Shown here: positions 1 through 64,000 of the stretch, piece after piece | Layout: each line of letters begins with the position of its first letter | How positions within the stretch are numbered: the stretch's first letter is position 1 | Source of the DNA: Longimicrobiales bacterium | GTDB lineage: Bacteria > Gemmatimonadota > Gemmatimonadetes > Longimicrobiales > Gaopeijiaceae | Length of the DNA: 64,000 nt | NCBI GenBank assembly: GCA_965202805.1 | Contig: OZ241869.1 | Span: forward strand, 2,592,001-2,656,000 | Direction of reading: 5' to 3' | Position numbers and translations under genes: made by a program | Notes under the pieces: model-generated | Database searches by the model: none | What the model was told of the DNA's origin: nothing | What the model saw: the letters and a program-made list of their open reading frames with translations, nothing else

Positions 1-9
1 CGTGCCGGA

Positions 10-1554
10 GTGGCTGCCATGAACGCCGCCGGGGGTACGGCACTCACGCGCCGAAGCTTCGTGAAGGGCGCGGCGGCGGCCGCGGCCGCGCCGTGGGTGC
101 CCATGTCGCGGCAGCCGCGTTGGACCATCCCGCCGGTCGAACCGCAGGCGGTCCCGCTCTACGACCTGGAGGTGTGGCAGGCGGCCGATCTGATCCGCCG
201 GCGAATCGTATCTCCCGTCGAGTTGGCCGAGGTGACCCTCGAACGCATCGCGGAAACCGAGCCGCGGATCGAGACCTTCGTGAACCAGTACCCGGCCGAC
301 GAGATCATGGCCCAGGCGGAAGCCGCCGAGGACGAGATCGCTGCGGGGCGCTACCTCGGACCTCTGCACGGAATCACCGTGGGGCTGAAGGACATCTACC
401 TGACGGAGGGCAAGGTCACCGAGGGGAACTCCGGTCTCTACAGGGGCTTCACCCCCTCCTTCGACGCGACCTCCGTGGCAAGGCTCAAGGCCGCGGGAGC
501 CGTCATCGTGGGCAAGGTGGGCACCAGCGAATTGGCCACTGCGGACCAATGGCCTGCGAAAAACCCCTGGGACTTCGATCGAGTTGCCGGCGGATCCAGC
601 ACGGGCTCCGCGACCGGTGTCGCGGCGTCCCAGTTCATGGTGGGAATGGGCACCTGCACCGGCGGTTCAATCCGTGGTCCGGCCGCCAACTGCGGCATCA
701 CGGGGCTCAAGCCCACCTACGGAGCCATCAGCCTGCACGGGGTCCTCCCCCTCGCGTGGTCCATGGACCACCCCGGCCCGATGGTGCACAGCGCCCGGGA
801 CGCGGCGCTGGTGCTGGACGCGGTGGGTGGTGAAGACCCACTGGACCCGCACTCCCGCAAGGTGGCCCGCTACCGGACCGCCGAGGCGCTCTTCCTGGAG
901 CCCCGGCCCAACCCCCTCGAGCGGGTGGTGGTGGGCGTCCCCGCCGAAGACGACTTCCTCATGGGCGTGCCCAACGACGAGCAACTGGGCGCCTTCGGGG
1001 AAGCGGTGGAGGTGATGAGATCACTGGGGGCTACGGTCCGCACCGTGCGCACCAACGTGCTCTTCCCGGGACTCACGAGCCTGAGTTCGTTCTACCTGAT
1101 CATCCGAAGCGCGGAGGTGGGAGCGTATCAGCGGCACAACCTGCTGACCCAGCCCGAGAACATGTCCGAGGCCTACCGTTCGCGGGTCGCTTCGGGTGTG
1201 CTGATGCCGGGGCACGCCTACGTACAGGCTCAGCGGGTGCGCCGGCACTGGCGCGATCAGTTCCTCACCGTCTTCGATGAATGCGACGTGCTCATTCACC
1301 CGGCGGACGACATTGCCGGACTGGTCGAGGGTGAGGATCCCCCGCGTCCCCGGGAGTCGACCGGGAGCAAGACCAATCTCTGGAACCTGTCGGGGGCACC
1401 GGCCGTCGCCATCCCCACCGGGTTCTCCGAGGTGGAGGGAATGCCGCTGTCGATGCAGGTGGCGGCCGCTCCCGGGCGCGATGAGATTGCGCTCATCGTC
1501 GCGGACGCCTTCCAGCAGGTGACCGGGCACCACAGGGCGCGGCCGGCGTTGTAG
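10..1554 (+). CDS. Amidase signature family enzyme (GatA-like fold) with Tat signal peptide
   Basis: GLKD catalytic Lys, AGGSSTGS, GTCTGGSIRGPAANCG..GLKPTYG; N-terminal TRRSFVK twin-arginine motif; start could be ATG at 19. Confidence 0.9.
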   Translation: MAAMNAAGGTALTRRSFVKGAAAAAAAPWVPMSRQPRWTIPPVEPQAVPLYDLEVWQAADLIRRRIVSPVELAEVTLERIAETEPRIETFVNQYPADEIMAQAEAAEDEIAAGRYLGPLHGITVGLKDIYLTEGKVTEGNSGLYRGFTPSFDATSVARLKAAGAVIVGKVGTSELATADQWPAKNPWDFDRVAGGSSTGSATGVAASQFMVGMGTCTGGSIRGPAANCGITGLKPTYGAISLHGVLPLAWSMDHPGPMVHSARDAALVLDAVGGEDPLDPHSRKVARYRTAEALFLEPRPNPLERVVVGVPAEDDFLMGVPNDEQLGAFGEAVEVMRSLGATVRTVRTNVLFPGLTSLSSFYLIIRSAEVGAYQRHNLLTQPENMSEAYRSRVASGVLMPGHAYVQAQRVRRHWRDQFLTVFDECDVLIHPADDIAGLVEGEDPPRPRESTGSKTNLWNLSGAPAVAIPTGFSEVEGMPLSMQVAAAPGRDEIALIVADAFQQVTGHHRARPAL

Positions 1555-1631
1555 GAAGGTCCGGGGAGGCAGGGCGGGCCCGGAGCGGGATCGGCGACGC
1601 GCGGCTTCCGCGACGGCTCGGCGCCGCTGCT

Positions 1632-2216
1632 TCAGCCTGGTCTGCCCCAGGGCCGCACAAACGTCTCCGGCTCCACCCCCAGCCCGTCCGCTACCCGCGT
1701 GATGTAGTTGAAGTACCCGATCACCTGGGTCGCGTCGTGGATCGCGCGGTCGTCGAAGCCATGGCCGCGGAGCACTTCCAGATCATCCGCTCCCACTTCC
1801 GCCTGCCTGAGCGTCAGCTTCTCCGCATAGTCGCACAGCGCCTGGTCCGCCTCCGACAATCCCGCCTCGCGCCAGTCGCGCACGATGGCGTGCACGAAGG
1901 CGTCCCGCTCCTCGTCCGTCCCGAACAGCTCCTCGATCTCTTCCCGGAGATCATGCGCGTGCGCCTGCTCTCAGTAGAAGCAGCCGTTCACCTTCGAGGT
2001 GACCACGGCGAGCATCTCACGACGCCAGCGGTTCAGCGGGGAAGGCCCGAACATCAGCGTGCGGTAGAACCGCATGGTGGTCTGCATGACCCGGGGGTTC
2101 AGGCTCATCACGCGCACGATGTTCCAGATCCGGCCGGCCCGGTCCCGCGCCTCGCCGTACAGCTTGCTCAGGAGGCCGGCGGCCTCGGATTCGGAGATCT
2201 CTCTGATGTGGGACAT
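1632..2216 (-). CDS. AhpD/carboxymuconolactone decarboxylase-like peroxidase-related protein, probable selenoprotein (CxxU, UGA at 1971-1973)
   Basis: MSHIREI...REMLAVVTSKVNGCFY-UGA-EQAHAHDL... continues in frame into ORF 1632..1895 (LCDYAEKLT...GYFNYITRVADGLG); UGA occupies the second Cys of the AhpD CxxC-xxxH motif; hairpin downstream of the UGA. Confidence 0.85.
1935..1952 (-). promoter_or_regulatory. Putative bacterial SECIS element
   Basis: Minus strand GATCTC-CGGGAA-GAGATC stem-loop beginning 18 nt after the in-frame UGA; possible lower stem GAGCAG/CTGTTC. Confidence 0.65.
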
Positions 2217-2224
2217 GGGCAGGA

Positions 2225-4273
2225 CTACCTCGAAACCCCTTCGAAGTTGGTGTTCACGCCCGAGCGCCGGCTGCGGACCATCTGCGCGTCGGCGAATCCT
2301 CGCACCAGCCCGATGAAATCGCCAGCACTCGCGCGGAACATGGGCCCGCGCCCCGAGTCCGCGCCAACCGGCCAGGCCAGGTCGATGCGCGTGACGCGGC
2401 TCGAACCCGCCGGGAATGCGAGACGCAACCCGGCGCCGACAGCCCCCTTCCAGCCGGTGTCCGTGCCGAAGGGAACATCGCCTGCCCAGGCCCGTCCGGC
2501 ATCGGCGAAGAAGGTCATCCCCAGGTCGATCGAGGACGGGGCCGGCCACCCCAGATCCACGCGATTCTCGAAGGAAGCCACCACCCGGCGGCCCGCCGGA
2601 AAGTCCTCCTCCTTGTACCCGCGCACCACGTCCCGGCCTCCCAGGGTCAGCTGGAAGGGCGAAATGGTATTCCAGCCGCCGGCTGCGGAGACTCGCGCGA
2701 CCAGCGTCTTCGCGAAGCCCACACCGGGCTGCCAGTAGGCAAGCAGGTCGGCCTCCGAGAAGATGTCCCGCCAGCGCCCCGCCGCCTCGTCCTCGAAACG
2801 CACCCGCCGCGCCTCCGTCTCCGCATTCACCAGCAGCACCGCCGATGCCGAACCCACGCCCCCGAAGAACGAGACGCGGCCCATGAAATCGCTCGCAAGC
2901 GCGGCCGGTGACGCCCGCAATGACTCGTCTTGCCCCGACAGCCACCTTCCCAGCGGCAGACGCGGCCCCAGCGTCAGGGAAAGATCGACGCCCTGCGGTA
3001 CGCTCTGCTCCCCGCTCACCGCGTCCAGCCCGCGCCGGGTCTCGAAACGCACTTTTCGCCTGGCGAGAAGCAGGTTGAAACGGGTGAGATCGTGCCCTCG
3101 CGTCTGGCCCGCGAGACGGGAGCCGATGCCCGGTTCGTCGTCGAGCAGGTTGCCGAAGTCCAGACCCCGAACGAGCGACACGGAGTCCGGATACTCATCG
3201 AAGCGCAGCGTTTCGTGCGTGATGCCGAAACCGAGCAGGGTCAGATTCCCCGGCTCACCGAAGCGGTACGCCTGCGTGGCTTCGATGCGCTCCTCGAGCT
3301 CCGGAAGGAGGGCGTAGCTGTATTCGAATCCGGGATCGAGCACGTAGGGAAAGAGCGACTCGCGCCGGTAGAATCGCAGACGCCCCGCGAAGCGCCCCAC
3401 TTCTCCCACGAACGGGTAGACCAGCATCGCCTCGGCGAATCCGCCCGAGCGAGTTCGGCCCCAGTTGAAGCGCCCGTCCAGCCGTGTGCCGGCGAGGCGC
3501 GTGGAGTGCAGGGTGAGACCGTAGTCCTGTCGCTGCTTGCGCTCCTGGTAGAAGGCGCCGATCAGGTTGCCCGAGCCCAGGAAGTTCTCCTCCACCACGC
3601 TCGCGCCCTCGAACTGCAGCCCGTCATCGACGGTCACGTCGATCTGGATCTTGGTGGTCCACTCGTCGCGCGTCGTCACCCGCACGTGACGGGTGCCGTC
3701 CGGCTGGGGCTCCGCGACGATGTCCGCGGTAGCGATGAAGCCGAGTTCGCGCAGGATCCGTTCGGACTCCTCGAAGAGAAACGGGCCCGGGCAGTCCCCC
3801 TCGCCGAACAGCAGCTCGCCGGCGATGAATCCCTCCCGCGTGTCGACGTGCATGAAGTTGGCGAGCCCGCGCGTCCAGCGCAGAATGCGCGGCTGGGTCG
3901 GCGGTCCCGGGTCGAAGATGGGCTGGCTTTCGATGACGATGCGCGAGACCGGTCCCGCCTCGCAGGCCACGTCGTCACCGGGCGTCTGCGCACGTGCCGG
4001 AGCTGCCGCCAGGAGCCCGAACAGGAGGCAGGCGAGCAGACCGCCGCAGCGGGACGCGAGCGGCTGATTCCGGGAAACGCGGCACCATGAAGGGCTCGGG
4101 ACCCGAGGGCAGCCGGAGGAGCGGACGAAGACGGAAGCCGCGCCCGCAGGCGGAGCCGGAACTGCGAGATGAGGCAAAGGCGCCGTGGGATGTTGCTCGG
4201 AGGGAAGTTTGACTCGGAACTGGCGGAACCCGGGCCCGAAAACCCGGCAATATGCCCGAAGCCGACGTTCCAT
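2225..4273 (-). CDS. Omp85/BamA-TamA family outer membrane protein (POTRA-like domain plus beta-barrel); start uncertain
   Basis: Signal-like LLACLLFGLLAAAPARAQ, ELLFGEGD..EESERILRELGF, EENFLGSG, LGGRDVVRGY, FFADAGRAW, GAGLRL; nearest in-frame ATG is 4273, true start may be nearer 4050. Confidence 0.75.
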   Translation of the reverse strand: MERRLRAYCRVFGPGFRQFRVKLPSEQHPTAPLPHLAVPAPPAGAASVFVRSSGCPRVPSPSWCRVSRNQPLASRCGGLLACLLFGLLAAAPARAQTPGDDVACEAGPVSRIVIESQPIFDPGPPTQPRILRWTRGLANFMHVDTREGFIAGELLFGEGDCPGPFLFEESERILRELGFIATADIVAEPQPDGTRHVRVTTRDEWTTKIQIDVTVDDGLQFEGASVVEENFLGSGNLIGAFYQERKQRQDYGLTLHSTRLAGTRLDGRFNWGRTRSGGFAEAMLVYPFVGEVGRFAGRLRFYRRESLFPYVLDPGFEYSYALLPELEERIEATQAYRFGEPGNLTLLGFGITHETLRFDEYPDSVSLVRGLDFGNLLDDEPGIGSRLAGQTRGHDLTRFNLLLARRKVRFETRRGLDAVSGEQSVPQGVDLSLTLGPRLPLGRWLSGQDESLRASPAALASDFMGRVSFFGGVGSASAVLLVNAETEARRVRFEDEAAGRWRDIFSEADLLAYWQPGVGFAKTLVARVSAAGGWNTISPFQLTLGGRDVVRGYKEEDFPAGRRVVASFENRVDLGWPAPSSIDLGMTFFADAGRAWAGDVPFGTDTGWKGAVGAGLRLAFPAGSSRVTRIDLAWPVGADSGRGPMFRASAGDFIGLVRGFADAQMVRSRRSGVNTNFEGVSR

Positions 4274-4319
4274 GCTATGACACCCGCGGGTCCGATGTTC
4301 CCGGTCGGCTGCGCCCCCG

Positions 4320-4349
4320 TTGACCCTCGCCCGCCCTCGCGAATAAAAT
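4320..4349 (+). promoter_or_regulatory. Putative sigma70 promoter of pckA
   Basis: TTGACC-N18-TAAAAT in an AT-rich patch upstream of pckA. Confidence 0.5.
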
Positions 4350-4456
4350 TGAAACCGTTGTCTCCTCCGCGCGGCGTCGGGATTCGAGAGGCCCCGCGGA
4401 GGCTCGTGTTTTGGGCCGCCGACCTCGTCCATCCAGCCCGGAGTCCCCCGGATCCA

Positions 4457-6073
4457 ATGACCCTGCCAGCCCTCGACGTGTCTCCAACCGACTCGCGCGC
4501 GGCCGTCGAACTCGACGCCCACGGCCTGGCCCCCGCGGGGAGTATCCACTGGAATCTCTCCCCCGCGCAGCTCTGCGAGGCCGCCCTTGCCCGGGGCGAG
4601 GGCCATCTGGTGAACATGGGCCCCTTCGCCGCGGTCACCGTTCCGCACACGGGCCGCTCCCCCAACGACCGCTACACCGTCGAGGAGGCCTCCACGGCCG
4701 ACCAGATCGACTGGGGCCCGATCAACCGCCCCATGAGCGAAGCGCACTACCGGGCGCTCCGGGCCGACATCATCGACTATCTGAACCCGCGGGAACTGTT
4801 CGTGCGCGATGCCCACTGCGGAGCCGATCCGGGGCACCGAATCTCGGTTCGCGTGGTGAGCCCCAGCGCCTGGCACACGCTCTTCGTCTACAACATGTTC
4901 CTGCGTCCGTCCGCCGAGGAACTGGCCGCCATCCGCCCCGACTTCGTCGTGCTGCACGCGCCCCTGCTCCAGGCAGATCCCGCGCGCCACGGCACCCGCA
5001 GCGCCACCGCCGTGGTCGTGAATCTGGCCGAGCGGACCGTGCTGGTCGCGGGCACGCGCTACGCGGGCGAGATCAAGAAGTCCATCTTCTCGTCGATGAA
5101 CTTCTTCCTCCCCGGCAAGGGCGCGCTTCCCATGCACTGCTCGGCCAACATCGGCGACGACGGCGACAGCGCGCTCTTCTTCGGGCTCTCGGGAACCGGC
5201 AAGACCACGCTTTCCGCAGACCACGCGCGCCGCCTGATCGGCGACGACGAACACGGCTGGAGCGATGACGGCGTCTTCAACTTCGAGGGCGGCTGCTATG
5301 CGAAGGTGATCCGGCTCTCCCCGGAGAACGAGCCCGAGATCTACCGCACCACGCGCATGTTCGGGACCATCCTCGAGAACGTGATCTTCGACGAAGACAC
5401 GCGCGAGGTGGACCTGGACGACGACACCCTGACCGAGAACACCCGCGCCTCGTATCCCATCCACTACATCCCCGGGGCCGTGCCCGAAGGGCGGGGCGGG
5501 CATCCGAAGAACATCTTCTTCCTGACCGCCGACGCGTTCGGCGTGCTGCCGCCCATCGCACGTCTCACCCCGGAACAGGCGATGTACCACTTCCTGTCGG
5601 GGTACACGGCCAAGGTGGCGGGGACCGAGCGGGGCGTGACCGAGCCGCGCGCTACCTTCAGCGCCTGCTTCGGGGCGCCGTTCCTGCCCATGCACCCGAG
5701 CGTCTACGCCCGCATCCTGGGGGAGAAGTTGCGCCGCCACGGCTCTCAGGTGTGGCTGATCAACACCGGCTGGACGGGCGGAGGGTTCGGCACCGGCAAG
5801 CGCATGGATCTTCCGCACACGCGCGCGATGATCCGCGCGGCGCTCGACGGGTCGCTGGACGGCACGCCGACGCGAACCGATCCCGTCTTCGGGCTGGCGG
5901 TGCCGCTGGACGTCCAGGGCGTGCCCAGGGAGGTTCTGACCCCGCGTTCCACCTGGACCGACCCGGGCGCGTACGACCGTGCCGCCGCGCGGCTGGCGGC
6001 CATGTTCCGGGAGAACTTCTCAAGCTTCGCCGACGCCTCTCCGGAGGAGGTGCGGGCGGCGGGGCCGGAGTAG
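4457..6073 (+). CDS. pckA: Phosphoenolpyruvate carboxykinase (ATP)
   Basis: HTGRSPND, YAGEIKKS, MHCSAN, GLSGTGKTTLS, IGDDEHGW, NFEGGCYAK, TENTRASYP. Confidence 0.97.
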   Translation: MTLPALDVSPTDSRAAVELDAHGLAPAGSIHWNLSPAQLCEAALARGEGHLVNMGPFAAVTVPHTGRSPNDRYTVEEASTADQIDWGPINRPMSEAHYRALRADIIDYLNPRELFVRDAHCGADPGHRISVRVVSPSAWHTLFVYNMFLRPSAEELAAIRPDFVVLHAPLLQADPARHGTRSATAVVVNLAERTVLVAGTRYAGEIKKSIFSSMNFFLPGKGALPMHCSANIGDDGDSALFFGLSGTGKTTLSADHARRLIGDDEHGWSDDGVFNFEGGCYAKVIRLSPENEPEIYRTTRMFGTILENVIFDEDTREVDLDDDTLTENTRASYPIHYIPGAVPEGRGGHPKNIFFLTADAFGVLPPIARLTPEQAMYHFLSGYTAKVAGTERGVTEPRATFSACFGAPFLPMHPSVYARILGEKLRRHGSQVWLINTGWTGGGFGTGKRMDLPHTRAMIRAALDGSLDGTPTRTDPVFGLAVPLDVQGVPREVLTPRSTWTDPGAYDRAAARLAAMFRENFSSFADASPEEVRAAGPE

Positions 6074-6149
6074 CGCCGACGTACCGCGGGCCGAGCTCGC
6101 GCCCAATCCGAGAAACCGGCCCGGTACGGCGCCGGGACAGGGAGCCGAA

Positions 6150-6614
6150 ATGGCGAAGAAGCACTGGCTGATGAAGACCGAACCCGGCGTCTACTCGATC
6201 GACGACCTGGAGCGGGACGGCTACACCTGGTGGGAAGGCGTCCGCAACTACGGAGCCCGCAACAACATGCAGGCGATGAGCGTGGGCGACGAGGTGCTCT
6301 TCTACCACAGCATGGCCAAGCCGCCGGGAGTCGCGGGGCTCGCCCGGGTGTGCAAGGAAGCCTATCCGGACCACTTCGCCTTCGATCCCGACGAGCACTA
6401 CTACGACCCGAAGTCCGACCCCGCGAAGCCCCGCTGGTACATGGTCGACGTGGAGTTCGTGGAGAAGTTCCCCGAGGTGGTTTCGCTGAGGGACATCCGG
6501 CAGGTGGCGGGGCTCGGCGAGATGGTGCTGGTGAAGAACTCCCGCCTCTCGGTCCAGCCCGTGCGCGAGGAGGAATTCGAGATCATCCGGGCGATGGGCC
6601 GCGGCGGCGGCTGA
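6150..6614 (+). CDS. EVE domain protein
   Basis: HWLMKTEP..YSIDDL, WEGVRNYGARN, FYHS, YYDPKS, RLSVQPV; GGAG RBS. Confidence 0.92.
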   Translation: MAKKHWLMKTEPGVYSIDDLERDGYTWWEGVRNYGARNNMQAMSVGDEVLFYHSMAKPPGVAGLARVCKEAYPDHFAFDPDEHYYDPKSDPAKPRWYMVDVEFVEKFPEVVSLRDIRQVAGLGEMVLVKNSRLSVQPVREEEFEIIRAMGRGGG

Positions 6615-6682
6615 CCGCCGTCCCGAGCCGGCGTCCCGTTTCGCCATTGCTCCGCCCGCGCACGCGCCGGTAGACTCCCTGC

Positions 6683-7996
6683 ATGTCCCCCCGGAACGCG
6701 CCCGCCCTGATTCGCGACCCGATCTGGGGCTCCATCCGGCTGGACGCGACCGCCGTCCGCATCACGGACGCTCCCGCCTTTCAGCGGCTGCGCTACATCC
6801 GCCAGCTCGGGCTGGCCCACCTCGTCTACCCGGGCGCAACCCACACCCGCTTCGCCCACGCGCTCGGCGTGCACCACCTGGTGAGCACCGCCCTGCGCGC
6901 GCTCCGCGAGCGGGAACCCCTCCCCGACCAGGTGTGGCGGGGCGCGCGGCTGGTGCCCTACGCGGGACTCCTGCACGACATCGGCCACTACCCCTTCTCG
7001 CACGCGCTCGACGATCTGCGCGGCGACGATCATCCGGGCGATCACGAGGCGGTCGCGGCGCACTTTCTCGAGTCACCCGGCGTGCGCGAGGCCCTGACCG
7101 GCCTGGGACCGGGGGCCGCCGGGGAGATCGGCGCGCTCATCCGCGGCGAGAGCACCGCCCCGCTGCGGGGCCTGGTGCACGGAAGCCTCGACATGGACAA
7201 GATGGACTACCTCCGGCGGGACGCCCGCTCCTGCGGGGTGCCCTACGGAGAGGTCGATGTCGAGCGCCTTCTGCAGGGCCTCGTCATGCTCGAGGATCCG
7301 GAGACCGGCGCTTTCGAGGTGGGGGTGGGAGAGAAGGCGGTCAGCGCGCTGGAATCCCTCCTGTTCGCCAAGTATCAGATGTTCCGGAACGTGTACTGGC
7401 ACCACGGAGTGCGGGCGGGCACGGTGCTCTGCGCGCGCATCGTCAACGACGCGGTGGCCGCCGGGCTGGTCGGAGGGCGTGAGCTGGCGGGCCCGACGGA
7501 CGACGAACTCCTGCACCTGATCGGTCGCCGTGCACAGGCCCGCGGCGGACCCGTCGCCGACCGCATCCGCCGCCGCTGGCTCCCCGCCCTGCGGGCACGC
7601 CGTCTCCCCAAGCGCGCCGCCGAACTCACCGCCGCCGACCTGGGCGACCGGAGCCTCCCTGCCTGGATCGAGGCCCCGGGTCCGGAACGGCGGCGGCGGG
7701 AGGACCAGCTGGCCGAAGCGCTCTCCCTGGAGCCCGGCGAGGTGGTGATCGACTTTCCCTGCAAGCCGGCGATGTTCCAGGTGGATCTCCTGGTGCGACG
7801 CCGCAACGGGCGTGCCGAGAGGCTCGGCAAGGCCGGAATCCCCGGCGTAATCGATCTTCCCAGGGTGGCCCGCGAGCTCTACCGCACGTCCCGGGTGCTG
7901 CGCGTCTTCACCTTCCAGAAGAGGTCTCTCACGCCCGACGCGGTCCTCCGTCTGATCACGGAAACCAACGGGAACCCCGGCGGCAGTCGGGGTTAG
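6683..7996 (+). CDS. HD-domain phosphohydrolase (dNTPase/SAMHD1-like family)
   Basis: IRDPIWG, FQRLRYIRQLG, YPGATHTRFAH, LLHDIGHYPFSH, DMDKMDYLRRD, VYWHH. Confidence 0.9.
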   Translation: MSPRNAPALIRDPIWGSIRLDATAVRITDAPAFQRLRYIRQLGLAHLVYPGATHTRFAHALGVHHLVSTALRALREREPLPDQVWRGARLVPYAGLLHDIGHYPFSHALDDLRGDDHPGDHEAVAAHFLESPGVREALTGLGPGAAGEIGALIRGESTAPLRGLVHGSLDMDKMDYLRRDARSCGVPYGEVDVERLLQGLVMLEDPETGAFEVGVGEKAVSALESLLFAKYQMFRNVYWHHGVRAGTVLCARIVNDAVAAGLVGGRELAGPTDDELLHLIGRRAQARGGPVADRIRRRWLPALRARRLPKRAAELTAADLGDRSLPAWIEAPGPERRRREDQLAEALSLEPGEVVIDFPCKPAMFQVDLLVRRRNGRAERLGKAGIPGVIDLPRVARELYRTSRVLRVFTFQKRSLTPDAVLRLITETNGNPGGSRG

Positions 7997-8023
7997 GAAG
8001 CGTGGCACCGTTCTCCGGTGTTC

Positions 8024-8051
8024 TGGACAATCCCGGAAATCTTATTATGCT
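8024..8051 (+). promoter_or_regulatory. Putative sigma70 promoter of the sigma factor gene
   Basis: TGGACA-N16-TATGCT in an AT-rich intergenic patch. Confidence 0.4.
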
Positions 8052-8157
8052 TAAGGGCTGCGGACCTTACGCCTTGTGCGTGGGTATGCGGGGCCGACAC
8101 GAACGAAATGCCGGGGCGCCAATCGTCGCCGGAGCCGACAAGGAGACCGTTTTCAGA

Positions 8158-9087
8158 ATGCCCGCTACGCTGCGAAAGAAGGTGGTTCGTAGGAAGAAGG
8201 TGGTTCGTCGCCGAAAGAAGCGCTCGACCAGCCTGCTCGTCGGCTTCGATACCGGCGTCGAGGAGCAGAGTGCGCTCGACCAGTACCTGCGCGACGTCAG
8301 CCGGCACGAACTGATCACCCCGGAGCAGGAGAAGGTGCTGGGGGCGCGGGCTCAGAAGGGCGACGAGGACGCGGTGCAGGAACTGGCGCGCGCCAACCTG
8401 CGGTTCGTCATCAGCGTGGCCAAGAAGTACCAGAATCGGGGCGTATCGCTCACGGATCTCATCCAGGAGGGCAACGTCGGCCTGGTCACGGCGGCCCGGA
8501 AGTTCGATCCTGAGCAGGGGGTCAAGTTCATCAGCTACGCCGTGTGGTGGATCCGCCAGGCCATCCTGGCCTCCCTGGCCAATCAGGGCCGCTCGGTGCG
8601 GGTTCCGCTGAATCGCGCCTCCGACCTCGCGCGCATCTTCCGCGAGAAGGAGCGGCTGCGGCAGGAGCGCGGCCGGGAGCCCTCCCCCGAGGAGCTGTCC
8701 AAGGCGACCCGGCTCACCCCCGAACTGATCGAGTCGCTCCAGACCCTGAACGCCGCCGAAATCCGTCTCGACGCACCCATCGGCGACAGCGAGGACTCCC
8801 AACTGGTGGAGCGGTTCCTCACGGAGGAGGCGACCGAGCCCGAGCTGGGGGTGGAAGCCCGGCTGCTGGCCGAGTCGGTCAACGTGGCGCTCACCACGCT
8901 CGAGGCCCGCGACGCCAAGGTCCTGCGCCTCTATTTCGGGCTGCAGGGCGAGCGGGAGCACACGCTGGAGGAGATCGGCAACATGCTGGGGGTCACGCGC
9001 GAGCGGATCCGCCAGCTGCGCGACCGGGCGCTGCGCCGCCTGCGGGACGGCGAGAAGGGATCCGCGCTGGAATCCTTCGCCGCGTGA
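8158..9087 (+). CDS. RpoD/RpoS-type sigma-70 factor lacking region 1.1
   Basis: LDQYLRD (1.2), ANLRFVISVAKKY, DLIQEGNVGL, KFISYAVWWIRQAI, TLEEIG..LGVTRERIRQ; AAGGAG RBS. Confidence 0.93.
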   Translation: MPATLRKKVVRRKKVVRRRKKRSTSLLVGFDTGVEEQSALDQYLRDVSRHELITPEQEKVLGARAQKGDEDAVQELARANLRFVISVAKKYQNRGVSLTDLIQEGNVGLVTAARKFDPEQGVKFISYAVWWIRQAILASLANQGRSVRVPLNRASDLARIFREKERLRQERGREPSPEELSKATRLTPELIESLQTLNAAEIRLDAPIGDSEDSQLVERFLTEEATEPELGVEARLLAESVNVALTTLEARDAKVLRLYFGLQGEREHTLEEIGNMLGVTRERIRQLRDRALRRLRDGEKGSALESFAA

Positions 9088-9090
9088 CGT

Positions 9091-9120
9091 AGGGGTGCGG
9101 CGCCGCCTCGCACCCTTCTT
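9091..9120 (+). terminator. Possible intrinsic terminator or hairpin after the sigma gene
   Basis: AGGGGTGCG/CGCACCCTT 9-bp stem followed by a weak TTCTT tract. Confidence 0.35.
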
Positions 9121-9180
9121 CCCCCGCCGGGGGTCTCCATCCCCCGCGTCACCCGTCCGGGCTCACCGTATCGCCGGCCT

Positions 9181-10080
9181 GTGACCTCCGTCGGTCGGGT
9201 GCATGCAGTCGTCGGGGGCGTCTACCGCGTCGAGCTCGACGACGGCGGTTCGGTCGACTCCTCGCTCCGCGGACGGCTCAAGGCCAGGCCCTGGAAGGGA
9301 GGCCGCGTGGTCATCGGCGATCGCGTCAGGGTGGCGGTCGATGGCGACGACGCCACCATCGAGGAGGTGCTCCCGCGCACGACCACCTTCCTGCGCCGGG
9401 GGGCGCACGGGCGGACGGCGAAGGTGATGGCGGCCAATCTCGAACGGGTCGTCGTGGTGATGTCGGCGCGCAACCCGGATCTCAGCCTGGGTTATCTGGA
9501 CCGCATCCTCGCCGTGTGCGCGGCCAACGCGCTTCCCTGCACGCTGGTGATCAACAAGCAGGACCTTCCGGGAGCTCCCGCGGCCTCGGAGCCGGTGCGC
9601 GACCTGTATCGCGGGATCGGCTACGAAGTCGTCCTTGCCAGCGCCGAATCGGGCCTCGGCCTCGAGCGGCTGCGCTCGGTCGCCGTGCGCGGCATCTGCG
9701 CTCTGATCGGCCCCTCGGGGGCGGGCAAGTCCAGCCTCCTGAACCGGCTGGACCCGTCCCTGGACCTGCGCATCGGCGACCTCAGCCGCAAGACCGGCAC
9801 GGGCCGGCACACCACGGTGACCAGCCGCCTGCTTCGGCTCTCCGACGGTACCCTGGTGGCGGACACGCCGGGTTTCGGAGACGTCGGCCTGTGGGGTGTT
9901 CCGGCGAGGCGACTTGACCGATGTTTCCCCGAGATCGAAACGCTCGCGGACGAATGCCGGTTCCGCGGGTGCAGCCATGTGCATGAACCCGACTGCGCCG
10001 TCGGCGAAAGCGTCCGAACGGGGCGGATCGCACAGAGCCGCTACGCGCACTACCAGGCACTGCTGGAGGAAGCCGATTGA
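9181..10080 (+). CDS. rsgA: Ribosome small subunit-dependent GTPase A
   Basis: Circularly permuted GTPase: NKQD, GPSGAGKSSL, GRHTT, DTPG; C-terminal CRFRGCSHVHEPDC zinc site. Confidence 0.95.
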   Translation: MTSVGRVHAVVGGVYRVELDDGGSVDSSLRGRLKARPWKGGRVVIGDRVRVAVDGDDATIEEVLPRTTTFLRRGAHGRTAKVMAANLERVVVVMSARNPDLSLGYLDRILAVCAANALPCTLVINKQDLPGAPAASEPVRDLYRGIGYEVVLASAESGLGLERLRSVAVRGICALIGPSGAGKSSLLNRLDPSLDLRIGDLSRKTGTGRHTTVTSRLLRLSDGTLVADTPGFGDVGLWGVPARRLDRCFPEIETLADECRFRGCSHVHEPDCAVGESVRTGRIAQSRYAHYQALLEEAD

Positions 10081-10106
10081 ATGCGCCCGGGCGGGGAGGA
10101 TCGGCA

Positions 10107-10628
10107 ATGGAAGCCGGGCGCGGGGCCCCGCGGACGGTCGGGACCGCCTCCGGATTGGACGGAATGGTAGACCAGAATCGGTTTCGGGACGTGATGAGTC
10201 GCCTGGTGACCGGCGTTGCGGTGGTCGCCAGCCGGCTCGACGGCTCGGTGCACGGGCTGACGGTCAACGCCGTCAGCTCGGTGTCGCTGGATCCGCCCCT
10301 GGTCCTGGTGTGTCTCGACCGGGGCGGAAACTCGCACGATCCCGTCATTGCCTCGGGGGCCTTCGCGGTCAGCGTGCTGGCGAGCGACCAGGAAGAACTG
10401 GCCCATCGCTTCGCGCGCGGAACCCACCGCGAGCGATTCGCCGGGGTCGAGTTTCGCGACGGCGCGTCCGGCAGCCCGGTCCTGCCGGACGCACTCGCCT
10501 GGCTGGACTGCGCGATCCGGGCCGTGCATCCCGCGGGCGACCATTCCATCGTGGTGGGTGAGGTGCTGGGGTGCGGGGCCGGGGAAGGCGATCCGCTGGT
10601 GTTCTTCCGAAGCGAGTACGGGCGATGA
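10107..10628 (+). CDS. Flavin reductase family protein
   Basis: FRDVMSRLVTGVAVV, SVSLDPPLVLVC, AGDHSIVVGEV; GGAGG RBS before 10107. Confidence 0.9.
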   Translation: MEAGRGAPRTVGTASGLDGMVDQNRFRDVMSRLVTGVAVVASRLDGSVHGLTVNAVSSVSLDPPLVLVCLDRGGNSHDPVIASGAFAVSVLASDQEELAHRFARGTHRERFAGVEFRDGASGSPVLPDALAWLDCAIRAVHPAGDHSIVVGEVLGCGAGEGDPLVFFRSEYGR

Positions 10629-11413
10629 CGGGCATGGGCACGACGATCCGCCGGACGCATCTGGCAGCGTTTCTTCTCGGCGGAGTGATGGGCGTGATGG
10701 CCGAGATGGCCGCCGGGCTGATCCTCTACGAGGGATCCGGGCTCCTGCGGGCGACCACCGTCGTCCTCACGACCGAGGCCGCCGCCGCGGGGGCGGGGCT
10801 GCTCTTCGCCACCCGCGTTCCCACGGACGAGATACCCCGGCACCTGCGGCGACACCTGCACCTCACGCTGGTGTCGCTGGGGCTCGCCGGCATCCTGACG
10901 TCGTTGTGGGGCTACTTCGGCGGCCTGTCGGTGGTCCAGGGCGGACAGGCGGCCGCGCTGGCCCTGCTGGCGGCGCTCCCGCTCTACATGGCGGGATCGG
11001 TGCTCGGGCTGGTGTGCCGGGCGGACAGCCGCACTGCACAGGGGGGAACCGTGGCCGGGGGCGGACCCGCGCTGCTGGGCGCCGCGACCGGATTCCTGCT
11101 CTACGGGCTCTTCCTGATTCCGCGTCTCGCGCCCCCGGTGCTGGTGCTGTTGTGCATGGCCGCGGTGTCGGGCGCTGCCCTGCTGGTTGGATCCGCCCTC
11201 ACGCGCGAGAGCGAGGATTCGGGCGACGGGGAGGCAGACCGAACGGATCCTGACGCCGCGGCCGGGGAAGAAGATGCGGCGGGCGCGGCCCGGGTGCTCC
11301 AGATGTCCCTGGAGGACGAAGGGCTTGGCGCACCAGCCGGGCCGGCGACGCTTCGGGACTCGGGGGAGCATCGACCTCAACCATTCGAATCAGCAGGAAA
11401 CCGGGAGTCATGA
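10625..11413 (+). CDS. Multi-pass membrane protein (resembles the membrane region of fused MFS/spermidine synthases)
   Basis: About six hydrophobic segments; ATGA overlap with the upstream gene; acidic low-complexity tail. Confidence 0.6.
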   Translation: MTGMGTTIRRTHLAAFLLGGVMGVMAEMAAGLILYEGSGLLRATTVVLTTEAAAAGAGLLFATRVPTDEIPRHLRRHLHLTLVSLGLAGILTSLWGYFGGLSVVQGGQAAALALLAALPLYMAGSVLGLVCRADSRTAQGGTVAGGGPALLGAATGFLLYGLFLIPRLAPPVLVLLCMAAVSGAALLVGSALTRESEDSGDGEADRTDPDAAAGEEDAAGAARVLQMSLEDEGLGAPAGPATLRDSGEHRPQPFESAGNRES

Positions 11414-12150
11414 CAGAGATGAGGGACAGCAGACACGGCAGGTGCACGGACAATACGCGCGCGGCAGCCTTCGTTTTTCTGGCGGCGATCGGTCTGGCGG
11501 CATGCGCTCCCCAGGGCGGCGGCGGGCGGCTCGAGGTGCGCACGCTCGAAGTCCGAGCCACCAGCGCGGACAGCATGGTCGTCGAGGGCGCCGCCGTCGA
11601 TTCCACCTGGACCATCCCCGGGGACGACGCCCGGCAGCTGACCCGTTCGCTGGTGCTCGAGCCGGGCGACCAGTCGGAGACCCCGAACCCGCTCGTGGAT
11701 GTCGCCCTGCGCGCACTGGTCACGGGCTACCAGTTTCTCCCACCGGGCGAACTCCCGGACGACATCGAGAGCACCGAGGACAGCGCCAATGGGCTCCTGG
11801 AGATATCCCTGCAGCAGGGAATCAATTTCCGGGCGATCGTGGTCACCAACTACAGCCGGGGCGAAGACCTCGCGTGGCGCGGCCAGGCCAGCTTCGGGGA
11901 CCGCATGGTGTGGATCGACAGCCGGGTCTTGCCCGCGGACACCGTCAGGCTCGCTCTGGATGGAGACTACGAGGATGTGCGCGATGTCGCGGGCGGGCAG
12001 CAGGCCGTCCTGCGCGCGCAGGGCACCCTCTCCGTGGCCACGGGCGGCGAATACGCGGTCGAGTTGACGGAGCGCGTCGAGATCATGGAGGTGTCGGCCG
12101 AGGGCGTGGCGCGGATGATGGGCGGCGTGAGGGTTGAGTCGGAGCCGTAG
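11410..12150 (+). CDS. Hypothetical lipoprotein
   Basis: Lipobox LAAC after a hydrophobic stretch; ATGA overlap with the upstream gene. Confidence 0.65.
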   Translation: MTEMRDSRHGRCTDNTRAAAFVFLAAIGLAACAPQGGGGRLEVRTLEVRATSADSMVVEGAAVDSTWTIPGDDARQLTRSLVLEPGDQSETPNPLVDVALRALVTGYQFLPPGELPDDIESTEDSANGLLEISLQQGINFRAIVVTNYSRGEDLAWRGQASFGDRMVWIDSRVLPADTVRLALDGDYEDVRDVAGGQQAVLRAQGTLSVATGGEYAVELTERVEIMEVSAEGVARMMGGVRVESEP

Positions 12151-12158
12151 GAGATCCA

Positions 12159-12178
12159 GCAGTCCGTGGACGAATCCG
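12159..12178 (+). repeat. Dispersed repeat arm (copy of the arm of the 18914-18967 inverted repeat)
   Basis: GCAGTCCGTGGACGAATCCG is 19/20 identical to the reverse complement of 18948-18967. Confidence 0.6.
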
Positions 12179-12228
12179 CGCGCGCACCGAGAGCGGCGAG
12201 GCGCCGGGCCGGCAAGGCGCCTTGAAGG

Positions 12229-13419
12229 TCAGGGCGCGGCTGGTTCGAGCCTGCTGACCACGGCCCGCGGAACGTCCAGTTCGTCCTCGCGGCGCAGCAG
12301 TACGACGTCCCTTCTCGCGTCCAGCAGTTCCTCGTCGGCCGCCAGCGTCACCTGGAACAACGGCGTGAACCGCTCCATGTCCCACACCCGCCAGGTCACG
12401 CTGTCCTGGTCGGTGAAGTGGTAGTCGCGCACCCAGAGCCTCTCGTCGAAGTCGACGAACAGCTCATCGATGGGCGGTGCCAGGTCGTTCACCGGCCAAT
12501 GGTCCATATTGAGGCGCAGCGAGCGTAGGTCGGCTACTTCCTCTTCGGACCAAACCCGGCTCAACATCGTCGCCATTCTCGATGGTTCATCAGCCCTGTA
12601 GTCGCGTACCGCACGCACCTGGTCTCCGGATGGTCGAACGGCAGGGGGCATGGGGATGCGGCCGACTTCGCCTCCATCCCATCCGAACACCCGGATCGCT
12701 TCCTGGTCGGTCTCGGCGATGGTGACGCGATCCGAAGAGGCCGCCATCAGGGTGGAATGCCCGAAGATCACGCTGCCACTGCTGTTCGCCTCGTAGTAGT
12801 ATTCGGAGCCCTTGGCCTGGGCGACGACCTCAACTTCGCCTGCGCTGTTCACCGCCAGGTACTCGATCGCGTCCCATGTACGTCCCCGGTAGCTGCGGAA
12901 ATCCTTGTCGTCCCTGTCACGGAAGACGATACGACCATCCGGATGAACGGCTACCGGCAGTGCGTCCATGACGCCGCCCTTGAACGGGGCGGTGTTGTAG
13001 CGCATGTCGCCCACAAGCTCGCCGCTGTTGTCGAGGAACACGACGCGAACCCGGTAGTTGTCCTGGAGCGCGATGCCCTGCGGGCTACGCAAGACACGCT
13101 GGATGCGGCGGAACTCGAGTGGCCCCCCGCCTTCCCGGCCGAACACTTTGGCTTCCCCGGACGCCATGTCGACGAAGTAGACCTCGGTGCGTTCGACCAG
13201 AACCATTCCGGAATCGGGAAGGAAGAACCCGCCGACGATGACCGACAATGCGTGGGTGAGCTGTGGAAGCTCCGACGAGTCGAACGTCGAAGGACCGGGG
13301 AGGAGGGAGTGGTTCGCCTCCTGTTCCGCGCGAGGCTGGTTCGAGGCATCCCCCATGCCTCCGCATCCCGCGCTCCACATGCCCAGGCAGAGTAGTCCGG
13401 CGATCGGCTTCTTTCGCAT
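12229..13419 (-). CDS. 6-bladed beta-propeller-like lipoprotein
   Basis: Lipobox SAGC; FGREGGGPLEF motif, ELFVDFDERLWVRDY, DELDVPRAV C-terminus; more A/T-ending codons than its neighbours. Confidence 0.75.
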   Translation of the reverse strand: MRKKPIAGLLCLGMWSAGCGGMGDASNQPRAEQEANHSLLPGPSTFDSSELPQLTHALSVIVGGFFLPDSGMVLVERTEVYFVDMASGEAKVFGREGGGPLEFRRIQRVLRSPQGIALQDNYRVRVVFLDNSGELVGDMRYNTAPFKGGVMDALPVAVHPDGRIVFRDRDDKDFRSYRGRTWDAIEYLAVNSAGEVEVVAQAKGSEYYYEANSSGSVIFGHSTLMAASSDRVTIAETDQEAIRVFGWDGGEVGRIPMPPAVRPSGDQVRAVRDYRADEPSRMATMLSRVWSEEEVADLRSLRLNMDHWPVNDLAPPIDELFVDFDERLWVRDYHFTDQDSVTWRVWDMERFTPLFQVTLAADEELLDARRDVVLLRREDELDVPRAVVSRLEPAAP

Positions 13420-13546
13420 GTCTGCTGTCCTAACCGAGACTCGATGGTGCGGCAAGGGGTCACCCCCGCAAGGCGCGCCTGCCGGTCCGCACGAATGCGT
13501 GTCCGCCGGACCAGATCGGATGATGGACTAAGTCCGGTTAGTTGGA

Positions 13547-15556
13547 CTAATCTGCTCTTTGCAGCAGCAGATTCCCCGATTCGTCGACCTGCGCGCGCCA
13601 CCCGGAAGGAATCCAGGTGGTCGAGCTGTACTCCAGGACGAGGCCCGGGCCCGGCAGCGCGTGCCCGGCGCGAAGATCGCGCCGCCACCAGCAGGCGGCG
13701 TCGCGGAGGCGGCCGCCGGCGTGTACCCGGGCGGTGCGGGCGGGCGGCGTGGCCTCGGTTGCGGGCTGGAGCGCGGGCGGGTCCAGGGACAGGCCGGGGG
13801 CCCGGGTCACGACCCGCAGCGTCACCGCCTCTACCCGGGCGTCGTCCTGGCGGTAGCCGTACCGCTGCGCGTGGGCCCGGTGGAATCGCTCCACCCAGCC
13901 GTCCGCGCGCACCGGGAGCTCGTAGCTCTGGCCCAGGTAGCGGGCGTCCACCCAGCGCTCCACGGCGAGCGACGCGCGGCCGTAGCCTTCTTCGGCCATG
14001 CGGGTGGTCGCGGTCTGCTCCAGCTCGGCGAACACCTCGCCGAGCTGGGCGTCGCAGGCGGCGTCATCGTGGGCGACGAGCACCGTGCGCGAGGCCTCCT
14101 TGGTGACCGGGGCGGCCAGCATGCCGTAGGCGGACAGCAGGCCCGGGTCGGGCGGGATCATCGCGCCGGCGGCGCCCAGGCGCTCGCTCAGCTCCGCCAC
14201 GTGGAGGCCCCCCGCCCCCCCGAACGCGACCACCACGAAGCCGGCCGGGTCGTGGCCGCGCTCCACCGAGATGACGCGCAGCGCCCGTTCCATCGAGCTG
14301 TTCACCACGGCCAGGATGCCGGCCGCCGCGTCCTCCATGGTGGAGCCCAGACGGCCGGCCAGCTCGGCCAGGGGCGCCTCCACCGCGCCCCGGTCGAGGG
14401 TCGCGCCACCACCCAGGAAGCCGTCCGCGGGCAGGCGGCCCAACCACACGTGGGCGTCGGTGACGGTCAGCCCCCCACCCCCGCGACCGTAGCAGATCGG
14501 CCCCGGCACCGCGCCCGCGCTCTCGGGACCCACCCGGAGGGCGCCGCCGGGGTCCACCCGGGCGAGGGAGCCGCCGCCGGCCCCCACCGTGTGGATGTCG
14601 ATCACCGGGATGGCGGCGGGCTGCCCTCCGATGGTGAATTCCCGGGTGCGCAACGGCCGTCCCGGGCAGAGCGACACATCGGTGGAGGTGCCGCCCATGT
14701 CGAAGGTGACGATGTCCCGGAAGCCGGCCCGACGCGCCCAGGCGAGCGCCCCCACCACCCCGCCCGCCGGCCCCGACAGGACGGTGTGAACCGGCTCCTC
14801 GCGCGCCCGCGCGACCGGCAGCGCCCCCCCGTTCGACCCCATGATGCGGACCGCCCGCGCCCCCGACCGCTCCTCCAGCCGCCCCAGGTAGCCGGAAACC
14901 ACCGGCGCGATGTAGGCGTTCACGACCGTGGTCGAGGTGCGCTCGTACTCGCGGTACTCGGGGAGGATCTCCGAGGACACCGAGACCGCATGGCCCGCCG
15001 CGCGCAGCCGTTCCGCCACCGCCGCCTCGTGCGCGGGGTCGGCGTAGGCGTGCAGCAGCGCCACCGCCCACACCTCCGCCTCGCGGTCCCCCAGCGCTTC
15101 GACCTCGGCCGGGTCGAGCGGCTCGATCTCCTCCCCCTGCGGCCCCAGCCGCCCGCGGATGCCCACCCGGTCGGCGCGCGCCACCAGCGGCGGCGGCCGG
15201 TGCCCGGCCAGGGCGTAGAGCTGCGGGCGGTTCTGGCGCCCGATCTCGATCACGTCCTCGAAGCCCCGGTTGGTCACCAGCACGACGCGCGCGCCCTTGC
15301 GCTCGAGCAGGGCGTTGGTCCCGACCGTCGAGCCGTGCACCATCAGGAAGGGCCGGTCCTCGTCCATCAGCTGCCGCACCCCCGAGAGCACCGCCTCCGA
15401 GGGATCCGCCGGAGTGGAGGGCAGCTTCAGTGTGGAAACCCGCCCGCCGCGGTAGAGCACGAAGTCGGTGAAGGTCCCCCCCGTGTCCACCGCCAGCACC
15501 GGGACACCGGACACCCGGTCCGGCGCCACCTGCCCGCCCGGGGTGTTGCTAGGCAT
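13547..15556 (-). CDS. Hydantoinase A/5-oxoprolinase alpha subunit family
   Basis: VDTGGTFTD, HGSTVGTNALLE, EYERTSTT, LSGPAGG, FDMGGTSTDV, GAGGGS, AFGGAGGLH. Confidence 0.92.
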   Translation of the reverse strand: MPSNTPGGQVAPDRVSGVPVLAVDTGGTFTDFVLYRGGRVSTLKLPSTPADPSEAVLSGVRQLMDEDRPFLMVHGSTVGTNALLERKGARVVLVTNRGFEDVIEIGRQNRPQLYALAGHRPPPLVARADRVGIRGRLGPQGEEIEPLDPAEVEALGDREAEVWAVALLHAYADPAHEAAVAERLRAAGHAVSVSSEILPEYREYERTSTTVVNAYIAPVVSGYLGRLEERSGARAVRIMGSNGGALPVARAREEPVHTVLSGPAGGVVGALAWARRAGFRDIVTFDMGGTSTDVSLCPGRPLRTREFTIGGQPAAIPVIDIHTVGAGGGSLARVDPGGALRVGPESAGAVPGPICYGRGGGGLTVTDAHVWLGRLPADGFLGGGATLDRGAVEAPLAELAGRLGSTMEDAAAGILAVVNSSMERALRVISVERGHDPAGFVVVAFGGAGGLHVAELSERLGAAGAMIPPDPGLLSAYGMLAAPVTKEASRTVLVAHDDAACDAQLGEVFAELEQTATTRMAEEGYGRASLAVERWVDARYLGQSYELPVRADGWVERFHRAHAQRYGYRQDDARVEAVTLRVVTRAPGLSLDPPALQPATEATPPARTARVHAGGRLRDAACWWRRDLRAGHALPGPGLVLEYSSTTWIPSGWRAQVDESGNLLLQRAD

Positions 15557-15581
15557 CGGCGAGCGCGTCAGGTTCGGTCGC

Positions 15582-17090
15582 ATGAATCCTGGCCTCTCCT
15601 TCGAGCGCTTCCGCGACCTTGCCCGCAACAGCCGTCTGGTGCCGGTGTGGACGGAGTTGCTCTTCGATGTGGACACGGCGGTCACCGCCTACGCGCGGAT
15701 TGTGCGCCCGCCCTGGGGCTTCCTGCTGGAGTCGGTGGTGGGAGGCGAGCGCTGGGCGCGCTACAGCTTTCTGGGGACGGATCCGGCGGCGGTCTGGCGC
15801 CTCCACGGCGGCAGCGCCACCTGGTGGACGCGCGACGGCGGCTGGCAGCCGGTCGACGCCGAGGACCCCCTCGCCGACCTCTCGCGGCGGCTGGAGGCGT
15901 ACCGGCCGGCCTCCGTCCCGGAACTCCCCCGCTTCTGGGGAGGCGCCGTCGGGTATCTGGGATACGATGTGGTGCGCCAGCTGGAGCGGTTGCCCGACGC
16001 TCCGCCGGACGACCTCGACATCCCCGACGCGGTGTTCATGTTCACCGATGTCGTGCTCGCCGTCGACAACCTGCTGGGGCGGGCGAACGTCATCGCCGCC
16101 GTTCCGGTCGAGCCCGGGCTCGGGGAGGAGGAGCTGCGCGCCCGCTATGAGCGCGGGCTCAGGAAGGTCGCCGCCGTGATCCACTCCCTGCGCACGGCCC
16201 CGGCGCCCCCTCCCATGGAGCTGCTCCCCGAGCCCGCCTCCGACCCCGGGTTCGAGAGCAGCATGAGCCGGGAGGAGTTCGAGGGCGCCGTCGAGACCAT
16301 CCGCGACTACATCTTCGCCGGCGACGCCTTCCAGGTGGTGCTCAGCCAGCGGCTCCGGATGTCGCTCGCGGGTTCGCCCTTCGAGCTGTACCGGGTGCTC
16401 CGGACGCTCAACCCGTCGCCCTACCTGTACTTCGTCGAGCTGGACGGCGTCACCCTGGTGGGCAGCTCCCCGGAGCTGCTGGTTCGGGTGGAGGATGGCG
16501 TCGTGACCGTGCGCCCCATCGCCGGGACGCGCCCGCGGGGCGCCACCCCCGGGGAGGACGCCCGCCTGGCCGCCGAACTGGCCGCGGACGAGAAGGAGCT
16601 GGCGGAGCACCGCATGCTCGTCGACCTCGGGCGCAACGACGTGGGCCGGGTGGCGCGCTCCGGCACCGTGCGCGTCTCGGAGTTGATGGCGATCGAGCGC
16701 TACTCGCACGTCATGCACATCGTCAGCCGGGTGGAGGGGGAGCTCAGGGAGGGGCTTACGGCGCTGGATGCGCTCCTGGCCGGCTTCCCCGCGGGAACGC
16801 TCTCGGGAGCGCCCAAGGTGCGCGCCATGGAGATCATCGACGAACTGGAACCCGTGCGCCGGGGTCCCTACGCCGGCGCCGTCGGCTATCTGGCCTACGG
16901 GGGCAGGACGATGGACACCGCCATCGCCATCCGCACGCTGCTGGCGACGCGGGGGAAGGCCTACGTGCAGGCGGGGGCCGGGATCGTGGCGGACTCCGAT
17001 CCCGGCGCCGAATACGAGGAGACGCTCAACAAGGCGCGGGCGCTGCTCAGGGCGGGGAAGATGATCTCCGGGGCCGACTCGACGGACTGA
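15582..17090 (+). CDS. trpE: Anthranilate synthase component I (TrpE/PabB family)
   Basis: FLLESV.GG.RWARYS, FQVVLSQR, NPSPY, GSSPE, RPIAGT, EHRMLVDLGRND, GTLSGAPKVRAM, QAGAGIVADS. Confidence 0.9.
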   Translation: MNPGLSFERFRDLARNSRLVPVWTELLFDVDTAVTAYARIVRPPWGFLLESVVGGERWARYSFLGTDPAAVWRLHGGSATWWTRDGGWQPVDAEDPLADLSRRLEAYRPASVPELPRFWGGAVGYLGYDVVRQLERLPDAPPDDLDIPDAVFMFTDVVLAVDNLLGRANVIAAVPVEPGLGEEELRARYERGLRKVAAVIHSLRTAPAPPPMELLPEPASDPGFESSMSREEFEGAVETIRDYIFAGDAFQVVLSQRLRMSLAGSPFELYRVLRTLNPSPYLYFVELDGVTLVGSSPELLVRVEDGVVTVRPIAGTRPRGATPGEDARLAAELAADEKELAEHRMLVDLGRNDVGRVARSGTVRVSELMAIERYSHVMHIVSRVEGELREGLTALDALLAGFPAGTLSGAPKVRAMEIIDELEPVRRGPYAGAVGYLAYGGRTMDTAIAIRTLLATRGKAYVQAGAGIVADSDPGAEYEETLNKARALLRAGKMISGADSTD

Positions 17091-17103
17091 GGCGTTTCCG
17101 ACA

Positions 17104-17212
17104 CCCGTCCGCCGCCACGCATCCAGATCGGATTCGAGCGCGCGCGGCATCGCGCCGCCTGGTCCGCGCCCGTCCGTCGCCACCCCGCAAGTCCGGATTC
17201 GAGGGCGCACGG
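17104..17212. repeat. Two imperfect 44-nt direct repeats (17104-17147 and 17169-17212)
   Basis: CCCGTCCGYCGCCAC-N10-CGGATTCGAG-SGCGCRCGG occurs twice, period 65. Confidence 0.6.
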
Positions 17213-17221
17213 AGCGTCCGC

Positions 17222-18601
17222 TCAGGAGGCGAAGGCGCCGCTCCCCAGCTCCTCCAGCAGCGCGGCGAGGGCGACGATGCCCTTGTCGAAGTTCTCCAGC
17301 GGAAACCACTCGTCGGGGGCGTGCATGTTGGCCCCGGGGAGCGCGAACCCCAGAAGGAGCACCGGCGCCTCGAGGATGCGCTCGAACTCGCCCACGATGG
17401 GGATCGAGCCCCCCTCGCCGGTGAGCACCGGCGGCCGCCCGAAGGAGCGCGCCAGCGCCCGGCTGGCCGCGTCGATCAGGCCTCCCGACACCTGTCCCCG
17501 CCACGGCATTCCGCCATGCAGCTCCTCGATCTCGACCCGGACCTCCGGGGGCGCCACCCGCGCGACATGGGCCCGCAGCAGCTCCGCCACCCGCGCCGGA
17601 TCCTGGTCGGGAACCAGCCGGAAGCTGACCTTGGCCATGGAGTGCGCCGGGAGCACCGTCTTGGCGCCTTCGCCGGTGTAGCCGGAGAGGAGGCCGTTGA
17701 CCTCGCAGGTGGGACGGATCCAGAGGCGCTCCAGGGTCGAGTACCCGGCCTCGCCCGAGAGCGCGGCCACGCCCACGCCCGCGCGGAACTCCTCGTCGTC
17801 GAAGGGCAGCGCGCGAATCTCCGTGCGGGTCTCCCCGCCCCAGTCCACGACATCGTCGTAGAACCCCTCGATCGCGATGCGCCCGTCGCCGTCGTGCAGC
17901 GTTCCCAGGATGCGGGCGAGCGCCATCGCCGGGTTGACCACCCCGCCCCCGTAGCTGCCCGAGTGCAGATCGCTGGCAGGCCCGTGCACGGTGATCTCGA
18001 AGTAGGCCAGGCCGCGCAGCGAGAAGAGCACCGAGGGCAGGCCGGGCGCGAACATCGCCGAATCGGAGATCACCACCACGTCGCACGCCAGCCGCTCGGC
18101 GTGCGCCTCCACGAACGGGATGAGGTTGGGCGAGCCGATCTCCTCCTCCCCCTCGGCGAGCACGATCAGGTTGACCGGAAGCCGGCCGTCGGCGGCCAGC
18201 AGCGACTCCGCGGCCTTCACGTGCAGGAAGAGCTGTCCCTTGTCGTCGGCGGACCCCCGTGCGTAGATGCGCCCGTCGCGCACGTCCGGCTCGAAGGCCG
18301 GAGCCGTCCACAACTCCAGGGGCTCGGCGGGCTGGACGTCGTAATGGCCGTACACCAGCACGGTGGGGGCGTCCTCCCCCGCTCCGCGCCACTCGCCGAG
18401 CACCACCGGGTGGCGCGGCGTCTCCAGGATCTCGGCCTCCAGGCCGATGTCCTGCATGCGTTCGCGCAGCCAGCCCGCGGCGTCGCGCGTGTCCCCGTTG
18501 TGTTCGGACTTCGCGCTGATGGAGGGAATGCGCAGGAAGTCGAAGAGCTCCGCCAGAAACCGGTCCAGGTTGTCGGCGGTGAATCGCTCCGCAGCCGTCA
18601 C
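17222..18601 (-). CDS. M20 family dipeptidase
   Basis: YGHYDVQP, ARGSADDKGQ, EGEEEIGS, DLHSG, GGSIP, HAPDE; GTGA overlap with the upstream gene. Confidence 0.93.
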   Translation of the reverse strand: MTAAERFTADNLDRFLAELFDFLRIPSISAKSEHNGDTRDAAGWLRERMQDIGLEAEILETPRHPVVLGEWRGAGEDAPTVLVYGHYDVQPAEPLELWTAPAFEPDVRDGRIYARGSADDKGQLFLHVKAAESLLAADGRLPVNLIVLAEGEEEIGSPNLIPFVEAHAERLACDVVVISDSAMFAPGLPSVLFSLRGLAYFEITVHGPASDLHSGSYGGGVVNPAMALARILGTLHDGDGRIAIEGFYDDVVDWGGETRTEIRALPFDDEEFRAGVGVAALSGEAGYSTLERLWIRPTCEVNGLLSGYTGEGAKTVLPAHSMAKVSFRLVPDQDPARVAELLRAHVARVAPPEVRVEIEELHGGMPWRGQVSGGLIDAASRALARSFGRPPVLTGEGGSIPIVGEFERILEAPVLLLGFALPGANMHAPDEWFPLENFDKGIVALAALLEELGSGAFAS

Positions 18602-18876
18602 ATCCACCCCCGAATGCCCCAGCGGTAGGTCCAGGACATGAGCGCGGCCAGCACGACCGCGCCGATCATCCCTCCCGCGCTGAGCGCCACGGGATCGTCG
18701 AATTCGAGGATGCCGACGCCCAGCATGCCCCCGATGACCGCGCCGAAGGCCCCGAACACCGCCAGCAGCCAGGTGTGGCCGGCGGTCTCCTCGGGCCGCT
18801 TCACCACCACCTTCATCATCAGCCCGATGAAGGCGCCGACAACGATCCACACACCGACGCCGATCCAGTTCTCCAT
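18598..18876 (-). CDS. Small membrane protein, GlsB/YeaQ/YmgE-like stress family
   Basis: Three Gly-rich hydrophobic segments (WIVVGAFIGL, FGAFGAVIGG, MIGAVVLAA). Confidence 0.7.
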   Translation of the reverse strand: MENWIGVGVWIVVGAFIGLMMKVVVKRPEETAGHTWLLAVFGAFGAVIGGMLGVGILEFDDPVALSAGGMIGAVVLAALMSWTYRWGIRGWM

Positions 18877-18913
18877 GGCGCTATCCCGAAATCCGGTTGA
18901 GGGAGTTGGTCGA

Positions 18914-18967
18914 GCAGCCCGTGGACGAACTTCCCCCGGCATTCGAACGGATTCATCCACGGACTGC
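18914..18967. repeat. Inverted repeat, MITE- or REP-like element
   Basis: GCAGCCCGTGGACGAA ... TTCATCCACGGACTGC; 16-bp arms whose two mismatches become G-U pairs on the minus-strand RNA. Confidence 0.65.
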
Positions 18968-19016
18968 CAGCGGCGAAAATCTACCCGCGCGCGGAGCGGG
19001 AAGCCACCCCGGGGAC

Positions 19017-19649
19017 CTACCCTCTGCCCATCCGCCGCTTCAGCTCCGCGAGGCGCTCCTCCAGGTTCTCCTCCCCGGAGGGCCCGGACTCGAATTCCCG
19101 GTCGAATGCGGCGGCGGCTTCAGCCTCGGACTCGGTGCCGGAGACCTTCTCTCCCATGCGGTCGAAATCGTGGAAGAGGTCGTCGGCCCTGCCGAGGGTC
19201 TCGCGCGCCTCCGTCCGCCCCGCGGTGGCGCCGAGCGCCTCGCTCTTCTGACGGGCGACCTTGATCTGTTCCAGCATCTCGTCCACGTCGCTCCGGCACA
19301 CCGTGAGCTCGCGCAGAATCGCCTCCGCCTTGCCCTCGAGCACCTGCGCGCGCTCTTCGTGCTTCCTGGCGAATTCCTCCGCCACGCGGACCGTTTCCTC
19401 ATCGCCGATGCGCTCGGCCTGCTGCTGGCGCCGGCGGCAGATTTCGGCCTGCTCCGACTCCCGCTGCGCCCGGGCCCGTGCCGCGGCCAGGTCCTTTTCC
19501 AGCTTGCCGACGTAGGCCTTGGCGTCGGTGGCTTCGCGGTACATGCCCGCGAGCAGGCCGTCCACCGTCTCGGGGATCTGGTCGCGATTGAGTTCGGTCT
19601 TGAAGTTCTCGACGGCTTCCCGGAACGCGGCTCGGAGCTTGGCGAACAT
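19017..19649 (-). CDS. PspA/IM30-like coiled-coil protein
   Basis: Coiled coil, QAERIGDEETVRVA, FDRMGEKV..EAEAAA, LEERLAELKRRMG C-terminus. Confidence 0.75.
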   Translation of the reverse strand: MFAKLRAAFREAVENFKTELNRDQIPETVDGLLAGMYREATDAKAYVGKLEKDLAAARARAQRESEQAEICRRRQQQAERIGDEETVRVAEEFARKHEERAQVLEGKAEAILRELTVCRSDVDEMLEQIKVARQKSEALGATAGRTEARETLGRADDLFHDFDRMGEKVSGTESEAEAAAAFDREFESGPSGEENLEERLAELKRRMGRG

Positions 19650-19704
19650 GTGACGTGGATGTCCTTCCCGGGATGGCCCAGCTGCACGCTGCGGCCAGCG
19701 CCGC

Positions 19705-20331
19705 TCAGTTCAGGTAGGGTTCGATGCGCTGGGCGAAGGAGTTCCGGGCCCGGTGCAGGCGGCTCTTCACGGTGCCAAGGTTCACGCCGGTGATCTCGGC
19801 GATCTCGTCGTAGCTCTTGCCGTCGAGCTCCCGCAGGCGGAAGACCATCCGGTGATGCTCGGGCAGCTGGGCGACCGTGTCCTCGACGAGCCTCTTCAGG
19901 TAGCGCTTGCGGTAGAGCCCGTCCGGGGACATGGAGGAATCCTCGAACTGGAGGGGCCGGGGATCGTCTTCCCAGCGGCTGCGCAGCACCTGGAAGAGTA
20001 CCACGGGGCTGCGGGACCGGTTGCGCAGTTCGTTCTTGGAGAGATTGCTCGCGATCGTGTAGATCCAGGTGGAGAACTTCTTGGTCGTGTCGAAGCGCCG
20101 GAGGTGCCTGGCAACCCGGATGAAGGCCTCCTGGGTCAGATCCTGCGCGCGGTCGGCGTCCCCCGTCTTGCGGACGATGAAGTGGACGAGGCGCTCGCGA
20201 TACCGGTCGAAGAGCTTGGTGAAGGCCCCGCGGCGGTCGTGCAGATGCGAGACCACCAGCTCCTCGTCGCTCATGCAGTCGAGCGGCAGTCCGGAGAGCA
20301 GGTCTGGTTCGCGCACTTTGGACTCCGCCAT
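19705..20331 (-). CDS. ECF RNA polymerase sigma factor
   Basis: AQDLTQEAF, FSTWIYTIASN, LPEHHRMVFRLRELDGKSYDEIA, GTVKSRLHRAR; AAGGAG RBS. Confidence 0.93.
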   Translation of the reverse strand: MAESKVREPDLLSGLPLDCMSDEELVVSHLHDRRGAFTKLFDRYRERLVHFIVRKTGDADRAQDLTQEAFIRVARHLRRFDTTKKFSTWIYTIASNLSKNELRNRSRSPVVLFQVLRSRWEDDPRPLQFEDSSMSPDGLYRKRYLKRLVEDTVAQLPEHHRMVFRLRELDGKSYDEIAEITGVNLGTVKSRLHRARNSFAQRIEPYLN

Positions 20332-20454
20332 CGGCTTCTCCTTCACACCACCACCGTACACCCCGCACCCCCGGCCATCCCCTCGGGCCGTGCGGACGGA
20401 ATCCGCGTCAGACCTGTGCGCCAGCCTGCGGAGAGCCGGGGTTGCCCACCTCGG

Positions 20455-20483
20455 AATATGCCCGCTCCCAAGGCGTTACTCAA
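20455..20483 (-). promoter_or_regulatory. Putative sigma70 promoter upstream of the ECF sigma
   Basis: Minus strand TTGAGT-N17-CATATT. Confidence 0.35.
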
Positions 20484-20571
20484 GTGTGACGGATGCCTGG
20501 CGAGGGTGCGGCGGCCCCGGTGGCACGCTCGTTCGCGCCCGGGGTGCGCGGCGTGCCGCCTGATGCCGGAC

Positions 20572-21687
20572 TCAGACCGGACGCTGCTCCAGCGAAAGCA
20601 GCGTGCCGCCCCGGGAGATGCCCTCGTAGAGCGCCTGTTCGGGCGCGGGCTGCCGGTCGCGGGAGGCGAGCGCTTCGTCGGCCGCGGCCGCGACCTCGTC
20701 GGTGACCAGCTCCTCGATCGCCCGCAACCGGTCCGGATCGACGTCCCGCGCCTCGAGGTACGCTTCGTAGAGGCCGACGGGATCCCGCCGGCCCCAGCGC
20801 TCGAACAGCTCCGGGGGGAAGGTCTCGCGGGCCTCGCGCTCGTCGTGGGTGGCGTGTCCGCCCATGCGGAACGTCGAGGCGACGATGATGGCGGGACCGT
20901 CGCCGGCGCGGCAGGCGTCCGCGGCCATGCGGGTCACCGCGTACACGTCCAGGATGTTGTTGCCGTCGCAACTCCAGCCCTGAACGCCGTACATCGCCGG
21001 CCAGGCCTCCAGGCTGCCGGCGCCGTGCTGTTCGAGCGGAGTGCCGAGCGCCACCTGGTTGTTCTGGATGATGAAGATGGCCGGGAGCCGCTGGACCGCG
21101 GCGAGGTTGAGCCCCTCGTGGCACTCGCCGGTCTTGGTGGCGCCGTCGCCGATCCAGGTGAGGGCGACGCGCTTCTGGCCCAGGTTGCGAAAGGCGAGCG
21201 CCACCCCCGCCATTACCGGCACGTTGGTGCCCATGTGGCTGATGGGCTGGATGACGCCCTTGGCCAGCGCGCCGATGTGCAGGTCGCGTCCGCCGTTGGG
21301 CCCGTCCTCGGTCGCGAGGTAGCCGCGGAAGATGTCGGCCACCGGCATGCCCATCATGTGGCACGCGCCGGCGTTGCGGATCATCGGGCTGACGATGTCG
21401 CGGGTGGGATCGAGCGCGCGCACGCTGCCGACCGTGACCGCTTCCTCGCCGGTGGCGAGCCACGCCTTGGAGATGACCCCCTGGCGCACCCAGCGCTTGA
21501 GCCCGATGTCGTGAAGGCGGGTGGTGAGCAGGTCGCGGTAGAAGGCGAGCAGGTCGTCCTCGGAGAGTTCGGCGATGAGCGCGGCGCGGGAGGGCTCGGC
21601 CAGCGTCTGCTCGAACGCGCGCACCAGTTCCGGGTCGGCTGCCCAGTTGCGGTACTCGGGCGGATCGAAGGCGGGATAGCGTTTCAT
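20572..21687 (-). CDS. TPP-dependent 2-oxoacid dehydrogenase E1 alpha-type subunit
   Basis: GDGA...NN TPP motif (WIGDGATK...IQNNQ), DGNNILDV, RMGGHATHD, RDPV. Confidence 0.88.
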   Translation of the reverse strand: MKRYPAFDPPEYRNWAADPELVRAFEQTLAEPSRAALIAELSEDDLLAFYRDLLTTRLHDIGLKRWVRQGVISKAWLATGEEAVTVGSVRALDPTRDIVSPMIRNAGACHMMGMPVADIFRGYLATEDGPNGGRDLHIGALAKGVIQPISHMGTNVPVMAGVALAFRNLGQKRVALTWIGDGATKTGECHEGLNLAAVQRLPAIFIIQNNQVALGTPLEQHGAGSLEAWPAMYGVQGWSCDGNNILDVYAVTRMAADACRAGDGPAIIVASTFRMGGHATHDEREARETFPPELFERWGRRDPVGLYEAYLEARDVDPDRLRAIEELVTDEVAAAADEALASRDRQPAPEQALYEGISRGGTLLSLEQRPV

Positions 21688-21754
21688 GGGGCGACAGCCC
21701 CGACCGGAGCAGCGCCCCGGCTCGGGCGCACTGATGCGACCGCGGGACGTCCGA

Positions 21755-22222
21755 TCATCGATCGGCCGTGGCCGCGCGATGAACCCGATACGTGCACATG
21801 TCCTGCACGACCCGGATGCCCCGGGCGCGCGCCGCGGCCGCTTCCTCGTCGGCCCGGATGTCCTCCTGGAGCCACACCACCGGACGCTCCGGACGGGCGG
21901 CGGCCTCCGCCAGGTGGGTTCCCGCCTCCTCGGACGGCCTGAAGACGACGACCATGTCCACGGGCTCCGTGACCTCCGCGAGCGACTTCCTCGCGGGCCT
22001 TCCCAGGATGCGGGTCGCGAACGGGTTGACGGGCAGGATGTCGTACCCCTTGGCCGCCAGGTAGGACGGCACCCGCCGCGCCGCCTTGGTGGGATCCCGG
22101 GACATGCCCACGACCGCGATCGTCCTCACGGAGCGCATGATGTCCAGCAGCTCCGCGGCATCCGGATTGTCCGGATCCGAGGATTCCTGCAGCAGCACAT
22201 CGAGAGCGGTCAGGTTGGTCAT
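21755..22222 (-). CDS. CoA-binding protein (YccU-like)
   Basis: TIAVVGMS, ILPVNP, VDMVVVFRPS, VVWLQ, VQDMC. Confidence 0.88.
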   Translation of the reverse strand: MTNLTALDVLLQESSDPDNPDAAELLDIMRSVRTIAVVGMSRDPTKAARRVPSYLAAKGYDILPVNPFATRILGRPARKSLAEVTEPVDMVVVFRPSEEAGTHLAEAAARPERPVVWLQEDIRADEEAAAARARGIRVVQDMCTYRVHRAATADR

Positions 22223-22542
22223 GGCTGGAGCATCGGGAAGTGCGTCGCGCGCCCGGTTGGCATTGGCCGGCGAGCGCGCACCGTCGGCAGTCGGGGTCGT
22301 CAGGATACGGGATGGAGGGGCAGGGAGCAACGGTGCGGCGGGCCGGCTGGCGAGCGGAACTTGCCGTTGCCCCGCACACCGGCGGGGGCGGGGGGCGCGG
22401 GGGTTGCCGAGCCTCCCGATCGGGACGCGAGTACACCGGGCCGAACCGGGCAGCGGTTGCTCGCACTTCGCCGGGTCGCCATCATCCCCGGCGTCTGCGT
22501 TCCGGACATCTTCGGAATGCGGGGCTTCGGAGGGAGACCACC

Positions 22543-23364
22543 ATGGATATGCTCGGATACATTCTGTTCTTCGGCGCGGTCGCGGCCCTGCCCGTGGTTT
22601 GGCGGGTGTCGGGCCAACGGGCGGCGGCGCGGTATCAGCGCGCGCTCGAACGCCTCCACGCGGAGGTACGTTCCGGGAACATCGAGGGGGACGACAATTC
22701 GCTGCCTGCCGGGATCAGGGCGGTCCGCCAACGCCTCGCGAGCGGGTGGATGCCGGTGCGGGGCGCTTCCCCGGAGATCCTCTCCCGCCTCGCGCAGTTC
22801 CTCCAGCTAGCCGTCGTGAAGCCGCTCGTTCAGGCCCTGCACGCCCGCGGCCGTGGGGTGCGGCCGCGCATTCAACAGGCCCTCGACGCCATCGAGGACA
22901 TCGAGTTCTACGCGGAGACGCCGGAGCTGGCACGCGCCTCGGTTGACCTGGTCGACGCGGTGCAAGGCGTGGCTCGTGAATTCCAGAAGGCCTTCAAGGT
23001 CGAAGTGAAGCTGGATCTGCCGGGAGAGCCGGTGCCGTGTCGCGCGGACCTCGCCGCGCTGCAGGATGCCGTCTACATGATTCTGGCGAACGCCGGGCGC
23101 CACGGGGGCGGAGAACCGATCCGGATCTCGCTTCGGAACGCCGCCGGCTCGGCGCGGATTGTGGTGCGCGATGCGGGCGAGGGCTTCCCGGATGAGGCGC
23201 TGGCGCGCGCGACGGAGCCCTTCTTCAGCACGGTGCCGGGCGCGCTGGGACTGGGGCTGACCCACGCCCGCTACGTCGTCCAGACCCACGGCGGGACCCT
23301 GGAGGTGCGGAATCGCGGCGGAGGCGGGGAGGTGGTGGTGGGGTTGCCGGCGGGAGAGGGCTGA
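22543..23364 (+). CDS. Membrane-anchored HATPase_c (histidine kinase-like) protein without a canonical H-box
   Basis: N-terminal TM; N box ILANAGRH, G1 DAGEG, F box EPFFST, G2 GLGL; GGGAG RBS. Confidence 0.75.
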   Translation: MDMLGYILFFGAVAALPVVWRVSGQRAAARYQRALERLHAEVRSGNIEGDDNSLPAGIRAVRQRLASGWMPVRGASPEILSRLAQFLQLAVVKPLVQALHARGRGVRPRIQQALDAIEDIEFYAETPELARASVDLVDAVQGVAREFQKAFKVEVKLDLPGEPVPCRADLAALQDAVYMILANAGRHGGGEPIRISLRNAAGSARIVVRDAGEGFPDEALARATEPFFSTVPGALGLGLTHARYVVQTHGGTLEVRNRGGGGEVVVGLPAGEG

Positions 23365-23472
23365 GCGTCCCGCGAGGAGAGCCGCTGAGCTTCACCTGCG
23401 AACGCTACCCGGCCTTCACGACTCGGCTCCTGCCTCGCCACCAGCGTGGGATGGCGGCAGGGCTGCGGCTCG

Positions 23473-23997
23473 TCACCACTCGTAGGGCGTAATCGAGGTG
23501 CCAGCCATCTTGAAGGACGCCGATCCGTACAGGTTCGTCGTCTGCTCCAGGGTCAGGGTGCCGTGGATCCAGACGGGATTCCAGAAGGAGACCGGCACGC
23601 GCTGGCTGTTCTCCATCCTGACGTAGACCAATTGGTTCGGGGGCGGGGGCGGGGTGTGCACGCAGGCCCCGACGTACGGGACCAGGAGGAACTCCGAGAC
23701 CTCGCCGGCCCAGTCCTCCAGGGGGACCATGAATCCGGGCACCTTCACTCCTCGCCCCACGACCGACTCGAGTGCCCCGGATACCTCGCCCGTGCGGTAG
23801 TCCAGGGAGGCCAGCAGCTGCCAATCCACCTCGGAGGAGTCCCCCGGGACACTGGCCGCGCGGATCCTCGCTCCACCGTTCGGATCGGCCAGGACGGAGC
23901 GGGGGCCCGACGTGAGCGCAAGCCAGCCGCCCATGAGGGCCAGGGCGAACTGGAGCGGCGTCCAGGTGATCGGGAATCGGCTGCGCGGCTTTGGCAT
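23473..23997 (-). CDS. DUF3299 family protein (ZrgD-like)
   Basis: VKVPGFMVPLE, EFLLVPYVGACVHTPPPPPNQLVYV, PVWIHG. Confidence 0.88.
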   Translation of the reverse strand: MPKPRSRFPITWTPLQFALALMGGWLALTSGPRSVLADPNGGARIRAASVPGDSSEVDWQLLASLDYRTGEVSGALESVVGRGVKVPGFMVPLEDWAGEVSEFLLVPYVGACVHTPPPPPNQLVYVRMENSQRVPVSFWNPVWIHGTLTLEQTTNLYGSASFKMAGTSITPYEW

Positions 23998-24032
23998 GGG
24001 ACGGGATCCTCGCCCCTTCGGGGAACCAGGAG

Positions 24033-24057
24033 ATGATAACGAGAATACAATATCATT
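24033..24057. promoter_or_regulatory. AT-rich divergent control region with Fur/Zur-like half-sites
   Basis: ATGATAACG...TATCATT half-sites match those of the 24989-25010 palindrome; contains a TACAAT -10-like hexamer. Confidence 0.4.
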
Positions 24058-24113
24058 CAGACGCCTGCACTGTTGTCCCTGTACGCACGCAACCCCCCAC
24101 CGGTTCCTTCACG

Positions 24114-24845
24114 ATGAGCTTCACCACACTCGATCGACCCCAGGTCCGCTCCCGTTTCGTCGGGTGGACGATCCCGTGCCTTCTGCTGTTCGTCGCATGC
24201 GGCGGTTCATCCTCCCCGGATCCTGGTCCCCCCCTGGTCGAGGGCGAACGGCTGGGGACGGCCGGGGCCCACGAACACGGCATCGCCCGACTGGGCCTGG
24301 CCGTGGACGGCACCCGCCTCACCGTCGACCTGGAACTCCCGGCAGAATCGGTGTTCGGCTTCGAGCACGCCCCCCGCTCGGAGCAGGAGCGGGCCACCGT
24401 AGCGGAGGCCCTCGACAGACTCCGAACCGGTGGCGCGCGTCTCATCGCCTTTTCGGACGGGACGGCCTGTACGCTGGATTCGGCGGAGGTGCAGGGGCCC
24501 GAAGGTGCAGAAGACGACCATGCCGGCGAGGACGAGGACGCTCACGAGGAAGAGCACGCTCACGACGAAGACCATGCTCACGAAGAGGAGCATGCTGACG
24601 AGGACGAGCATGCCCACGAGGACGAGCACGCTCACGAGGACGAGCATGCTCATGAGGACGAGGGCACCGTCCACCAGGACGTGCACCTCCTCGCCTCCCT
24701 GACCTGTTCCCGTGAGCCCATCGGACCGGCGAGCCTGCGGTTCGCGGATCTCCTGCCCGACGTGGCGCAGGTGGACCTGACGGTGTTCACCGCGCTGGGG
24801 GAGGCGGCCGGCCGCGTCGCGCCCGACGCCTCGTTCCGGTTCTGA
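24114..24845 (+). CDS. DUF2796/ZrgA-like His-rich metal-binding lipoprotein
   Basis: Lipobox FVAC; AHEHG, PAESVFGFEHAP motif; long His/Glu-rich insert. Confidence 0.85.
   Translation: MSFTTLDRPQVRSRFVGWTIPCLLLFVACGGSSSPDPGPPLVEGERLGTAGAHEHGIARLGLAVDGTRLTVDLELPAESVFGFEHAPRSEQERATVAEALDRLRTGGARLIAFSDGTACTLDSAEVQGPEGAEDDHAGEDEDAHEEEHAHDEDHAHEEEHADEDEHAHEDEHAHEDEHAHEDEGTVHQDVHLLASLTCSREPIGPASLRFADLLPDVAQVDLTVFTALGEAAGRVAPDASFRF
24510..24662 (+). repeat. 18-nt tandem repeat encoding (EDEHAH)n
   Basis: About 8.5 units of GAGGACGAGCAYGCYCAC-like sequence. Confidence 0.9.
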
Positions 24846-24980
24846 GCTGACGAGCCGGGAGTTCTTTCCCGCAGGTGTCAAAACCCGTCCCGGCGTGAGC
24901 GGCTCGGGCTCGCCTTCCGCCTGAGCCCGGCGGAGGCGTCTTCATCCTCGCGGTCGTCACCGAAGCAGGGCGTGATCCCC

Positions 24981-25010
24981 TTGCCCGCTAATGATAACGG
25001 GTTATCATTA
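24981..25010 (+). promoter_or_regulatory. Promoter overlapped by a perfect Fur/Zur-like palindrome
   Basis: TAATGATAAC-GG-GTTATCATTA (24989-25010) overlapping TTGCCC-N16-TATCAT. Confidence 0.7.
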
Positions 25011-25101
25011 CGGCCAAGCACTCACGCCCCCTCTCTCTTGTCGGGAGCGAGACACCATCGACCGCGCGCAGCACAGCGGGCGTAAGCAAACGGGAGTCCC
25101 A

Positions 25102-25191
25102 GTGCAGACACGCCTGATGCAAGGCTCGGTCGGGTCGGGCCACGCGGACTTCGTGACGGAACCGCTCCACATCCATGTGCACGAGCACTGA
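25102..25191 (+). CDS. Putative 29-aa micro-peptide ending HIHVHEH
   Basis: GGGAG RBS upstream of a GTG; MQTRLMQGSVGSGHADFVTEPLHIHVHEH. Confidence 0.35.
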   Translation: MQTRLMQGSVGSGHADFVTEPLHIHVHEH

Positions 25192-25269
25192 CGACGGCTG
25201 GCTGGGCTCAGCCGGTCCAGGCGGGACGACTCACCACTTACTGACCGCAAGTACTGACTGTAAGAGGAC

Positions 25270-25347
25270 ATGAGCGAAGACACACGGGACTGGAGAGCTC
25301 TCAGCAACTACCTCGGCGGACACGAAACGGTTCGGGTAAGCCGATGA
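25270..25347 (+). CDS. Putative 25-aa uORF coupled to the oxidoreductase
   Basis: AAGAGGAC-ATG; MSEDTRDWRALSNYLGGHETVRVSR; its stop overlaps the downstream ATG (ATGA). Confidence 0.35.
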   Translation: MSEDTRDWRALSNYLGGHETVRVSR

Positions 25348-26471
25348 CGAGGGGAACCCGGACACTCGACGTTGTCATCGTCGGCGCCGGGGCTGCGGGT
25401 CTCGGCTTTGGTGTGACGCTACGCCACCTGGGAATCGACAACTTTGCGATCCTCGACCGCGCCGCCGTCGGTGCCTCGTTCCTGCGTTGGCCCCGGCAAA
25501 CGCGCTTCATCACGCCATCGTTCACCAGCAACCAGTTCGGCCTGCTGGACCTGAACGCCGTCTGTCTGGAGACCTCGCCGGCTTTCTCGATCGGCACCGA
25601 GCACCCCACGGGGGTGGAGTACGCCTCTTATCTGCAGGGGGTGGCGGAGCATTTCGAATTGCCCGTAGCGACCGGGACCGACGTTCTCTCGATCACGAGG
25701 AAGGCGCGGCGCAAGCCGTTTCGGGTAGAGACGAGTCGCGGCGACGTCCACGCGCGGTTCGTGGTATGGGCGGGCGGCGAAATGCAGTATCCGCGGACCC
25801 ACGGCTTCCAGGGCGCCGAGCATTGCCTGCACTACTCCAACGTGGCCTCATGGGACGATCTCGCCAACGGCGAACGATACATCATCGGCGGCGCCGAGAG
25901 CGGCGTCGACGCCGCCGTCGGGCTGGCCGCCGCCGGTCGGCGAGCCGTCGTCTTCGACCGCGAGGAGCCGTGGAACCGAAGAGGCTCGGACCCCAGCCAA
26001 CTCCTGTCACCCTTTACGCGGGCGCGCCTGGACTCGGCCGTTGACTCGGGTCGGGTGACGCTGCGCGGCAGCTGTGTCGTCACCGGCGTTCGCCGCAACC
26101 ACGGCGGCTATCAGTTGGCGCTCGAGGACGGCGACGTCATCGACTGCGCCGAGAAGCCGATCCTGGCCACCGGATTCGTCGGTTCGGCAAGCCACATTCG
26201 CTCGTTGTTCGATTGGCGAGATGAATACTCTCCGTGGCTGACGGAAAACGACGAGTCCACCGTGACGAAGGGGCTCTTCCTGGTCGGTCCGCAGGTGCGC
26301 CAGGACGATATCATCTTCTGTTTCATCTACAAGTTCCGCCAACGCTTCGCCGTGGTAGCCAACCAGATCGCCCGGCGCCTGCGCGTGAGCACGGAACCAC
26401 TGGAGTGGTACCGCCGCCACGGAATGTACCTCGACGATCTGTCGTGCTGCGAAGATGCCTGCGCTTGTTGA
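25344..26471 (+). CDS. NAD(P)/FAD-dependent oxidoreductase with Cys-rich C-terminus
   Basis: VIVGAGAAG, IIGGAESG, LATGF, FCFIYKFRQRF, terminal SCCEDACAC. Confidence 0.88.
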   Translation: MTRGTRTLDVVIVGAGAAGLGFGVTLRHLGIDNFAILDRAAVGASFLRWPRQTRFITPSFTSNQFGLLDLNAVCLETSPAFSIGTEHPTGVEYASYLQGVAEHFELPVATGTDVLSITRKARRKPFRVETSRGDVHARFVVWAGGEMQYPRTHGFQGAEHCLHYSNVASWDDLANGERYIIGGAESGVDAAVGLAAAGRRAVVFDREEPWNRRGSDPSQLLSPFTRARLDSAVDSGRVTLRGSCVVTGVRRNHGGYQLALEDGDVIDCAEKPILATGFVGSASHIRSLFDWRDEYSPWLTENDESTVTKGLFLVGPQVRQDDIIFCFIYKFRQRFAVVANQIARRLRVSTEPLEWYRRHGMYLDDLSCCEDACAC

Positions 26472-27620
26472 ATGGGCCGTGAAACACTCCGAACGCCCAC
26501 TCGCGATCTGACCGTCCGTCCGCGCCCTCTTTTCCTGGAGCGCTCCGCCCTTGGGCCTTTCTGGGCGCTGCTGCTGTTGTTGGCGCCCGTCTGGGTCGCG
26601 GTTGACACCGCCAACCGTATCGCGGATCGAGTCGACCCCTGGGTCCGCGCCCGGACCGAGCCGCTGACCGGGTTGCTGACGAGCTGGCCGCAGCCGTTTG
26701 CGGAGATCCTGGCTGGCGACTACGGCTTTGTCACGATGGGGCCGCTGCTGCTGGTGTGGGCGACTCCGGTGGTCGTGCTCCATGCGCTGCTGATGGGTGC
26801 GTACAAGTCGAGCGGCCTGCTCGACCGCCTGACAACCGCCATGAATCCGTGGCTGCGGCCGTTCGGCATGACCGGCCGGGAGCTGGCGCCGGTCGTCATG
26901 GGTTTCGGCTGCAACGTGCCCGCCGTCATCAGCGCGCGCTCGTCGCCGGCCTGCTCGCGTGGCGCATGCGTTTCGGCCATTGCCTTCGGTTCGGCCTGTT
27001 CGTATCAGCTGGGAGCCACGCTGGCGATCTTCGCCGTGGCGGGACGAACCGAGTTGGTCCTGGCCTACCTGCTGTACCTTGGCGCGACGACTGTCGCCTA
27101 CGCCCGCCTCACCGCGCCGAAAGCGGCTCGTTCTTCCTTCAATGTGCTGTCGACGGAGGGCCGGGTCTTCCTGACCTGGCCGCGCCCGAGAGCCGTCTGG
27201 CGGGAGACGCAGGGCGTGATTCCGGAGTTCTTTCGCAGGGCCGTGCCGATCTTCTTTCTCATCACGGCCGTGGCGTCTCTGCTGCATTGGCTGGGCGCGC
27301 TGCAAGCCGCGTCGACCGTCGTCGAGCCGGCGATGGCCATCTTTCGATTGCCCGCGGAGGCGGCCACGGCGGTGGTCATGGCGAGCGTGCGCAAGGACGG
27401 CATCCTGTTGCTGGCGGAGCCGGGAGTCGCCGCAAGCCTCAGCGCCGTCCAACTGTTGACGGCCGTCTACCTGGCCGGCGTGCTGCTGCCTTGCCTGGTC
27501 ACCTGCTTGACGGTTGCGCGCGAGCAGGGCGGCGCGTTCGCGCTGCGGCTGGTGGGTCGGCAGGCTGTGGCGGCCGCCGCGTTCAGCGCCTTGCTGGCCT
27601 GGGGCGGCGCATGGCTGTGA
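26472..27620 (+). CDS. FeoB-like nucleoside-recognition (Gate) membrane protein without GTPase domain
   Basis: SGLLDRL, MGFGCNVPAV, GSACSYQ, RKDG, LPCLVT; many TM segments. Confidence 0.8.
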   Translation: MGRETLRTPTRDLTVRPRPLFLERSALGPFWALLLLLAPVWVAVDTANRIADRVDPWVRARTEPLTGLLTSWPQPFAEILAGDYGFVTMGPLLLVWATPVVVLHALLMGAYKSSGLLDRLTTAMNPWLRPFGMTGRELAPVVMGFGCNVPAVISARSSPACSRGACVSAIAFGSACSYQLGATLAIFAVAGRTELVLAYLLYLGATTVAYARLTAPKAARSSFNVLSTEGRVFLTWPRPRAVWRETQGVIPEFFRRAVPIFFLITAVASLLHWLGALQAASTVVEPAMAIFRLPAEAATAVVMASVRKDGILLLAEPGVAASLSAVQLLTAVYLAGVLLPCLVTCLTVAREQGGAFALRLVGRQAVAAAAFSALLAWGGAWL

Positions 27621-28213
27621 AACCGGTCTCCGGCCCGCGCCGGCGCAAGGGGCAGGAACTGCTACACCAGCAGTGCTGGAACTGGGGCCGAGACATCGTG
27701 GGTCCGGAAGGCAACCTCCTGCTCGAAGCGGGCTTCCTCAAACGACGGCCGCCCGAGGGAGAAGCAGGATCGAGTTGCTACACGCTGGCGCTATCCAACG
27801 GCGACAGCCTCATGTTGTGGGGTTTCGGGCTCCTGTACGGAACGCCGCAGAAAGGTGGCGTCTACCTCAACCGCTACGCGTTTCGACCCGACTGGCTCCC
27901 GTCCGAGACGATGCAGGGGCCGATGTGGAAGCCCGACATGATCCCGGCTGGACAGGCGCCTCCGTCGCTCCGTATACCGGTTGACCTGACCGTCGCCGCC
28001 ATTCGGCGCGTCGCGGACTACGAGGAGTGGGTTCTCGCACGTTGCGGTCTGGAGTATCGCCGGGCCGTCCTGCGCCAATGGAAACAGCCTTCCGGGCGAC
28101 TGCCGCCGCAGACGCTTCCCCACGCCTGGCGCGCTCTCGCCGACGCAATCGACGGCCACCCGCATCCTGAGCCCGTGGACAAATCGGGTCTGGCGACCTG
28201 CGCCTTCCCGTAG
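27617..28213 (+). CDS. Hypothetical protein
   Basis: GTGA overlap with the upstream gene; LHQQCWNWGRDI..GNLL, YEEWV; globular composition. Confidence 0.65.
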   Translation: MKPVSGPRRRKGQELLHQQCWNWGRDIVGPEGNLLLEAGFLKRRPPEGEAGSSCYTLALSNGDSLMLWGFGLLYGTPQKGGVYLNRYAFRPDWLPSETMQGPMWKPDMIPAGQAPPSLRIPVDLTVAAIRRVADYEEWVLARCGLEYRRAVLRQWKQPSGRLPPQTLPHAWRALADAIDGHPHPEPVDKSGLATCAFP

Positions 28214-28259
28214 TCCCTTATGGAGGCGTGTCCGGGTGATCCTTGGCGCGGAGCCGCCG

Positions 28260-28700
28260 CTACTCCACGTATCCGTACACGTGGTAGAGCATGGCGTAGA
28301 CCAGCAGCCCGGTCACCGACACATAGAGCCAGACGGGGAAGGTCCAGCGGGCGAGCCGGGCGTGCTCCGTGAAGCGCTCGCGGCCGGCAAGGAAGAGCAG
28401 GCGGATGATGAGGGGGACCACCACCACCGCGAGCACCATGTGTGAGAACAGGATGGCCAGGTAAACCACCCGGGCGGTTCCCTCTCCGGCGAAGGTGTGC
28501 GTACCGGTGAGGGAGAAGCGGATGACGTAGAAGACGAGGAAGAGGCCGGACGCGCTCGCCGCCGAGATCATGCACAGGCGATGGCGGGGGATGTTGCGCG
28601 CCCGGATGAAGGCGAATCCGGCCACCAGGAAGCTGGTGCTGAGGAGGTTCAGCGAGGCGTTGACCGGAGCCAGGAAGTTGCCGAGCGCCTCCGCGTCCAT
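28260..28700 (-). CDS. DUF420 membrane protein (cytochrome oxidase-associated)
   Basis: NASLN, HRLCM, ILFSH, HARLARWTFPVWLYVSVTG. Confidence 0.9.
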   Translation of the reverse strand: MDAEALGNFLAPVNASLNLLSTSFLVAGFAFIRARNIPRHRLCMISAASASGLFLVFYVIRFSLTGTHTFAGEGTARVVYLAILFSHMVLAVVVVPLIIRLLFLAGRERFTEHARLARWTFPVWLYVSVTGLLVYAMLYHVYGYVE

Positions 28701-28721
28701 GGAATCCGCCGGCGGCCGGGC

Positions 28722-29708
28722 TTACAGGGCGGGATGCGGATCAGGTTCCTGACCGGCCCGCGCCCTTGTCGAGTCGCGCACATCCGCAGGGCTCCCCGCC
28801 GCGCCGGCCGCGAGCCGCAACTCGGGTTCATACCCGTAGGTCGCGAGCGCCACGGTCAGCGAGAGGAGCAGCGCCGCCAGCAGCGTGTGCAGCGAAACCG
28901 GCGCAACCGCCAGCCCGCTGCTCACCGAGAGGAAGCCCACGGTGACCTGGGCCAGCACGGTGACCAGCGCGCCCACCGCGAGGGCCGGGAGCGGGGCGGC
29001 GGCCTTCCGGCGCAGCACGAAGACGGCCAGCGCGAGGGTCGCCAGCGCCACCAGAATGCCCAGCAGGCGGTGGCCGAAGTGCAGAATCACCAGCGGGTGC
29101 TCGAGGGGAGGCACCACCCGGCCCAGGCAGAGCGGCACGTCCGGGCAGGCCATCCCGGCGTCGGTGTGGCGCACGACCGCGCCCAGCACCGACTGCGCCA
29201 GCACGAGCGCGGCCACCCCTCCCGCCATCCTCCCCAGCGTCGCGCGCGCGGCACCCGCCAGGCGCGCGCCCCGGCCCCATCCCCGCGCCGTTACGACCGT
29301 CATGACCGTGGCCAGCCCCAGGAACAGGAAGGCCAGCGCGAGATGGGAGGACGAGATGGCGTCCGGCAGGCGCATCAGCACGGTGAGCCCGCCCAGCACC
29401 GACTGGACGATCAGCAGCGCGATTCCGGCCAGCCCCGCCCGGTGCAGCCAACGGCGTCCCGGCTGCCGGCGCCAGGCCAGCCAGGCGGCCGCGGCAAAAA
29501 GGAGCACGAGCCCGCCCGCCACCAGCCGGTGCAGATGCTCCCAGAAGACGCCACCGGTCATCTCGGGCATCATGGTGCCGAAGCAGGTCGGCCAGTCCGG
29601 ACAGGCGAGGCTCGATTCGGTCGCGTGCACGATGCTGCCCAGCAGGAGAAGCCCCAGGGTCCATCCCAGGACGACGGCCAGCGCAACGTGGTGAAGACGA
29701 GAGCTCAT
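28722..29708 (-). CDS. ctaA: Heme A synthase COX15/CtaA
   Basis: ACPDWPTC, EHLHR, QSVLGG, ACPDVPLC, HFGHR, eight TM segments. Confidence 0.88.
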   Translation of the reverse strand: MSSRLHHVALAVVLGWTLGLLLLGSIVHATESSLACPDWPTCFGTMMPEMTGGVFWEHLHRLVAGGLVLLFAAAAWLAWRRQPGRRWLHRAGLAGIALLIVQSVLGGLTVLMRLPDAISSSHLALAFLFLGLATVMTVVTARGWGRGARLAGAARATLGRMAGGVAALVLAQSVLGAVVRHTDAGMACPDVPLCLGRVVPPLEHPLVILHFGHRLLGILVALATLALAVFVLRRKAAAPLPALAVGALVTVLAQVTVGFLSVSSGLAVAPVSLHTLLAALLLSLTVALATYGYEPELRLAAGAAGSPADVRDSTRARAGQEPDPHPAL

Positions 29709-29720
29709 CGGCACCCTGCG

Positions 29721-31670
29721 CTAACGCGCCGCCACCGCGGCCTCCCAGGCCAGCTTCGCGGTCGAACCGGCGGAGGCGGCGGCCTCGGCCTCTTCCATCG
29801 CCTCCAGGTCGGCCATCGTGACCACGCCCTCCTCCAACCACCCGTAGGTCCCATCCATGGTCCTGGCGGCCACCTTGTAGGTAGCGACGTCGTCGTTGGA
29901 GAACAGAGCGGCGAAGTGCGCCCGGACGCGCCGCCGCGCCTGCCTGCAGAAGAGGTCCGCAAGATCCTCCGGGGAGTAATCTCCGGGGTTCTTGGCGGTC
30001 AGCAGGTCGACCCGCACGGTGACCGCGGTCATCGCGAAGAGTTCGGATCCGATGTCGACGATCCGGCCCAGCACTGCCTGGCGCTTCTCGAGCCCGGGCC
30101 CGAATCGGAGCATGCAGTGGAACAGAGCACGCGCAAGCTTGCGCGAACTCCGCTCGATGAAGCCAACGTGCCCCGCCAGGCGTCCGAATTCCGAGAATCT
30201 GGGCCAGCGGCTCCAGCCTGCCCAGCGCGTGGGATACCACCAGGCATAGTGCCATGCGGCGCGCCCCAGCGCGGCCATCCGCTCCCGGAACGGCGCCTGC
30301 GGATTCACCAGGGCCCCGGCCAGCTTCAGGTGCTGATCCACCGCCTCGCGGGCGATGAACAGGCGCATGATTTCGCTCGAACCCTCGAAGATGCGATTGA
30401 TGCGCAGGTCGCGGAGCAGACGTTCCACGGGAGCAGGCATCTCCTCGCCGCGGGCACGCAGGGAATCGGCGGTCTCGTACCCGCGGCCACTCCGCATCTG
30501 GACCGCGTCGTCGGCCAGGGCCCAGGCAGTCTCGCTGTTCCAGAGCTTGGCCATGGCGGCTTCGATGCGGATGTCGAAGGTCTTCGCGTCGGCCATCACC
30601 GAGGACAGTTCCATGACCGCTTCCATGGCGAAGGCGTTCGCGGCCATCCGGCCCAGCATTTGCGCGACGGCGTCGTGCCTGCCCACCGGGGCGCCCCACT
30701 GGACCCGGTCGCGGCACCAGCGGCGGCACATGTGCAGGGCCGACTTGCCAGCCGCCGCGCACAGGGCCGGGAGCGACAGCCGGCCCGTGTTCAGCGTGAT
30801 GAGCGCGAGCTTGAGACCGAGCCCCTCGCCCCAGAGCAGGTTCTCGCGCGGCACCCGCACGTTGGTGAAGCGCAGGACGCCGTTCGATAGTCCCCTCAGC
30901 CCCATGAAGCGGCTGGTGTGCACCACCTCCACCCCGGGCCAGGCCCTGTCCACGATGAAGGCGGAGATGGGCCGCTTTCCCTTGACGCCCGCGCGCGCCG
31001 GCGTGCACGCCATGACCACCAGGAGCTCCGCGCGCGGTCCGTTCGTACACCAGAGCTTCTCTCCGTTCAGGAGATAGGCGCTGCCGTCCGCCGTCGGCGT
31101 GGCGGTGGTCGACATGTTGGCGGGATCGGAGCCGGCCTCGGGTTCCGTCAACGCGAAGGCGGAGAGCGCCCCGGCGGCCAGCCGGGGGAGGTATGCCCGT
31201 TTCTGCGCCTCGGTGCCGAAGTAGGAGAGAGGCTGGGGCACGCCGATGGACTGGTGCGCGGAGAGGAACGCGGCAGTGGAGATGCAGCGGCTGGCCACGA
31301 TCTCCAGCGCGCGGTTGTACGTGATCTGCGAGAGTCCGAGGCCGCCGTATTCCCGCGGGATCTTGATGCCGAAGGCGCCCAGGGCGCGCAGGCCGTCGAG
31401 CACTTCCTCGGGGACCCAGGCTTCGCGGTCGACGGCGTCCCCGTCGATGTGGTCGCGCGCGAACGCCTCGAGCTCCCTGAGGAAATGACTCGCCCGAAAC
31501 TGCTCCCCGGGGTCCGGCAGCGGATGGGGATGGACCCAGTCCAGATGGAACCGGCCCGAGAACATCGACTTGACGAAACTCCGCTGCTTCCAGCGCTTTT
31601 CCCGCGCGCTCTCCGCTACCTCGCGCGCTTCGCGCTCACTTGCATGGCCCCGGGCCGAGTCTGGCGTCAT
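29721..31670 (-). CDS. Acyl-CoA dehydrogenase (long form)
   Basis: IPREYGGLG, AHQSIG, FALTEPEAGSD, NGEKLWCTNG, RDLRINRIFEGSSEI. Confidence 0.93.
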   Translation of the reverse strand: MTPDSARGHASEREAREVAESAREKRWKQRSFVKSMFSGRFHLDWVHPHPLPDPGEQFRASHFLRELEAFARDHIDGDAVDREAWVPEEVLDGLRALGAFGIKIPREYGGLGLSQITYNRALEIVASRCISTAAFLSAHQSIGVPQPLSYFGTEAQKRAYLPRLAAGALSAFALTEPEAGSDPANMSTTATPTADGSAYLLNGEKLWCTNGPRAELLVVMACTPARAGVKGKRPISAFIVDRAWPGVEVVHTSRFMGLRGLSNGVLRFTNVRVPRENLLWGEGLGLKLALITLNTGRLSLPALCAAAGKSALHMCRRWCRDRVQWGAPVGRHDAVAQMLGRMAANAFAMEAVMELSSVMADAKTFDIRIEAAMAKLWNSETAWALADDAVQMRSGRGYETADSLRARGEEMPAPVERLLRDLRINRIFEGSSEIMRLFIAREAVDQHLKLAGALVNPQAPFRERMAALGRAAWHYAWWYPTRWAGWSRWPRFSEFGRLAGHVGFIERSSRKLARALFHCMLRFGPGLEKRQAVLGRIVDIGSELFAMTAVTVRVDLLTAKNPGDYSPEDLADLFCRQARRRVRAHFAALFSNDDVATYKVAARTMDGTYGWLEEGVVTMADLEAMEEAEAAASAGSTAKLAWEAAVAAR

Positions 31671-31737
31671 GTGCGGCTCCGGTGAATCGACGCCTTCAAT
31701 TCGCTGGTATGCCTGCGCGATTTCCGTGCCACGGCGG

Positions 31738-32127
31738 CTACCCCGTGCTGCCGAGCAGCGAGCGGCCGATCGAGGCGACGCCCGCCCAGATCAGCGCCAG
31801 CGCGATCAGCGCAGACACTGCGTGGGGGGCGTACGTGCGCTGATCCGCGGGACGGCGCCGCATGACCGAGACCGGAAGCTGCGCGACCGTGGCGGCGATC
31901 ACCATGGTCAGGATGTGCCCCATGAGGGCGGGGTAGAAGCCGCTCGTGAAGATGACCGCCACCCCGAGCAGGATCTGCAGATGAAGCGTTCCCGCGAAGA
32001 TGGACGCGATCACCCGCATGGTGAGGCCGTAGCGGCGACCCGTCGCCCATCCCACGAGGGCGTAGAGCGCGCACGCCGCTCCAAACAGCAGAACCAGATA
32101 GCGAACTCCCGAATGGGCCATGAACAT
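31738..32127 (-). CDS. Four-TM membrane protein
   Basis: AHSGVRYLV, HLQILLG, GHILTM; AAGGAG RBS. Confidence 0.7.
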   Translation of the reverse strand: MFMAHSGVRYLVLLFGAACALYALVGWATGRRYGLTMRVIASIFAGTLHLQILLGVAVIFTSGFYPALMGHILTMVIAATVAQLPVSVMRRRPADQRTYAPHAVSALIALALIWAGVASIGRSLLGSTG

Positions 32128-32171
32128 GAGGGCAGGACTCCTTGTCGGTTATCGGAAACGGGGGTGCGTCC

Positions 32172-35156
32172 TCAGCGGAGACCGCCGACTTCCTCCAGTT
32201 CCTCGCGGGCGCCGGCGAGGAGGGCTTCGACGCGCTCCTTCTGCTCACGGTGGGTCGCCGTCGGGGGATAGAGCGAACCCTGGCGGACGCCCCCGCCATT
32301 CATCGACTGGTAGATGCCGGCCAGCGCCGCCCGGCCCTGGTTGAGGGCCTGGTCGAGTTCCGCGATCCGCTCGCCCCTTGCGCCGCCCCCGCCCATGCTG
32401 CCCAGCTCGTCCCGCACCCGCTCCACCTCCTGCCTCAGCGCCAGCACCTCCGACAGGAACTGCTCGCGCTCCCGGTACTGGGCCAGCGTCACCGGCAACT
32501 CCGGATCACCCGTGACCGCCAGGCTCTGCTCCGAGGTCGCGCCGCGAGCCTCCAGCACCACCCGGAACGTGCCCGGGGACACGAAATGGCCCCGGTCCTC
32601 GATGGTGCGCGCCAAGCCTTCCTCATCGTGGGGCCGCCACTGCGTCGAGCTGCCGGGAAGCGGATGCCGGAGGTCCCAGTTGACCCGGTGCACGCCCGGA
32701 GAACCGGGTACCGAGAGCTCACGCACGAAGTTCCCGCGCTCGTCCTCGATGACGATGCGCGCGGGGCCGCTTCCCTGGCCGAGGCTGTAGGTGATGATGG
32801 CGCCGTCCACGGGATTGGCGCCCGCGTATGCCTCCTGGGCCCGGTACGAGGTGTCCTTCCAGTACTGGAAGATGGCCGCCGACCGGATCGGGAAGAGGTG
32901 CGCGGGCGCGGAGGCTACCTGGGCGTTCCAGGCGGCAAGGGCGCCGAGATCGTCGAGAACCAGGATGCCCCGACCGTGGGTGCCCATCACCAGGTCCTTG
33001 TCACGCGGGTGGATGACGAGGTCGTCGTAGGCGGTGGTGGGCGCGGGCATCCTCGCCCAGGTGGCGCCCGCGTCGGTGGAGGCGAAGAGCCCGTGCTCGC
33101 TTCCGACGAAGATCAGTTCGGGGTTGTCGGGATGCTCGGCGAGCGAGTTGATCGAGCCGCCCGGCTCGAGCCCGACGCTCAGGTTCAGCCAGGTTGCGCC
33201 CGCGTCCCCGGTGCGGAACACGTAGGGGGCAAAGTCGCCGCTGCGGTGGGCGTCGAAGGCGACGTAGGCGACCTCCTCGCCCCGCACCGAGGGAAGGATC
33301 CGGCTCACGTAGGTGCCGTCCGCCACCCCGGCGATGTTGCCGGAAAGCTCCGTCCAGCTGGATCCGCCGTCGCGCGACAGCTGCACGTTGCCGTCGTCCG
33401 TCCCCACCCAGAGCACATCCCCGTTCAGGGGCGACTCCGCGATGATGGTAATCTCGCTGAAGCCGCTGGTGCCGTCGTTGCGCGACAGCCGGATGTCGGA
33501 GCCGCGCACGCCCATGATCTCGAGGGCGTCACGGTCGATCTGGCGGGTGAGGTCCTCGGTGCGCGTCCAGCTGTTGCCGTGGTCGCGGCTGATGAAGAGC
33601 CGGTTGCCGGCGGTGTAGACGAGTCCCTCGGTGTGCCTGGACACCAGCGAGGGCGAGGCCCAGTCGAAGCGGTAGCGGTCTTCTCCCTCGGGGGGCTGCG
33701 GACGGATATCGAGCTGGTCCCCGGTCTCGGTGTCCACGCGCACGTAGCCGCCGCCGTTGGAGTTCACGTAGACGTAGCGCGGGTTGTGCGGATCGGGCTG
33801 CTGGTACATGCCGTCCCCGAAACCGGTCTGGCGCCAGTCGTCGTTGAGGATGCCGGCCCAGCGCCGGGTGCGCGACGGCCCCGCGAAGGAGTGGTTGTCC
33901 TGAAGTCCCCCGTGCACCCAGTACGGATCGCGCATGTCCACGCCGATGGCGTAGAACTGCGCAATGGGGATGTTGTTGATGCGCCGGTAGTTGATCCCGC
34001 CGTCATAGGTCTCGTGCACCCCGGCGTCGCCGGCCAGGTAGAAGTGCTCCGGATCCCGCGGATTGATCCACATGGTGTGCATGTCGGCGTGCACGCCCAC
34101 GTCGTAGGTGGGACGCGCCGAAATGTCCTCCCAGGTGCGCCCGCCGTCCCGGCTGCGGTAGGAGGAGGTGGCCAGGGTGTAGACCACGTTCTCGTCGTTC
34201 GGGTCGATGTAGACGTGGGAATAGTACATGGGGCGGCCGTTCAGGTCGCTCATCTTCTCCCAGGTGTCGCCGCCGTCCGTGGAACGGTACGTCCCCGTGT
34301 CCTCGGTGTGCTCGATCAGCGCGTTCAGCACCATGGGGTTCGAGCGGGAGATGGCCAGGCCGATGCGTCCCTTGTCTCCCGCGGGAATGCCTTCGGTCAA
34401 TTCCTCCCAGGTGTCGCCGCCGTCCGTGGAACGGTAGATGCCGCTGCCCGGACCACCCCCGTTGAAGCCCCAGGCGGTGCGGCGCCGCTGGTACATCGCC
34501 GCGTAGACGACGTCCGGGTTGTCGAAGTTGAGGACGAGGTCGATCGCGCCGGTGTCTTCATCCACGTGCAGGACCTTCCGCCAGTTGCGGCCGCCATCGA
34601 AGCTGCGGTAGACGCCCCGCTCCTCGCTGGCGTTCCACAGGTCGCCGCTGGCGGCCACGTAGACGACATCGGGGTTGCGCGGATGGACCTGCACCTCGGC
34701 GATGTGACGCGTTCCCTCCAGCCCCAGGTGCTCCCAGCTCTCGCCGCCGTCGTCGCTGCGATAGACGCCGTTGCCCCAAGAGGTGCTCTGCCGGTTGTTC
34801 TGCTCCCCGGTGCCCGCGTAGACGACCATCGGATCGGAGGGGGCGAGGGCCACGTCGCCGAAGGTGTTGACCTCCATGTCCTCGAAGACGTTCACCCAGT
34901 TGTGCCCGCGGTTCAGGCTGCGCCAGAGGCCCCCGGAAGCGGTGGCGACCCAGAGCACGGAAGGGTTGTCCGCGAGCGCCTCCACGTCGTGGACCCGACC
35001 GCCCGTGACCGCCGGGCCTATGGCTCGGGGTCGGAAGGCTTCCAGCTGGGCTTCGGAGATGGGCGCCGATTGCGCGGCAACCGACAACGGGAGCGAGAAC
35101 GCCAGGAGCAGGCCCCCGAGAGCGCCTGCGCCGACTCTCCGCAAATGGACGGACAT
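32172..35156 (-). CDS. Secreted VPS10/sortilin-like BNR-repeat protein (often annotated glycosyl hydrolase)
   Basis: Signal peptide; RAIGPAVTGGR, repeated YRSxDGGxTW Asp-boxes, GGLQDN, GTHGRG, VNWDLR. Confidence 0.9.
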   Translation of the reverse strand: MSVHLRRVGAGALGGLLLAFSLPLSVAAQSAPISEAQLEAFRPRAIGPAVTGGRVHDVEALADNPSVLWVATASGGLWRSLNRGHNWVNVFEDMEVNTFGDVALAPSDPMVVYAGTGEQNNRQSTSWGNGVYRSDDGGESWEHLGLEGTRHIAEVQVHPRNPDVVYVAASGDLWNASEERGVYRSFDGGRNWRKVLHVDEDTGAIDLVLNFDNPDVVYAAMYQRRRTAWGFNGGGPGSGIYRSTDGGDTWEELTEGIPAGDKGRIGLAISRSNPMVLNALIEHTEDTGTYRSTDGGDTWEKMSDLNGRPMYYSHVYIDPNDENVVYTLATSSYRSRDGGRTWEDISARPTYDVGVHADMHTMWINPRDPEHFYLAGDAGVHETYDGGINYRRINNIPIAQFYAIGVDMRDPYWVHGGLQDNHSFAGPSRTRRWAGILNDDWRQTGFGDGMYQQPDPHNPRYVYVNSNGGGYVRVDTETGDQLDIRPQPPEGEDRYRFDWASPSLVSRHTEGLVYTAGNRLFISRDHGNSWTRTEDLTRQIDRDALEIMGVRGSDIRLSRNDGTSGFSEITIIAESPLNGDVLWVGTDDGNVQLSRDGGSSWTELSGNIAGVADGTYVSRILPSVRGEEVAYVAFDAHRSGDFAPYVFRTGDAGATWLNLSVGLEPGGSINSLAEHPDNPELIFVGSEHGLFASTDAGATWARMPAPTTAYDDLVIHPRDKDLVMGTHGRGILVLDDLGALAAWNAQVASAPAHLFPIRSAAIFQYWKDTSYRAQEAYAGANPVDGAIITYSLGQGSGPARIVIEDERGNFVRELSVPGSPGVHRVNWDLRHPLPGSSTQWRPHDEEGLARTIEDRGHFVSPGTFRVVLEARGATSEQSLAVTGDPELPVTLAQYREREQFLSEVLALRQEVERVRDELGSMGGGGARGERIAELDQALNQGRAALAGIYQSMNGGGVRQGSLYPPTATHREQKERVEALLAGAREELEEVGGLR

Positions 35157-35319
35157 GCTGATTTCTCCTGACACGAAAAGACCAGACCGGACGGCGAGGA
35201 TCGCGACCGCGAACGCCTCTCCGGCACGTGTGGACGGCCCGAAAAAGAATCGTATCCGGGCCGGTTCGGTGCAAGCTGACCGGACGCCGGGGCGCCACGC
35301 GATCCGGCGACGGGTGCAA

Positions 35320-36126
35320 TCAGGCCTCCGGTGGTTCTTCCCCGCCGCCGTACCGTTCGAGGGCCTTGCGCACAACCTCACGCACCTCGTCGGCGAGATC
35401 GTCCAGCCTCAACATCCAGTCCAGGTAGTCGGGCGAGGTCGCCGCCACTTCCGCCAGCCGCGTTCCCCGGTGCTTTCCGCGGGCGAAGACGTAGCTCTCG
35501 AGGTCGCTCCCCGAGAACCATCTCTGGAACTCCGTCAGAAAGGGCCTGATCTCGTCGCAGTAGGCGTGGAGCCCGGCGATGTCGCCCGGAAGACCCGGGT
35601 AGTGGGTGAGCTGCGCGGCGAGGACGCGGGCGGTCATGCGCACGTCCGCGCGAGCGCTGTGCGCGCCGTCATGCTCGTCGTCGACGTAGAAGCGGGCGGC
35701 GGCGGCCAGATCGCGCGGCTCCTCCCGGTGGAAGATCACCTGCGCGTCGATGAGCCGGCGGTCCTTCAGGTCGAAGGGGACAGCCGCGCGCCGGAACTCC
35801 TCGAGCAGGATGTGCAGGTCGAAGCCGCGGATGTTGAACCCGGCCAGATCGCACCCCTCCAGCAGGCCGGCCAGGCTGCGTGCCCGGCTCCGGAAGGGAG
35901 CCTCGCCGGCGACATCGGCGTCGCTGATGCCGTGGACCGCGGAGGCCTCGGGGGGGATGGGTTTTTCCGGGTTGAAGCGGCGGACCCGGTCCACCACCCG
36001 GCCATCGGGATACAGGATAAGCAGCGCCAGTTCGACGACGCGGTCCTCGCTTCGGTTCAGACCGGTGGTTTCGAGGTCGAGGAAGGCCAGGGGACGGGCC
36101 AGACTGATGGGGAGGGCAGGATCCAT
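35320..36126 (-). CDS. DEDDh 3'-5' exonuclease (DnaQ-like)
   Basis: FLDLETTG, AVHGI, GFNIRGFD, HSARAD, C-terminal GKHRG. Confidence 0.9.
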   Translation of the reverse strand: MDPALPISLARPLAFLDLETTGLNRSEDRVVELALLILYPDGRVVDRVRRFNPEKPIPPEASAVHGISDADVAGEAPFRSRARSLAGLLEGCDLAGFNIRGFDLHILLEEFRRAAVPFDLKDRRLIDAQVIFHREEPRDLAAAARFYVDDEHDGAHSARADVRMTARVLAAQLTHYPGLPGDIAGLHAYCDEIRPFLTEFQRWFSGSDLESYVFARGKHRGTRLAEVAATSPDYLDWMLRLDDLADEVREVVRKALERYGGGEEPPEA

Positions 36127-36399
36127 GGGCGCTGGGTCAGGGGCTTCGGCGGCGCGGGCCCGAACCTCCGGCGGTTGGTCCGCCCGCGTCCGATCCCGGG
36201 AGCGTTTGAGTCTGGCAGCCGGAGAGCCGGAATGCCAGATTGGCGGCGGATCAATGTGCGGATCCTCCGAAACGACAGCCCGCCGTCCGGAGTATGGAGA
36301 CGCGTGACTGCGACTCGCCGAAGACACCGGAAAACGCCAGGGGGTTGGTGGAAGTCCGCTGGCCGCCGCCTGACGTTCGCGGCGCGCCCGAGCCGCCCG

Positions 36400-37152
36400 A
36401 TGGCGCGGGTACTCCGGGCGCGGGTGCCGGCGGCCCTGCTGGTCGGTCTCTGTCTCGGCCTTGCGGCAACCGCCGCCATCGGGGGCGAGGCCGGAATGCA
36501 GGAGGCAGGGGATTCCGTGGTGCTCCTGCACGGGCTGGGCCGCACTCGGACTTCCATGCTGGTTCTGGCCCAGCGGCTCGAGCGGGCAGGCTACGACGTC
36601 ACGAACGTCGGGTACGACTCGCGGGGCGGATCCCTGGCGGAGCACGTGGAGACGTTGGCCGCGGAGGTGTCCGGCTGCTGTGCCACGGCTTCGCGCGTGC
36701 ACTTCGTCGGCCACTCGCTCGGCGGGCTCGTGATCCGCCAATACCTGGCCGACTCTCCCCCTGCCGCGCTGGGACGCGTCGTTCTGCTTGCGCCGCCCAA
36801 CCGGGGCAGCGAGATGGCGGACTGGTTCCGCGAGCAGCCGTTCGGCCACCTCCTCGGACCTGCGGGGAAGGCTCTCGGCACCAGCGCCACCGACATCCCG
36901 GCCAACCTTCCTCCGCCGGAGTACGAGGTCGGGATCATCGCGGGCAACCGCAGCCTCAACCCGATCGGATCGGCTCTGATCCCGGGCCCCGACGACGGCA
37001 TGGTCGGCATCGAGCATACCAGAATCGAGGGCGTGCCGCTGATCGTGGTGCCGGCGTCCCATACCTTCCTCATGAACAGCCGCTTCACCGCCGAAGCGGT
37101 AATCAGCTTCCTCGGGACGGGCGCGTTCCCGGAGGTTCCTGACCGGCTATAG
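36400..37152 (+). CDS. Secreted alpha/beta hydrolase (lipase/esterase-like)
   Basis: Signal peptide, LLHGLG, GHSLGG, APPNRGS, DDGMV, HTFLM. Confidence 0.88.
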   Translation: MARVLRARVPAALLVGLCLGLAATAAIGGEAGMQEAGDSVVLLHGLGRTRTSMLVLAQRLERAGYDVTNVGYDSRGGSLAEHVETLAAEVSGCCATASRVHFVGHSLGGLVIRQYLADSPPAALGRVVLLAPPNRGSEMADWFREQPFGHLLGPAGKALGTSATDIPANLPPPEYEVGIIAGNRSLNPIGSALIPGPDDGMVGIEHTRIEGVPLIVVPASHTFLMNSRFTAEAVISFLGTGAFPEVPDRL

Positions 37153-37307
37153 CCCGCCGGCGGCACCCGCTTTGTGGCGGGTCCGACGATCTGTTGCGTA
37201 CAATGTCCGGACGCAGGCCCGCAGCTACCGCTCGGCGGTGGCGACGGGGACTCCGGAACGGTCCCGGCGGGCGCTCCCTCCCCAACTTCGTACAAAGGCA
37301 GGATCCG

Positions 37308-39155
37308 ATGGGACGCTTTCCTGTTTCGATGGCGACGCTCTTCGCGGCCGCGCTCCTCGTTCTGCCGCACGGCGCAGCAGCTCAGGACCGGGGCCTGGCG
37401 CGGCACCTCGACCGCGCGGCGCACCGGCCCGCGGTGCCCGGTCCCAACGGTCTGGTGACGGCAGGTCACCCGCTGGCGTCGATGGCGGGCCTCCGCATGC
37501 TCATGGCCGGAGGCAACGCCGCCGATGCCGCCGTCGCAACGCTCGCCACCCTGAACGTGGTCCGGCCCCAGATGTCCGGAATGGCCGGGAACGGGTTCGT
37601 GACCCTCTACGACCGCGTCTCCGACCGCGTGTACTCGCTGGGGGCGACCGGTGCCGCTCCCCTGGCCATCGATCCGGCGAGCCGCACGGCCGAGGAGCTG
37701 AACAAGGGAATCCACGCAGGCGTCGTCCCGGGCCTCTTCGGGGGATGGATCGCCCTTCTCGACCGCTTCGGCACCATGAGCCTGGACCAGGTGCTCGCCC
37801 CGGCCATCGGCTACGCCGAGAACGGCCATCCCATCGAGGCATCGGTGGTGGCAGCGATCGAGTCCCACAAGGAGCTCTTCGAGAGCTTCCCGTCGAGCCG
37901 GAGGATGTTCCTCCCCCTGGGCAGGGTGCCCGAGCCCGGCGAGAACTTCCGCATGCCCGATCTGGCGAACACGCTGCGGAGAGTGGTGGAAGCGGAACAC
38001 ATGGCGCTCGCGGCCGGCAAGACGCGCTCGGACGCGCTCCAGGCCGCCTTCGACCGGTTCTACCGGGGCGACATCGCCGAGGAGATGGCGCGCTTCTACA
38101 GCGAGAACGGCGGCGATTTCACCATGGAGGATTTCGCGCGCTACGAGCCCATCTGGGCGGAGCCGGTGCACACCACCTACCGGGGCTACGACGTGTACAC
38201 CAGTCCGCCCACGTCCCGCGGCGGGCTCGAGGTCACGATGCAGCTCAATCTGGTCGAGGGCTTCGACCTCGAGGCTCTCGGCCCGGGAAGCCCCGAGACC
38301 ATCCATCTGCTGGCGGAGGCGATCAAGGTCGCGAAGGCCGATATCTACGCATACGTGGCCGATCCGGCTCTGGTCGACGTGCCCGTCGACGAAATGCTCT
38401 CGAAGGACTACGCGTCGGCGCGCCGGTCCCTCATCGATCCTTCGCAGGTGATGGCGTACCCGGGGGCCGGGAATCCGGCGCGGGTCGAGGTACTCCAGCC
38501 GGGCGGCCGCGCGGCGGGGGCGGGAGCATCCGACGGGCCGGGAGACCATTTCGGCGAGCAGTCGTACGCGGGGAGCACGACCAGCTTCTCCATCGCCGAC
38601 CGGTTCGGCAACGTCATCGCGGCCACGCCCACCCACGGCGGAGGTTTCGGCACGGGCGTGGTGGTCGGCAACACAGGCCTGACCTTCAACAACGGCACGC
38701 GCATCGGTTCGACGTCGCCCTACCCCGACAACGTCAACTATGTCCGAGGGGGGCAGATTCCCATCCTCAACAACTCGCCCATCATCGTGCTCAGGGACGG
38801 GCGGTTCCATGCGGCGCTGGGAACGCCGGGCGGTGAGACGATCGGCCAGACCCAGTTTCAGGTGCTCGTGAACCTGCTCGACTTCGGGATGCCGATCCAG
38901 GAGGCCATCGCGGCGCCCCGCTTCACGCTCCGCGGGGAGCCCAACTTCTACCGGCCGGGCGCGGAGGTTCGCTTCAGCCTCGAGGATCGACTGCCCGGCG
39001 AAGTGGTCCGGACGCTCGAGGGGCTCGGCTACGCCGTGGAGCTTGCGCCCGGCTACGCCTTCGGCAGCATCCAGGGAATCACCCTGGACGCCGGGACGGG
39101 GACGCTGATGGCCGGAGCGGATCCCCGGCGCGTCGCCTACGCGGTGGGCTGGTGA
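37308..39155 (+). CDS. ggt: Gamma-glutamyltransferase family protein
   Basis: GGNAADAA, FYRGDIA, nucleophile TTSFSIAD, GTPGG, ADPRR; signal peptide. Confidence 0.9.
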   Translation: MGRFPVSMATLFAAALLVLPHGAAAQDRGLARHLDRAAHRPAVPGPNGLVTAGHPLASMAGLRMLMAGGNAADAAVATLATLNVVRPQMSGMAGNGFVTLYDRVSDRVYSLGATGAAPLAIDPASRTAEELNKGIHAGVVPGLFGGWIALLDRFGTMSLDQVLAPAIGYAENGHPIEASVVAAIESHKELFESFPSSRRMFLPLGRVPEPGENFRMPDLANTLRRVVEAEHMALAAGKTRSDALQAAFDRFYRGDIAEEMARFYSENGGDFTMEDFARYEPIWAEPVHTTYRGYDVYTSPPTSRGGLEVTMQLNLVEGFDLEALGPGSPETIHLLAEAIKVAKADIYAYVADPALVDVPVDEMLSKDYASARRSLIDPSQVMAYPGAGNPARVEVLQPGGRAAGAGASDGPGDHFGEQSYAGSTTSFSIADRFGNVIAATPTHGGGFGTGVVVGNTGLTFNNGTRIGSTSPYPDNVNYVRGGQIPILNNSPIIVLRDGRFHAALGTPGGETIGQTQFQVLVNLLDFGMPIQEAIAAPRFTLRGEPNFYRPGAEVRFSLEDRLPGEVVRTLEGLGYAVELAPGYAFGSIQGITLDAGTGTLMAGADPRRVAYAVGW

Positions 39156-39167
39156 GGAGACCCGCCC

Positions 39168-42100
39168 TTAGTCCGCGAACGCCGCCCGGATAATGCGCCG
39201 CTGGCCCTTCATGTGGTCGGACATCTTGCCCTCCGCGGGGCTGGACCACTCGGGACGCGCAACCTGACGTAACGTCAGGGTTTCGGGCAGCAGGGCCCGC
39301 AGCAGGGGTTCGACATACGGGCGGGCGCCCATGTTGCGGGGCTCTTCCTGGGCCCATACGACCGCCCTCAGGGCCGGCAGGCCCGACACCAGCTCCGCGA
39401 TCTCGCGACGCGGGAAGGGATAGAGTTGCTCGACCCTGGCCAGCACCGTGTCCCTCGCGTGCGCGCGCTCCTCGCTCGCGAGTAGGTCGTAGTAGATCTT
39501 GCCGCTGCACAGGATGAGCCGGGTGGCGGATCCGCGGGCCTTGTCCCCGACTTCCTCGGGCAGCACCGGACGGAAGCCTCCGCGGGTGAGGTCCGAGACC
39601 TTGGAGCGGGCCAGCTTGTGGCGCAGAAGGCTCTTCGGGGTCATGACCACGAGCGGACGCTCGGGGGTGTGCGCCTGGTGACGGAAAAGGTGGAAGTACT
39701 GGGCGGAGGTGGTGGGATTGGCGATCCGCATGTTGCCGGCGGCGCACATCTGCAGGAAGCGCTCCAGGCGCGCGCTCGAGTGCTCCGGACCGCGTCCCTC
39801 GTACCCGTGCGGCAGCAGCAGCACGAGGCGGGAGAGCTGTCCCCACTTCGACTGCCCCGACACCACGAACTGGTCGATGATGGGCTGGGCCACGTTTACG
39901 AAGTCGCCGAACTGGGCCTCCCAGATGACCAGATCGCTGTCCGCGCCCACGCTGTAGCCGTACTCGAAGCCCAGCACCGCGGTCTCCGACAGCGGCGAGT
40001 TGTGGATCTCGAAGCGGGCGCCGCCCAGGGCCGCCAGCGGCGCGTGCGTGGAGCCGGTGTCGGCGTCGTGGAAGACGAGATGACGATGGCTGAAGGTGCC
40101 GCGCTGCGCATCCTGCCCGCTGAAGCGGATGGGCACCCCGTCCCGGAGCAGCGAACCCAGGGCCAGCACCTCGGCGTGGGCCCACTCCAGCGGGGACTCC
40201 CCGGTGAAGTCGCTCCGGCTCCGGTCCAGTTGCCGGCGCAGCTTGCGGTTGATGGCGAACCCCTCCGGGACGGCCGTCGAGGCTGCGTTGATCTCCGCGA
40301 GGGCCGCAAACGGGATGGCGGGCGCGCCGGCATCGCGGCTCCACGCTTCCGCCGGATCCCCATCGTCTTCCGGCGCGGCGTCGGAGTCGGAGCCGGGTGC
40401 TTCTCCCGGGGACGGCGCCGGCGAACCGGCTCCGGCCTTCGCGGGTTGGCCCGACGGCTTCGCCGCGCTCGCCGCCACCAGCGCCTCCCGCAGGCGATCG
40501 GTGGCGTCGCGCCGGGCCCGGGCGACCTCGTCCGCGGTCACGATCCCGGCCTTCACCAGCCCCTCGGCATACAGGGTGAACACGGTGGGATGCGCCCGGA
40601 TGCGCTCGTACAGGCGCGGTTGGGTGTAGGCCGGATCGTCCCCCTCGTTGTGTCCATGCCGGCGATAGCCGATCAGGTCCACCACGATGTCGTCGTGGAA
40701 TTCCGCCCGGTACGCCATCGCCAGGCGCATCGCGGTGAGGCAGGCGGGAGGATCGTCGGCGTTCACGCGCAGGACCGGGATGTCGTAGCCCTTGGCGAGA
40801 TCGGAGGCATAGCGGGTGGAGCGGCCCTGTTCGGGGTTGGTGGTGAAGCCGATCTGGTTGTTGACGATCAGGTGCACCACGCCGCCCGTCGCGTATCCCG
40901 CCAGCCGGGCCAGGTTGAGCGACTCCGCCACCACGCCCTCGGCGGCGAAGGCGGCATCGCCGTGGATGAGGAGCGGGACCACCGCGGCCGTGTCCTGCCG
41001 GTCATCCTGGCGGGGACCGGTGAACTGGCGTGCCCGGGCCACCCCCGCCACCACCGGATTGATGAACTCCAGGTGGCTCGGGTTGGGGGCGAGCGTGACC
41101 CGCACCGTGCTTCCGTCGCGCAGGACGTGGTCGCGGCGGGCGCCGTGATGGTACTTCACGTCCCCGATCCCGCTCTCGTCGTCGGGCAGGGTCAGGATGC
41201 CGTCCGCGGCCGGGGCCGCGCCTTCGAACTGGCGCAGGATCTCGTCGTAGCCGACGCCCACGCTGTGCGCGAGCACGTTGAGCCGGCCCCGGTGGGCCAT
41301 TCCCATCACGACTTCCCGGCAGCCCCGCGCCGCCGCCTCTTCGAGCACCAGGTCCACCATGGGCACGAGCATGTCGTTCCCTTCGAGAGAGAACCGCACC
41401 TGCCCCGGATAGACGCGGTGCAGGAACTGTTCGAGGCCTTCCACCCGGGCGAGGCGGATCAGCAGCTCCACCTGGTCTTCGCGGGCCGGCGGCTGCGCGT
41501 GGGCGCCCGATTCCACCTGGTTCCAGAGCCAGCGCACCCGCTCCGGCGATTCCAGGTGCTCGAACTGGTATCCGATGGATCCGCACCAGGCGCGCTCCAG
41601 CCGCCTCAGGTAGTCCGGCACCCGTTCGTCATCGTCGCCGAGGACGGTGGAGGCGGGGAGCGCCTCCAGCTGCTCCATGCTGGTGCCGAAGAAGGAGGGA
41701 TCGAGCTGCGGGTGCCCCGGGGGATCGCTCCCGAGCGGATCGATGCGGGCCAGCTGGTGACCGTGGTCGCGGAAGGCCTGCACGAGCGAGGTGGCCCGGG
41801 CGACGAGATGGAGGAGCTCCTGCATCGCGCGCAGGGTGGCACTGCGGTCCGCTGCGGGGGCGGGGGGCGGGGCGGGGCGGGAGGATGCGTCCCCGGGCGC
41901 CGGAGCCTCGGAGGGGCTGAGCGGGCGTCCGGATGGCTCAACGGGACCGGACGGAGCGGGCGCAGGGCGTGGCGATGGTGCGCGGGGCGGGCGCTCCGAT
42001 GTGCGGATGGGGCGGGCGGGCGCGGGGGCGGGCGCAGGCGTGTGCGCCGGGGACCGTTCCGCGGCCTCCCTCGAGAAAATCGAGCGCCAGCGGGCGGAGA

Positions 42101-42185
42101 CGGATTCCGGATCCTCCAGATACCGTTGGAACAGCTCCTCCACGTATCCGGCGTTCGGCCCAGTGAATAATTCGGACGACGGCAT
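39168..42185 (-). CDS. sucA: 2-oxoglutarate dehydrogenase E1 component
   Basis: NAGYVEEL, GMAHRGRLN, GDVKYH, NPSHLE, HGDAAF, NNQIGFTT, RGTFSHRH, WEAQFGDF, PEHSSARLER; alternative start 42197. Confidence 0.96.
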   Translation of the reverse strand: MPSSELFTGPNAGYVEELFQRYLEDPESVSARWRSIFSREAAERSPAHTPAPAPAPARPIRTSERPPRAPSPRPAPAPSGPVEPSGRPLSPSEAPAPGDASSRPAPPPAPAADRSATLRAMQELLHLVARATSLVQAFRDHGHQLARIDPLGSDPPGHPQLDPSFFGTSMEQLEALPASTVLGDDDERVPDYLRRLERAWCGSIGYQFEHLESPERVRWLWNQVESGAHAQPPAREDQVELLIRLARVEGLEQFLHRVYPGQVRFSLEGNDMLVPMVDLVLEEAAARGCREVVMGMAHRGRLNVLAHSVGVGYDEILRQFEGAAPAADGILTLPDDESGIGDVKYHHGARRDHVLRDGSTVRVTLAPNPSHLEFINPVVAGVARARQFTGPRQDDRQDTAAVVPLLIHGDAAFAAEGVVAESLNLARLAGYATGGVVHLIVNNQIGFTTNPEQGRSTRYASDLAKGYDIPVLRVNADDPPACLTAMRLAMAYRAEFHDDIVVDLIGYRRHGHNEGDDPAYTQPRLYERIRAHPTVFTLYAEGLVKAGIVTADEVARARRDATDRLREALVAASAAKPSGQPAKAGAGSPAPSPGEAPGSDSDAAPEDDGDPAEAWSRDAGAPAIPFAALAEINAASTAVPEGFAINRKLRRQLDRSRSDFTGESPLEWAHAEVLALGSLLRDGVPIRFSGQDAQRGTFSHRHLVFHDADTGSTHAPLAALGGARFEIHNSPLSETAVLGFEYGYSVGADSDLVIWEAQFGDFVNVAQPIIDQFVVSGQSKWGQLSRLVLLLPHGYEGRGPEHSSARLERFLQMCAAGNMRIANPTTSAQYFHLFRHQAHTPERPLVVMTPKSLLRHKLARSKVSDLTRGGFRPVLPEEVGDKARGSATRLILCSGKIYYDLLASEERAHARDTVLARVEQLYPFPRREIAELVSGLPALRAVVWAQEEPRNMGARPYVEPLLRALLPETLTLRQVARPEWSSPAEGKMSDHMKGQRRIIRAAFAD

Positions 42186-42435
42186 GACTCGCGACATCTT
42201 CCCCTGCGGACAGCAGCGTTGGAGGGAGTGGAAGATAACCGCAACACCTTCCAAGTTGTACAGACCGCGCGTCCACCGACGTGCGGGCGGACGGCGCGGG
42301 AGCGCGGGCGGGAACGTCGCTCCCTCCTGGCGGGCCGTCCCGCAACGACAGCGCCGCCGCGCCATCCCCGCGCCCGGAGAAAGCTTGCCCCACCCGCCCC
42401 CACGCACCGCCCCGGGCCACGGACCCGTCCACCGG

Positions 42436-43389
42436 GTGACCGAGGAGATACGGGGTGGTCGGATTCCCCTGTGCGTGCACCCGGAGTGGGGGCGCGCCCT
42501 TCCGTGGGTCGTCCAGGGGACCACGGTCCGCACCCGCGCCGAAATCAGGCAGCCCGCCCACGACCGGGCCGGACGCACCCGCGCCGAGGTCGGGCGAACC
42601 GCCCCCTACCGCGCCGGACGCACCCGTGCCGATGAACGCCCGCCCGCCCGAGCCCGCGAACGCCCGGCCGCGCGCGCCGACAGCGGAGAACGCGAAGACG
42701 TCGACTTCGGGCTGTTCACGGGTGCGCCGGCGGGCGCGGTGATGAAGCGGTGGGAACTGCTCGCCGAGGATACCGGGTGCGAGAGCCTGGTGCACGCCCG
42801 CCAGGTCCACGGGCGCGCGATCACCCTGCACGAGGCAACCCCGCGAGGCCTCCTCCTGGCTCCGCCGTGCGACGGACACGCCACGCGCCGGCCCGGCACG
42901 CTGCTCGCCGTCTCCGTGGCCGACTGCGTTCCCGTCTTCGTGGTCGCCCCGGGCGCCCGCGCAGTGATGCTGCTTCACGCGGGGTGGAGGGGGGTGGCGA
43001 GCGGAATCCTGGAGGCGGGCCTTGCGATGCTGGAACGGGACTTCGGCACCCATGTCCGTGAGACCCGCATGCACATGGGACCGGCCATCTGCGGGGACTG
43101 CTACGAAGTGGGGCGCGAGGTGCACGAGGCGCTGGGGCTGCCGCGGCCGGCATCCCCCCGCGAGCCGGTCGATCTTCGGCGCGCACTCCTCCGCCGCGCC
43201 CTCGCCGCCGGCGCCGATCCCGCGCACCTGACGACCTCGACGTTTTGCACCCGGTGCGCGGACGCGCCATTCTTCTCGCACAGAGGTGGAGATGCCGGCC
43301 GCCAGTTAGCGGTGCTGGGCATCGCCCCGAACGACGCCGTCTCCCCACGGGGGGAAGGGTCCCCCGGACACCGCCGGGAGCCGAGCTAG
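42436..43389 (+). CDS. pgeF: PgeF/YfiH (laccase-domain) family protein; start uncertain
   Basis: QVHG, VADCVP, HAGWRG, GPAICGDCYEVG, CT..FFSHR. Confidence 0.85.
   Translation: MTEEIRGGRIPLCVHPEWGRALPWVVQGTTVRTRAEIRQPAHDRAGRTRAEVGRTAPYRAGRTRADERPPARARERPAARADSGEREDVDFGLFTGAPAGAVMKRWELLAEDTGCESLVHARQVHGRAITLHEATPRGLLLAPPCDGHATRRPGTLLAVSVADCVPVFVVAPGARAVMLLHAGWRGVASGILEAGLAMLERDFGTHVRETRMHMGPAICGDCYEVGREVHEALGLPRPASPREPVDLRRALLRRALAAGADPAHLTTSTFCTRCADAPFFSHRGGDAGRQLAVLGIAPNDAVSPRGEGSPGHRREPS
42529..42632 (+). repeat. 45-nt tandem repeat inserted in pgeF
   Basis: RTRAEIRQPAHDRAG / RTRAEVGRTAPYRAG / RTRAD. Confidence 0.7.
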
Positions 43390-43676
43390 TGGACCGTTCC
43401 TTGCAGGGATTGCGCGCGGATCCGTCGGTGGGGCTTTGCTCGGTCTGCGCGCACAGCAGGGTGACGGGAAACCGGAGAGGCTCCATCTTCTGGCTCTGCC
43501 GGCTCTCGACCGACGACGCGCGCTTCCGGCGCTACCCGCGCCTTCCGGTGGCGCGCTGCCCGGGATTCGAACCGGCCACGGCCGGAAGGGCGGACGACGA
43601 CGGGGAGGACCAGGAACTGCAGGCTCGACAAGGCGAAGACGCAACAACCCAACCGAACCGGGAGAACCGGAAATGA
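43389..43676 (+). CDS. Small four-Cys protein
   Basis: GLCSVCAH...WLCRLS...YPRLPVARCPGF; overlaps the pgeF stop and the next ATG. Confidence 0.65.
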   Translation: MDRSLQGLRADPSVGLCSVCAHSRVTGNRRGSIFWLCRLSTDDARFRRYPRLPVARCPGFEPATAGRADDDGEDQELQARQGEDATTQPNRENRK

Positions 43677-44149
43677 GCGAACCCTTCTACGTGTCCAGAG
43701 TGGAATTCGAAAAAGTGGCCGGTGCGCGCAGGCGCGGCCGGCTTCCCGCGGGAACCACGGTTGAGCTCGGCGTCCACGGGCCGGTGAAGAGCCACTACCG
43801 GCTCGACGCCGAACCGGATCAGCCCCTCGCAGTGGACTACGTCGTCGCCGCCGCGGGCGGGTGACTGCTCGGAACCCTCAACGGCGCACTGGAGGTGCGC
43901 GGGATCAGCCTCACCCCGGACCAGATCAGCGCCCGGGCGGAAGGAATCAACGAGATGGCGGGCAGACTGCCCTTGCTCAGGCGCATTCACGTTCACTACC
44001 GGCTCTCGATCCCCGAGGGATCGCGCGCTCCCACCGACCGGGCCCTCGCCAGCCATGTGGACAAGTGCCCCACGGCCGCGAGCCTGCGCGGCGCCATCGA
44101 CATCACCTGGAGCGCGGACATCGTCGAGCACGCCGCAGGCAACGCGTGA
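43673..44149 (+). CDS. OsmC/Ohr-like protein, probable selenoprotein (UGA at 43862-43864)
   Basis: DYVVAAAGG-UGA-LLGTL...DKCPTAASL; the UGA sits at the first catalytic Cys of the OsmC family; joins ORFs 43436..43864 and 43895..44149 in frame. Confidence 0.85.
43884..43900 (+). promoter_or_regulatory. Putative bacterial SECIS element
   Basis: GCGCAC-TGGAG-GTGCGC stem-loop starting 19 nt after the UGA. Confidence 0.65.
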
Positions 44150-44245
44150 TCGAGCGCCTGGACAGGCGGCGGCCCAACCCGGCGACGATCGGGCACGGTC
44201 CCGCGACGCGCGTGCCCTCCGCTCCCGCATCGGCTGAGCGATCCC

Positions 44246-45814
44246 GTGCCTGAACTGCTGGCGCAGACGATCATCGGCCTCTCCCTGGCGGTCCTGGCCC
44301 TGCTGCTGCCGTTCGCCGCCCACCGGACCTACCTGCTGCTGCTCAGCCGACGGCCGCCCCCGGAGCTGCCGCGCAGGTGGTCGGGCCGGTTGCCGCCGGT
44401 CACCGTCCAGCTCCCCCTGTACAACGAGGCTCCCGTCGCCCGCCGGGTAATCGACGCCGCGTGCTCGCTCGACTATCCGGCCCGCGCCCTCGAGATCCAG
44501 GTGCTGGACGACTCGACCGACGAAACCGTGGACCTCGTCGCCCGGCGGGTGGCGTGGTGGCGGGCCCGGGGCGTGAACGTCTGCCACATCCGCCGCCGGC
44601 AGCGCTCAGGGTTCAAGGCGGGCGCCCTGGCCGCGGGCGTACGCCGGGCCCACGGCGAGTTTCTGCTGGTGCTGGACTCGGACTTCGTACCCCGGCCGGA
44701 TCTCGTCAGGAAGCTGCTGCCGCCCTTCCAGGAGCCGCGCGTCGGGATGGTTCAGGCCCGCTGGGATCACCTCAACGAAGACACCAACTGGCTCACGCGC
44801 GCGCAGAGCCTGCTGCTCGACGGGCACTTCTTCTTCGAGCACGGAGGACGCTACCGGGGTGGTCTCTTCTTCAACTTCAACGGCACCGCCGGCATGTGGC
44901 GGCGCCGCTGCCTCGAGGACGCGGGCGGATGGCAGGCGGACACCCTCACCGAGGACCTCGACATCAGCTACCGCGCGCAGATGCAGGGCTGGCGCTTCGT
45001 CTTCCTCGAGGACATCGGGGTTCCCGCGGAGTTGCCGGACCAGACGGGGGCCTTCGAGATCCAGCAGCGGCGGTGGTCCCAGGGGGGGATTCAGACGGCG
45101 CGCAAGCTCCTCCCGGAACTGCTGCGCGGCCCCTGGCGGCTCTCCGTGAAGAAGGAGGCGGTGATCCATCTGTGCGGGCACGTCGCCTACCCGCTCACGC
45201 TGCTCCTCGGGCTCCTGATCTATCCCTCCGCCCTGGCCCGGCGCGCGCTCAGCGGGGAGGAGTTCCTCTTCATCGACCTGGTCATCTTCTTCGTGGCAAC
45301 CATCCCCTTCGTCATCTACTACACCGCCGCGGGCCGAAAGCGGAGCCGTCCCTGGGGGGACCTGCTCCCCGCGGTGGCCGTGACCCTGGCGACGGGCGTC
45401 GGGCTGACGGCGCCGGCGACGCGCGCGGTGCTGCGCGGTCTGGCGGGACGCCGGGACGGTTTCGCCCGAACGCCCAAGAAGGGCAGCGGCGGGTCGGTTC
45501 GCGAGCGTCCCGGAAGCAAGACCCCGGACACCCTGTTCAAGCTGACGCTGGCGCTGGTGATGAGCTTCTTCGTGGGCGCCGCGATCCAGGCCCGGCTATA
45601 CGCCTCCGTCCCGTTCCTGCTGCTCTTCGCCGTGGGCTACTGGAGCCTGGGGGTCGGCGGCCTGAAGCTCCTTGGAAGGGACGCGCGCGTCCCAAAAGAG
45701 CAGGGCGTAGAAGGGAAGCCAGAGGAGGAGGACCGTCCACAGGGGCCTCGGCCACTCCCCGATCTCCAGGTAGGTCCCCAGACCCACGTACGTGACGAAT
45801 GCGAGGCCGCTTAG
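44246..45814 (+). CDS. Processive GT2 glycosyltransferase (cellulose synthase-like)
   Basis: VQLPLYNE, LDDSTD, GFKAGAL, LDSD, TLTED, QQRRW, C-terminal TM segments. Confidence 0.92.
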   Translation: MPELLAQTIIGLSLAVLALLLPFAAHRTYLLLLSRRPPPELPRRWSGRLPPVTVQLPLYNEAPVARRVIDAACSLDYPARALEIQVLDDSTDETVDLVARRVAWWRARGVNVCHIRRRQRSGFKAGALAAGVRRAHGEFLLVLDSDFVPRPDLVRKLLPPFQEPRVGMVQARWDHLNEDTNWLTRAQSLLLDGHFFFEHGGRYRGGLFFNFNGTAGMWRRRCLEDAGGWQADTLTEDLDISYRAQMQGWRFVFLEDIGVPAELPDQTGAFEIQQRRWSQGGIQTARKLLPELLRGPWRLSVKKEAVIHLCGHVAYPLTLLLGLLIYPSALARRALSGEEFLFIDLVIFFVATIPFVIYYTAAGRKRSRPWGDLLPAVAVTLATGVGLTAPATRAVLRGLAGRRDGFARTPKKGSGGSVRERPGSKTPDTLFKLTLALVMSFFVGAAIQARLYASVPFLLLFAVGYWSLGVGGLKLLGRDARVPKEQGVEGKPEEEDRPQGPRPLPDLQVGPQTHVRDECEAA

Positions 45815-47038
45815 CAGGATCCAGGCGCGGTTCCGGCGCAGGGCCGCGAAGGGCAGGATCCAGAGGGCGTACCATGGGTGGAAGGTGGGCGAGAGCAGAA
45901 GCCCCGCGCCGAGAATCCAGAAGAGAGCCCGCTCGGCGTCGAAGTTGCGGAGCGTCGCCCAGGCCACGACCGCGAGCACGAGCGCCCCGGACAGGTAGCG
46001 GGACGCCATCGGCCCCGGCAGAGCGGCTTCGATGACGGCGAACGCCCCCTCGTACGCGCGCCAGTGTTCCGCATAGGTGGCGAGGCCGGCCCAGAGCGCG
46101 GATCCCGCCTCGGCATAGGGAAGATGGAAGAGCACCAGCACTACCACGCACGCCGCGAACACGCGCACTCCGTAGCGACGGGTGAGCGCCGGCAGGACGG
46201 CGATGGGCGCGAACTTGGTCAGGGTCGCCAGGGCCAGCACGGTCCCCATCGCCCACGGCGTCCAGGACCTCGATGCGAAGCGCGCGCCGGAGGGGCCGGC
46301 GTTGGCGTCGCCGGAGACGGGACCGGTGTCGGGCGCGGCCGGGGCGTCGGCGGCGGACCCGGGCGTCCCGCGCGCGGGCAGGGCGAGGGCAACCACGACC
46401 ACGAGCAGGAGGATGCCGAGGGACTCGAAGTGTCCGCTCCAGGCCGTCTCGACCACCAGCAGCGGCGACCACGCAAACAGGACGAGGGTCCCGGCCACCG
46501 GGCGACCGGTCCGGCGCGCCACCTTCCCCAGCAGCAGACAGGCCGCCAGGTCGGCGAGCGTCCACAGCACCTTGAGTGCGAGCATCGACCCGCCGGCGAG
46601 CGCGCCCGCCGCGAAGACCACCTGGGCGAAGGGCGGGTAGATGGTGGAGATGGAGGGATTGTTGATGCGCGCGTGCCAGGCGGTGCGAATGGACTCCAGC
46701 TCCGGCGCATCCGGGGGGTACAGGTAGGGGTTGATGCCCGCCGCCTGCACGTGTCCGTCCCAGAGGTAGCGGTAGATGTCGTCGGACAGAAACGGCACGC
46801 ACGGGAGTAGGACCACACGGAAGAGGATGGCGAAGCCCCAGATGAGGCGGGTGTCGGCGCGCTCGTCGAACGCGGCAAACGCCACCCCCCAGTAGGCCGC
46901 GAACGCACCTGCAAGGAGCGCGAGGCGTGGAAAGGGAACCCCGGCTTCGGGCCACCAGCCCAGAGCTGCCAGAAAAGCAAGTTCCAGCAGGCCGAGGACG
47001 ATCAGCGGGCGCGCGCTGCCGCCACGGAACCAGCTCAC
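45596..47038 (-). CDS. GT-C-type (GT87/DUF2029-like) membrane glycosyltransferase
   Basis: LSDDIYRYLWDG, GINPY, TIYPP, GHFES, SPTFHPWY; many TM segments. Confidence 0.85.
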   Translation of the reverse strand: MSWFRGGSARPLIVLGLLELAFLAALGWWPEAGVPFPRLALLAGAFAAYWGVAFAAFDERADTRLIWGFAILFRVVLLPCVPFLSDDIYRYLWDGHVQAAGINPYLYPPDAPELESIRTAWHARINNPSISTIYPPFAQVVFAAGALAGGSMLALKVLWTLADLAACLLLGKVARRTGRPVAGTLVLFAWSPLLVVETAWSGHFESLGILLLVVVVALALPARGTPGSAADAPAAPDTGPVSGDANAGPSGARFASRSWTPWAMGTVLALATLTKFAPIAVLPALTRRYGVRVFAACVVVLVLFHLPYAEAGSALWAGLATYAEHWRAYEGAFAVIEAALPGPMASRYLSGALVLAVVAWATLRNFDAERALFWILGAGLLLSPTFHPWYALWILPFAALRRNRAWILLSGLAFVTYVGLGTYLEIGEWPRPLWTVLLLWLPFYALLFWDARVPSKELQAADPQAPVAHGEEQQERDGGV

Positions 47039-47068
47039 CGTCCCCGCGCTCCTGACCGCCCGCCCGCC

Positions 47069-47803
47069 ATGTCTCCTTCACCGCCACCCCGGGCACCCTC
47101 GGTCGCCGGCGCCGTGGCCGTGCTCATTCCCGCCCTCGACGAGGCGCCGACCATCGGGTCGGTAATCGGCGCGCTGCCGGCCGGCCTGGTCGACGAAATC
47201 GTGGTCGCGGACAATGGCTCGCGGGACGCCACCCCCCGCATCGCGCGCGACCTGGGAGCGGTCGTGGTGGACGAGCCGCGCCTGGGATACGGTTCCGCCT
47301 GTCTGGCCGGCATGCGCCACCTGGCCCGGCGGCCACCGGCGATCGTGGTGTTTCTCGACGCGGACGGGAGCGACGACCCCTCCGGCCTGGCCCGGCTGAT
47401 CGAACCCATTCGTTCGGGCGCGGCCGACATGGTGCTGGGGGTGCGCACCGGCGACCCGCCCGGCGTGCCGCTGCACGCACGCATGGGCAACCGGGTCGTG
47501 CTCATGTGCGCGCGCCTCCTCTTCGGCCTCCGCTTCCGCGACATGCCCCCCTTCCGCGCCATCCGCTACGATCGCCTGTGCGAACTGCACATGGATGACC
47601 GCGACTGGGGCTGGACCCTGCAGATGCAGATCCGCGCCGGCCGCCTCCGCCAGCGCATCGTCGAGATCGACGTCCCGTACACTCGCCGTACAGGGGGTGT
47701 TTCCAAGATCAGCGGCACGCTGAGCGGTTCCCTCAAGGCCGGCGCCAAGATGTTCCATACTCTCGCCCGCGAGAGATTGATGTCCGTGAGACAATACAGA
47801 TGA
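47069..47803 (+). CDS. GT2 glycosyltransferase (polyprenol-phosphate sugar synthase-like)
   Basis: IPALDE, DNGSRD, GYGSAC, FLDADG, GWTLQM, SKISGT. Confidence 0.9.
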   Translation: MSPSPPPRAPSVAGAVAVLIPALDEAPTIGSVIGALPAGLVDEIVVADNGSRDATPRIARDLGAVVVDEPRLGYGSACLAGMRHLARRPPAIVVFLDADGSDDPSGLARLIEPIRSGAADMVLGVRTGDPPGVPLHARMGNRVVLMCARLLFGLRFRDMPPFRAIRYDRLCELHMDDRDWGWTLQMQIRAGRLRQRIVEIDVPYTRRTGGVSKISGTLSGSLKAGAKMFHTLARERLMSVRQYR

Positions 47804-50800
47804 ACGACACCGATACCGAAGTCATGCCCCGCGCGCGGGACACACCCGCCGTCATCGACGACGTCCGCAGCCGCCTGAAGCGCGTCCTCCCCCATGGGGA
47901 AGCCGGGCTCGCGGCGGACTTCGCGGCGCTCTTCCTCGCCAGGGCCCCCGCGCTCTACCTCAGCGAGCGGAGCCCGGTGGAGCTCGCGCGGCTGACCGCG
48001 GACGCCTTCGCGTTCCTCCGGGCGAGCCGTCCGGACCGGGTGGACGTGCGCGTCTTCAACCCCGCCGCGGATCCGGAGCGGCGGCGGACTCCGGTGACCG
48101 TCATCCGCACCAACGTGGGCGAGCGCCCCTTCATCGTGGACTCGATCCGCGAGTATCTGCACTCGCGCGATCTGACCATCGAGCACTTCATCTACCCGCT
48201 GCTCGGCATCGTGCGTCACGAGGGCCGCATCCTGCGCATCGTGCCGCCCGGCGACGCGGAGGAGCGGGAATCCCTCATCCACTGCGAGATCTCGCGCGTG
48301 ACCGATCCCGCCGTCCTGGAGTCGCTTCAGGAGGAACTCGAGCACCGCCTCGCGGATGTGGTGCGCGCCACCGACGACTTCCGGCCCATGCTGGCTGGGC
48401 TGAACAGCACGATGCAGCGCCTCGATGCCCGGTCCCGCGAGCTCCCGGACCTCGCCGGCGAACTCGAAGAGATCCGGGCCTTTCTCGCCTGGCTGCGCGA
48501 CGACGGCTTCGTCTTCCTGGGGCACCGGCGCTACGACATCGCCGACGACCCCGACACCGGCGAGCCCTTCGTGATGGTGGAGCGCGGCTCCGGCCTCGGC
48601 ATCCTGCGTGACGAAGAACGTTCGGGCTACGTGAACCCGGTTCCCCTGGCAGCCATGCCCGACACGCTGCGGCACCTGCTCGCCGACGGTCCCCTGCTGC
48701 TCATCGGCAAGACCAACACCCGCTCGACCGTGCATCGACTGGCGCACATGGACTACATCGGCGTCAAGAAGCTGGATCCCGGGGGGCGGCAGGTGGGAGA
48801 GGAACGCTTTCTGGGGCTCTTCACCTCGAAGGCGTACGGCGACCACGCCGACCGGATCCCCATCCTGCGCCAGAAGCTGCGCTGGATCCTGGAGGACGCC
48901 GGGGCCCAGAAGGGGGCGCACGACTACAAGGAGATCAACACGATCTTCAACTCGATGCCGAAAGAGGAGCTCTTTCTCAGCTCGGCGCGGGAAATCGCCA
49001 AGGACGTCAGAACTGCGCTGACCTCGTACCACACCACCGGGGTGCAGGTGACCCGCCGGGAGGACCCGCTCCGCCGGGGAGCCTCGTTCATGGTCATCAT
49101 CCCGCGCGAGAAGTTCTCCGCCAAGGCGCGCAAGGCGATCGAGGCCGCGTTCGTCAACGCCCTCGACGGCGAGGTCCTCAATTATCACCTGGCGATGGGC
49201 GGCGGAGAGCAGGCCCGGCTCCACTTCTACCTGAGGGTGCGTCCGGAGCTGCTGGACGTCGTCACCGACCTTGAGCTCAAGCGGCTCGTGCAGGAGCTCA
49301 CGCGCGACTGGACCGACCGGGTGGGCGACGAGCTGGGGCAGGTCAGGCCGCGGAACGAGGCGCGCCGCCTCGCCGACCGCTACGCCACCGGCTTCGGCGC
49401 GGACTACCGGGCCATCGCCGACCCCGACGCGGCCGCCCGGGACATCCTGCAGCTCGAGGCGATGGTAGCGGACGGACGCGACCTGTCCATCGCCCTCTCC
49501 AACCCGAAGCAGAGCGCCGTGGCGCCAGGTGACCGCGTGACCGAGCTGCGCCTCTACCGGCTCGGCCCCCGGCTGGTTCTGTCGCACTTCATGCCCACGC
49601 TCGAGAACGCGGGACTGCGGGTGATCGCGGAGAAGCCGGCCCAGCTCCGGGGATCGGGCGTGCCCGAGGGGGCAGTCCACACCTTCGCCGTCCAGACCGC
49701 CGGCAAGTCTCCGCTCGACCTCGGCGAGGTCGGGCCTCCCCTGGTGGACGCCATCCTGGCGGTGAGCGCCGGCGACGCCACCAACGACCGCCTCAACGCC
49801 CTGGTGCCGGCCGCCGGCCTGGCCTGGCGGGAAGTCGAGGTGCTGCGCGCCTACTCGAGCTACGCCTTCCAGCTCGGCGCGGTCCCGAGCCGGGACTCCA
49901 TCGTCGACGCCCTTCTCAACTATCCCCGCATCGCCCGGCTGCTCTTCGCCTTCTTCGAGACCCGCTTCCGACCAGGGAAACGGGCGCGCGGGCGCCGGAA
50001 GGCCGACATGGACGCGATGCGCGCGAAGCTGCTCGCCGCCCTGAACGACGTCTATCTGCTGAGCGACGACCGTGCCCTGCGCCACCTGTTGACGCTGATC
50101 GGGGCCACGGTGCGCACCAACTACTACGCGACCGGAGGCGGCAGGCCGACGCGGCGCTCGGGCGGGGTCCCGTACATGTCGTTCAAGGTGATGGCGCGCG
50201 CGATGACGTCGCTGACCCGGACCCCGCTGCTCTTCGAGGCGTGGGTGCGCTCGGCCCGGATGGAAGGGGTGCACCTGCGCGGCGCGCGTGTCGCCCGGGG
50301 GGGCATCCGCTACAGCGACCGCCCCGACGATTTTCGCACCGAAGTGCTGGGGCTCGCGGAAACGCAGATCGTGAAGAACTCGGTGATCGTCCCCGCCGGC
50401 TCCAAGGGCGGCTTCGTCATCCTCGACCAGCCGTCCCTTTCCGTTGCGATCCGGAGCGAGGTGGAACGGCAGTACCGCACGCTGATGCGGGGGCTCCTCG
50501 ACCTGACCGACAACGTGCGGGGGGGCAGACCGGTCCCGCCCGACGCCGTGGTCAGCTACGACGACCCCGACCCCTATCTGGTGGTGGCCGCCGACAAGGG
50601 CACCGCGGGGTTCTCCGATGTCGCGAACGCGGTGGCGGGCGACTACGGCTTCTGGCTGGGCGACGCCTTCGCCTCCGGCGGCTCGAACGGATACGGCCAC
50701 AAGGAGCTGGCGATTACCGCGCGCGGCGCGTGGGAGTGCGTCAAGCGCCACTTCCGCGAGATGGGCAAGGACATTCAGTCGGAGCCCTTCACGGTGGTCG

Positions 50801-52725
50801 GCATCGGCGACATGAGCGGCGACGTGTTCGGCAACGGCATGCTGCTGTCGCCATCCATCAGGCTGATCGCGGCCTTCGACCACCGCCACATCTTCATCGA
50901 TCCCGATCCCGATCCGCGCGCATCCTTCGAGGAGAGGGAGAGGCTGTTCCACAAGCCCGGCTCCTCGTGGGCGGATTACGACGCGAGCGTGATGAGCCCC
51001 GGCGGGATCATCGTGCGGCGCGGCTCGAAGGAGGTCGAACTCTCTCCCGAGGCGCACGAGGCTCTGGGCATCGCGGGGGATCCCGGAAGGGTGAGCGGCG
51101 AGGAGCTGGTCCGGCTCGTGCTCCGGGCGGAGGCCGAGCTGTTCTGGAACGGGGGAATCGGCACCTACGTGAAGGGGTCGGACGAGACGCACGCGGACGT
51201 CGCCGATCCCTCCAACATCCCGGTGCGGGTGGATGCGAGCGAGCTTCGCGTCAAGGTGGTGGGCGAGGGCGGCAACCTCGGGCTCACGCAGAGAGCGCGC
51301 ATCGAGTTCGCGCTGGCCGGCGGACGCCTGAACGTGGACGCGCTCGACAACTCGGGGGGCGTCTCCCTCTCGGACCGCGAGGTCAACCTGAAGATCCTGC
51401 TCAACGCGGTGGTCGAGGAGGGGCGCATGACGGTGGCGGAGCGCAACCGCATGCTGCGCGAGCTGGCGGACACCGTCTCCGGGCAGGTGCTCCTCGACAA
51501 CGCCTCGCAGAGCCTGGCGGTGTCGCTCGACCTGGAGCGCGCGCGTGACGGGGTCGACGACTTTCGCCAGCTCATCTCGGAGCTGGAGCGGGACGGCTTC
51601 TTCGACCGCGCCCGCGAGGATCTGCCCACCTGGGAGCAGCTGCTCGAGCGCGACGAGGCCGGCTCCCGCCTGACCCGGCCGGAGCTGTGCGTGCTGCTCG
51701 CGCACGCCAAACTCCACCTGATGCGCCGCCTGCTGAAGGGGACGCTCATCGACGACCCGGTCGCGAGCGGCTACCTGGCGCGCTACTTCCCTCAGGCAGC
51801 CCTGAACGCCGCGGGGGAATCCGGGTTGGCTGTCCACCGGCTGGGACGCGAAATCGTGGCCAGCCAGCTCACCAATGACCTCGTGGACCTGATGGGCGCC
51901 GGATTCGTGCATCGCATGATGCGCGACTCGGGCGCTTCCGCGGATGAGGTGGCGCGGGCCTGGCTGGTGGCTTCCCGGCTCTCGGGACACCGGCAACTCC
52001 TCGCGGACCTGCGGGAGCGCGAGCGCGAGGCCGGGACCGGGGTCGCGTACCGGTGGTACATGGGGCTCAGCCGGGTGCTGGACCGCACGACCCGCTGGGT
52101 GCTGGGCAACGCCGAGCGCGAGGAGATCGACAGCCTGGTCGGCAGGAACTTCACTACCCTGCGCGAGCTGCAGCACATCTTCCCCGACGTGGTGAGCGGG
52201 GAGGACAGGCTGACCTTCGAGCGCCTGGTGTCGGCGATTCAGGAGGTCGGGCCGGGGGCGGATATCGCGCCCGCGCTGGCCACACTGCGTTTCCTGGACC
52301 AGCTCATGGACATCCTGCGCGTGGCCCGCGACACCGGGACCGCGCCGGTGTACGCGGCGCGGGCCTACTACGCGGTGTCGGAACTGCTGGAGATCCCGTG
52401 GCTCCGCCACGCGATCGACGAGTGCGCGCGGGACGAGCGCTGGGAGCAGCGCGCCGCGCGGGCGCTGAACGACGACCTGACGCGCGCGCACCACCGGATC
52501 GCCAACTTCTCGGCGGCCGCGGCGGCCGGGCGGGACGCGCAGCCCGGCGGCGTGGCGCACGTCCTGACCGCGTTGCGCAGCCGGGAGGTGGCCTACTTCG
52601 GCGAGCTGCTCACGGAATTACGCGCCGAGACCACCCTCACCCTGTCCGGGCTGGCGGTGGCGGTGCGCGCCATCATGGTGCTCTCCGAGCGTACCGCGAA
52701 AGGCGCAGGCGCAGACGAACCGTAG
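47800..52725 (+). CDS. gdhB: Large NAD-specific glutamate dehydrogenase
   Basis: RFLGLFTS, RTNYY, EGVHLRG..ARGGIRYSDR, KGGF, VVAADKGTA, GIGDMSGDVFGNG, GEGGNLG. Confidence 0.95.
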   Translation: MNDTDTEVMPRARDTPAVIDDVRSRLKRVLPHGEAGLAADFAALFLARAPALYLSERSPVELARLTADAFAFLRASRPDRVDVRVFNPAADPERRRTPVTVIRTNVGERPFIVDSIREYLHSRDLTIEHFIYPLLGIVRHEGRILRIVPPGDAEERESLIHCEISRVTDPAVLESLQEELEHRLADVVRATDDFRPMLAGLNSTMQRLDARSRELPDLAGELEEIRAFLAWLRDDGFVFLGHRRYDIADDPDTGEPFVMVERGSGLGILRDEERSGYVNPVPLAAMPDTLRHLLADGPLLLIGKTNTRSTVHRLAHMDYIGVKKLDPGGRQVGEERFLGLFTSKAYGDHADRIPILRQKLRWILEDAGAQKGAHDYKEINTIFNSMPKEELFLSSAREIAKDVRTALTSYHTTGVQVTRREDPLRRGASFMVIIPREKFSAKARKAIEAAFVNALDGEVLNYHLAMGGGEQARLHFYLRVRPELLDVVTDLELKRLVQELTRDWTDRVGDELGQVRPRNEARRLADRYATGFGADYRAIADPDAAARDILQLEAMVADGRDLSIALSNPKQSAVAPGDRVTELRLYRLGPRLVLSHFMPTLENAGLRVIAEKPAQLRGSGVPEGAVHTFAVQTAGKSPLDLGEVGPPLVDAILAVSAGDATNDRLNALVPAAGLAWREVEVLRAYSSYAFQLGAVPSRDSIVDALLNYPRIARLLFAFFETRFRPGKRARGRRKADMDAMRAKLLAALNDVYLLSDDRALRHLLTLIGATVRTNYYATGGGRPTRRSGGVPYMSFKVMARAMTSLTRTPLLFEAWVRSARMEGVHLRGARVARGGIRYSDRPDDFRTEVLGLAETQIVKNSVIVPAGSKGGFVILDQPSLSVAIRSEVERQYRTLMRGLLDLTDNVRGGRPVPPDAVVSYDDPDPYLVVAADKGTAGFSDVANAVAGDYGFWLGDAFASGGSNGYGHKELAITARGAWECVKRHFREMGKDIQSEPFTVVGIGDMSGDVFGNGMLLSPSIRLIAAFDHRHIFIDPDPDPRASFEERERLFHKPGSSWADYDASVMSPGGIIVRRGSKEVELSPEAHEALGIAGDPGRVSGEELVRLVLRAEAELFWNGGIGTYVKGSDETHADVADPSNIPVRVDASELRVKVVGEGGNLGLTQRARIEFALAGGRLNVDALDNSGGVSLSDREVNLKILLNAVVEEGRMTVAERNRMLRELADTVSGQVLLDNASQSLAVSLDLERARDGVDDFRQLISELERDGFFDRAREDLPTWEQLLERDEAGSRLTRPELCVLLAHAKLHLMRRLLKGTLIDDPVASGYLARYFPQAALNAAGESGLAVHRLGREIVASQLTNDLVDLMGAGFVHRMMRDSGASADEVARAWLVASRLSGHRQLLADLREREREAGTGVAYRWYMGLSRVLDRTTRWVLGNAEREEIDSLVGRNFTTLRELQHIFPDVVSGEDRLTFERLVSAIQEVGPGADIAPALATLRFLDQLMDILRVARDTGTAPVYAARAYYAVSELLEIPWLRHAIDECARDERWEQRAARALNDDLTRAHHRIANFSAAAAAGRDAQPGGVAHVLTALRSREVAYFGELLTELRAETTLTLSGLAVAVRAIMVLSERTAKGAGADEP

Positions 52726-52787
52726 GCGACCGCGGAGCGGAAGAGCGGCTCCCCGGCACGCCGGGTCCGACGCGCGCGGCACCAGCG

Positions 52788-52871
52788 GGCCGGGGGCCGG
52801 GACGTGACGCTGGCCGGCCGCGAGCCTGGACGTGACGTCAGCCGGCCGGGGGCCGGGATGTGGCGCTAGCC
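52788..52871. repeat. Three 28-nt tandem repeats
   Basis: GGCCGGGGGCCGGGACGTGACGCTGGCC / GGCCGCGAGCCTGGACGTGACGTCAGCC / GGCCGGGGGCCGGGATGTGGCGCTAGCC. Confidence 0.75.
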
Positions 52872-53675
52872 GATGCGGTCGATGTAGTCGTCCATCGCGG
52901 CAAGCACCTTCACGACCTCCGACGTGCCTTCCGCCGCGGTGATGTCGGCCGCAAAGTCGAACAGCATAGTGCGAACCGCTGCGCGGTCGATTTCGGCGGG
53001 GGCCGCCTCGGCAGCAGGAGCCGGCGCAGCAGCGGCGGGCTCGGGTTCCGGTGCCGGCGCCGGCTCGGGCTCGGGTGCCGCCGCTACGGGCTCGGGCTCG
53101 GGTTCCGGCGCCGCGGGCGCGCGCCGGGGACGCCGACGAGGCTTGATGCCGGCCGCCGCATCCGCCGCCCGACGAGCGGCCCGCTTCACCTGAAGCGGAT
53201 AGCGCGCGTGGAACTGGCGCTTGGTCAACTCGGCGATTCCGGCGTTCAGTTTGACCGCGCCCTCGAGCAATTCGTCCACCGAAACGTCGGGGTTGTCCTT
53301 CAACTGTCCTTCAACCCAGCTCATGACCTCGGCGTCCGTCGTCGTCTTGCTCTTTGCCGGGGCCGGGGCCGGGGCCGGAGCTTCCTCGGGTGCGGGAGCA
53401 GCTTCCGCGACAGCTTCCGCAGCGGGCTCGGGAGCGGCTTCGGGAGCTTCGGCGGCGGCTTCCGCAGCAGCTTCGGCGGCGGCCGCTGCCGCAGCCCTGC
53501 TGGCGCGCCGCTTTACCTGAAGCGGATATCGCGCATGAAACTGGCGCTTGTTCAGTTCGGCCACATCGGGCTGAAGGATCTTCGCGCCCTCGAAGAGCTC
53601 ATCCACCGTAACTTCCGGATTGTCCTGCAGTTGCTTCTCAACCCAACCCATAACTTCAGCGTCGGTCGCGACCAT
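52866..53675 (-). CDS. Hypothetical protein with two ~55-aa repeated helical domains and Ala/Pro/Glu linkers
   Basis: TDAEVMxWVE..L.DNP.V.VDEL.EGA...AEL.KRQFHARYPLQVKR occurs twice; strong RBS AGGGGAG. Confidence 0.85.
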   Translation of the reverse strand: MVATDAEVMGWVEKQLQDNPEVTVDELFEGAKILQPDVAELNKRQFHARYPLQVKRRASRAAAAAAAEAAAEAAAEAPEAAPEPAAEAVAEAAPAPEEAPAPAPAPAKSKTTTDAEVMSWVEGQLKDNPDVSVDELLEGAVKLNAGIAELTKRQFHARYPLQVKRAARRAADAAAGIKPRRRPRRAPAAPEPEPEPVAAAPEPEPAPAPEPEPAAAAPAPAAEAAPAEIDRAAVRTMLFDFAADITAAEGTSEVVKVLAAMDDYIDRIG

Positions 53676-53732
53676 TGATCAATTCTCCCCTGTGTGACGA
53701 GTAAACAGCCAGGAAATCGGTTGCCAGCGCAA

Positions 53733-53761
53733 ACGATAAGGTGTGGCAAAGTGACGCGCAA
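53733..53761 (-). promoter_or_regulatory. Putative sigma70 promoter
   Basis: Minus strand TTGCGC-N17-TATCGT in an AT-rich intergenic region. Confidence 0.55.
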
Positions 53762-53822
53762 TATCTCTCAGTGCTGACAGAAATATGATCGTGCGACGAA
53801 CGGCGTCCCAGTGTCCCCGGGT

Positions 53823-55373
53823 TCAGAAGTCAATGACGACCGCGAGCCCGAAGGTCTCCTCGAAGAGGTCTTTCTTCTGTGCCACGGTCCAGCGCTCCAG
53901 CAGCACGTCGCCATCGCACTCGGCGCTCAATCGAAGACTGCGCCCGTCCAGCGTGGCCGTGACGGAGCCGATCAGCTGACGACGCTGCCGGTCCAGTCCG
54001 TCCACCAGTCGCAGAATCGCGCCCAGGTGGTCGACCAGCACGCGGTCCCGGGGGGAAAGTGACGTGTAGCGCCGGTGATGCGACCGGGGATGGCTCTTGC
54101 GGTGGTAGCGCGCCACGTTGCCCACAATCGCCATCTCGCGCGCGGAGAGGCCCGGTATTTCCGAGTTGCCGAGAATATAGAGCGTGTGCTTGTGGTGCTT
54201 CTTCATCGCGACGAACACGCCGATATCGTGGAGGATTGCCGCGACTTTCAGGAGATGCCTCGCCTGGGCCCCCTGGCCGTGCAGGGACTCGAGCTGGTCG
54301 AACACGCTGACCGCCAGACGTGCGACATGACGGCCGTGCGCCTCGTCGAACATGTAGCGGCGCCCGAACGACACCGCCGCCTGGGTGAGCTGCTGCTCCT
54401 GCCGGGTGTCGTTGGTGGCCCTGGAATTCAGGTCGGCCATCAGGTCGAGCGTGACGCCCTCCTTGACCCCGATATGCGGAACCAGGATCTCGCGGGTGCC
54501 GGTGAGCTCCGCCAGTCGCCTGAAGACCACGGCGGCCGGCAATATGACGTCGGCGCGGTCGTGCCGCAGCCCCAGCTGTTCGATGCGCTCCGAATACGAC
54601 AGTCGCGCGAGGAGCCCGATGGCGGAATCGAGACCCGAGACGGGCAGCCTGCTGACGCCGTCCTTGCGCATGCCGGGGGCAGCCAGCGCGGCCAGGGCTT
54701 CGATGTTGCCTCCGCAGCCGATGAACCCGGTCGGCTGCCAGTATTGCGCCGGCGCGGGAATGTTCATGACCGCCACATACTCGGAGAGCAGTCGCTGAAA
54801 CGCTCCGGGCTCGTTTCCGGGCTCGGCCAGCCGTTCCAGCAGACGAACCGACCCCATGGAGTGGGTCTCGCTCCACAGCATGCCCGAGTCGTCCACCAGC
54901 GACAGCTCGACGCTGCCGCCGCCCAGATCCACGAGCAGCCAGCGACCGCCCTCCAGGCCGATGCGCGCCGCCACCGCCAGGTGCACCAGCCTCGCCTCCT
55001 CGGATCCGGTAATGGCCTTCAGCCGGATCCCGGTCTCGCGTTCGATCCGCTCGACGAGGAGAGGCCCGTTGCGCGCCTCGCGCACGGCGCTGGTCGCAAC
55101 CGCCCGATAATGCTCGATGTCGAATTGCTTCAGGTACCCCTGGAAGCGCTGGAACGCCTCGACGGTCGCGTCCATGGTCTCGGGAGCCAGTCGTCCGGTG
55201 AGGAAGACCTGGTGCCCCAGCCGAATCGGCACCCGCTCCGAATGGAGCGTGGTGTATTCCGCCGGCGTGGTGAACTCAACGGCCATGAACCGGATCCCGT
55301 TCGACCCCGTGTCGACGCACGCAAGTCGAACCGGGAATTCCACCTGTGCCTCCGGGCCGTTCGGATTCGTCAT
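53823..55373 (-). CDS. ppx: Ppx/GppA phosphatase with C-terminal HD domain
   Basis: VDTGSNGIR, VATSAVREA, GSEEARL, DLGGGSVE, RADVI, LHDIG, ARYHRK; alternative start 55445. Confidence 0.93.
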   Translation of the reverse strand: MTNPNGPEAQVEFPVRLACVDTGSNGIRFMAVEFTTPAEYTTLHSERVPIRLGHQVFLTGRLAPETMDATVEAFQRFQGYLKQFDIEHYRAVATSAVREARNGPLLVERIERETGIRLKAITGSEEARLVHLAVAARIGLEGGRWLLVDLGGGSVELSLVDDSGMLWSETHSMGSVRLLERLAEPGNEPGAFQRLLSEYVAVMNIPAPAQYWQPTGFIGCGGNIEALAALAAPGMRKDGVSRLPVSGLDSAIGLLARLSYSERIEQLGLRHDRADVILPAAVVFRRLAELTGTREILVPHIGVKEGVTLDLMADLNSRATNDTRQEQQLTQAAVSFGRRYMFDEAHGRHVARLAVSVFDQLESLHGQGAQARHLLKVAAILHDIGVFVAMKKHHKHTLYILGNSEIPGLSAREMAIVGNVARYHRKSHPRSHHRRYTSLSPRDRVLVDHLGAILRLVDGLDRQRRQLIGSVTATLDGRSLRLSAECDGDVLLERWTVAQKKDLFEETFGLAVVIDF

Positions 55374-55467
55374 GGCGGGTGTCGGGTCCGGCCCGGGTGT
55401 GGAAGCCGTCTTCGGGAGGAGATGACCGGTATTCGGGAGGGACACTGGCCGCGCGGCGGACGCGCGG

Positions 55468-56052
55468 TCAAGGGTCCGGCCAGTCGTCGAGGAGGACCGC
55501 GGACACGCGGCCGGGCCCGTGGACCCCGGTCACCATGACCTGGCCGATGTCGGCCGACTTGCTGGGACCGGAGTGCAGCGCCAGCGCGGAACCGCCGTCG
55601 CCGCGGCACGCGGCCAGCGCCTCGCCGAGGGTGGCCGCGACCGTCGTAGCGTCCACCAGCACGACGTGGGCCGGCGGGAGCAACTGGGTGCGCCGCCCGT
55701 CCCGGCTGCTCAGCACCAGCGACCCGGACTGGGCGGCCGCCGCGCGCGCCACCGACACGCCGAGCGCGGCGTGCCGGGGCGGGGCCTCGGGAACCGGCAA
55801 CGCCAGGCTCGCGGGAACGCCCGCCCCGTGGCTGACGCTCTCGAACCGGGCGGCGAACCCATGCAGCCACCCGCGCGCCGCGTCCGCGTCGGCGAAGCGG
55901 TGCACCTCGCCCCCTGCCGCGCGAAAGCTGTCCGCGAAGTGCTCCACCGCCCCCGGGGCATCCGGGGCCGCCGTATCCAGTGCGCCGGGATGAGGGGCCC
56001 GGGGTCGGCCCCGGAGCGCCTCACGCACCCGCCGAAGAACCTGCTCCCTCAT
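55468..56052 (-). CDS. lutC: Lactate utilization protein C (LUD domain)
   Basis: MREQVLRRV, LLPPAHV, SGPSKSADI, GVHGP. Confidence 0.88.
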   Translation of the reverse strand: MREQVLRRVREALRGRPRAPHPGALDTAAPDAPGAVEHFADSFRAAGGEVHRFADADAARGWLHGFAARFESVSHGAGVPASLALPVPEAPPRHAALGVSVARAAAAQSGSLVLSSRDGRRTQLLPPAHVVLVDATTVAATLGEALAACRGDGGSALALHSGPSKSADIGQVMVTGVHGPGRVSAVLLDDWPDP

Positions 56053-57428
56053 TCGATGCCCTCCCGCCAGAGCTCGCGGAAGGAGGTCCGGGACGGCTCC
56101 GGATCCGCCCGCACCTCGCGCCAGCCACCCACCACCGGCAGGGGAACGCGGCGCACCGGCTCGGGGAGCGCGTGCAGCACGCCTCCGGCGGCCCGGTACA
56201 CGCCGGGCCGGGTCGCGACCGCCGTCCACGCCTTCAGGAGCGCGGCCTTGGCGCGCGAATCCATCCCCGCCTCCACCGCCCGCCGGCGCCAGCTCAGCAG
56301 CAGCTCGGGGATCGGGATGCGCACCGGGCACGCCTCCTCGCAGGCGCCGCACAGGCTGGAAGCGAAGGGAAGCGGCATGGCGGCGTGCAGCCCCGCCAGC
56401 CCGGGGTTCAGCACCGACCCGATGGGGCCCGAGTAGACGGCCCCGTAGGCGTGCCCGCCCGTCTGGCGGTAGACGGGGCAGGCGTTTAGGCAGGCGCCGC
56501 AGCGCACGCAGCGGAGCGCCTCCCAAGCCTCGGGGTCGGCGAGTACGTCGGAGCGGCCGTTGTCGACCAGCACGACGTGCACCTCCTCCGGGCCGTCGGG
56601 GTCCTCCGCCGTCCTGGGACCGTGGATCATGGAGACGTAGTTGCCCACCGGCTGCCCGGTCGCCGCCCGTGCCGTGAGCTGCAGGAACACGGCGAGGTCG
56701 CTCCAGCGCGGCAGCAGTTTTTCGATGCCCACCAGCGCCACGTGCACGGGTGGCGCCGAGGTGGTGAGCCGGATGTTGCCCTCGTTCTCGATGAGCGCCA
56801 CGGTGCCGGTCTCCGCCACCAGGAAGTTGCCGCCGGTGATGCCCAGGTCGGCCGCGAGAAAAGCCTCGCGCAGGATCACGCGCGAGACCGCCGCCAGTTC
56901 GTCCGGCGTGGCATCCGGCTCCGTCCCGTGGGTTTCGTGGTACAGCCGGCGGATCTCGTCCAGGCTCAGGTGGATGGCCGGGCCGACGATATGGCTCGGC
57001 GGCTGTTCGAGCAGCTGCAGGATGTACTCCCCCAGATCCGTCTCGAGCACGTCGACGCCGCGCTTCTCCAGCAGCTCGTTCACCTCGAGCTCCTCGGAGA
57101 GCATGCTCTTGCCCTTGACGGCGCGCCGCGCCCCCCGGCGCTTGATGATGCCGGAGAGGATCCGGTGGACATCCTCCTGCGACGCGGCCCAGTGAACCCG
57201 GGCGCCGTTGGCCTCCAGGCGCGTCTCGGCCTCCTCGAGATATCGGTCCAGATGGGTGAGCAGGTGCGTCTTCACCCCTTCCGCCCAGCGCCGCCATTCC
57301 TCCGCGGCCACCCCCGCGTACGCGGCCCGGCGGTGTGCGTCGAAGGTCAGGGTCGCCCCGGTCACGGACGCGCGCACATCCCCGCTCTCGCGGGCGCGCT
57401 TGGGGTATTCGCGGCTACGAATCTCCAC
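56049..57428 (-). CDS. lutB: Lactate utilization protein B (LUD domain plus 4Fe-4S)
   Basis: KGKSM, ETDLGEY, PSHIVGPA, ENEGN, CVRCGACLNACP, LCGACEEACP; GTG start with GGGAGG RBS. Confidence 0.93.
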   Translation of the reverse strand: MEIRSREYPKRARESGDVRASVTGATLTFDAHRRAAYAGVAAEEWRRWAEGVKTHLLTHLDRYLEEAETRLEANGARVHWAASQEDVHRILSGIIKRRGARRAVKGKSMLSEELEVNELLEKRGVDVLETDLGEYILQLLEQPPSHIVGPAIHLSLDEIRRLYHETHGTEPDATPDELAAVSRVILREAFLAADLGITGGNFLVAETGTVALIENEGNIRLTTSAPPVHVALVGIEKLLPRWSDLAVFLQLTARAATGQPVGNYVSMIHGPRTAEDPDGPEEVHVVLVDNGRSDVLADPEAWEALRCVRCGACLNACPVYRQTGGHAYGAVYSGPIGSVLNPGLAGLHAAMPLPFASSLCGACEEACPVRIPIPELLLSWRRRAVEAGMDSRAKAALLKAWTAVATRPGVYRAAGGVLHALPEPVRRVPLPVVGGWREVRADPEPSRTSFRELWREGIE

Positions 57429-58182
57429 CGGCCGCCTCCCAGAGAACGTCGGCAAGATGGCGCACGGCGAGCTCCTGCCCGCGCGTTCGCATGCGGCCCG
57501 AGAGCTGGAGCAGGCAGCCGCAGTCGGCGGAGGTCAGGAAATCGACTTCACCCGCATCGGCGAGTGTGTCCAGCTTGCGATCGGCCATCCCCGCGGAAAC
57601 CTGGGGGAAGCTCACCGAGAACAGGCCTCCGAACCCGCAGCATTCCTCGGCCGCCGCCCACGGCACCACTTCCGCCCCGGCGTTGGCCATCAGCGCGAGC
57701 GGCTCCTCGCGGATGCCCAGCTCGCGCAGGGCGTGGCACCCGTGATGGTACGCGACCCGGCGTCCCTCGAGGCCCTGCCCCAGGTCCGTGACCTCGAGCA
57801 CCCGCACCAGGAACTCCGCCAGCTCGAAGGTGCGCCCGGCGAGGTCGGCCACCTGCCCGGACAGGCCGTCGTCCTCATGGAAGAGATGGGCGTAGAAGCG
57901 CCGGAGCATGGAGGCGCAGCTCCCCGAGGGAAGCACCACGTACTCGCTCTCGCGGAAGACCTCGAGGGTGTGCCTGGCCATGCGGCACGCCTCGGCGTCC
58001 CGGCCCGCGTTGAAGGCGGGCTGCCCGCAGCAGGTCTGCGCCTCGGGGAAGTCCACCTCGACGCCCAGCTTCCTCAGGAGCCGCACGGCCGAGGCGGCGG
58101 CATCGGCGTAGAAGTGGTCGCCCAGGCAGGTGACGAAGAGGGACGCGCGCACGGGTCTCGGCAATGGCCCCGGCTCAGGCAT
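57415..58182 (-). CDS. lutA: Lactate utilization protein A (CCG Fe-S domains)
   Basis: FVTC, QTCCGQP, PSGSC, HHGCH, CCGFGG, DCGCL. Confidence 0.93.
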   Translation of the reverse strand: MPEPGPLPRPVRASLFVTCLGDHFYADAAASAVRLLRKLGVEVDFPEAQTCCGQPAFNAGRDAEACRMARHTLEVFRESEYVVLPSGSCASMLRRFYAHLFHEDDGLSGQVADLAGRTFELAEFLVRVLEVTDLGQGLEGRRVAYHHGCHALRELGIREEPLALMANAGAEVVPWAAAEECCGFGGLFSVSFPQVSAGMADRKLDTLADAGEVDFLTSADCGCLLQLSGRMRTRGQELAVRHLADVLWEAAGGDS

Positions 58183-59188
58183 CGAACCCGGAGCTGCGCA
58201 CCAGGTCCAGTCCTTTGGTGACGATGAGGCCCTCGGCGCCGTCGACGCGTTCCAGCAGCTCGATGCCGTGGACGGGGCCCAGCACCATCGCTGCGGTGGC
58301 GAGGGCGTCGGCGTCCATGGCGGACGGGGCCACCACCGTGGCGGCGCTGGCGTGGCCGGGCGAGGCGCCCGTGCGCGGGTCGATGATGTGGTGATGGCGG
58401 AGGTCGGTGGTGTGGGCCCGCAGGTAGTCGCCCGAGGTGGCCACCCCCTGGTGGCGCACCTCGATCGTCCCCAGCAGCGTCCCCGGCTCGCGCGGGTGCT
58501 CCACTCCCACCGGCCATCCCGTCCCCGCCACCTCCCCCTCCCCGGCCGAGATGTCGCCACCCCCGTCGGCCAGCACGCCCGCGGCCCCCGCGCCCGTGAC
58601 CCACTCGACCACCCGGTCGAGGATGTACCCTTTGGCGATGCCGTCGAGCGAGACCGTCATGCCCGGGCGCGCGAACGCGATGCCCGCCGCATCCAGCCGG
58701 ACGTGCCGATACCCGACCCGCGACATGGCGTGCTCCACGGCGGCTTCCGCGGGCGGTGCGCCGGTTTCGGCGAAGCTGCTCCGGTAGAGCTCCATCAGCG
58801 GGGCCACGGTGGGGTCGAAGGCGCCGCCGGTCAGCTCGGCGAAGTGCAGGGCGCGGCGCACGACCGCCACCAGTTCGGGCGGCGGATCATGCAGAACCCC
58901 GTCCCGGTTGAGGCGGGACACCGGCGTGTCGGGCCGGTAGCCGCTGAAGACCGCTTCCAGCCGATCGATCTCGTCGAAAGCGGCGGCGGCCAGCTCACGC
59001 GCCCGCGCGGCCTCGGGGTGCACCACCCTGACCTGCACCAGCGTGCCCATGCGGGTTCGGGTGTCGCTCGCGCCGTGCAGCCCGGCCCGGCGCAGGACCG
59101 CCGCCGTGAGTCCGCCGCCCATCGCCAGCAGCAGGCCCGCCGCCCCGCCGATCCGCAGCGCCTTGCGGCGGGAGATGCCCTCACGCAC
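58175..59188 (-). CDS. apbE: FAD:protein FMN transferase with Tat-like signal
   Basis: SRRKAL, MGT, GAFDPTV, GIAKGY, GGDI, ATSGDY, HIIDPRTG, ADALAT. Confidence 0.94.
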   Translation of the reverse strand: MREGISRRKALRIGGAAGLLLAMGGGLTAAVLRRAGLHGASDTRTRMGTLVQVRVVHPEAARARELAAAAFDEIDRLEAVFSGYRPDTPVSRLNRDGVLHDPPPELVAVVRRALHFAELTGGAFDPTVAPLMELYRSSFAETGAPPAEAAVEHAMSRVGYRHVRLDAAGIAFARPGMTVSLDGIAKGYILDRVVEWVTGAGAAGVLADGGGDISAGEGEVAGTGWPVGVEHPREPGTLLGTIEVRHQGVATSGDYLRAHTTDLRHHHIIDPRTGASPGHASAATVVAPSAMDADALATAAMVLGPVHGIELLERVDGAEGLIVTKGLDLVRSSGFDA

Positions 59189-61829
59189 CGGTCTCGCCCC
59201 GCGCGCTGGTCTCGAGCGCCGCGCCGGACGCCACTTTCAGCTGCACCAGCCGCTGGCGCACGTCGCGTATGTCGTGGCGGCAGACGCCGGCCCGCTCCAT
59301 CAGTTTCGCCTCGCAGATGTTGCAGCGCACGCACTCGCGGAAGTCGATGCGCGGTCCCTCGATGGCCCCCGTGGGACAGGCCTGCTCGCACACCTTGCAG
59401 TGGTCGCAGTGCTCCACCCGGCGGATGCGGAAGGGCGACACCGTGGAGGCAACCGCGAGCGCCGCGCCCAGCGGGCAGGCGTAGCGGCAGTAGAAGCGGG
59501 GCACGATCGCCGAGGCCACCAGCACCGCCCCCGCGATACCCCAGAGCACGATGGACGAACTCAGGAAGAAGACGGTTCCGAAGGGCTCGAAGAAGGGAAA
59601 GATGCTCGCCCGGCTGCCCGCCAGCGCCGGGAGCAGGACAGCCGCCAGAACCAGGTACTTGACGAGGTACAGGCGCTCGTGCAGGGCGCGCGGCAGCTCT
59701 CGCTTGAACTTCCGGGGAACCACCTTCTCCAGGAGGTCCTGCAGGACTCCGAAGGGGCACAGGAAGCCGCAGAACACGCGCCCCACCAGCAGCGTCGTGA
59801 CCACGGTGAACACCACGAACAGGAGCAGCGGGATGTCCTCCAGAAACACCCCCGGCCCCACGGAGATGGCCGCGGTGATGTGCGACACCGAGAGGAAGCC
59901 GCCGTCGAACCATCCCAGGTAGAGGAAGGTCGCGACCAGGGCCACCCAGCGCAGCCGGTCGCGCTTCAGGAAGAACGCCACCGTGACCAGCGCCAGCAGC
60001 CCCAGCATCCACGCGACTTCCGCGGGGGAGGTGCGCGCCAGCGTGCGCTCGAGGACGGTCTGGTCCTCGGCGAGGGAGAAATCCAGGTCGGGTTGGGGGG
60101 ACGCGGCCGCAGGGTCATCAGGGGATGGGGGGCCGCCCACAGGCGCTGCTTCGGTGGGAACGGCCTCGCCCCTCGTCCCGGGGTCACCTGCGGCTGCGGC
60201 GTCATCCGGCATCCGCGGATCGCCCCCCTGAGCAGCCTCAGCGGCATCGCCCCTCGTCCCCGGATCGCCCCCCTGAGCAGCCTCAGCGGCATCCTCCTCC
60301 GACACCGTCGCCGCACTATCCTCGGGCGCGTCTCGCGCGACCTCCCTGGCCACAGGAATTTCGTTCGGGCTCGAAACGGCCGACGACGGATCGACTGCGG
60401 CCGATGACGGCTCGCCCGCGGCAGTTTCCGGCTCATCTGCGGCAATATCCGACGGCGGTGCGACAGTATCCGACGTCTGTGTGGCAATATCCGATGTCTG
60501 TACGACAATAACCGGCGTCTGTACGACAATATCCGCCATCCGCGCGGCATTCTCCGGAGCGGCCGCGGCATCCGCCGGCTCAGCCGCCGGTTCAGCGGGA
60601 TCGGGGTCCTCCCCGGCAGGCGCATCTTCCGCCGGAGGCGCGTCTTCCGCGACGATCCGCTCCGCGAGCTGCGGCGGCGGATACTCCGTCGAATAGAGAT
60701 CCATCCCGGGACGGAGATCGAAATAGATTTCGAAGCCCCGCTCGACATCGAGGGCGCCCGGCACCGCCATCACCCCGACGTTGCGGAACTGTCCCGACAC
60801 CATCCCGCTGCGCGGCTCCCCCAGCATGACGACGTCCGGGTTGTCCATGTCGAGGGTGTCGGCGCCCTGCACCAGCGAGAGCGTGCGCGGATAGAAGAGG
60901 AGGGCCAGCGCGCCATCGACTCCGACGAGCATCAGATGGTCTTCCTGCGTCCGCTCCCCGAACTGTTCCGCCACCTCGCCGAATCTGCTTCGGCCGACCA
61001 GCATCTCCCCGACGGAATCGCTGCGGATGTGCGCGAAGGAGAGCACGATGCGGGTGACGTCGTTCTCGAGCACATGGATCTGCGGCACCAGCTCGCCCGC
61101 GACCATGTCCGACCAGGACAGCTCGTCCAGCTCATCGATGCCGATGGTCAGGAGCGAGCCGCCGGATTCGGCGGACGGCCGGGTGGCCAGGTAGTTGGCG
61201 TACACCCGGCGCGCGGAGGCGCGGATGCCGCGCGACATGGCCGAGACCGAGATCGTGGCCCGCGAAACCACCCGGACATCGCGCTTGGCGCGGAAGGGGT
61301 CGGAGATGGATTTGCCCGTGAACTGGGCCTCGTAACCCGGGGTGCGCAGGAAATCGCCGCGGGTGCGGATGTAGGACTCGACGTAGTGGGTGACCCGCAC
61401 ACCGGTGAGGGTCCCTTCCCGGTCCATCCCCACCAGCACCTCGATGGGGCCGTTGTAGCCGAGTTCCTCCGGAGGCACGTCGGACGTCAGGAAGGCGTAG
61501 CCGACCACGGCTTCCTCGTCCGGGACCTCGGCGGCGTAGCCCACGATCACCCGCGGGTCGCCGTCGCGCACCTCGAAGGAGATGGCGCCCGGCAATACCT
61601 CCTCCACGAGACTCTGCGGGAACGGGAAGCCGTCCAGGACTTCCTGGCCGAGGGCGGGGGCGGTCGCAAACGCGTTTGCGACCACCGTGATCGCGAGGAC
61701 GCATGCCGCCGCCGTCACCCACGCGGCCGCGCCCATGACCCAGGCAGGCGCGCCGGGGGACGCCGTGGCCCGTGCGACGGCCGCGACCCGCGCCACCCTC
61801 CTTCCCTCCCGCGCGTCAGGCATCCACAC
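59181..61829 (-). CDS. NosR/NirI-like membrane protein: FMN-binding domain, TM domain and polyferredoxin
   Basis: GYNGPIEVLVG..SRATIS FMN_bind domain; CGFLCPFG and CRYACPLG; CDHCKVCEQACP and CVRCNICE. Confidence 0.85.
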   Translation of the reverse strand: MWMPDAREGRRVARVAAVARATASPGAPAWVMGAAAWVTAAACVLAITVVANAFATAPALGQEVLDGFPFPQSLVEEVLPGAISFEVRDGDPRVIVGYAAEVPDEEAVVGYAFLTSDVPPEELGYNGPIEVLVGMDREGTLTGVRVTHYVESYIRTRGDFLRTPGYEAQFTGKSISDPFRAKRDVRVVSRATISVSAMSRGIRASARRVYANYLATRPSAESGGSLLTIGIDELDELSWSDMVAGELVPQIHVLENDVTRIVLSFAHIRSDSVGEMLVGRSRFGEVAEQFGERTQEDHLMLVGVDGALALLFYPRTLSLVQGADTLDMDNPDVVMLGEPRSGMVSGQFRNVGVMAVPGALDVERGFEIYFDLRPGMDLYSTEYPPPQLAERIVAEDAPPAEDAPAGEDPDPAEPAAEPADAAAAPENAARMADIVVQTPVIVVQTSDIATQTSDTVAPPSDIAADEPETAAGEPSSAAVDPSSAVSSPNEIPVAREVARDAPEDSAATVSEEDAAEAAQGGDPGTRGDAAEAAQGGDPRMPDDAAAAGDPGTRGEAVPTEAAPVGGPPSPDDPAAASPQPDLDFSLAEDQTVLERTLARTSPAEVAWMLGLLALVTVAFFLKRDRLRWVALVATFLYLGWFDGGFLSVSHITAAISVGPGVFLEDIPLLLFVVFTVVTTLLVGRVFCGFLCPFGVLQDLLEKVVPRKFKRELPRALHERLYLVKYLVLAAVLLPALAGSRASIFPFFEPFGTVFFLSSSIVLWGIAGAVLVASAIVPRFYCRYACPLGAALAVASTVSPFRIRRVEHCDHCKVCEQACPTGAIEGPRIDFRECVRCNICEAKLMERAGVCRHDIRDVRQRLVQLKVASGAALETSARGETGA
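60168..60540 (-). repeat. Tandem repeats in the low-complexity linker of the NosR-like protein
   Basis: 33-nt exact repeat at 60216 and 60261 (DAAEAAQGGDP, period 45) plus 21-nt repeats (IVVQT/DIATQT). Confidence 0.8.
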
Positions 61830-63966
61830 GCGCGAGCCGGAGGGCGTTGGCGGTCACCAGCAGCGAGACGCCCACATCACCCACCAGGACCGCCGTGATC
61901 AGCGAGACCATCCCGAGCGGCACGCCGACCACCAGGACGAGCTTCACCAGCAGGGCGGTGGTGATGTTCTGGCGGATGACCGCCCGAGACTTGCGCGACA
62001 GCCGGAACAGGTAGGGCAGGCGGGTGAGGTCGTCGCCCATCAGCGCCACGTCCGCGCTCTCGATGGCGGCGTCGCTCCCGGCCGCTCCCATGGCGATGCC
62101 CACCGAGGCGGCCGCGAGCGAGGGCGCGTCGTTCACGCCGTCGCCCACCATCGCGACCCGGCCGTGCTCCCGCTCGAGCGCCTTGAGCGCCTCCACTTTC
62201 TCGTGCGGGAGCAGCCTGGCCATCACCTCGTCCACCCCGGTCTCCCCCGCGACCCGGCGGCCGGTCGCGGCGTCGTCGCCGGTCAGCATCACGACCGGCC
62301 GGATGCCCATGCCGTGCAGCCCCCCCACCGCCACCCGCGCCTGCTTGCGGGCCCGGTCCTCCAGGGAGATCCACCCCAGCGGCCCGTCCTCGTCCGCCAC
62401 GACCACCACCGTGCGGCCATCGCCGGCCATGCCCGCGGGTGGTTCGCCGAGCCCCAGGACGGCCGGCTTGCCGACGAAGTGGCGCACGCCGTCCAGGCGG
62501 GCCGTGACGCCCTCGCCCCGGCGGGTGGCGAAGTCGCGCACGGCGTAGTGCGCGTGGATCTCGCGCCTGACCGCCTCCTCGTGGATCGCGCGCGCGACCG
62601 GGTGCTCCGATCGGGCCTCCACGGCGGACGCGCGCGCCAGCACCGTGGCCGGTGGCGCCCCCCGGGTCGAGCGCACCTCGCGCACCTCCAGGTGCCCGAC
62701 CGTGAGCGTGCCGGTCTTGTCCATCGCCATGGCCCGCACGCCGCTCATCGCCTCCAGGTAGACCCCGCCCTTGATCAGCACCCCGCGGCGCGCGGCGGCC
62801 GTGATGCCGCTCACCACCGCCACCGGGGTGGAGATCACCAGCGCGCACGGGCAGGCGATCACCAGCAGGGTGAGCCCCCGCACCAGCCAGGTGACGAAAT
62901 CCGCGCCCGCGAGGGTCGGCACCGCGACCACCAGCACGGCCGCGACGGTGATCGCCGGCGTGTACCGGCGCGCGAAGCGGGCCACCAACCGTTCCGTCTT
63001 CGCCTTCTCCGCCCCGGCCCGCTCCACCAGCTCCACGATGCGCGCGAGCGAGCTCGAGTCGGCGGGCTTCTCCGTGCGGATGTGCATGAAGCCGTCGCGG
63101 GTGATGGTGCCGGCGAAGACCGGGTCGCCGGGGTCCTTGTCCACCGGGAGCGACTCCCCGGTGAGGGGCGACTCGTCCACCGCCGAGCCCCCCTCCAGCA
63201 CGCTGCCGTCGACCGGAATCCGCTCGCCGGGGCGCACCACCACAACATCCCCGACCGCGACCGCGGAGGCCCGCACCGTTTCCTCCACCCCGCCGCGCAG
63301 CACCACGGCCGTCTTGGGGGCGAGGTCCATCAGCGACTCCATCGACGCCCGCGCGCGGTCGACGGCGTAGCTCTCCAGCAGCTCGGCGATCGAGAACAGG
63401 AAGGCGATCGCCGCGGCCTCCAGGTACTCCCCGATCGCGATCGCTCCCAGGATCGCCACGGTCATCAGGAAGTTCATGTCCAGCGAGAGAGCGCGCGCGG
63501 CACGCACCCCGTCCGGCATGAACCTCCATCCGGCGACCAGGGCCGAGGCGACGAACAGGAGCGACGGAATCCGCACCTCGTTCAGCGGCAGCGTGAACAG
63601 CAGCGTTCCCGCCCCTGCCAACTGGAGCGCGAGCCCGACCGCGAACAGCGCCGCCGACGCGTACGTGATGCGCGCGTCCCGCGTCGCCCAGGTCGCGGTG
63701 GCGCGCTCCCGCCGGGCGCCGGTATCCGGCTCGGCCAGGTGCCCGAGTCGCCCGATCGCCCGCCGCACCTCGTCGGCCGCCACCCGGCCGGGGTCGACCT
63801 CAACGGTGACCGTGCGGCCCACCAGGCTGGCCCCCACCCCCATCACCCCGTCGACCTTGCGCAGTCCGTCCTCGATGCGGGTCACACAGTGCGAGCAGTC
63901 CATGTCCCGCACCCGGAAGCGGACCGCGGTCGCGGCGCCCCCGGCCGGCGCGGTACCCCCGGCCAT
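61816..63966 (-). CDS. zntA: Heavy-metal P1B-2 type ATPase (Zn/Cd); frame open to the window edge
   Basis: HMA MDCSHC, TGES, CPC, DKTGT, SEHP, GDGVNDAP, Lys and DxG in the last TM segments. Confidence 0.9.
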   Translation of the reverse strand: MAGGTAPAGGAATAVRFRVRDMDCSHCVTRIEDGLRKVDGVMGVGASLVGRTVTVEVDPGRVAADEVRRAIGRLGHLAEPDTGARRERATATWATRDARITYASAALFAVGLALQLAGAGTLLFTLPLNEVRIPSLLFVASALVAGWRFMPDGVRAARALSLDMNFLMTVAILGAIAIGEYLEAAAIAFLFSIAELLESYAVDRARASMESLMDLAPKTAVVLRGGVEETVRASAVAVGDVVVVRPGERIPVDGSVLEGGSAVDESPLTGESLPVDKDPGDPVFAGTITRDGFMHIRTEKPADSSSLARIVELVERAGAEKAKTERLVARFARRYTPAITVAAVLVVAVPTLAGADFVTWLVRGLTLLVIACPCALVISTPVAVVSGITAAARRGVLIKGGVYLEAMSGVRAMAMDKTGTLTVGHLEVREVRSTRGAPPATVLARASAVEARSEHPVARAIHEEAVRREIHAHYAVRDFATRRGEGVTARLDGVRHFVGKPAVLGLGEPPAGMAGDGRTVVVVADEDGPLGWISLEDRARKQARVAVGGLHGMGIRPVVMLTGDDAATGRRVAGETGVDEVMARLLPHEKVEALKALEREHGRVAMVGDGVNDAPSLAAASVGIAMGAAGSDAAIESADVALMGDDLTRLPYLFRLSRKSRAVIRQNITTALLVKLVLVVGVPLGMVSLITAVLVGDVGVSLLVTANALRLARVDA

Positions 63967-64000
63967 CGCGGCGTCCCCGGCCGTCGCGGTACCTCCGGCC

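What the first reader, a model, noticed from the sequence alone, without database searches (positions are those of the whole stretch)
55468..63966. Six-gene coupled operon linking a flavinylated NosR-like protein and ApbE to LutABC, with no nosZ or nirS
Seen: every junction overlaps (ATPase/NosR-like 14 nt, NosR-like/ApbE 8 nt, ApbE/LutA 8 nt, LutA/LutB 14 nt, LutB/LutC 4 nt), which argues for translational coupling. Known: NosR/NirI-type proteins carry an ApbE-attached FMN outside the membrane and Fe-S clusters inside, and usually serve N2O or nitrite reductases. LutABC oxidises L-lactate. Inference: this may be a module that moves lactate-derived electrons across the membrane to an extracytoplasmic acceptor, perhaps for metal reduction linked to the co-transcribed P1B-ATPase. 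I do not know this combination as a described system.
Basis: partly seen in the sequence, partly recalled or inferred. Interest (0 to 1): 0.78.

Follow-up and report, generated by a model that had tools for sequence, protein, structure and literature searches.

The report
Partnerless NosR–ApbE pair beside lactate genes
In one genus of uncultured Gemmatimonadota, a predicted flavin-carrying membrane electron conduit and its flavin-attaching enzyme sit next to ordinary lactate-oxidation and metal-pump genes, but other relatives keep only the conduit pair together, so the six genes are likely a local neighbourhood, not one machine, and the conduit's partner is still unidentified.

Summary
The six genes are real, and the genome has no detectable nosZ, nirS or nirK. 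The six-gene unit is not a conserved system.

Within the genus the whole ~20 kb block is syntenic, unrelated genes included. Outside it, the NosR-like gene keeps apbE as next gene (40 of 64 loci), with lut directly behind in 0 of 56 and the ATPase in 0 of 68. 16 of 50 genomes with the NosR-like gene show no lutB. The apbE/lutA overlap, the key junction, is absent in 13 of 14 relatives. The ATPase is a Zn/Cd/Pb-type exporter, and no Mtr-type multiheme conduit was found.

The conserved core is a NosR/NosX-like pair of the known 'NapH-like' flavinylation class (Méheust 2021), with a degenerate flavinylation motif and a long linker. It is likely a periplasm–quinone conduit. Its best correlate is the expanded set of periplasmic PQQ-type dehydrogenases (49 of 50 genomes, against 10 of 18 family genomes lacking it), so electrons likely flow inward. 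That rests on co-occurrence only.

A weak residual signal for Lut remains: lutABC lies within 22 kb in three other lineages, against 0.6 expected.

The parts
61816..63966 (-). P1B-type ATPase, Zn/Cd/Pb class (HMA with CxxC, CPC, DKTGT); start may lie at 64053, beyond the window; genus-specific neighbour
   Evidence: TIGR01512 512 bits over cut-off 313.5, TIGR01511 (Cu) under cut-off; motifs; 0 of 68 non-genus loci carry it
59181..61829 (-). NosR/NirI-like (NapH-like) membrane Fe-S flavoprotein; likelier start 61796. Hydrophobic leader, RnfG-like FMN domain, second beta-sandwich domain, 192-aa acidic Pro/Ala linker, membrane domain with two CX3CP and a C-terminal Fe-S region
   Evidence: PF04205 and PF12801; NF046105 157 bits against cut-off 1000; model of the near-identical P0001, pLDDT 73.6; RnfG/NqrC matches; motifs
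61254..61274 (-). Predicted FMN attachment motif R-V-V-S-R-A-T192, degenerate against D-x-x-[ST]-G-A-[ST]
   Evidence: Terminal S/T in 74 of 74 aligned family proteins, exact canonical motif in 16 of 74; aligns with the RnfG motif; motif definition from PMC12052999
58175..59188 (-). ApbE flavin transferase with a twin-arginine-like leader (as recalled for NosX); the only copy in the genome
   Evidence: PF02424 240 bits; 13 PDB ApbE/Ftp matches; RR leader visible in most listed homologues; single copy
57415..58182 (-). LutA (two CCG domains); likelier start 58152, 22 nt after the apbE stop
   Evidence: PF02754 x2; start comparison in 14 genus loci
56049..57428 (-). LutB/LldF Fe-S protein
   Evidence: TIGR00273 452 bits over cut-off 444.8; PF02589, PF13183, PF11870
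55468..56052 (-). LutC (LUD domain)
   Evidence: PF02589 66.6 bits
53823..55445 (-). Ppx/GppA exopolyphosphatase; probably in the same transcript, functionally unrelated
   Evidence: PF02541, PF21447; nearest start to the lutC stop lies at -4 to +14 nt in the relatives parsed

Best explanation
The locus is a genus-specific run of two likely independent redox modules plus unrelated genes, and its conserved core is the NosR-like/ApbE pair, predicted to move electrons between the periplasm and the membrane quinone pool. Shown: gene content, domain layout, conservation of the pair, and absence of nos/nir. Inferred steps: (1) Tat-exported ApbE attaches FMN to Thr192. (2) The FMN domain, on a long flexible tether, meets soluble or lipid-anchored periplasmic redox proteins encoded elsewhere. 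(3) Electrons pass through the CX3CP/Fe-S membrane domain to quinone. (4) The likeliest donors are the many PQQ-type dehydrogenases that lack a membrane anchor, so flow would be inward, towards aerobic respiration. LutABC would oxidise L-lactate in the cytoplasm and meet the conduit only through the shared quinone pool.
For: Pair conserved: apbE is the next gene in 40 of 64 non-genus loci with room; lut follows directly in 0 of 56; ATPase in 0 of 68. The whole block from the PQQ-type gene to glutamate dehydrogenase is conserved in the genus, so that synteny is unspecific. lutB shows no association: 34 of 50 against 12 of 18. PF01011 dehydrogenases occur in 49 of 50 genomes with the gene, 10 of 18 family genomes without it, and 80 of 121 phylum genomes. 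All 11 genomes with two or more copies have 11 or more PQQ-type genes, against 11 of 39 single-copy genomes. The two carriers without PF01011 (G107, G216; one lineage, 70% identical) have a GSDH-family gene directly divergent from the NosR-like gene. Precedent: NapH-like plus ExaA in 172 genomes (PMC8238504). The host has 12 PQQ-like genes and a cytochrome c oxidase-like cluster.
Against: Co-occurrence only, among related genomes, and the 50 carriers come from the top 80 of about 600 matched stretches. Multi-copy genomes also all have lutB (11 of 11). PQQ-rich genomes without the conduit exist (G041; 78 of 118 in the phylum sample). Proximity of the neighbouring PQQ subfamily is at chance level (2 lineages against 1.35 expected), and its 67-77% orthologues are not next to the NosR-like gene. 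The host has no pqqE over cut-off (control G041 passes), so these enzymes need outside PQQ or another cofactor. Characterised NosR works outward. lut lies near the gene slightly more often than chance. The flavinylation motif is degenerate and untested.
Confidence: 0.45

Rival explanations
1. First reader's module: LutABC passes lactate electrons directly to the cytoplasmic Fe-S domain of the NosR-like protein, which exports them to a periplasmic or external acceptor.
For: Adjacent and co-directional in 17 of 18 congeners (G004 is cut by its contig end, and G015 rests on coordinates only). lutABC also lies 3-14 kb upstream and divergent in a clade that is not sister on the NosR tree (L112, L117, L128, L132, G026), 9 kb from a second copy in G067, and 21 kb away in G082. 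That is 3 lineages within 22 kb against 0.59 expected (P about 0.02), and 2 within 15 kb against 0.39 (P about 0.06). LutABC has no predicted membrane helix.
Against: 16 of 50 carriers show no lutB; no association in presence; never adjacent outside the genus; apbE/lutA overlap not conserved; the thresholds were chosen after seeing the data, and shared ancestry could explain the proximity; no outer-membrane multiheme conduit found.
Confidence: 0.12
2. Outward conduit independent of Lut: quinol reduces the FMN domain, which reduces soluble shuttles, Fe(III) chelates or an unidentified periplasmic reductase; lactate is one of many donors to the pool.
For: NosR and PceC work or are proposed to work outward (PMC5928378). 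A stand-alone apbE-nosR module is proposed, without knockouts, for Fe(III) reduction in Clostridium (PMC13134045). No partner enzyme is conserved next to the pair, which fits a small-molecule acceptor.
Against: The Clostridium protein has several FMN domains and a monoderm envelope. No iron-uptake or reductase gene recurs among the neighbour clusters annotated. It does not explain the co-occurrence with PQQ-type genes. The host's unclassified DMSO-family molybdoenzyme has its own Fe-S partner.
Confidence: 0.25
3. Maintenance or sensing role: the protein keeps periplasmic cofactors or metal sites reduced, or signals redox state as first proposed for NosR/NirI, without carrying bulk flux.
For: NosR is described as activating NosZ as well as delivering electrons. 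Often a single copy for many possible clients; degenerate motif; long tether.
Against: All Fe-S and CX3CP cysteines are at least 99% conserved, as in an electron-transfer chain. No regulator recurs next to the pair.
Confidence: 0.15
4. An ordinary nosR/nirI serving a nos or nir cluster elsewhere.
For: Homology to NosR over both ends, and remote homology of domain 2 to NosR/NirI-type proteins.
Against: nosZ in 0 of 19 genus genomes and 2 of 50 other carriers; no nirS or nirK over cut-off in the host.
Confidence: 0.03

Closest known systems
'NapH-like' flavinylation systems (Méheust et al. 2021, PMC8238504; passages and section 17 read; supplement 1 too large to read)
   Same: PF12801 membrane Fe-S protein with an N-terminal extracytosolic FMN-binding domain beside apbE. 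2465 clusters reported, most with unknown reaction.
   Different: No nosZ, pceA, nirS or exaA in the cluster. The nearby PQQ-type gene is below the cut-offs of TIGR03074/03075/04528 and is not conserved nearby. Degenerate motif, long linker. The words lactate and Gemmatimonad are not in the main text.
NosR/NirI with NosX/ApbE (PMC12052999 and PMC5928378, passages read)
   Same: FMN domain, second periplasmic domain, membrane module with two CX3CP, C-terminal Fe-S motifs; ApbE with a twin-arginine-like leader.
   Different: 157 bits against a 1000-bit NosR cut-off; no nos or nir genes; a linker of 18-202 aa in the family.
NapH-like + ExaA alcohol-oxidase clusters (PMC8238504 Fig. 5A text)
   Same: Proposed inward flow from a periplasmic quinoprotein.
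   Different: There the dehydrogenase is in the cluster; here the candidates are dispersed paralogues of unknown substrate, and the host lacks pqqE.
Clostridium apbE-nosR module (PMC13134045, passages read)
   Same: Two-gene module without nosZ.
   Different: Several FMN domains, Gram-positive host, proposed Fe(III) reduction.
LutABC/LldEFG L-lactate dehydrogenase (PMC3924224 abstract start; PMC13411273 passage)
   Same: Three genes in the usual order with the usual domains.
   Different: No permease in the run (one lies about 580 kb away); substrate not tested.

Membership tests
NapH-like flavinylation system | PF12801 membrane Fe-S protein | tested here: met
   68.8 bits, two stretches; hydrophobic segments
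NapH-like flavinylation system | Extracytosolic FMN-binding domain | tested here: met
   PF04205 over cut-off; RnfG fold; location inferred from the leader and the model
NapH-like flavinylation system | apbE in the cluster | tested here: met
   Next gene, 8-nt overlap
ApbE substrate | D-x-x-[ST]-G-A-[ST] motif | tested here: inconclusive
   R-V-V-S-R-A-T: acceptor Thr present, Asp and Gly replaced. The review reports D-to-A as minor and G-to-A as about 50% loss; G-to-R is not covered in the passages read.
ApbE substrate | Covalent FMN | not testable with these tools
   Needs co-expression
NosR (nos cluster) | Equivalog score | tested here: not met
   157 against 1000 bits
NosR (nos cluster) | nosZ in the cluster or genome | tested here: not met
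   (control: 8 relatives hit)
NirI (nirS cluster) | nirS in the genome | tested here: not met
   Only 3 sub-cut-off fragments; the control hit only Methanosarcina, so it is a weak control
NapH-like + ExaA | ExaA-type dehydrogenase in the cluster | tested here: not met
   TIGR03075 170 against 480 bits; adjacency not conserved
LutABC | CCG, LUD+Fe-S and LUD genes in order | tested here: met
LutABC | L-lactate oxidation | not testable with these tools
   Needs an assay
P1B-2 Zn/Cd/Pb ATPase | TIGR01512 score; CPC, TM7 Lys, TM8 D-x-G | tested here: met
   the motif definition is recalled
Mtr-type metal reduction | Decaheme cytochromes | tested here: not met
   At most 5 CxxCH among 2928 of my gene calls; the gene caller may miss genes

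The most novel reading that the evidence does not exclude
The NosR-like protein is the membrane partner of LutABC, wiring cytoplasmic lactate oxidation straight to a tethered periplasmic flavin. The repeated closeness of lut and the NosR-like gene in separate lineages would then be selection for that link, and this genus has fused them into one transcript.
Probability: 0.12. Interest if true: 0.7.

Novelty: new member of a known kind. Interest (0 to 1): 0.3.

Why it matters
The six-gene system should not be pursued as a unit. What remains is a defined subfamily of partnerless NosR/ApbE pairs in marine-type Gemmatimonadota and some Gammaproteobacteria. If it is a shared entry point for dozens of periplasmic quinoprotein-like enzymes, it would explain how these anchorless enzymes reach respiration, and it would assign a function to part of the unexplained NapH-like class. 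It also warns that a 'nosR' annotation in these genomes does not imply N2O reduction (nosZ in 2 of 50).

Tried and rejected

PQQ proximity as evidence: rejected, it is at chance level.

Metal-binding role of domain 2: best VIA Z 6.5 (DUF4426; rmsd 4.0, 118 aligned), P19/FtrA-like Z 5.3-5.7, no Foldseek hit, no conserved His/Met/Cys. Rejected as uninformative. The Atlas gave only hits under 0.9.

ATPase-NosR fusion in G009 (1578-aa open frame): separate genes.

Co-transcription: sponge metatranscriptome contigs of related strains cover all 30 bins, but none of the 7 listed contigs bridges a junction in the six-gene run, and contigs cannot show transcripts. Promoter/terminator scans were at shuffle level. 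No Rfam match.

pqqC search had no working control; pqqE did.

The phylum sample held only 3 carriers of 121, too few for a profile. The metagenome contig scan was not obtained.

Papers: in the search for LutABC, NosR and ApbE (at least 2 terms), none of 19 listed papers contains 'lutABC'; none of 12 listed holds both NosR and a lactate term. One search was uninformative. Supplement 1 of PMC8238504 could not be read and may list this cluster type.

Earlier scan notes: nothing.
Full report
Observation. The six minus-strand ORFs are present and match a heavy-metal P-type ATPase, an FMN_bind+Fer4_5 protein, ApbE, LutA, LutB and LutC. The overlaps of 14, 8, 8, 14 and 4 nt are correct for the starts chosen. 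The junctions inside each module hold up in relatives: nosR-like/apbE in 5 of 6 parsed and lutA/lutB in 11 parsed (my patterns failed on several loci). The junction between the modules does not: 13 of 14 parsed genus loci have no overlapping lutA start, and one has a 194-nt gap. For ATPase/nosR-like, an 8-nt ATG overlap and an SD-led start about 20 nt downstream are both possible; the 14-nt start is not seen in the 3 relatives parsed. An upstream aminotransferase and the downstream ppx are packed as closely, so the likely transcript is a mixed eight-gene run.

Host. Records of close homologues are titled Longimicrobiales or Gemmatimonadota. The genome is one contig, 4.02 Mb, 98% complete. It has one FMN_bind gene, one ApbE and 12 PQQ-like dehydrogenase genes, a lactate permease about 580 kb away, a cytochrome c oxidase-like cluster and an unclassified DMSO-family molybdoenzyme with its own Fe-S partner. 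It has no nosZ, no nirS or nirK over cut-off, no pqqE over cut-off and no protein with more than five CxxCH motifs among my gene calls.

Synteny. All 18 congeners have the NosR-like gene and lutB, linked in 17. But the entire block (PQQ-type gene, aminotransferase, ATPase, nosR-like, apbE, lutABC, ppx, a repeat protein, glutamate dehydrogenase) is conserved wherever contigs reach, so this says little about function. The genome scan returned the best 80 loci of 598 confirmed, from 40 of 64 parts of the collection; 68 lie outside the genus. There apbE is the next gene in 40 of 64 loci with room, lut follows directly in 0 of 56, and the ATPase occurs in 0 of 68. The 47 recurring neighbour clusters that I annotated are mostly peptidases, hydrolases, transporters and unknowns, with no recurring terminal reductase. 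In 50 carrier genomes (completeness not given), lutB was found in 34 and nosZ in 2. Among 18 family genomes without the gene, 12 have lutB.

Evidence that keeps the Lut link alive. lutABC lies 3-14 kb upstream, divergent, in one further clade of five genomes that is not sister to this genus on the NosR tree (69 rows, quick method; eight genus loci and proteins under 500 aa left out). It lies 9 kb from a second copy in G067 and 21 kb away in G082. Counted as lineages this is 3 within 22 kb against 0.59 expected, and 2 within 15 kb against 0.39. The thresholds are post hoc and old linkage could explain it.

Anatomy. The model of the near-identical P0001 shows a hydrophobic leader, an RnfG/NqrC-like FMN domain, a second beta domain, a disordered linker and a membrane/Fe-S domain. 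The linker is 192 aa here, median 96 in 74 family proteins. Twelve cysteines are at least 99% conserved, as are three histidines. The predicted FMN acceptor is Thr192 in R-V-V-S-R-A-T. All 74 proteins keep S/T there; 16 have the canonical motif. Domain 2 has no Pfam match and no clear fold match, but its profile weakly finds fuller NosR/NirI-type proteins, so the protein is a diverged full-length NosR homologue. ApbE keeps its recognisable motifs and a twin-arginine-like leader. The ATPase passes the cadmium-family model and not the copper model; a link to metal reduction is therefore unlikely (own knowledge of P1B-2 substrates).

Mechanism. By family knowledge the pair is a periplasm-quinone conduit matured by its neighbour. 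The partner is not in the cluster. The best correlate found is the PQQ-type dehydrogenase family: 49 of 50 carriers, against 10 of 18 family non-carriers and 80 of 121 phylum genomes. The two carriers without PF01011 have a GSDH-family gene directly divergent from the NosR-like gene (one lineage). The dehydrogenase 4 kb upstream matches the membrane-bound family model only from position 148 on, so it lacks the anchor and would need a separate carrier (inference). Against this: kin are not independent, many PQQ-rich genomes lack the conduit, gene proximity is at chance level, multi-copy genomes also all have lutB, and the cofactor supply is unclear. I put the inward-hub reading at 0.45, outward flow through quinol at 0.25, a maintenance role at 0.15, direct Lut coupling at 0.12 and a hidden nos/nir role at 0.03.

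Comparison. The pair meets the working definition of the NapH-like flavinylation class of Méheust et al. 2021 (PMC8238504; passages and section 17 read; supplement 1 not readable). That class includes 172 genomes with an ExaA partner and a majority with no known reaction. It is not NosR or NirI proper. A stand-alone apbE-nosR module has been proposed for Fe(III) reduction in Clostridium (PMC13134045, passages). I found no paper joining LutABC with NosR or ApbE in two library searches; most subscription papers are not in that library. Tallies for family f3 and the phylum sample include G056 and G164, which are flagged unpublished.

Verdict. Real genes, likely co-transcribed, but a genus-level neighbourhood of known parts. 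The open question is the partner of a widespread orphan NosR/ApbE pair. Interest 0.3.

Noticed in passing
window 52866-53675 (-): 269-aa protein with two copies of a ~60-aa domain separated by Ala/Pro/Glu linkers, conserved in the genus (apparently three copies in G007). No Pfam match and no usable Atlas hit.
   Followed up: partly
G000 genome-wide; L146:12149-18124, L150, L167:11262-13526: 12 DUF1592-type plus DUF1552 gene pairs in the host. Second copies of the NosR-like gene in G067, G068 and G087 sit directly beside such clusters. These are further candidate partners.
   Followed up: partly
L155:11063-13084, L156:11180-13249, L154: lutA lies directly beside a PQQ-type dehydrogenase in G102 and G068, and beside GSDH plus PQQ-type genes in G066; these genomes have 13-15 copies of that subfamily.
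   Followed up: partly
L090:7823-9883, L133:10204-12318: ApbE fused to a ~350-aa exported protein that is a separate downstream gene in L092, L093, L126 and L143; possibly read-through of a lost stop.
   Followed up: no
L184:1778-7243 (G000 ~3.96 Mb): Unclassified DMSO-reductase-family molybdoenzyme with a 521-aa TtrB/NrfC-like partner, below every NCBIfam cut-off.
   Followed up: partly
G000:C1:83064-84332: Formate-dehydrogenase-like gene with an in-frame TGA, likely selenocysteine, also in G002 and G007.
   Followed up: no
L033:3357-4604 and matching places in L040, L043, L044, L037: An AAA-family gene is present between the PQQ-type gene and the aminotransferase in some congeners and absent in the host: an insertion site upstream of the run.
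   Followed up: no
window 52784-52872: 28-nt tandem repeat, 3.2 copies, between the convergent glutamate dehydrogenase and repeat-protein genes.
   Followed up: no
L125, L129, L134, L139, L141: The NosR-like subfamily also occurs in marine Gammaproteobacteria, nested among Gemmatimonadota sequences and without adjacent apbE.
   Followed up: partly
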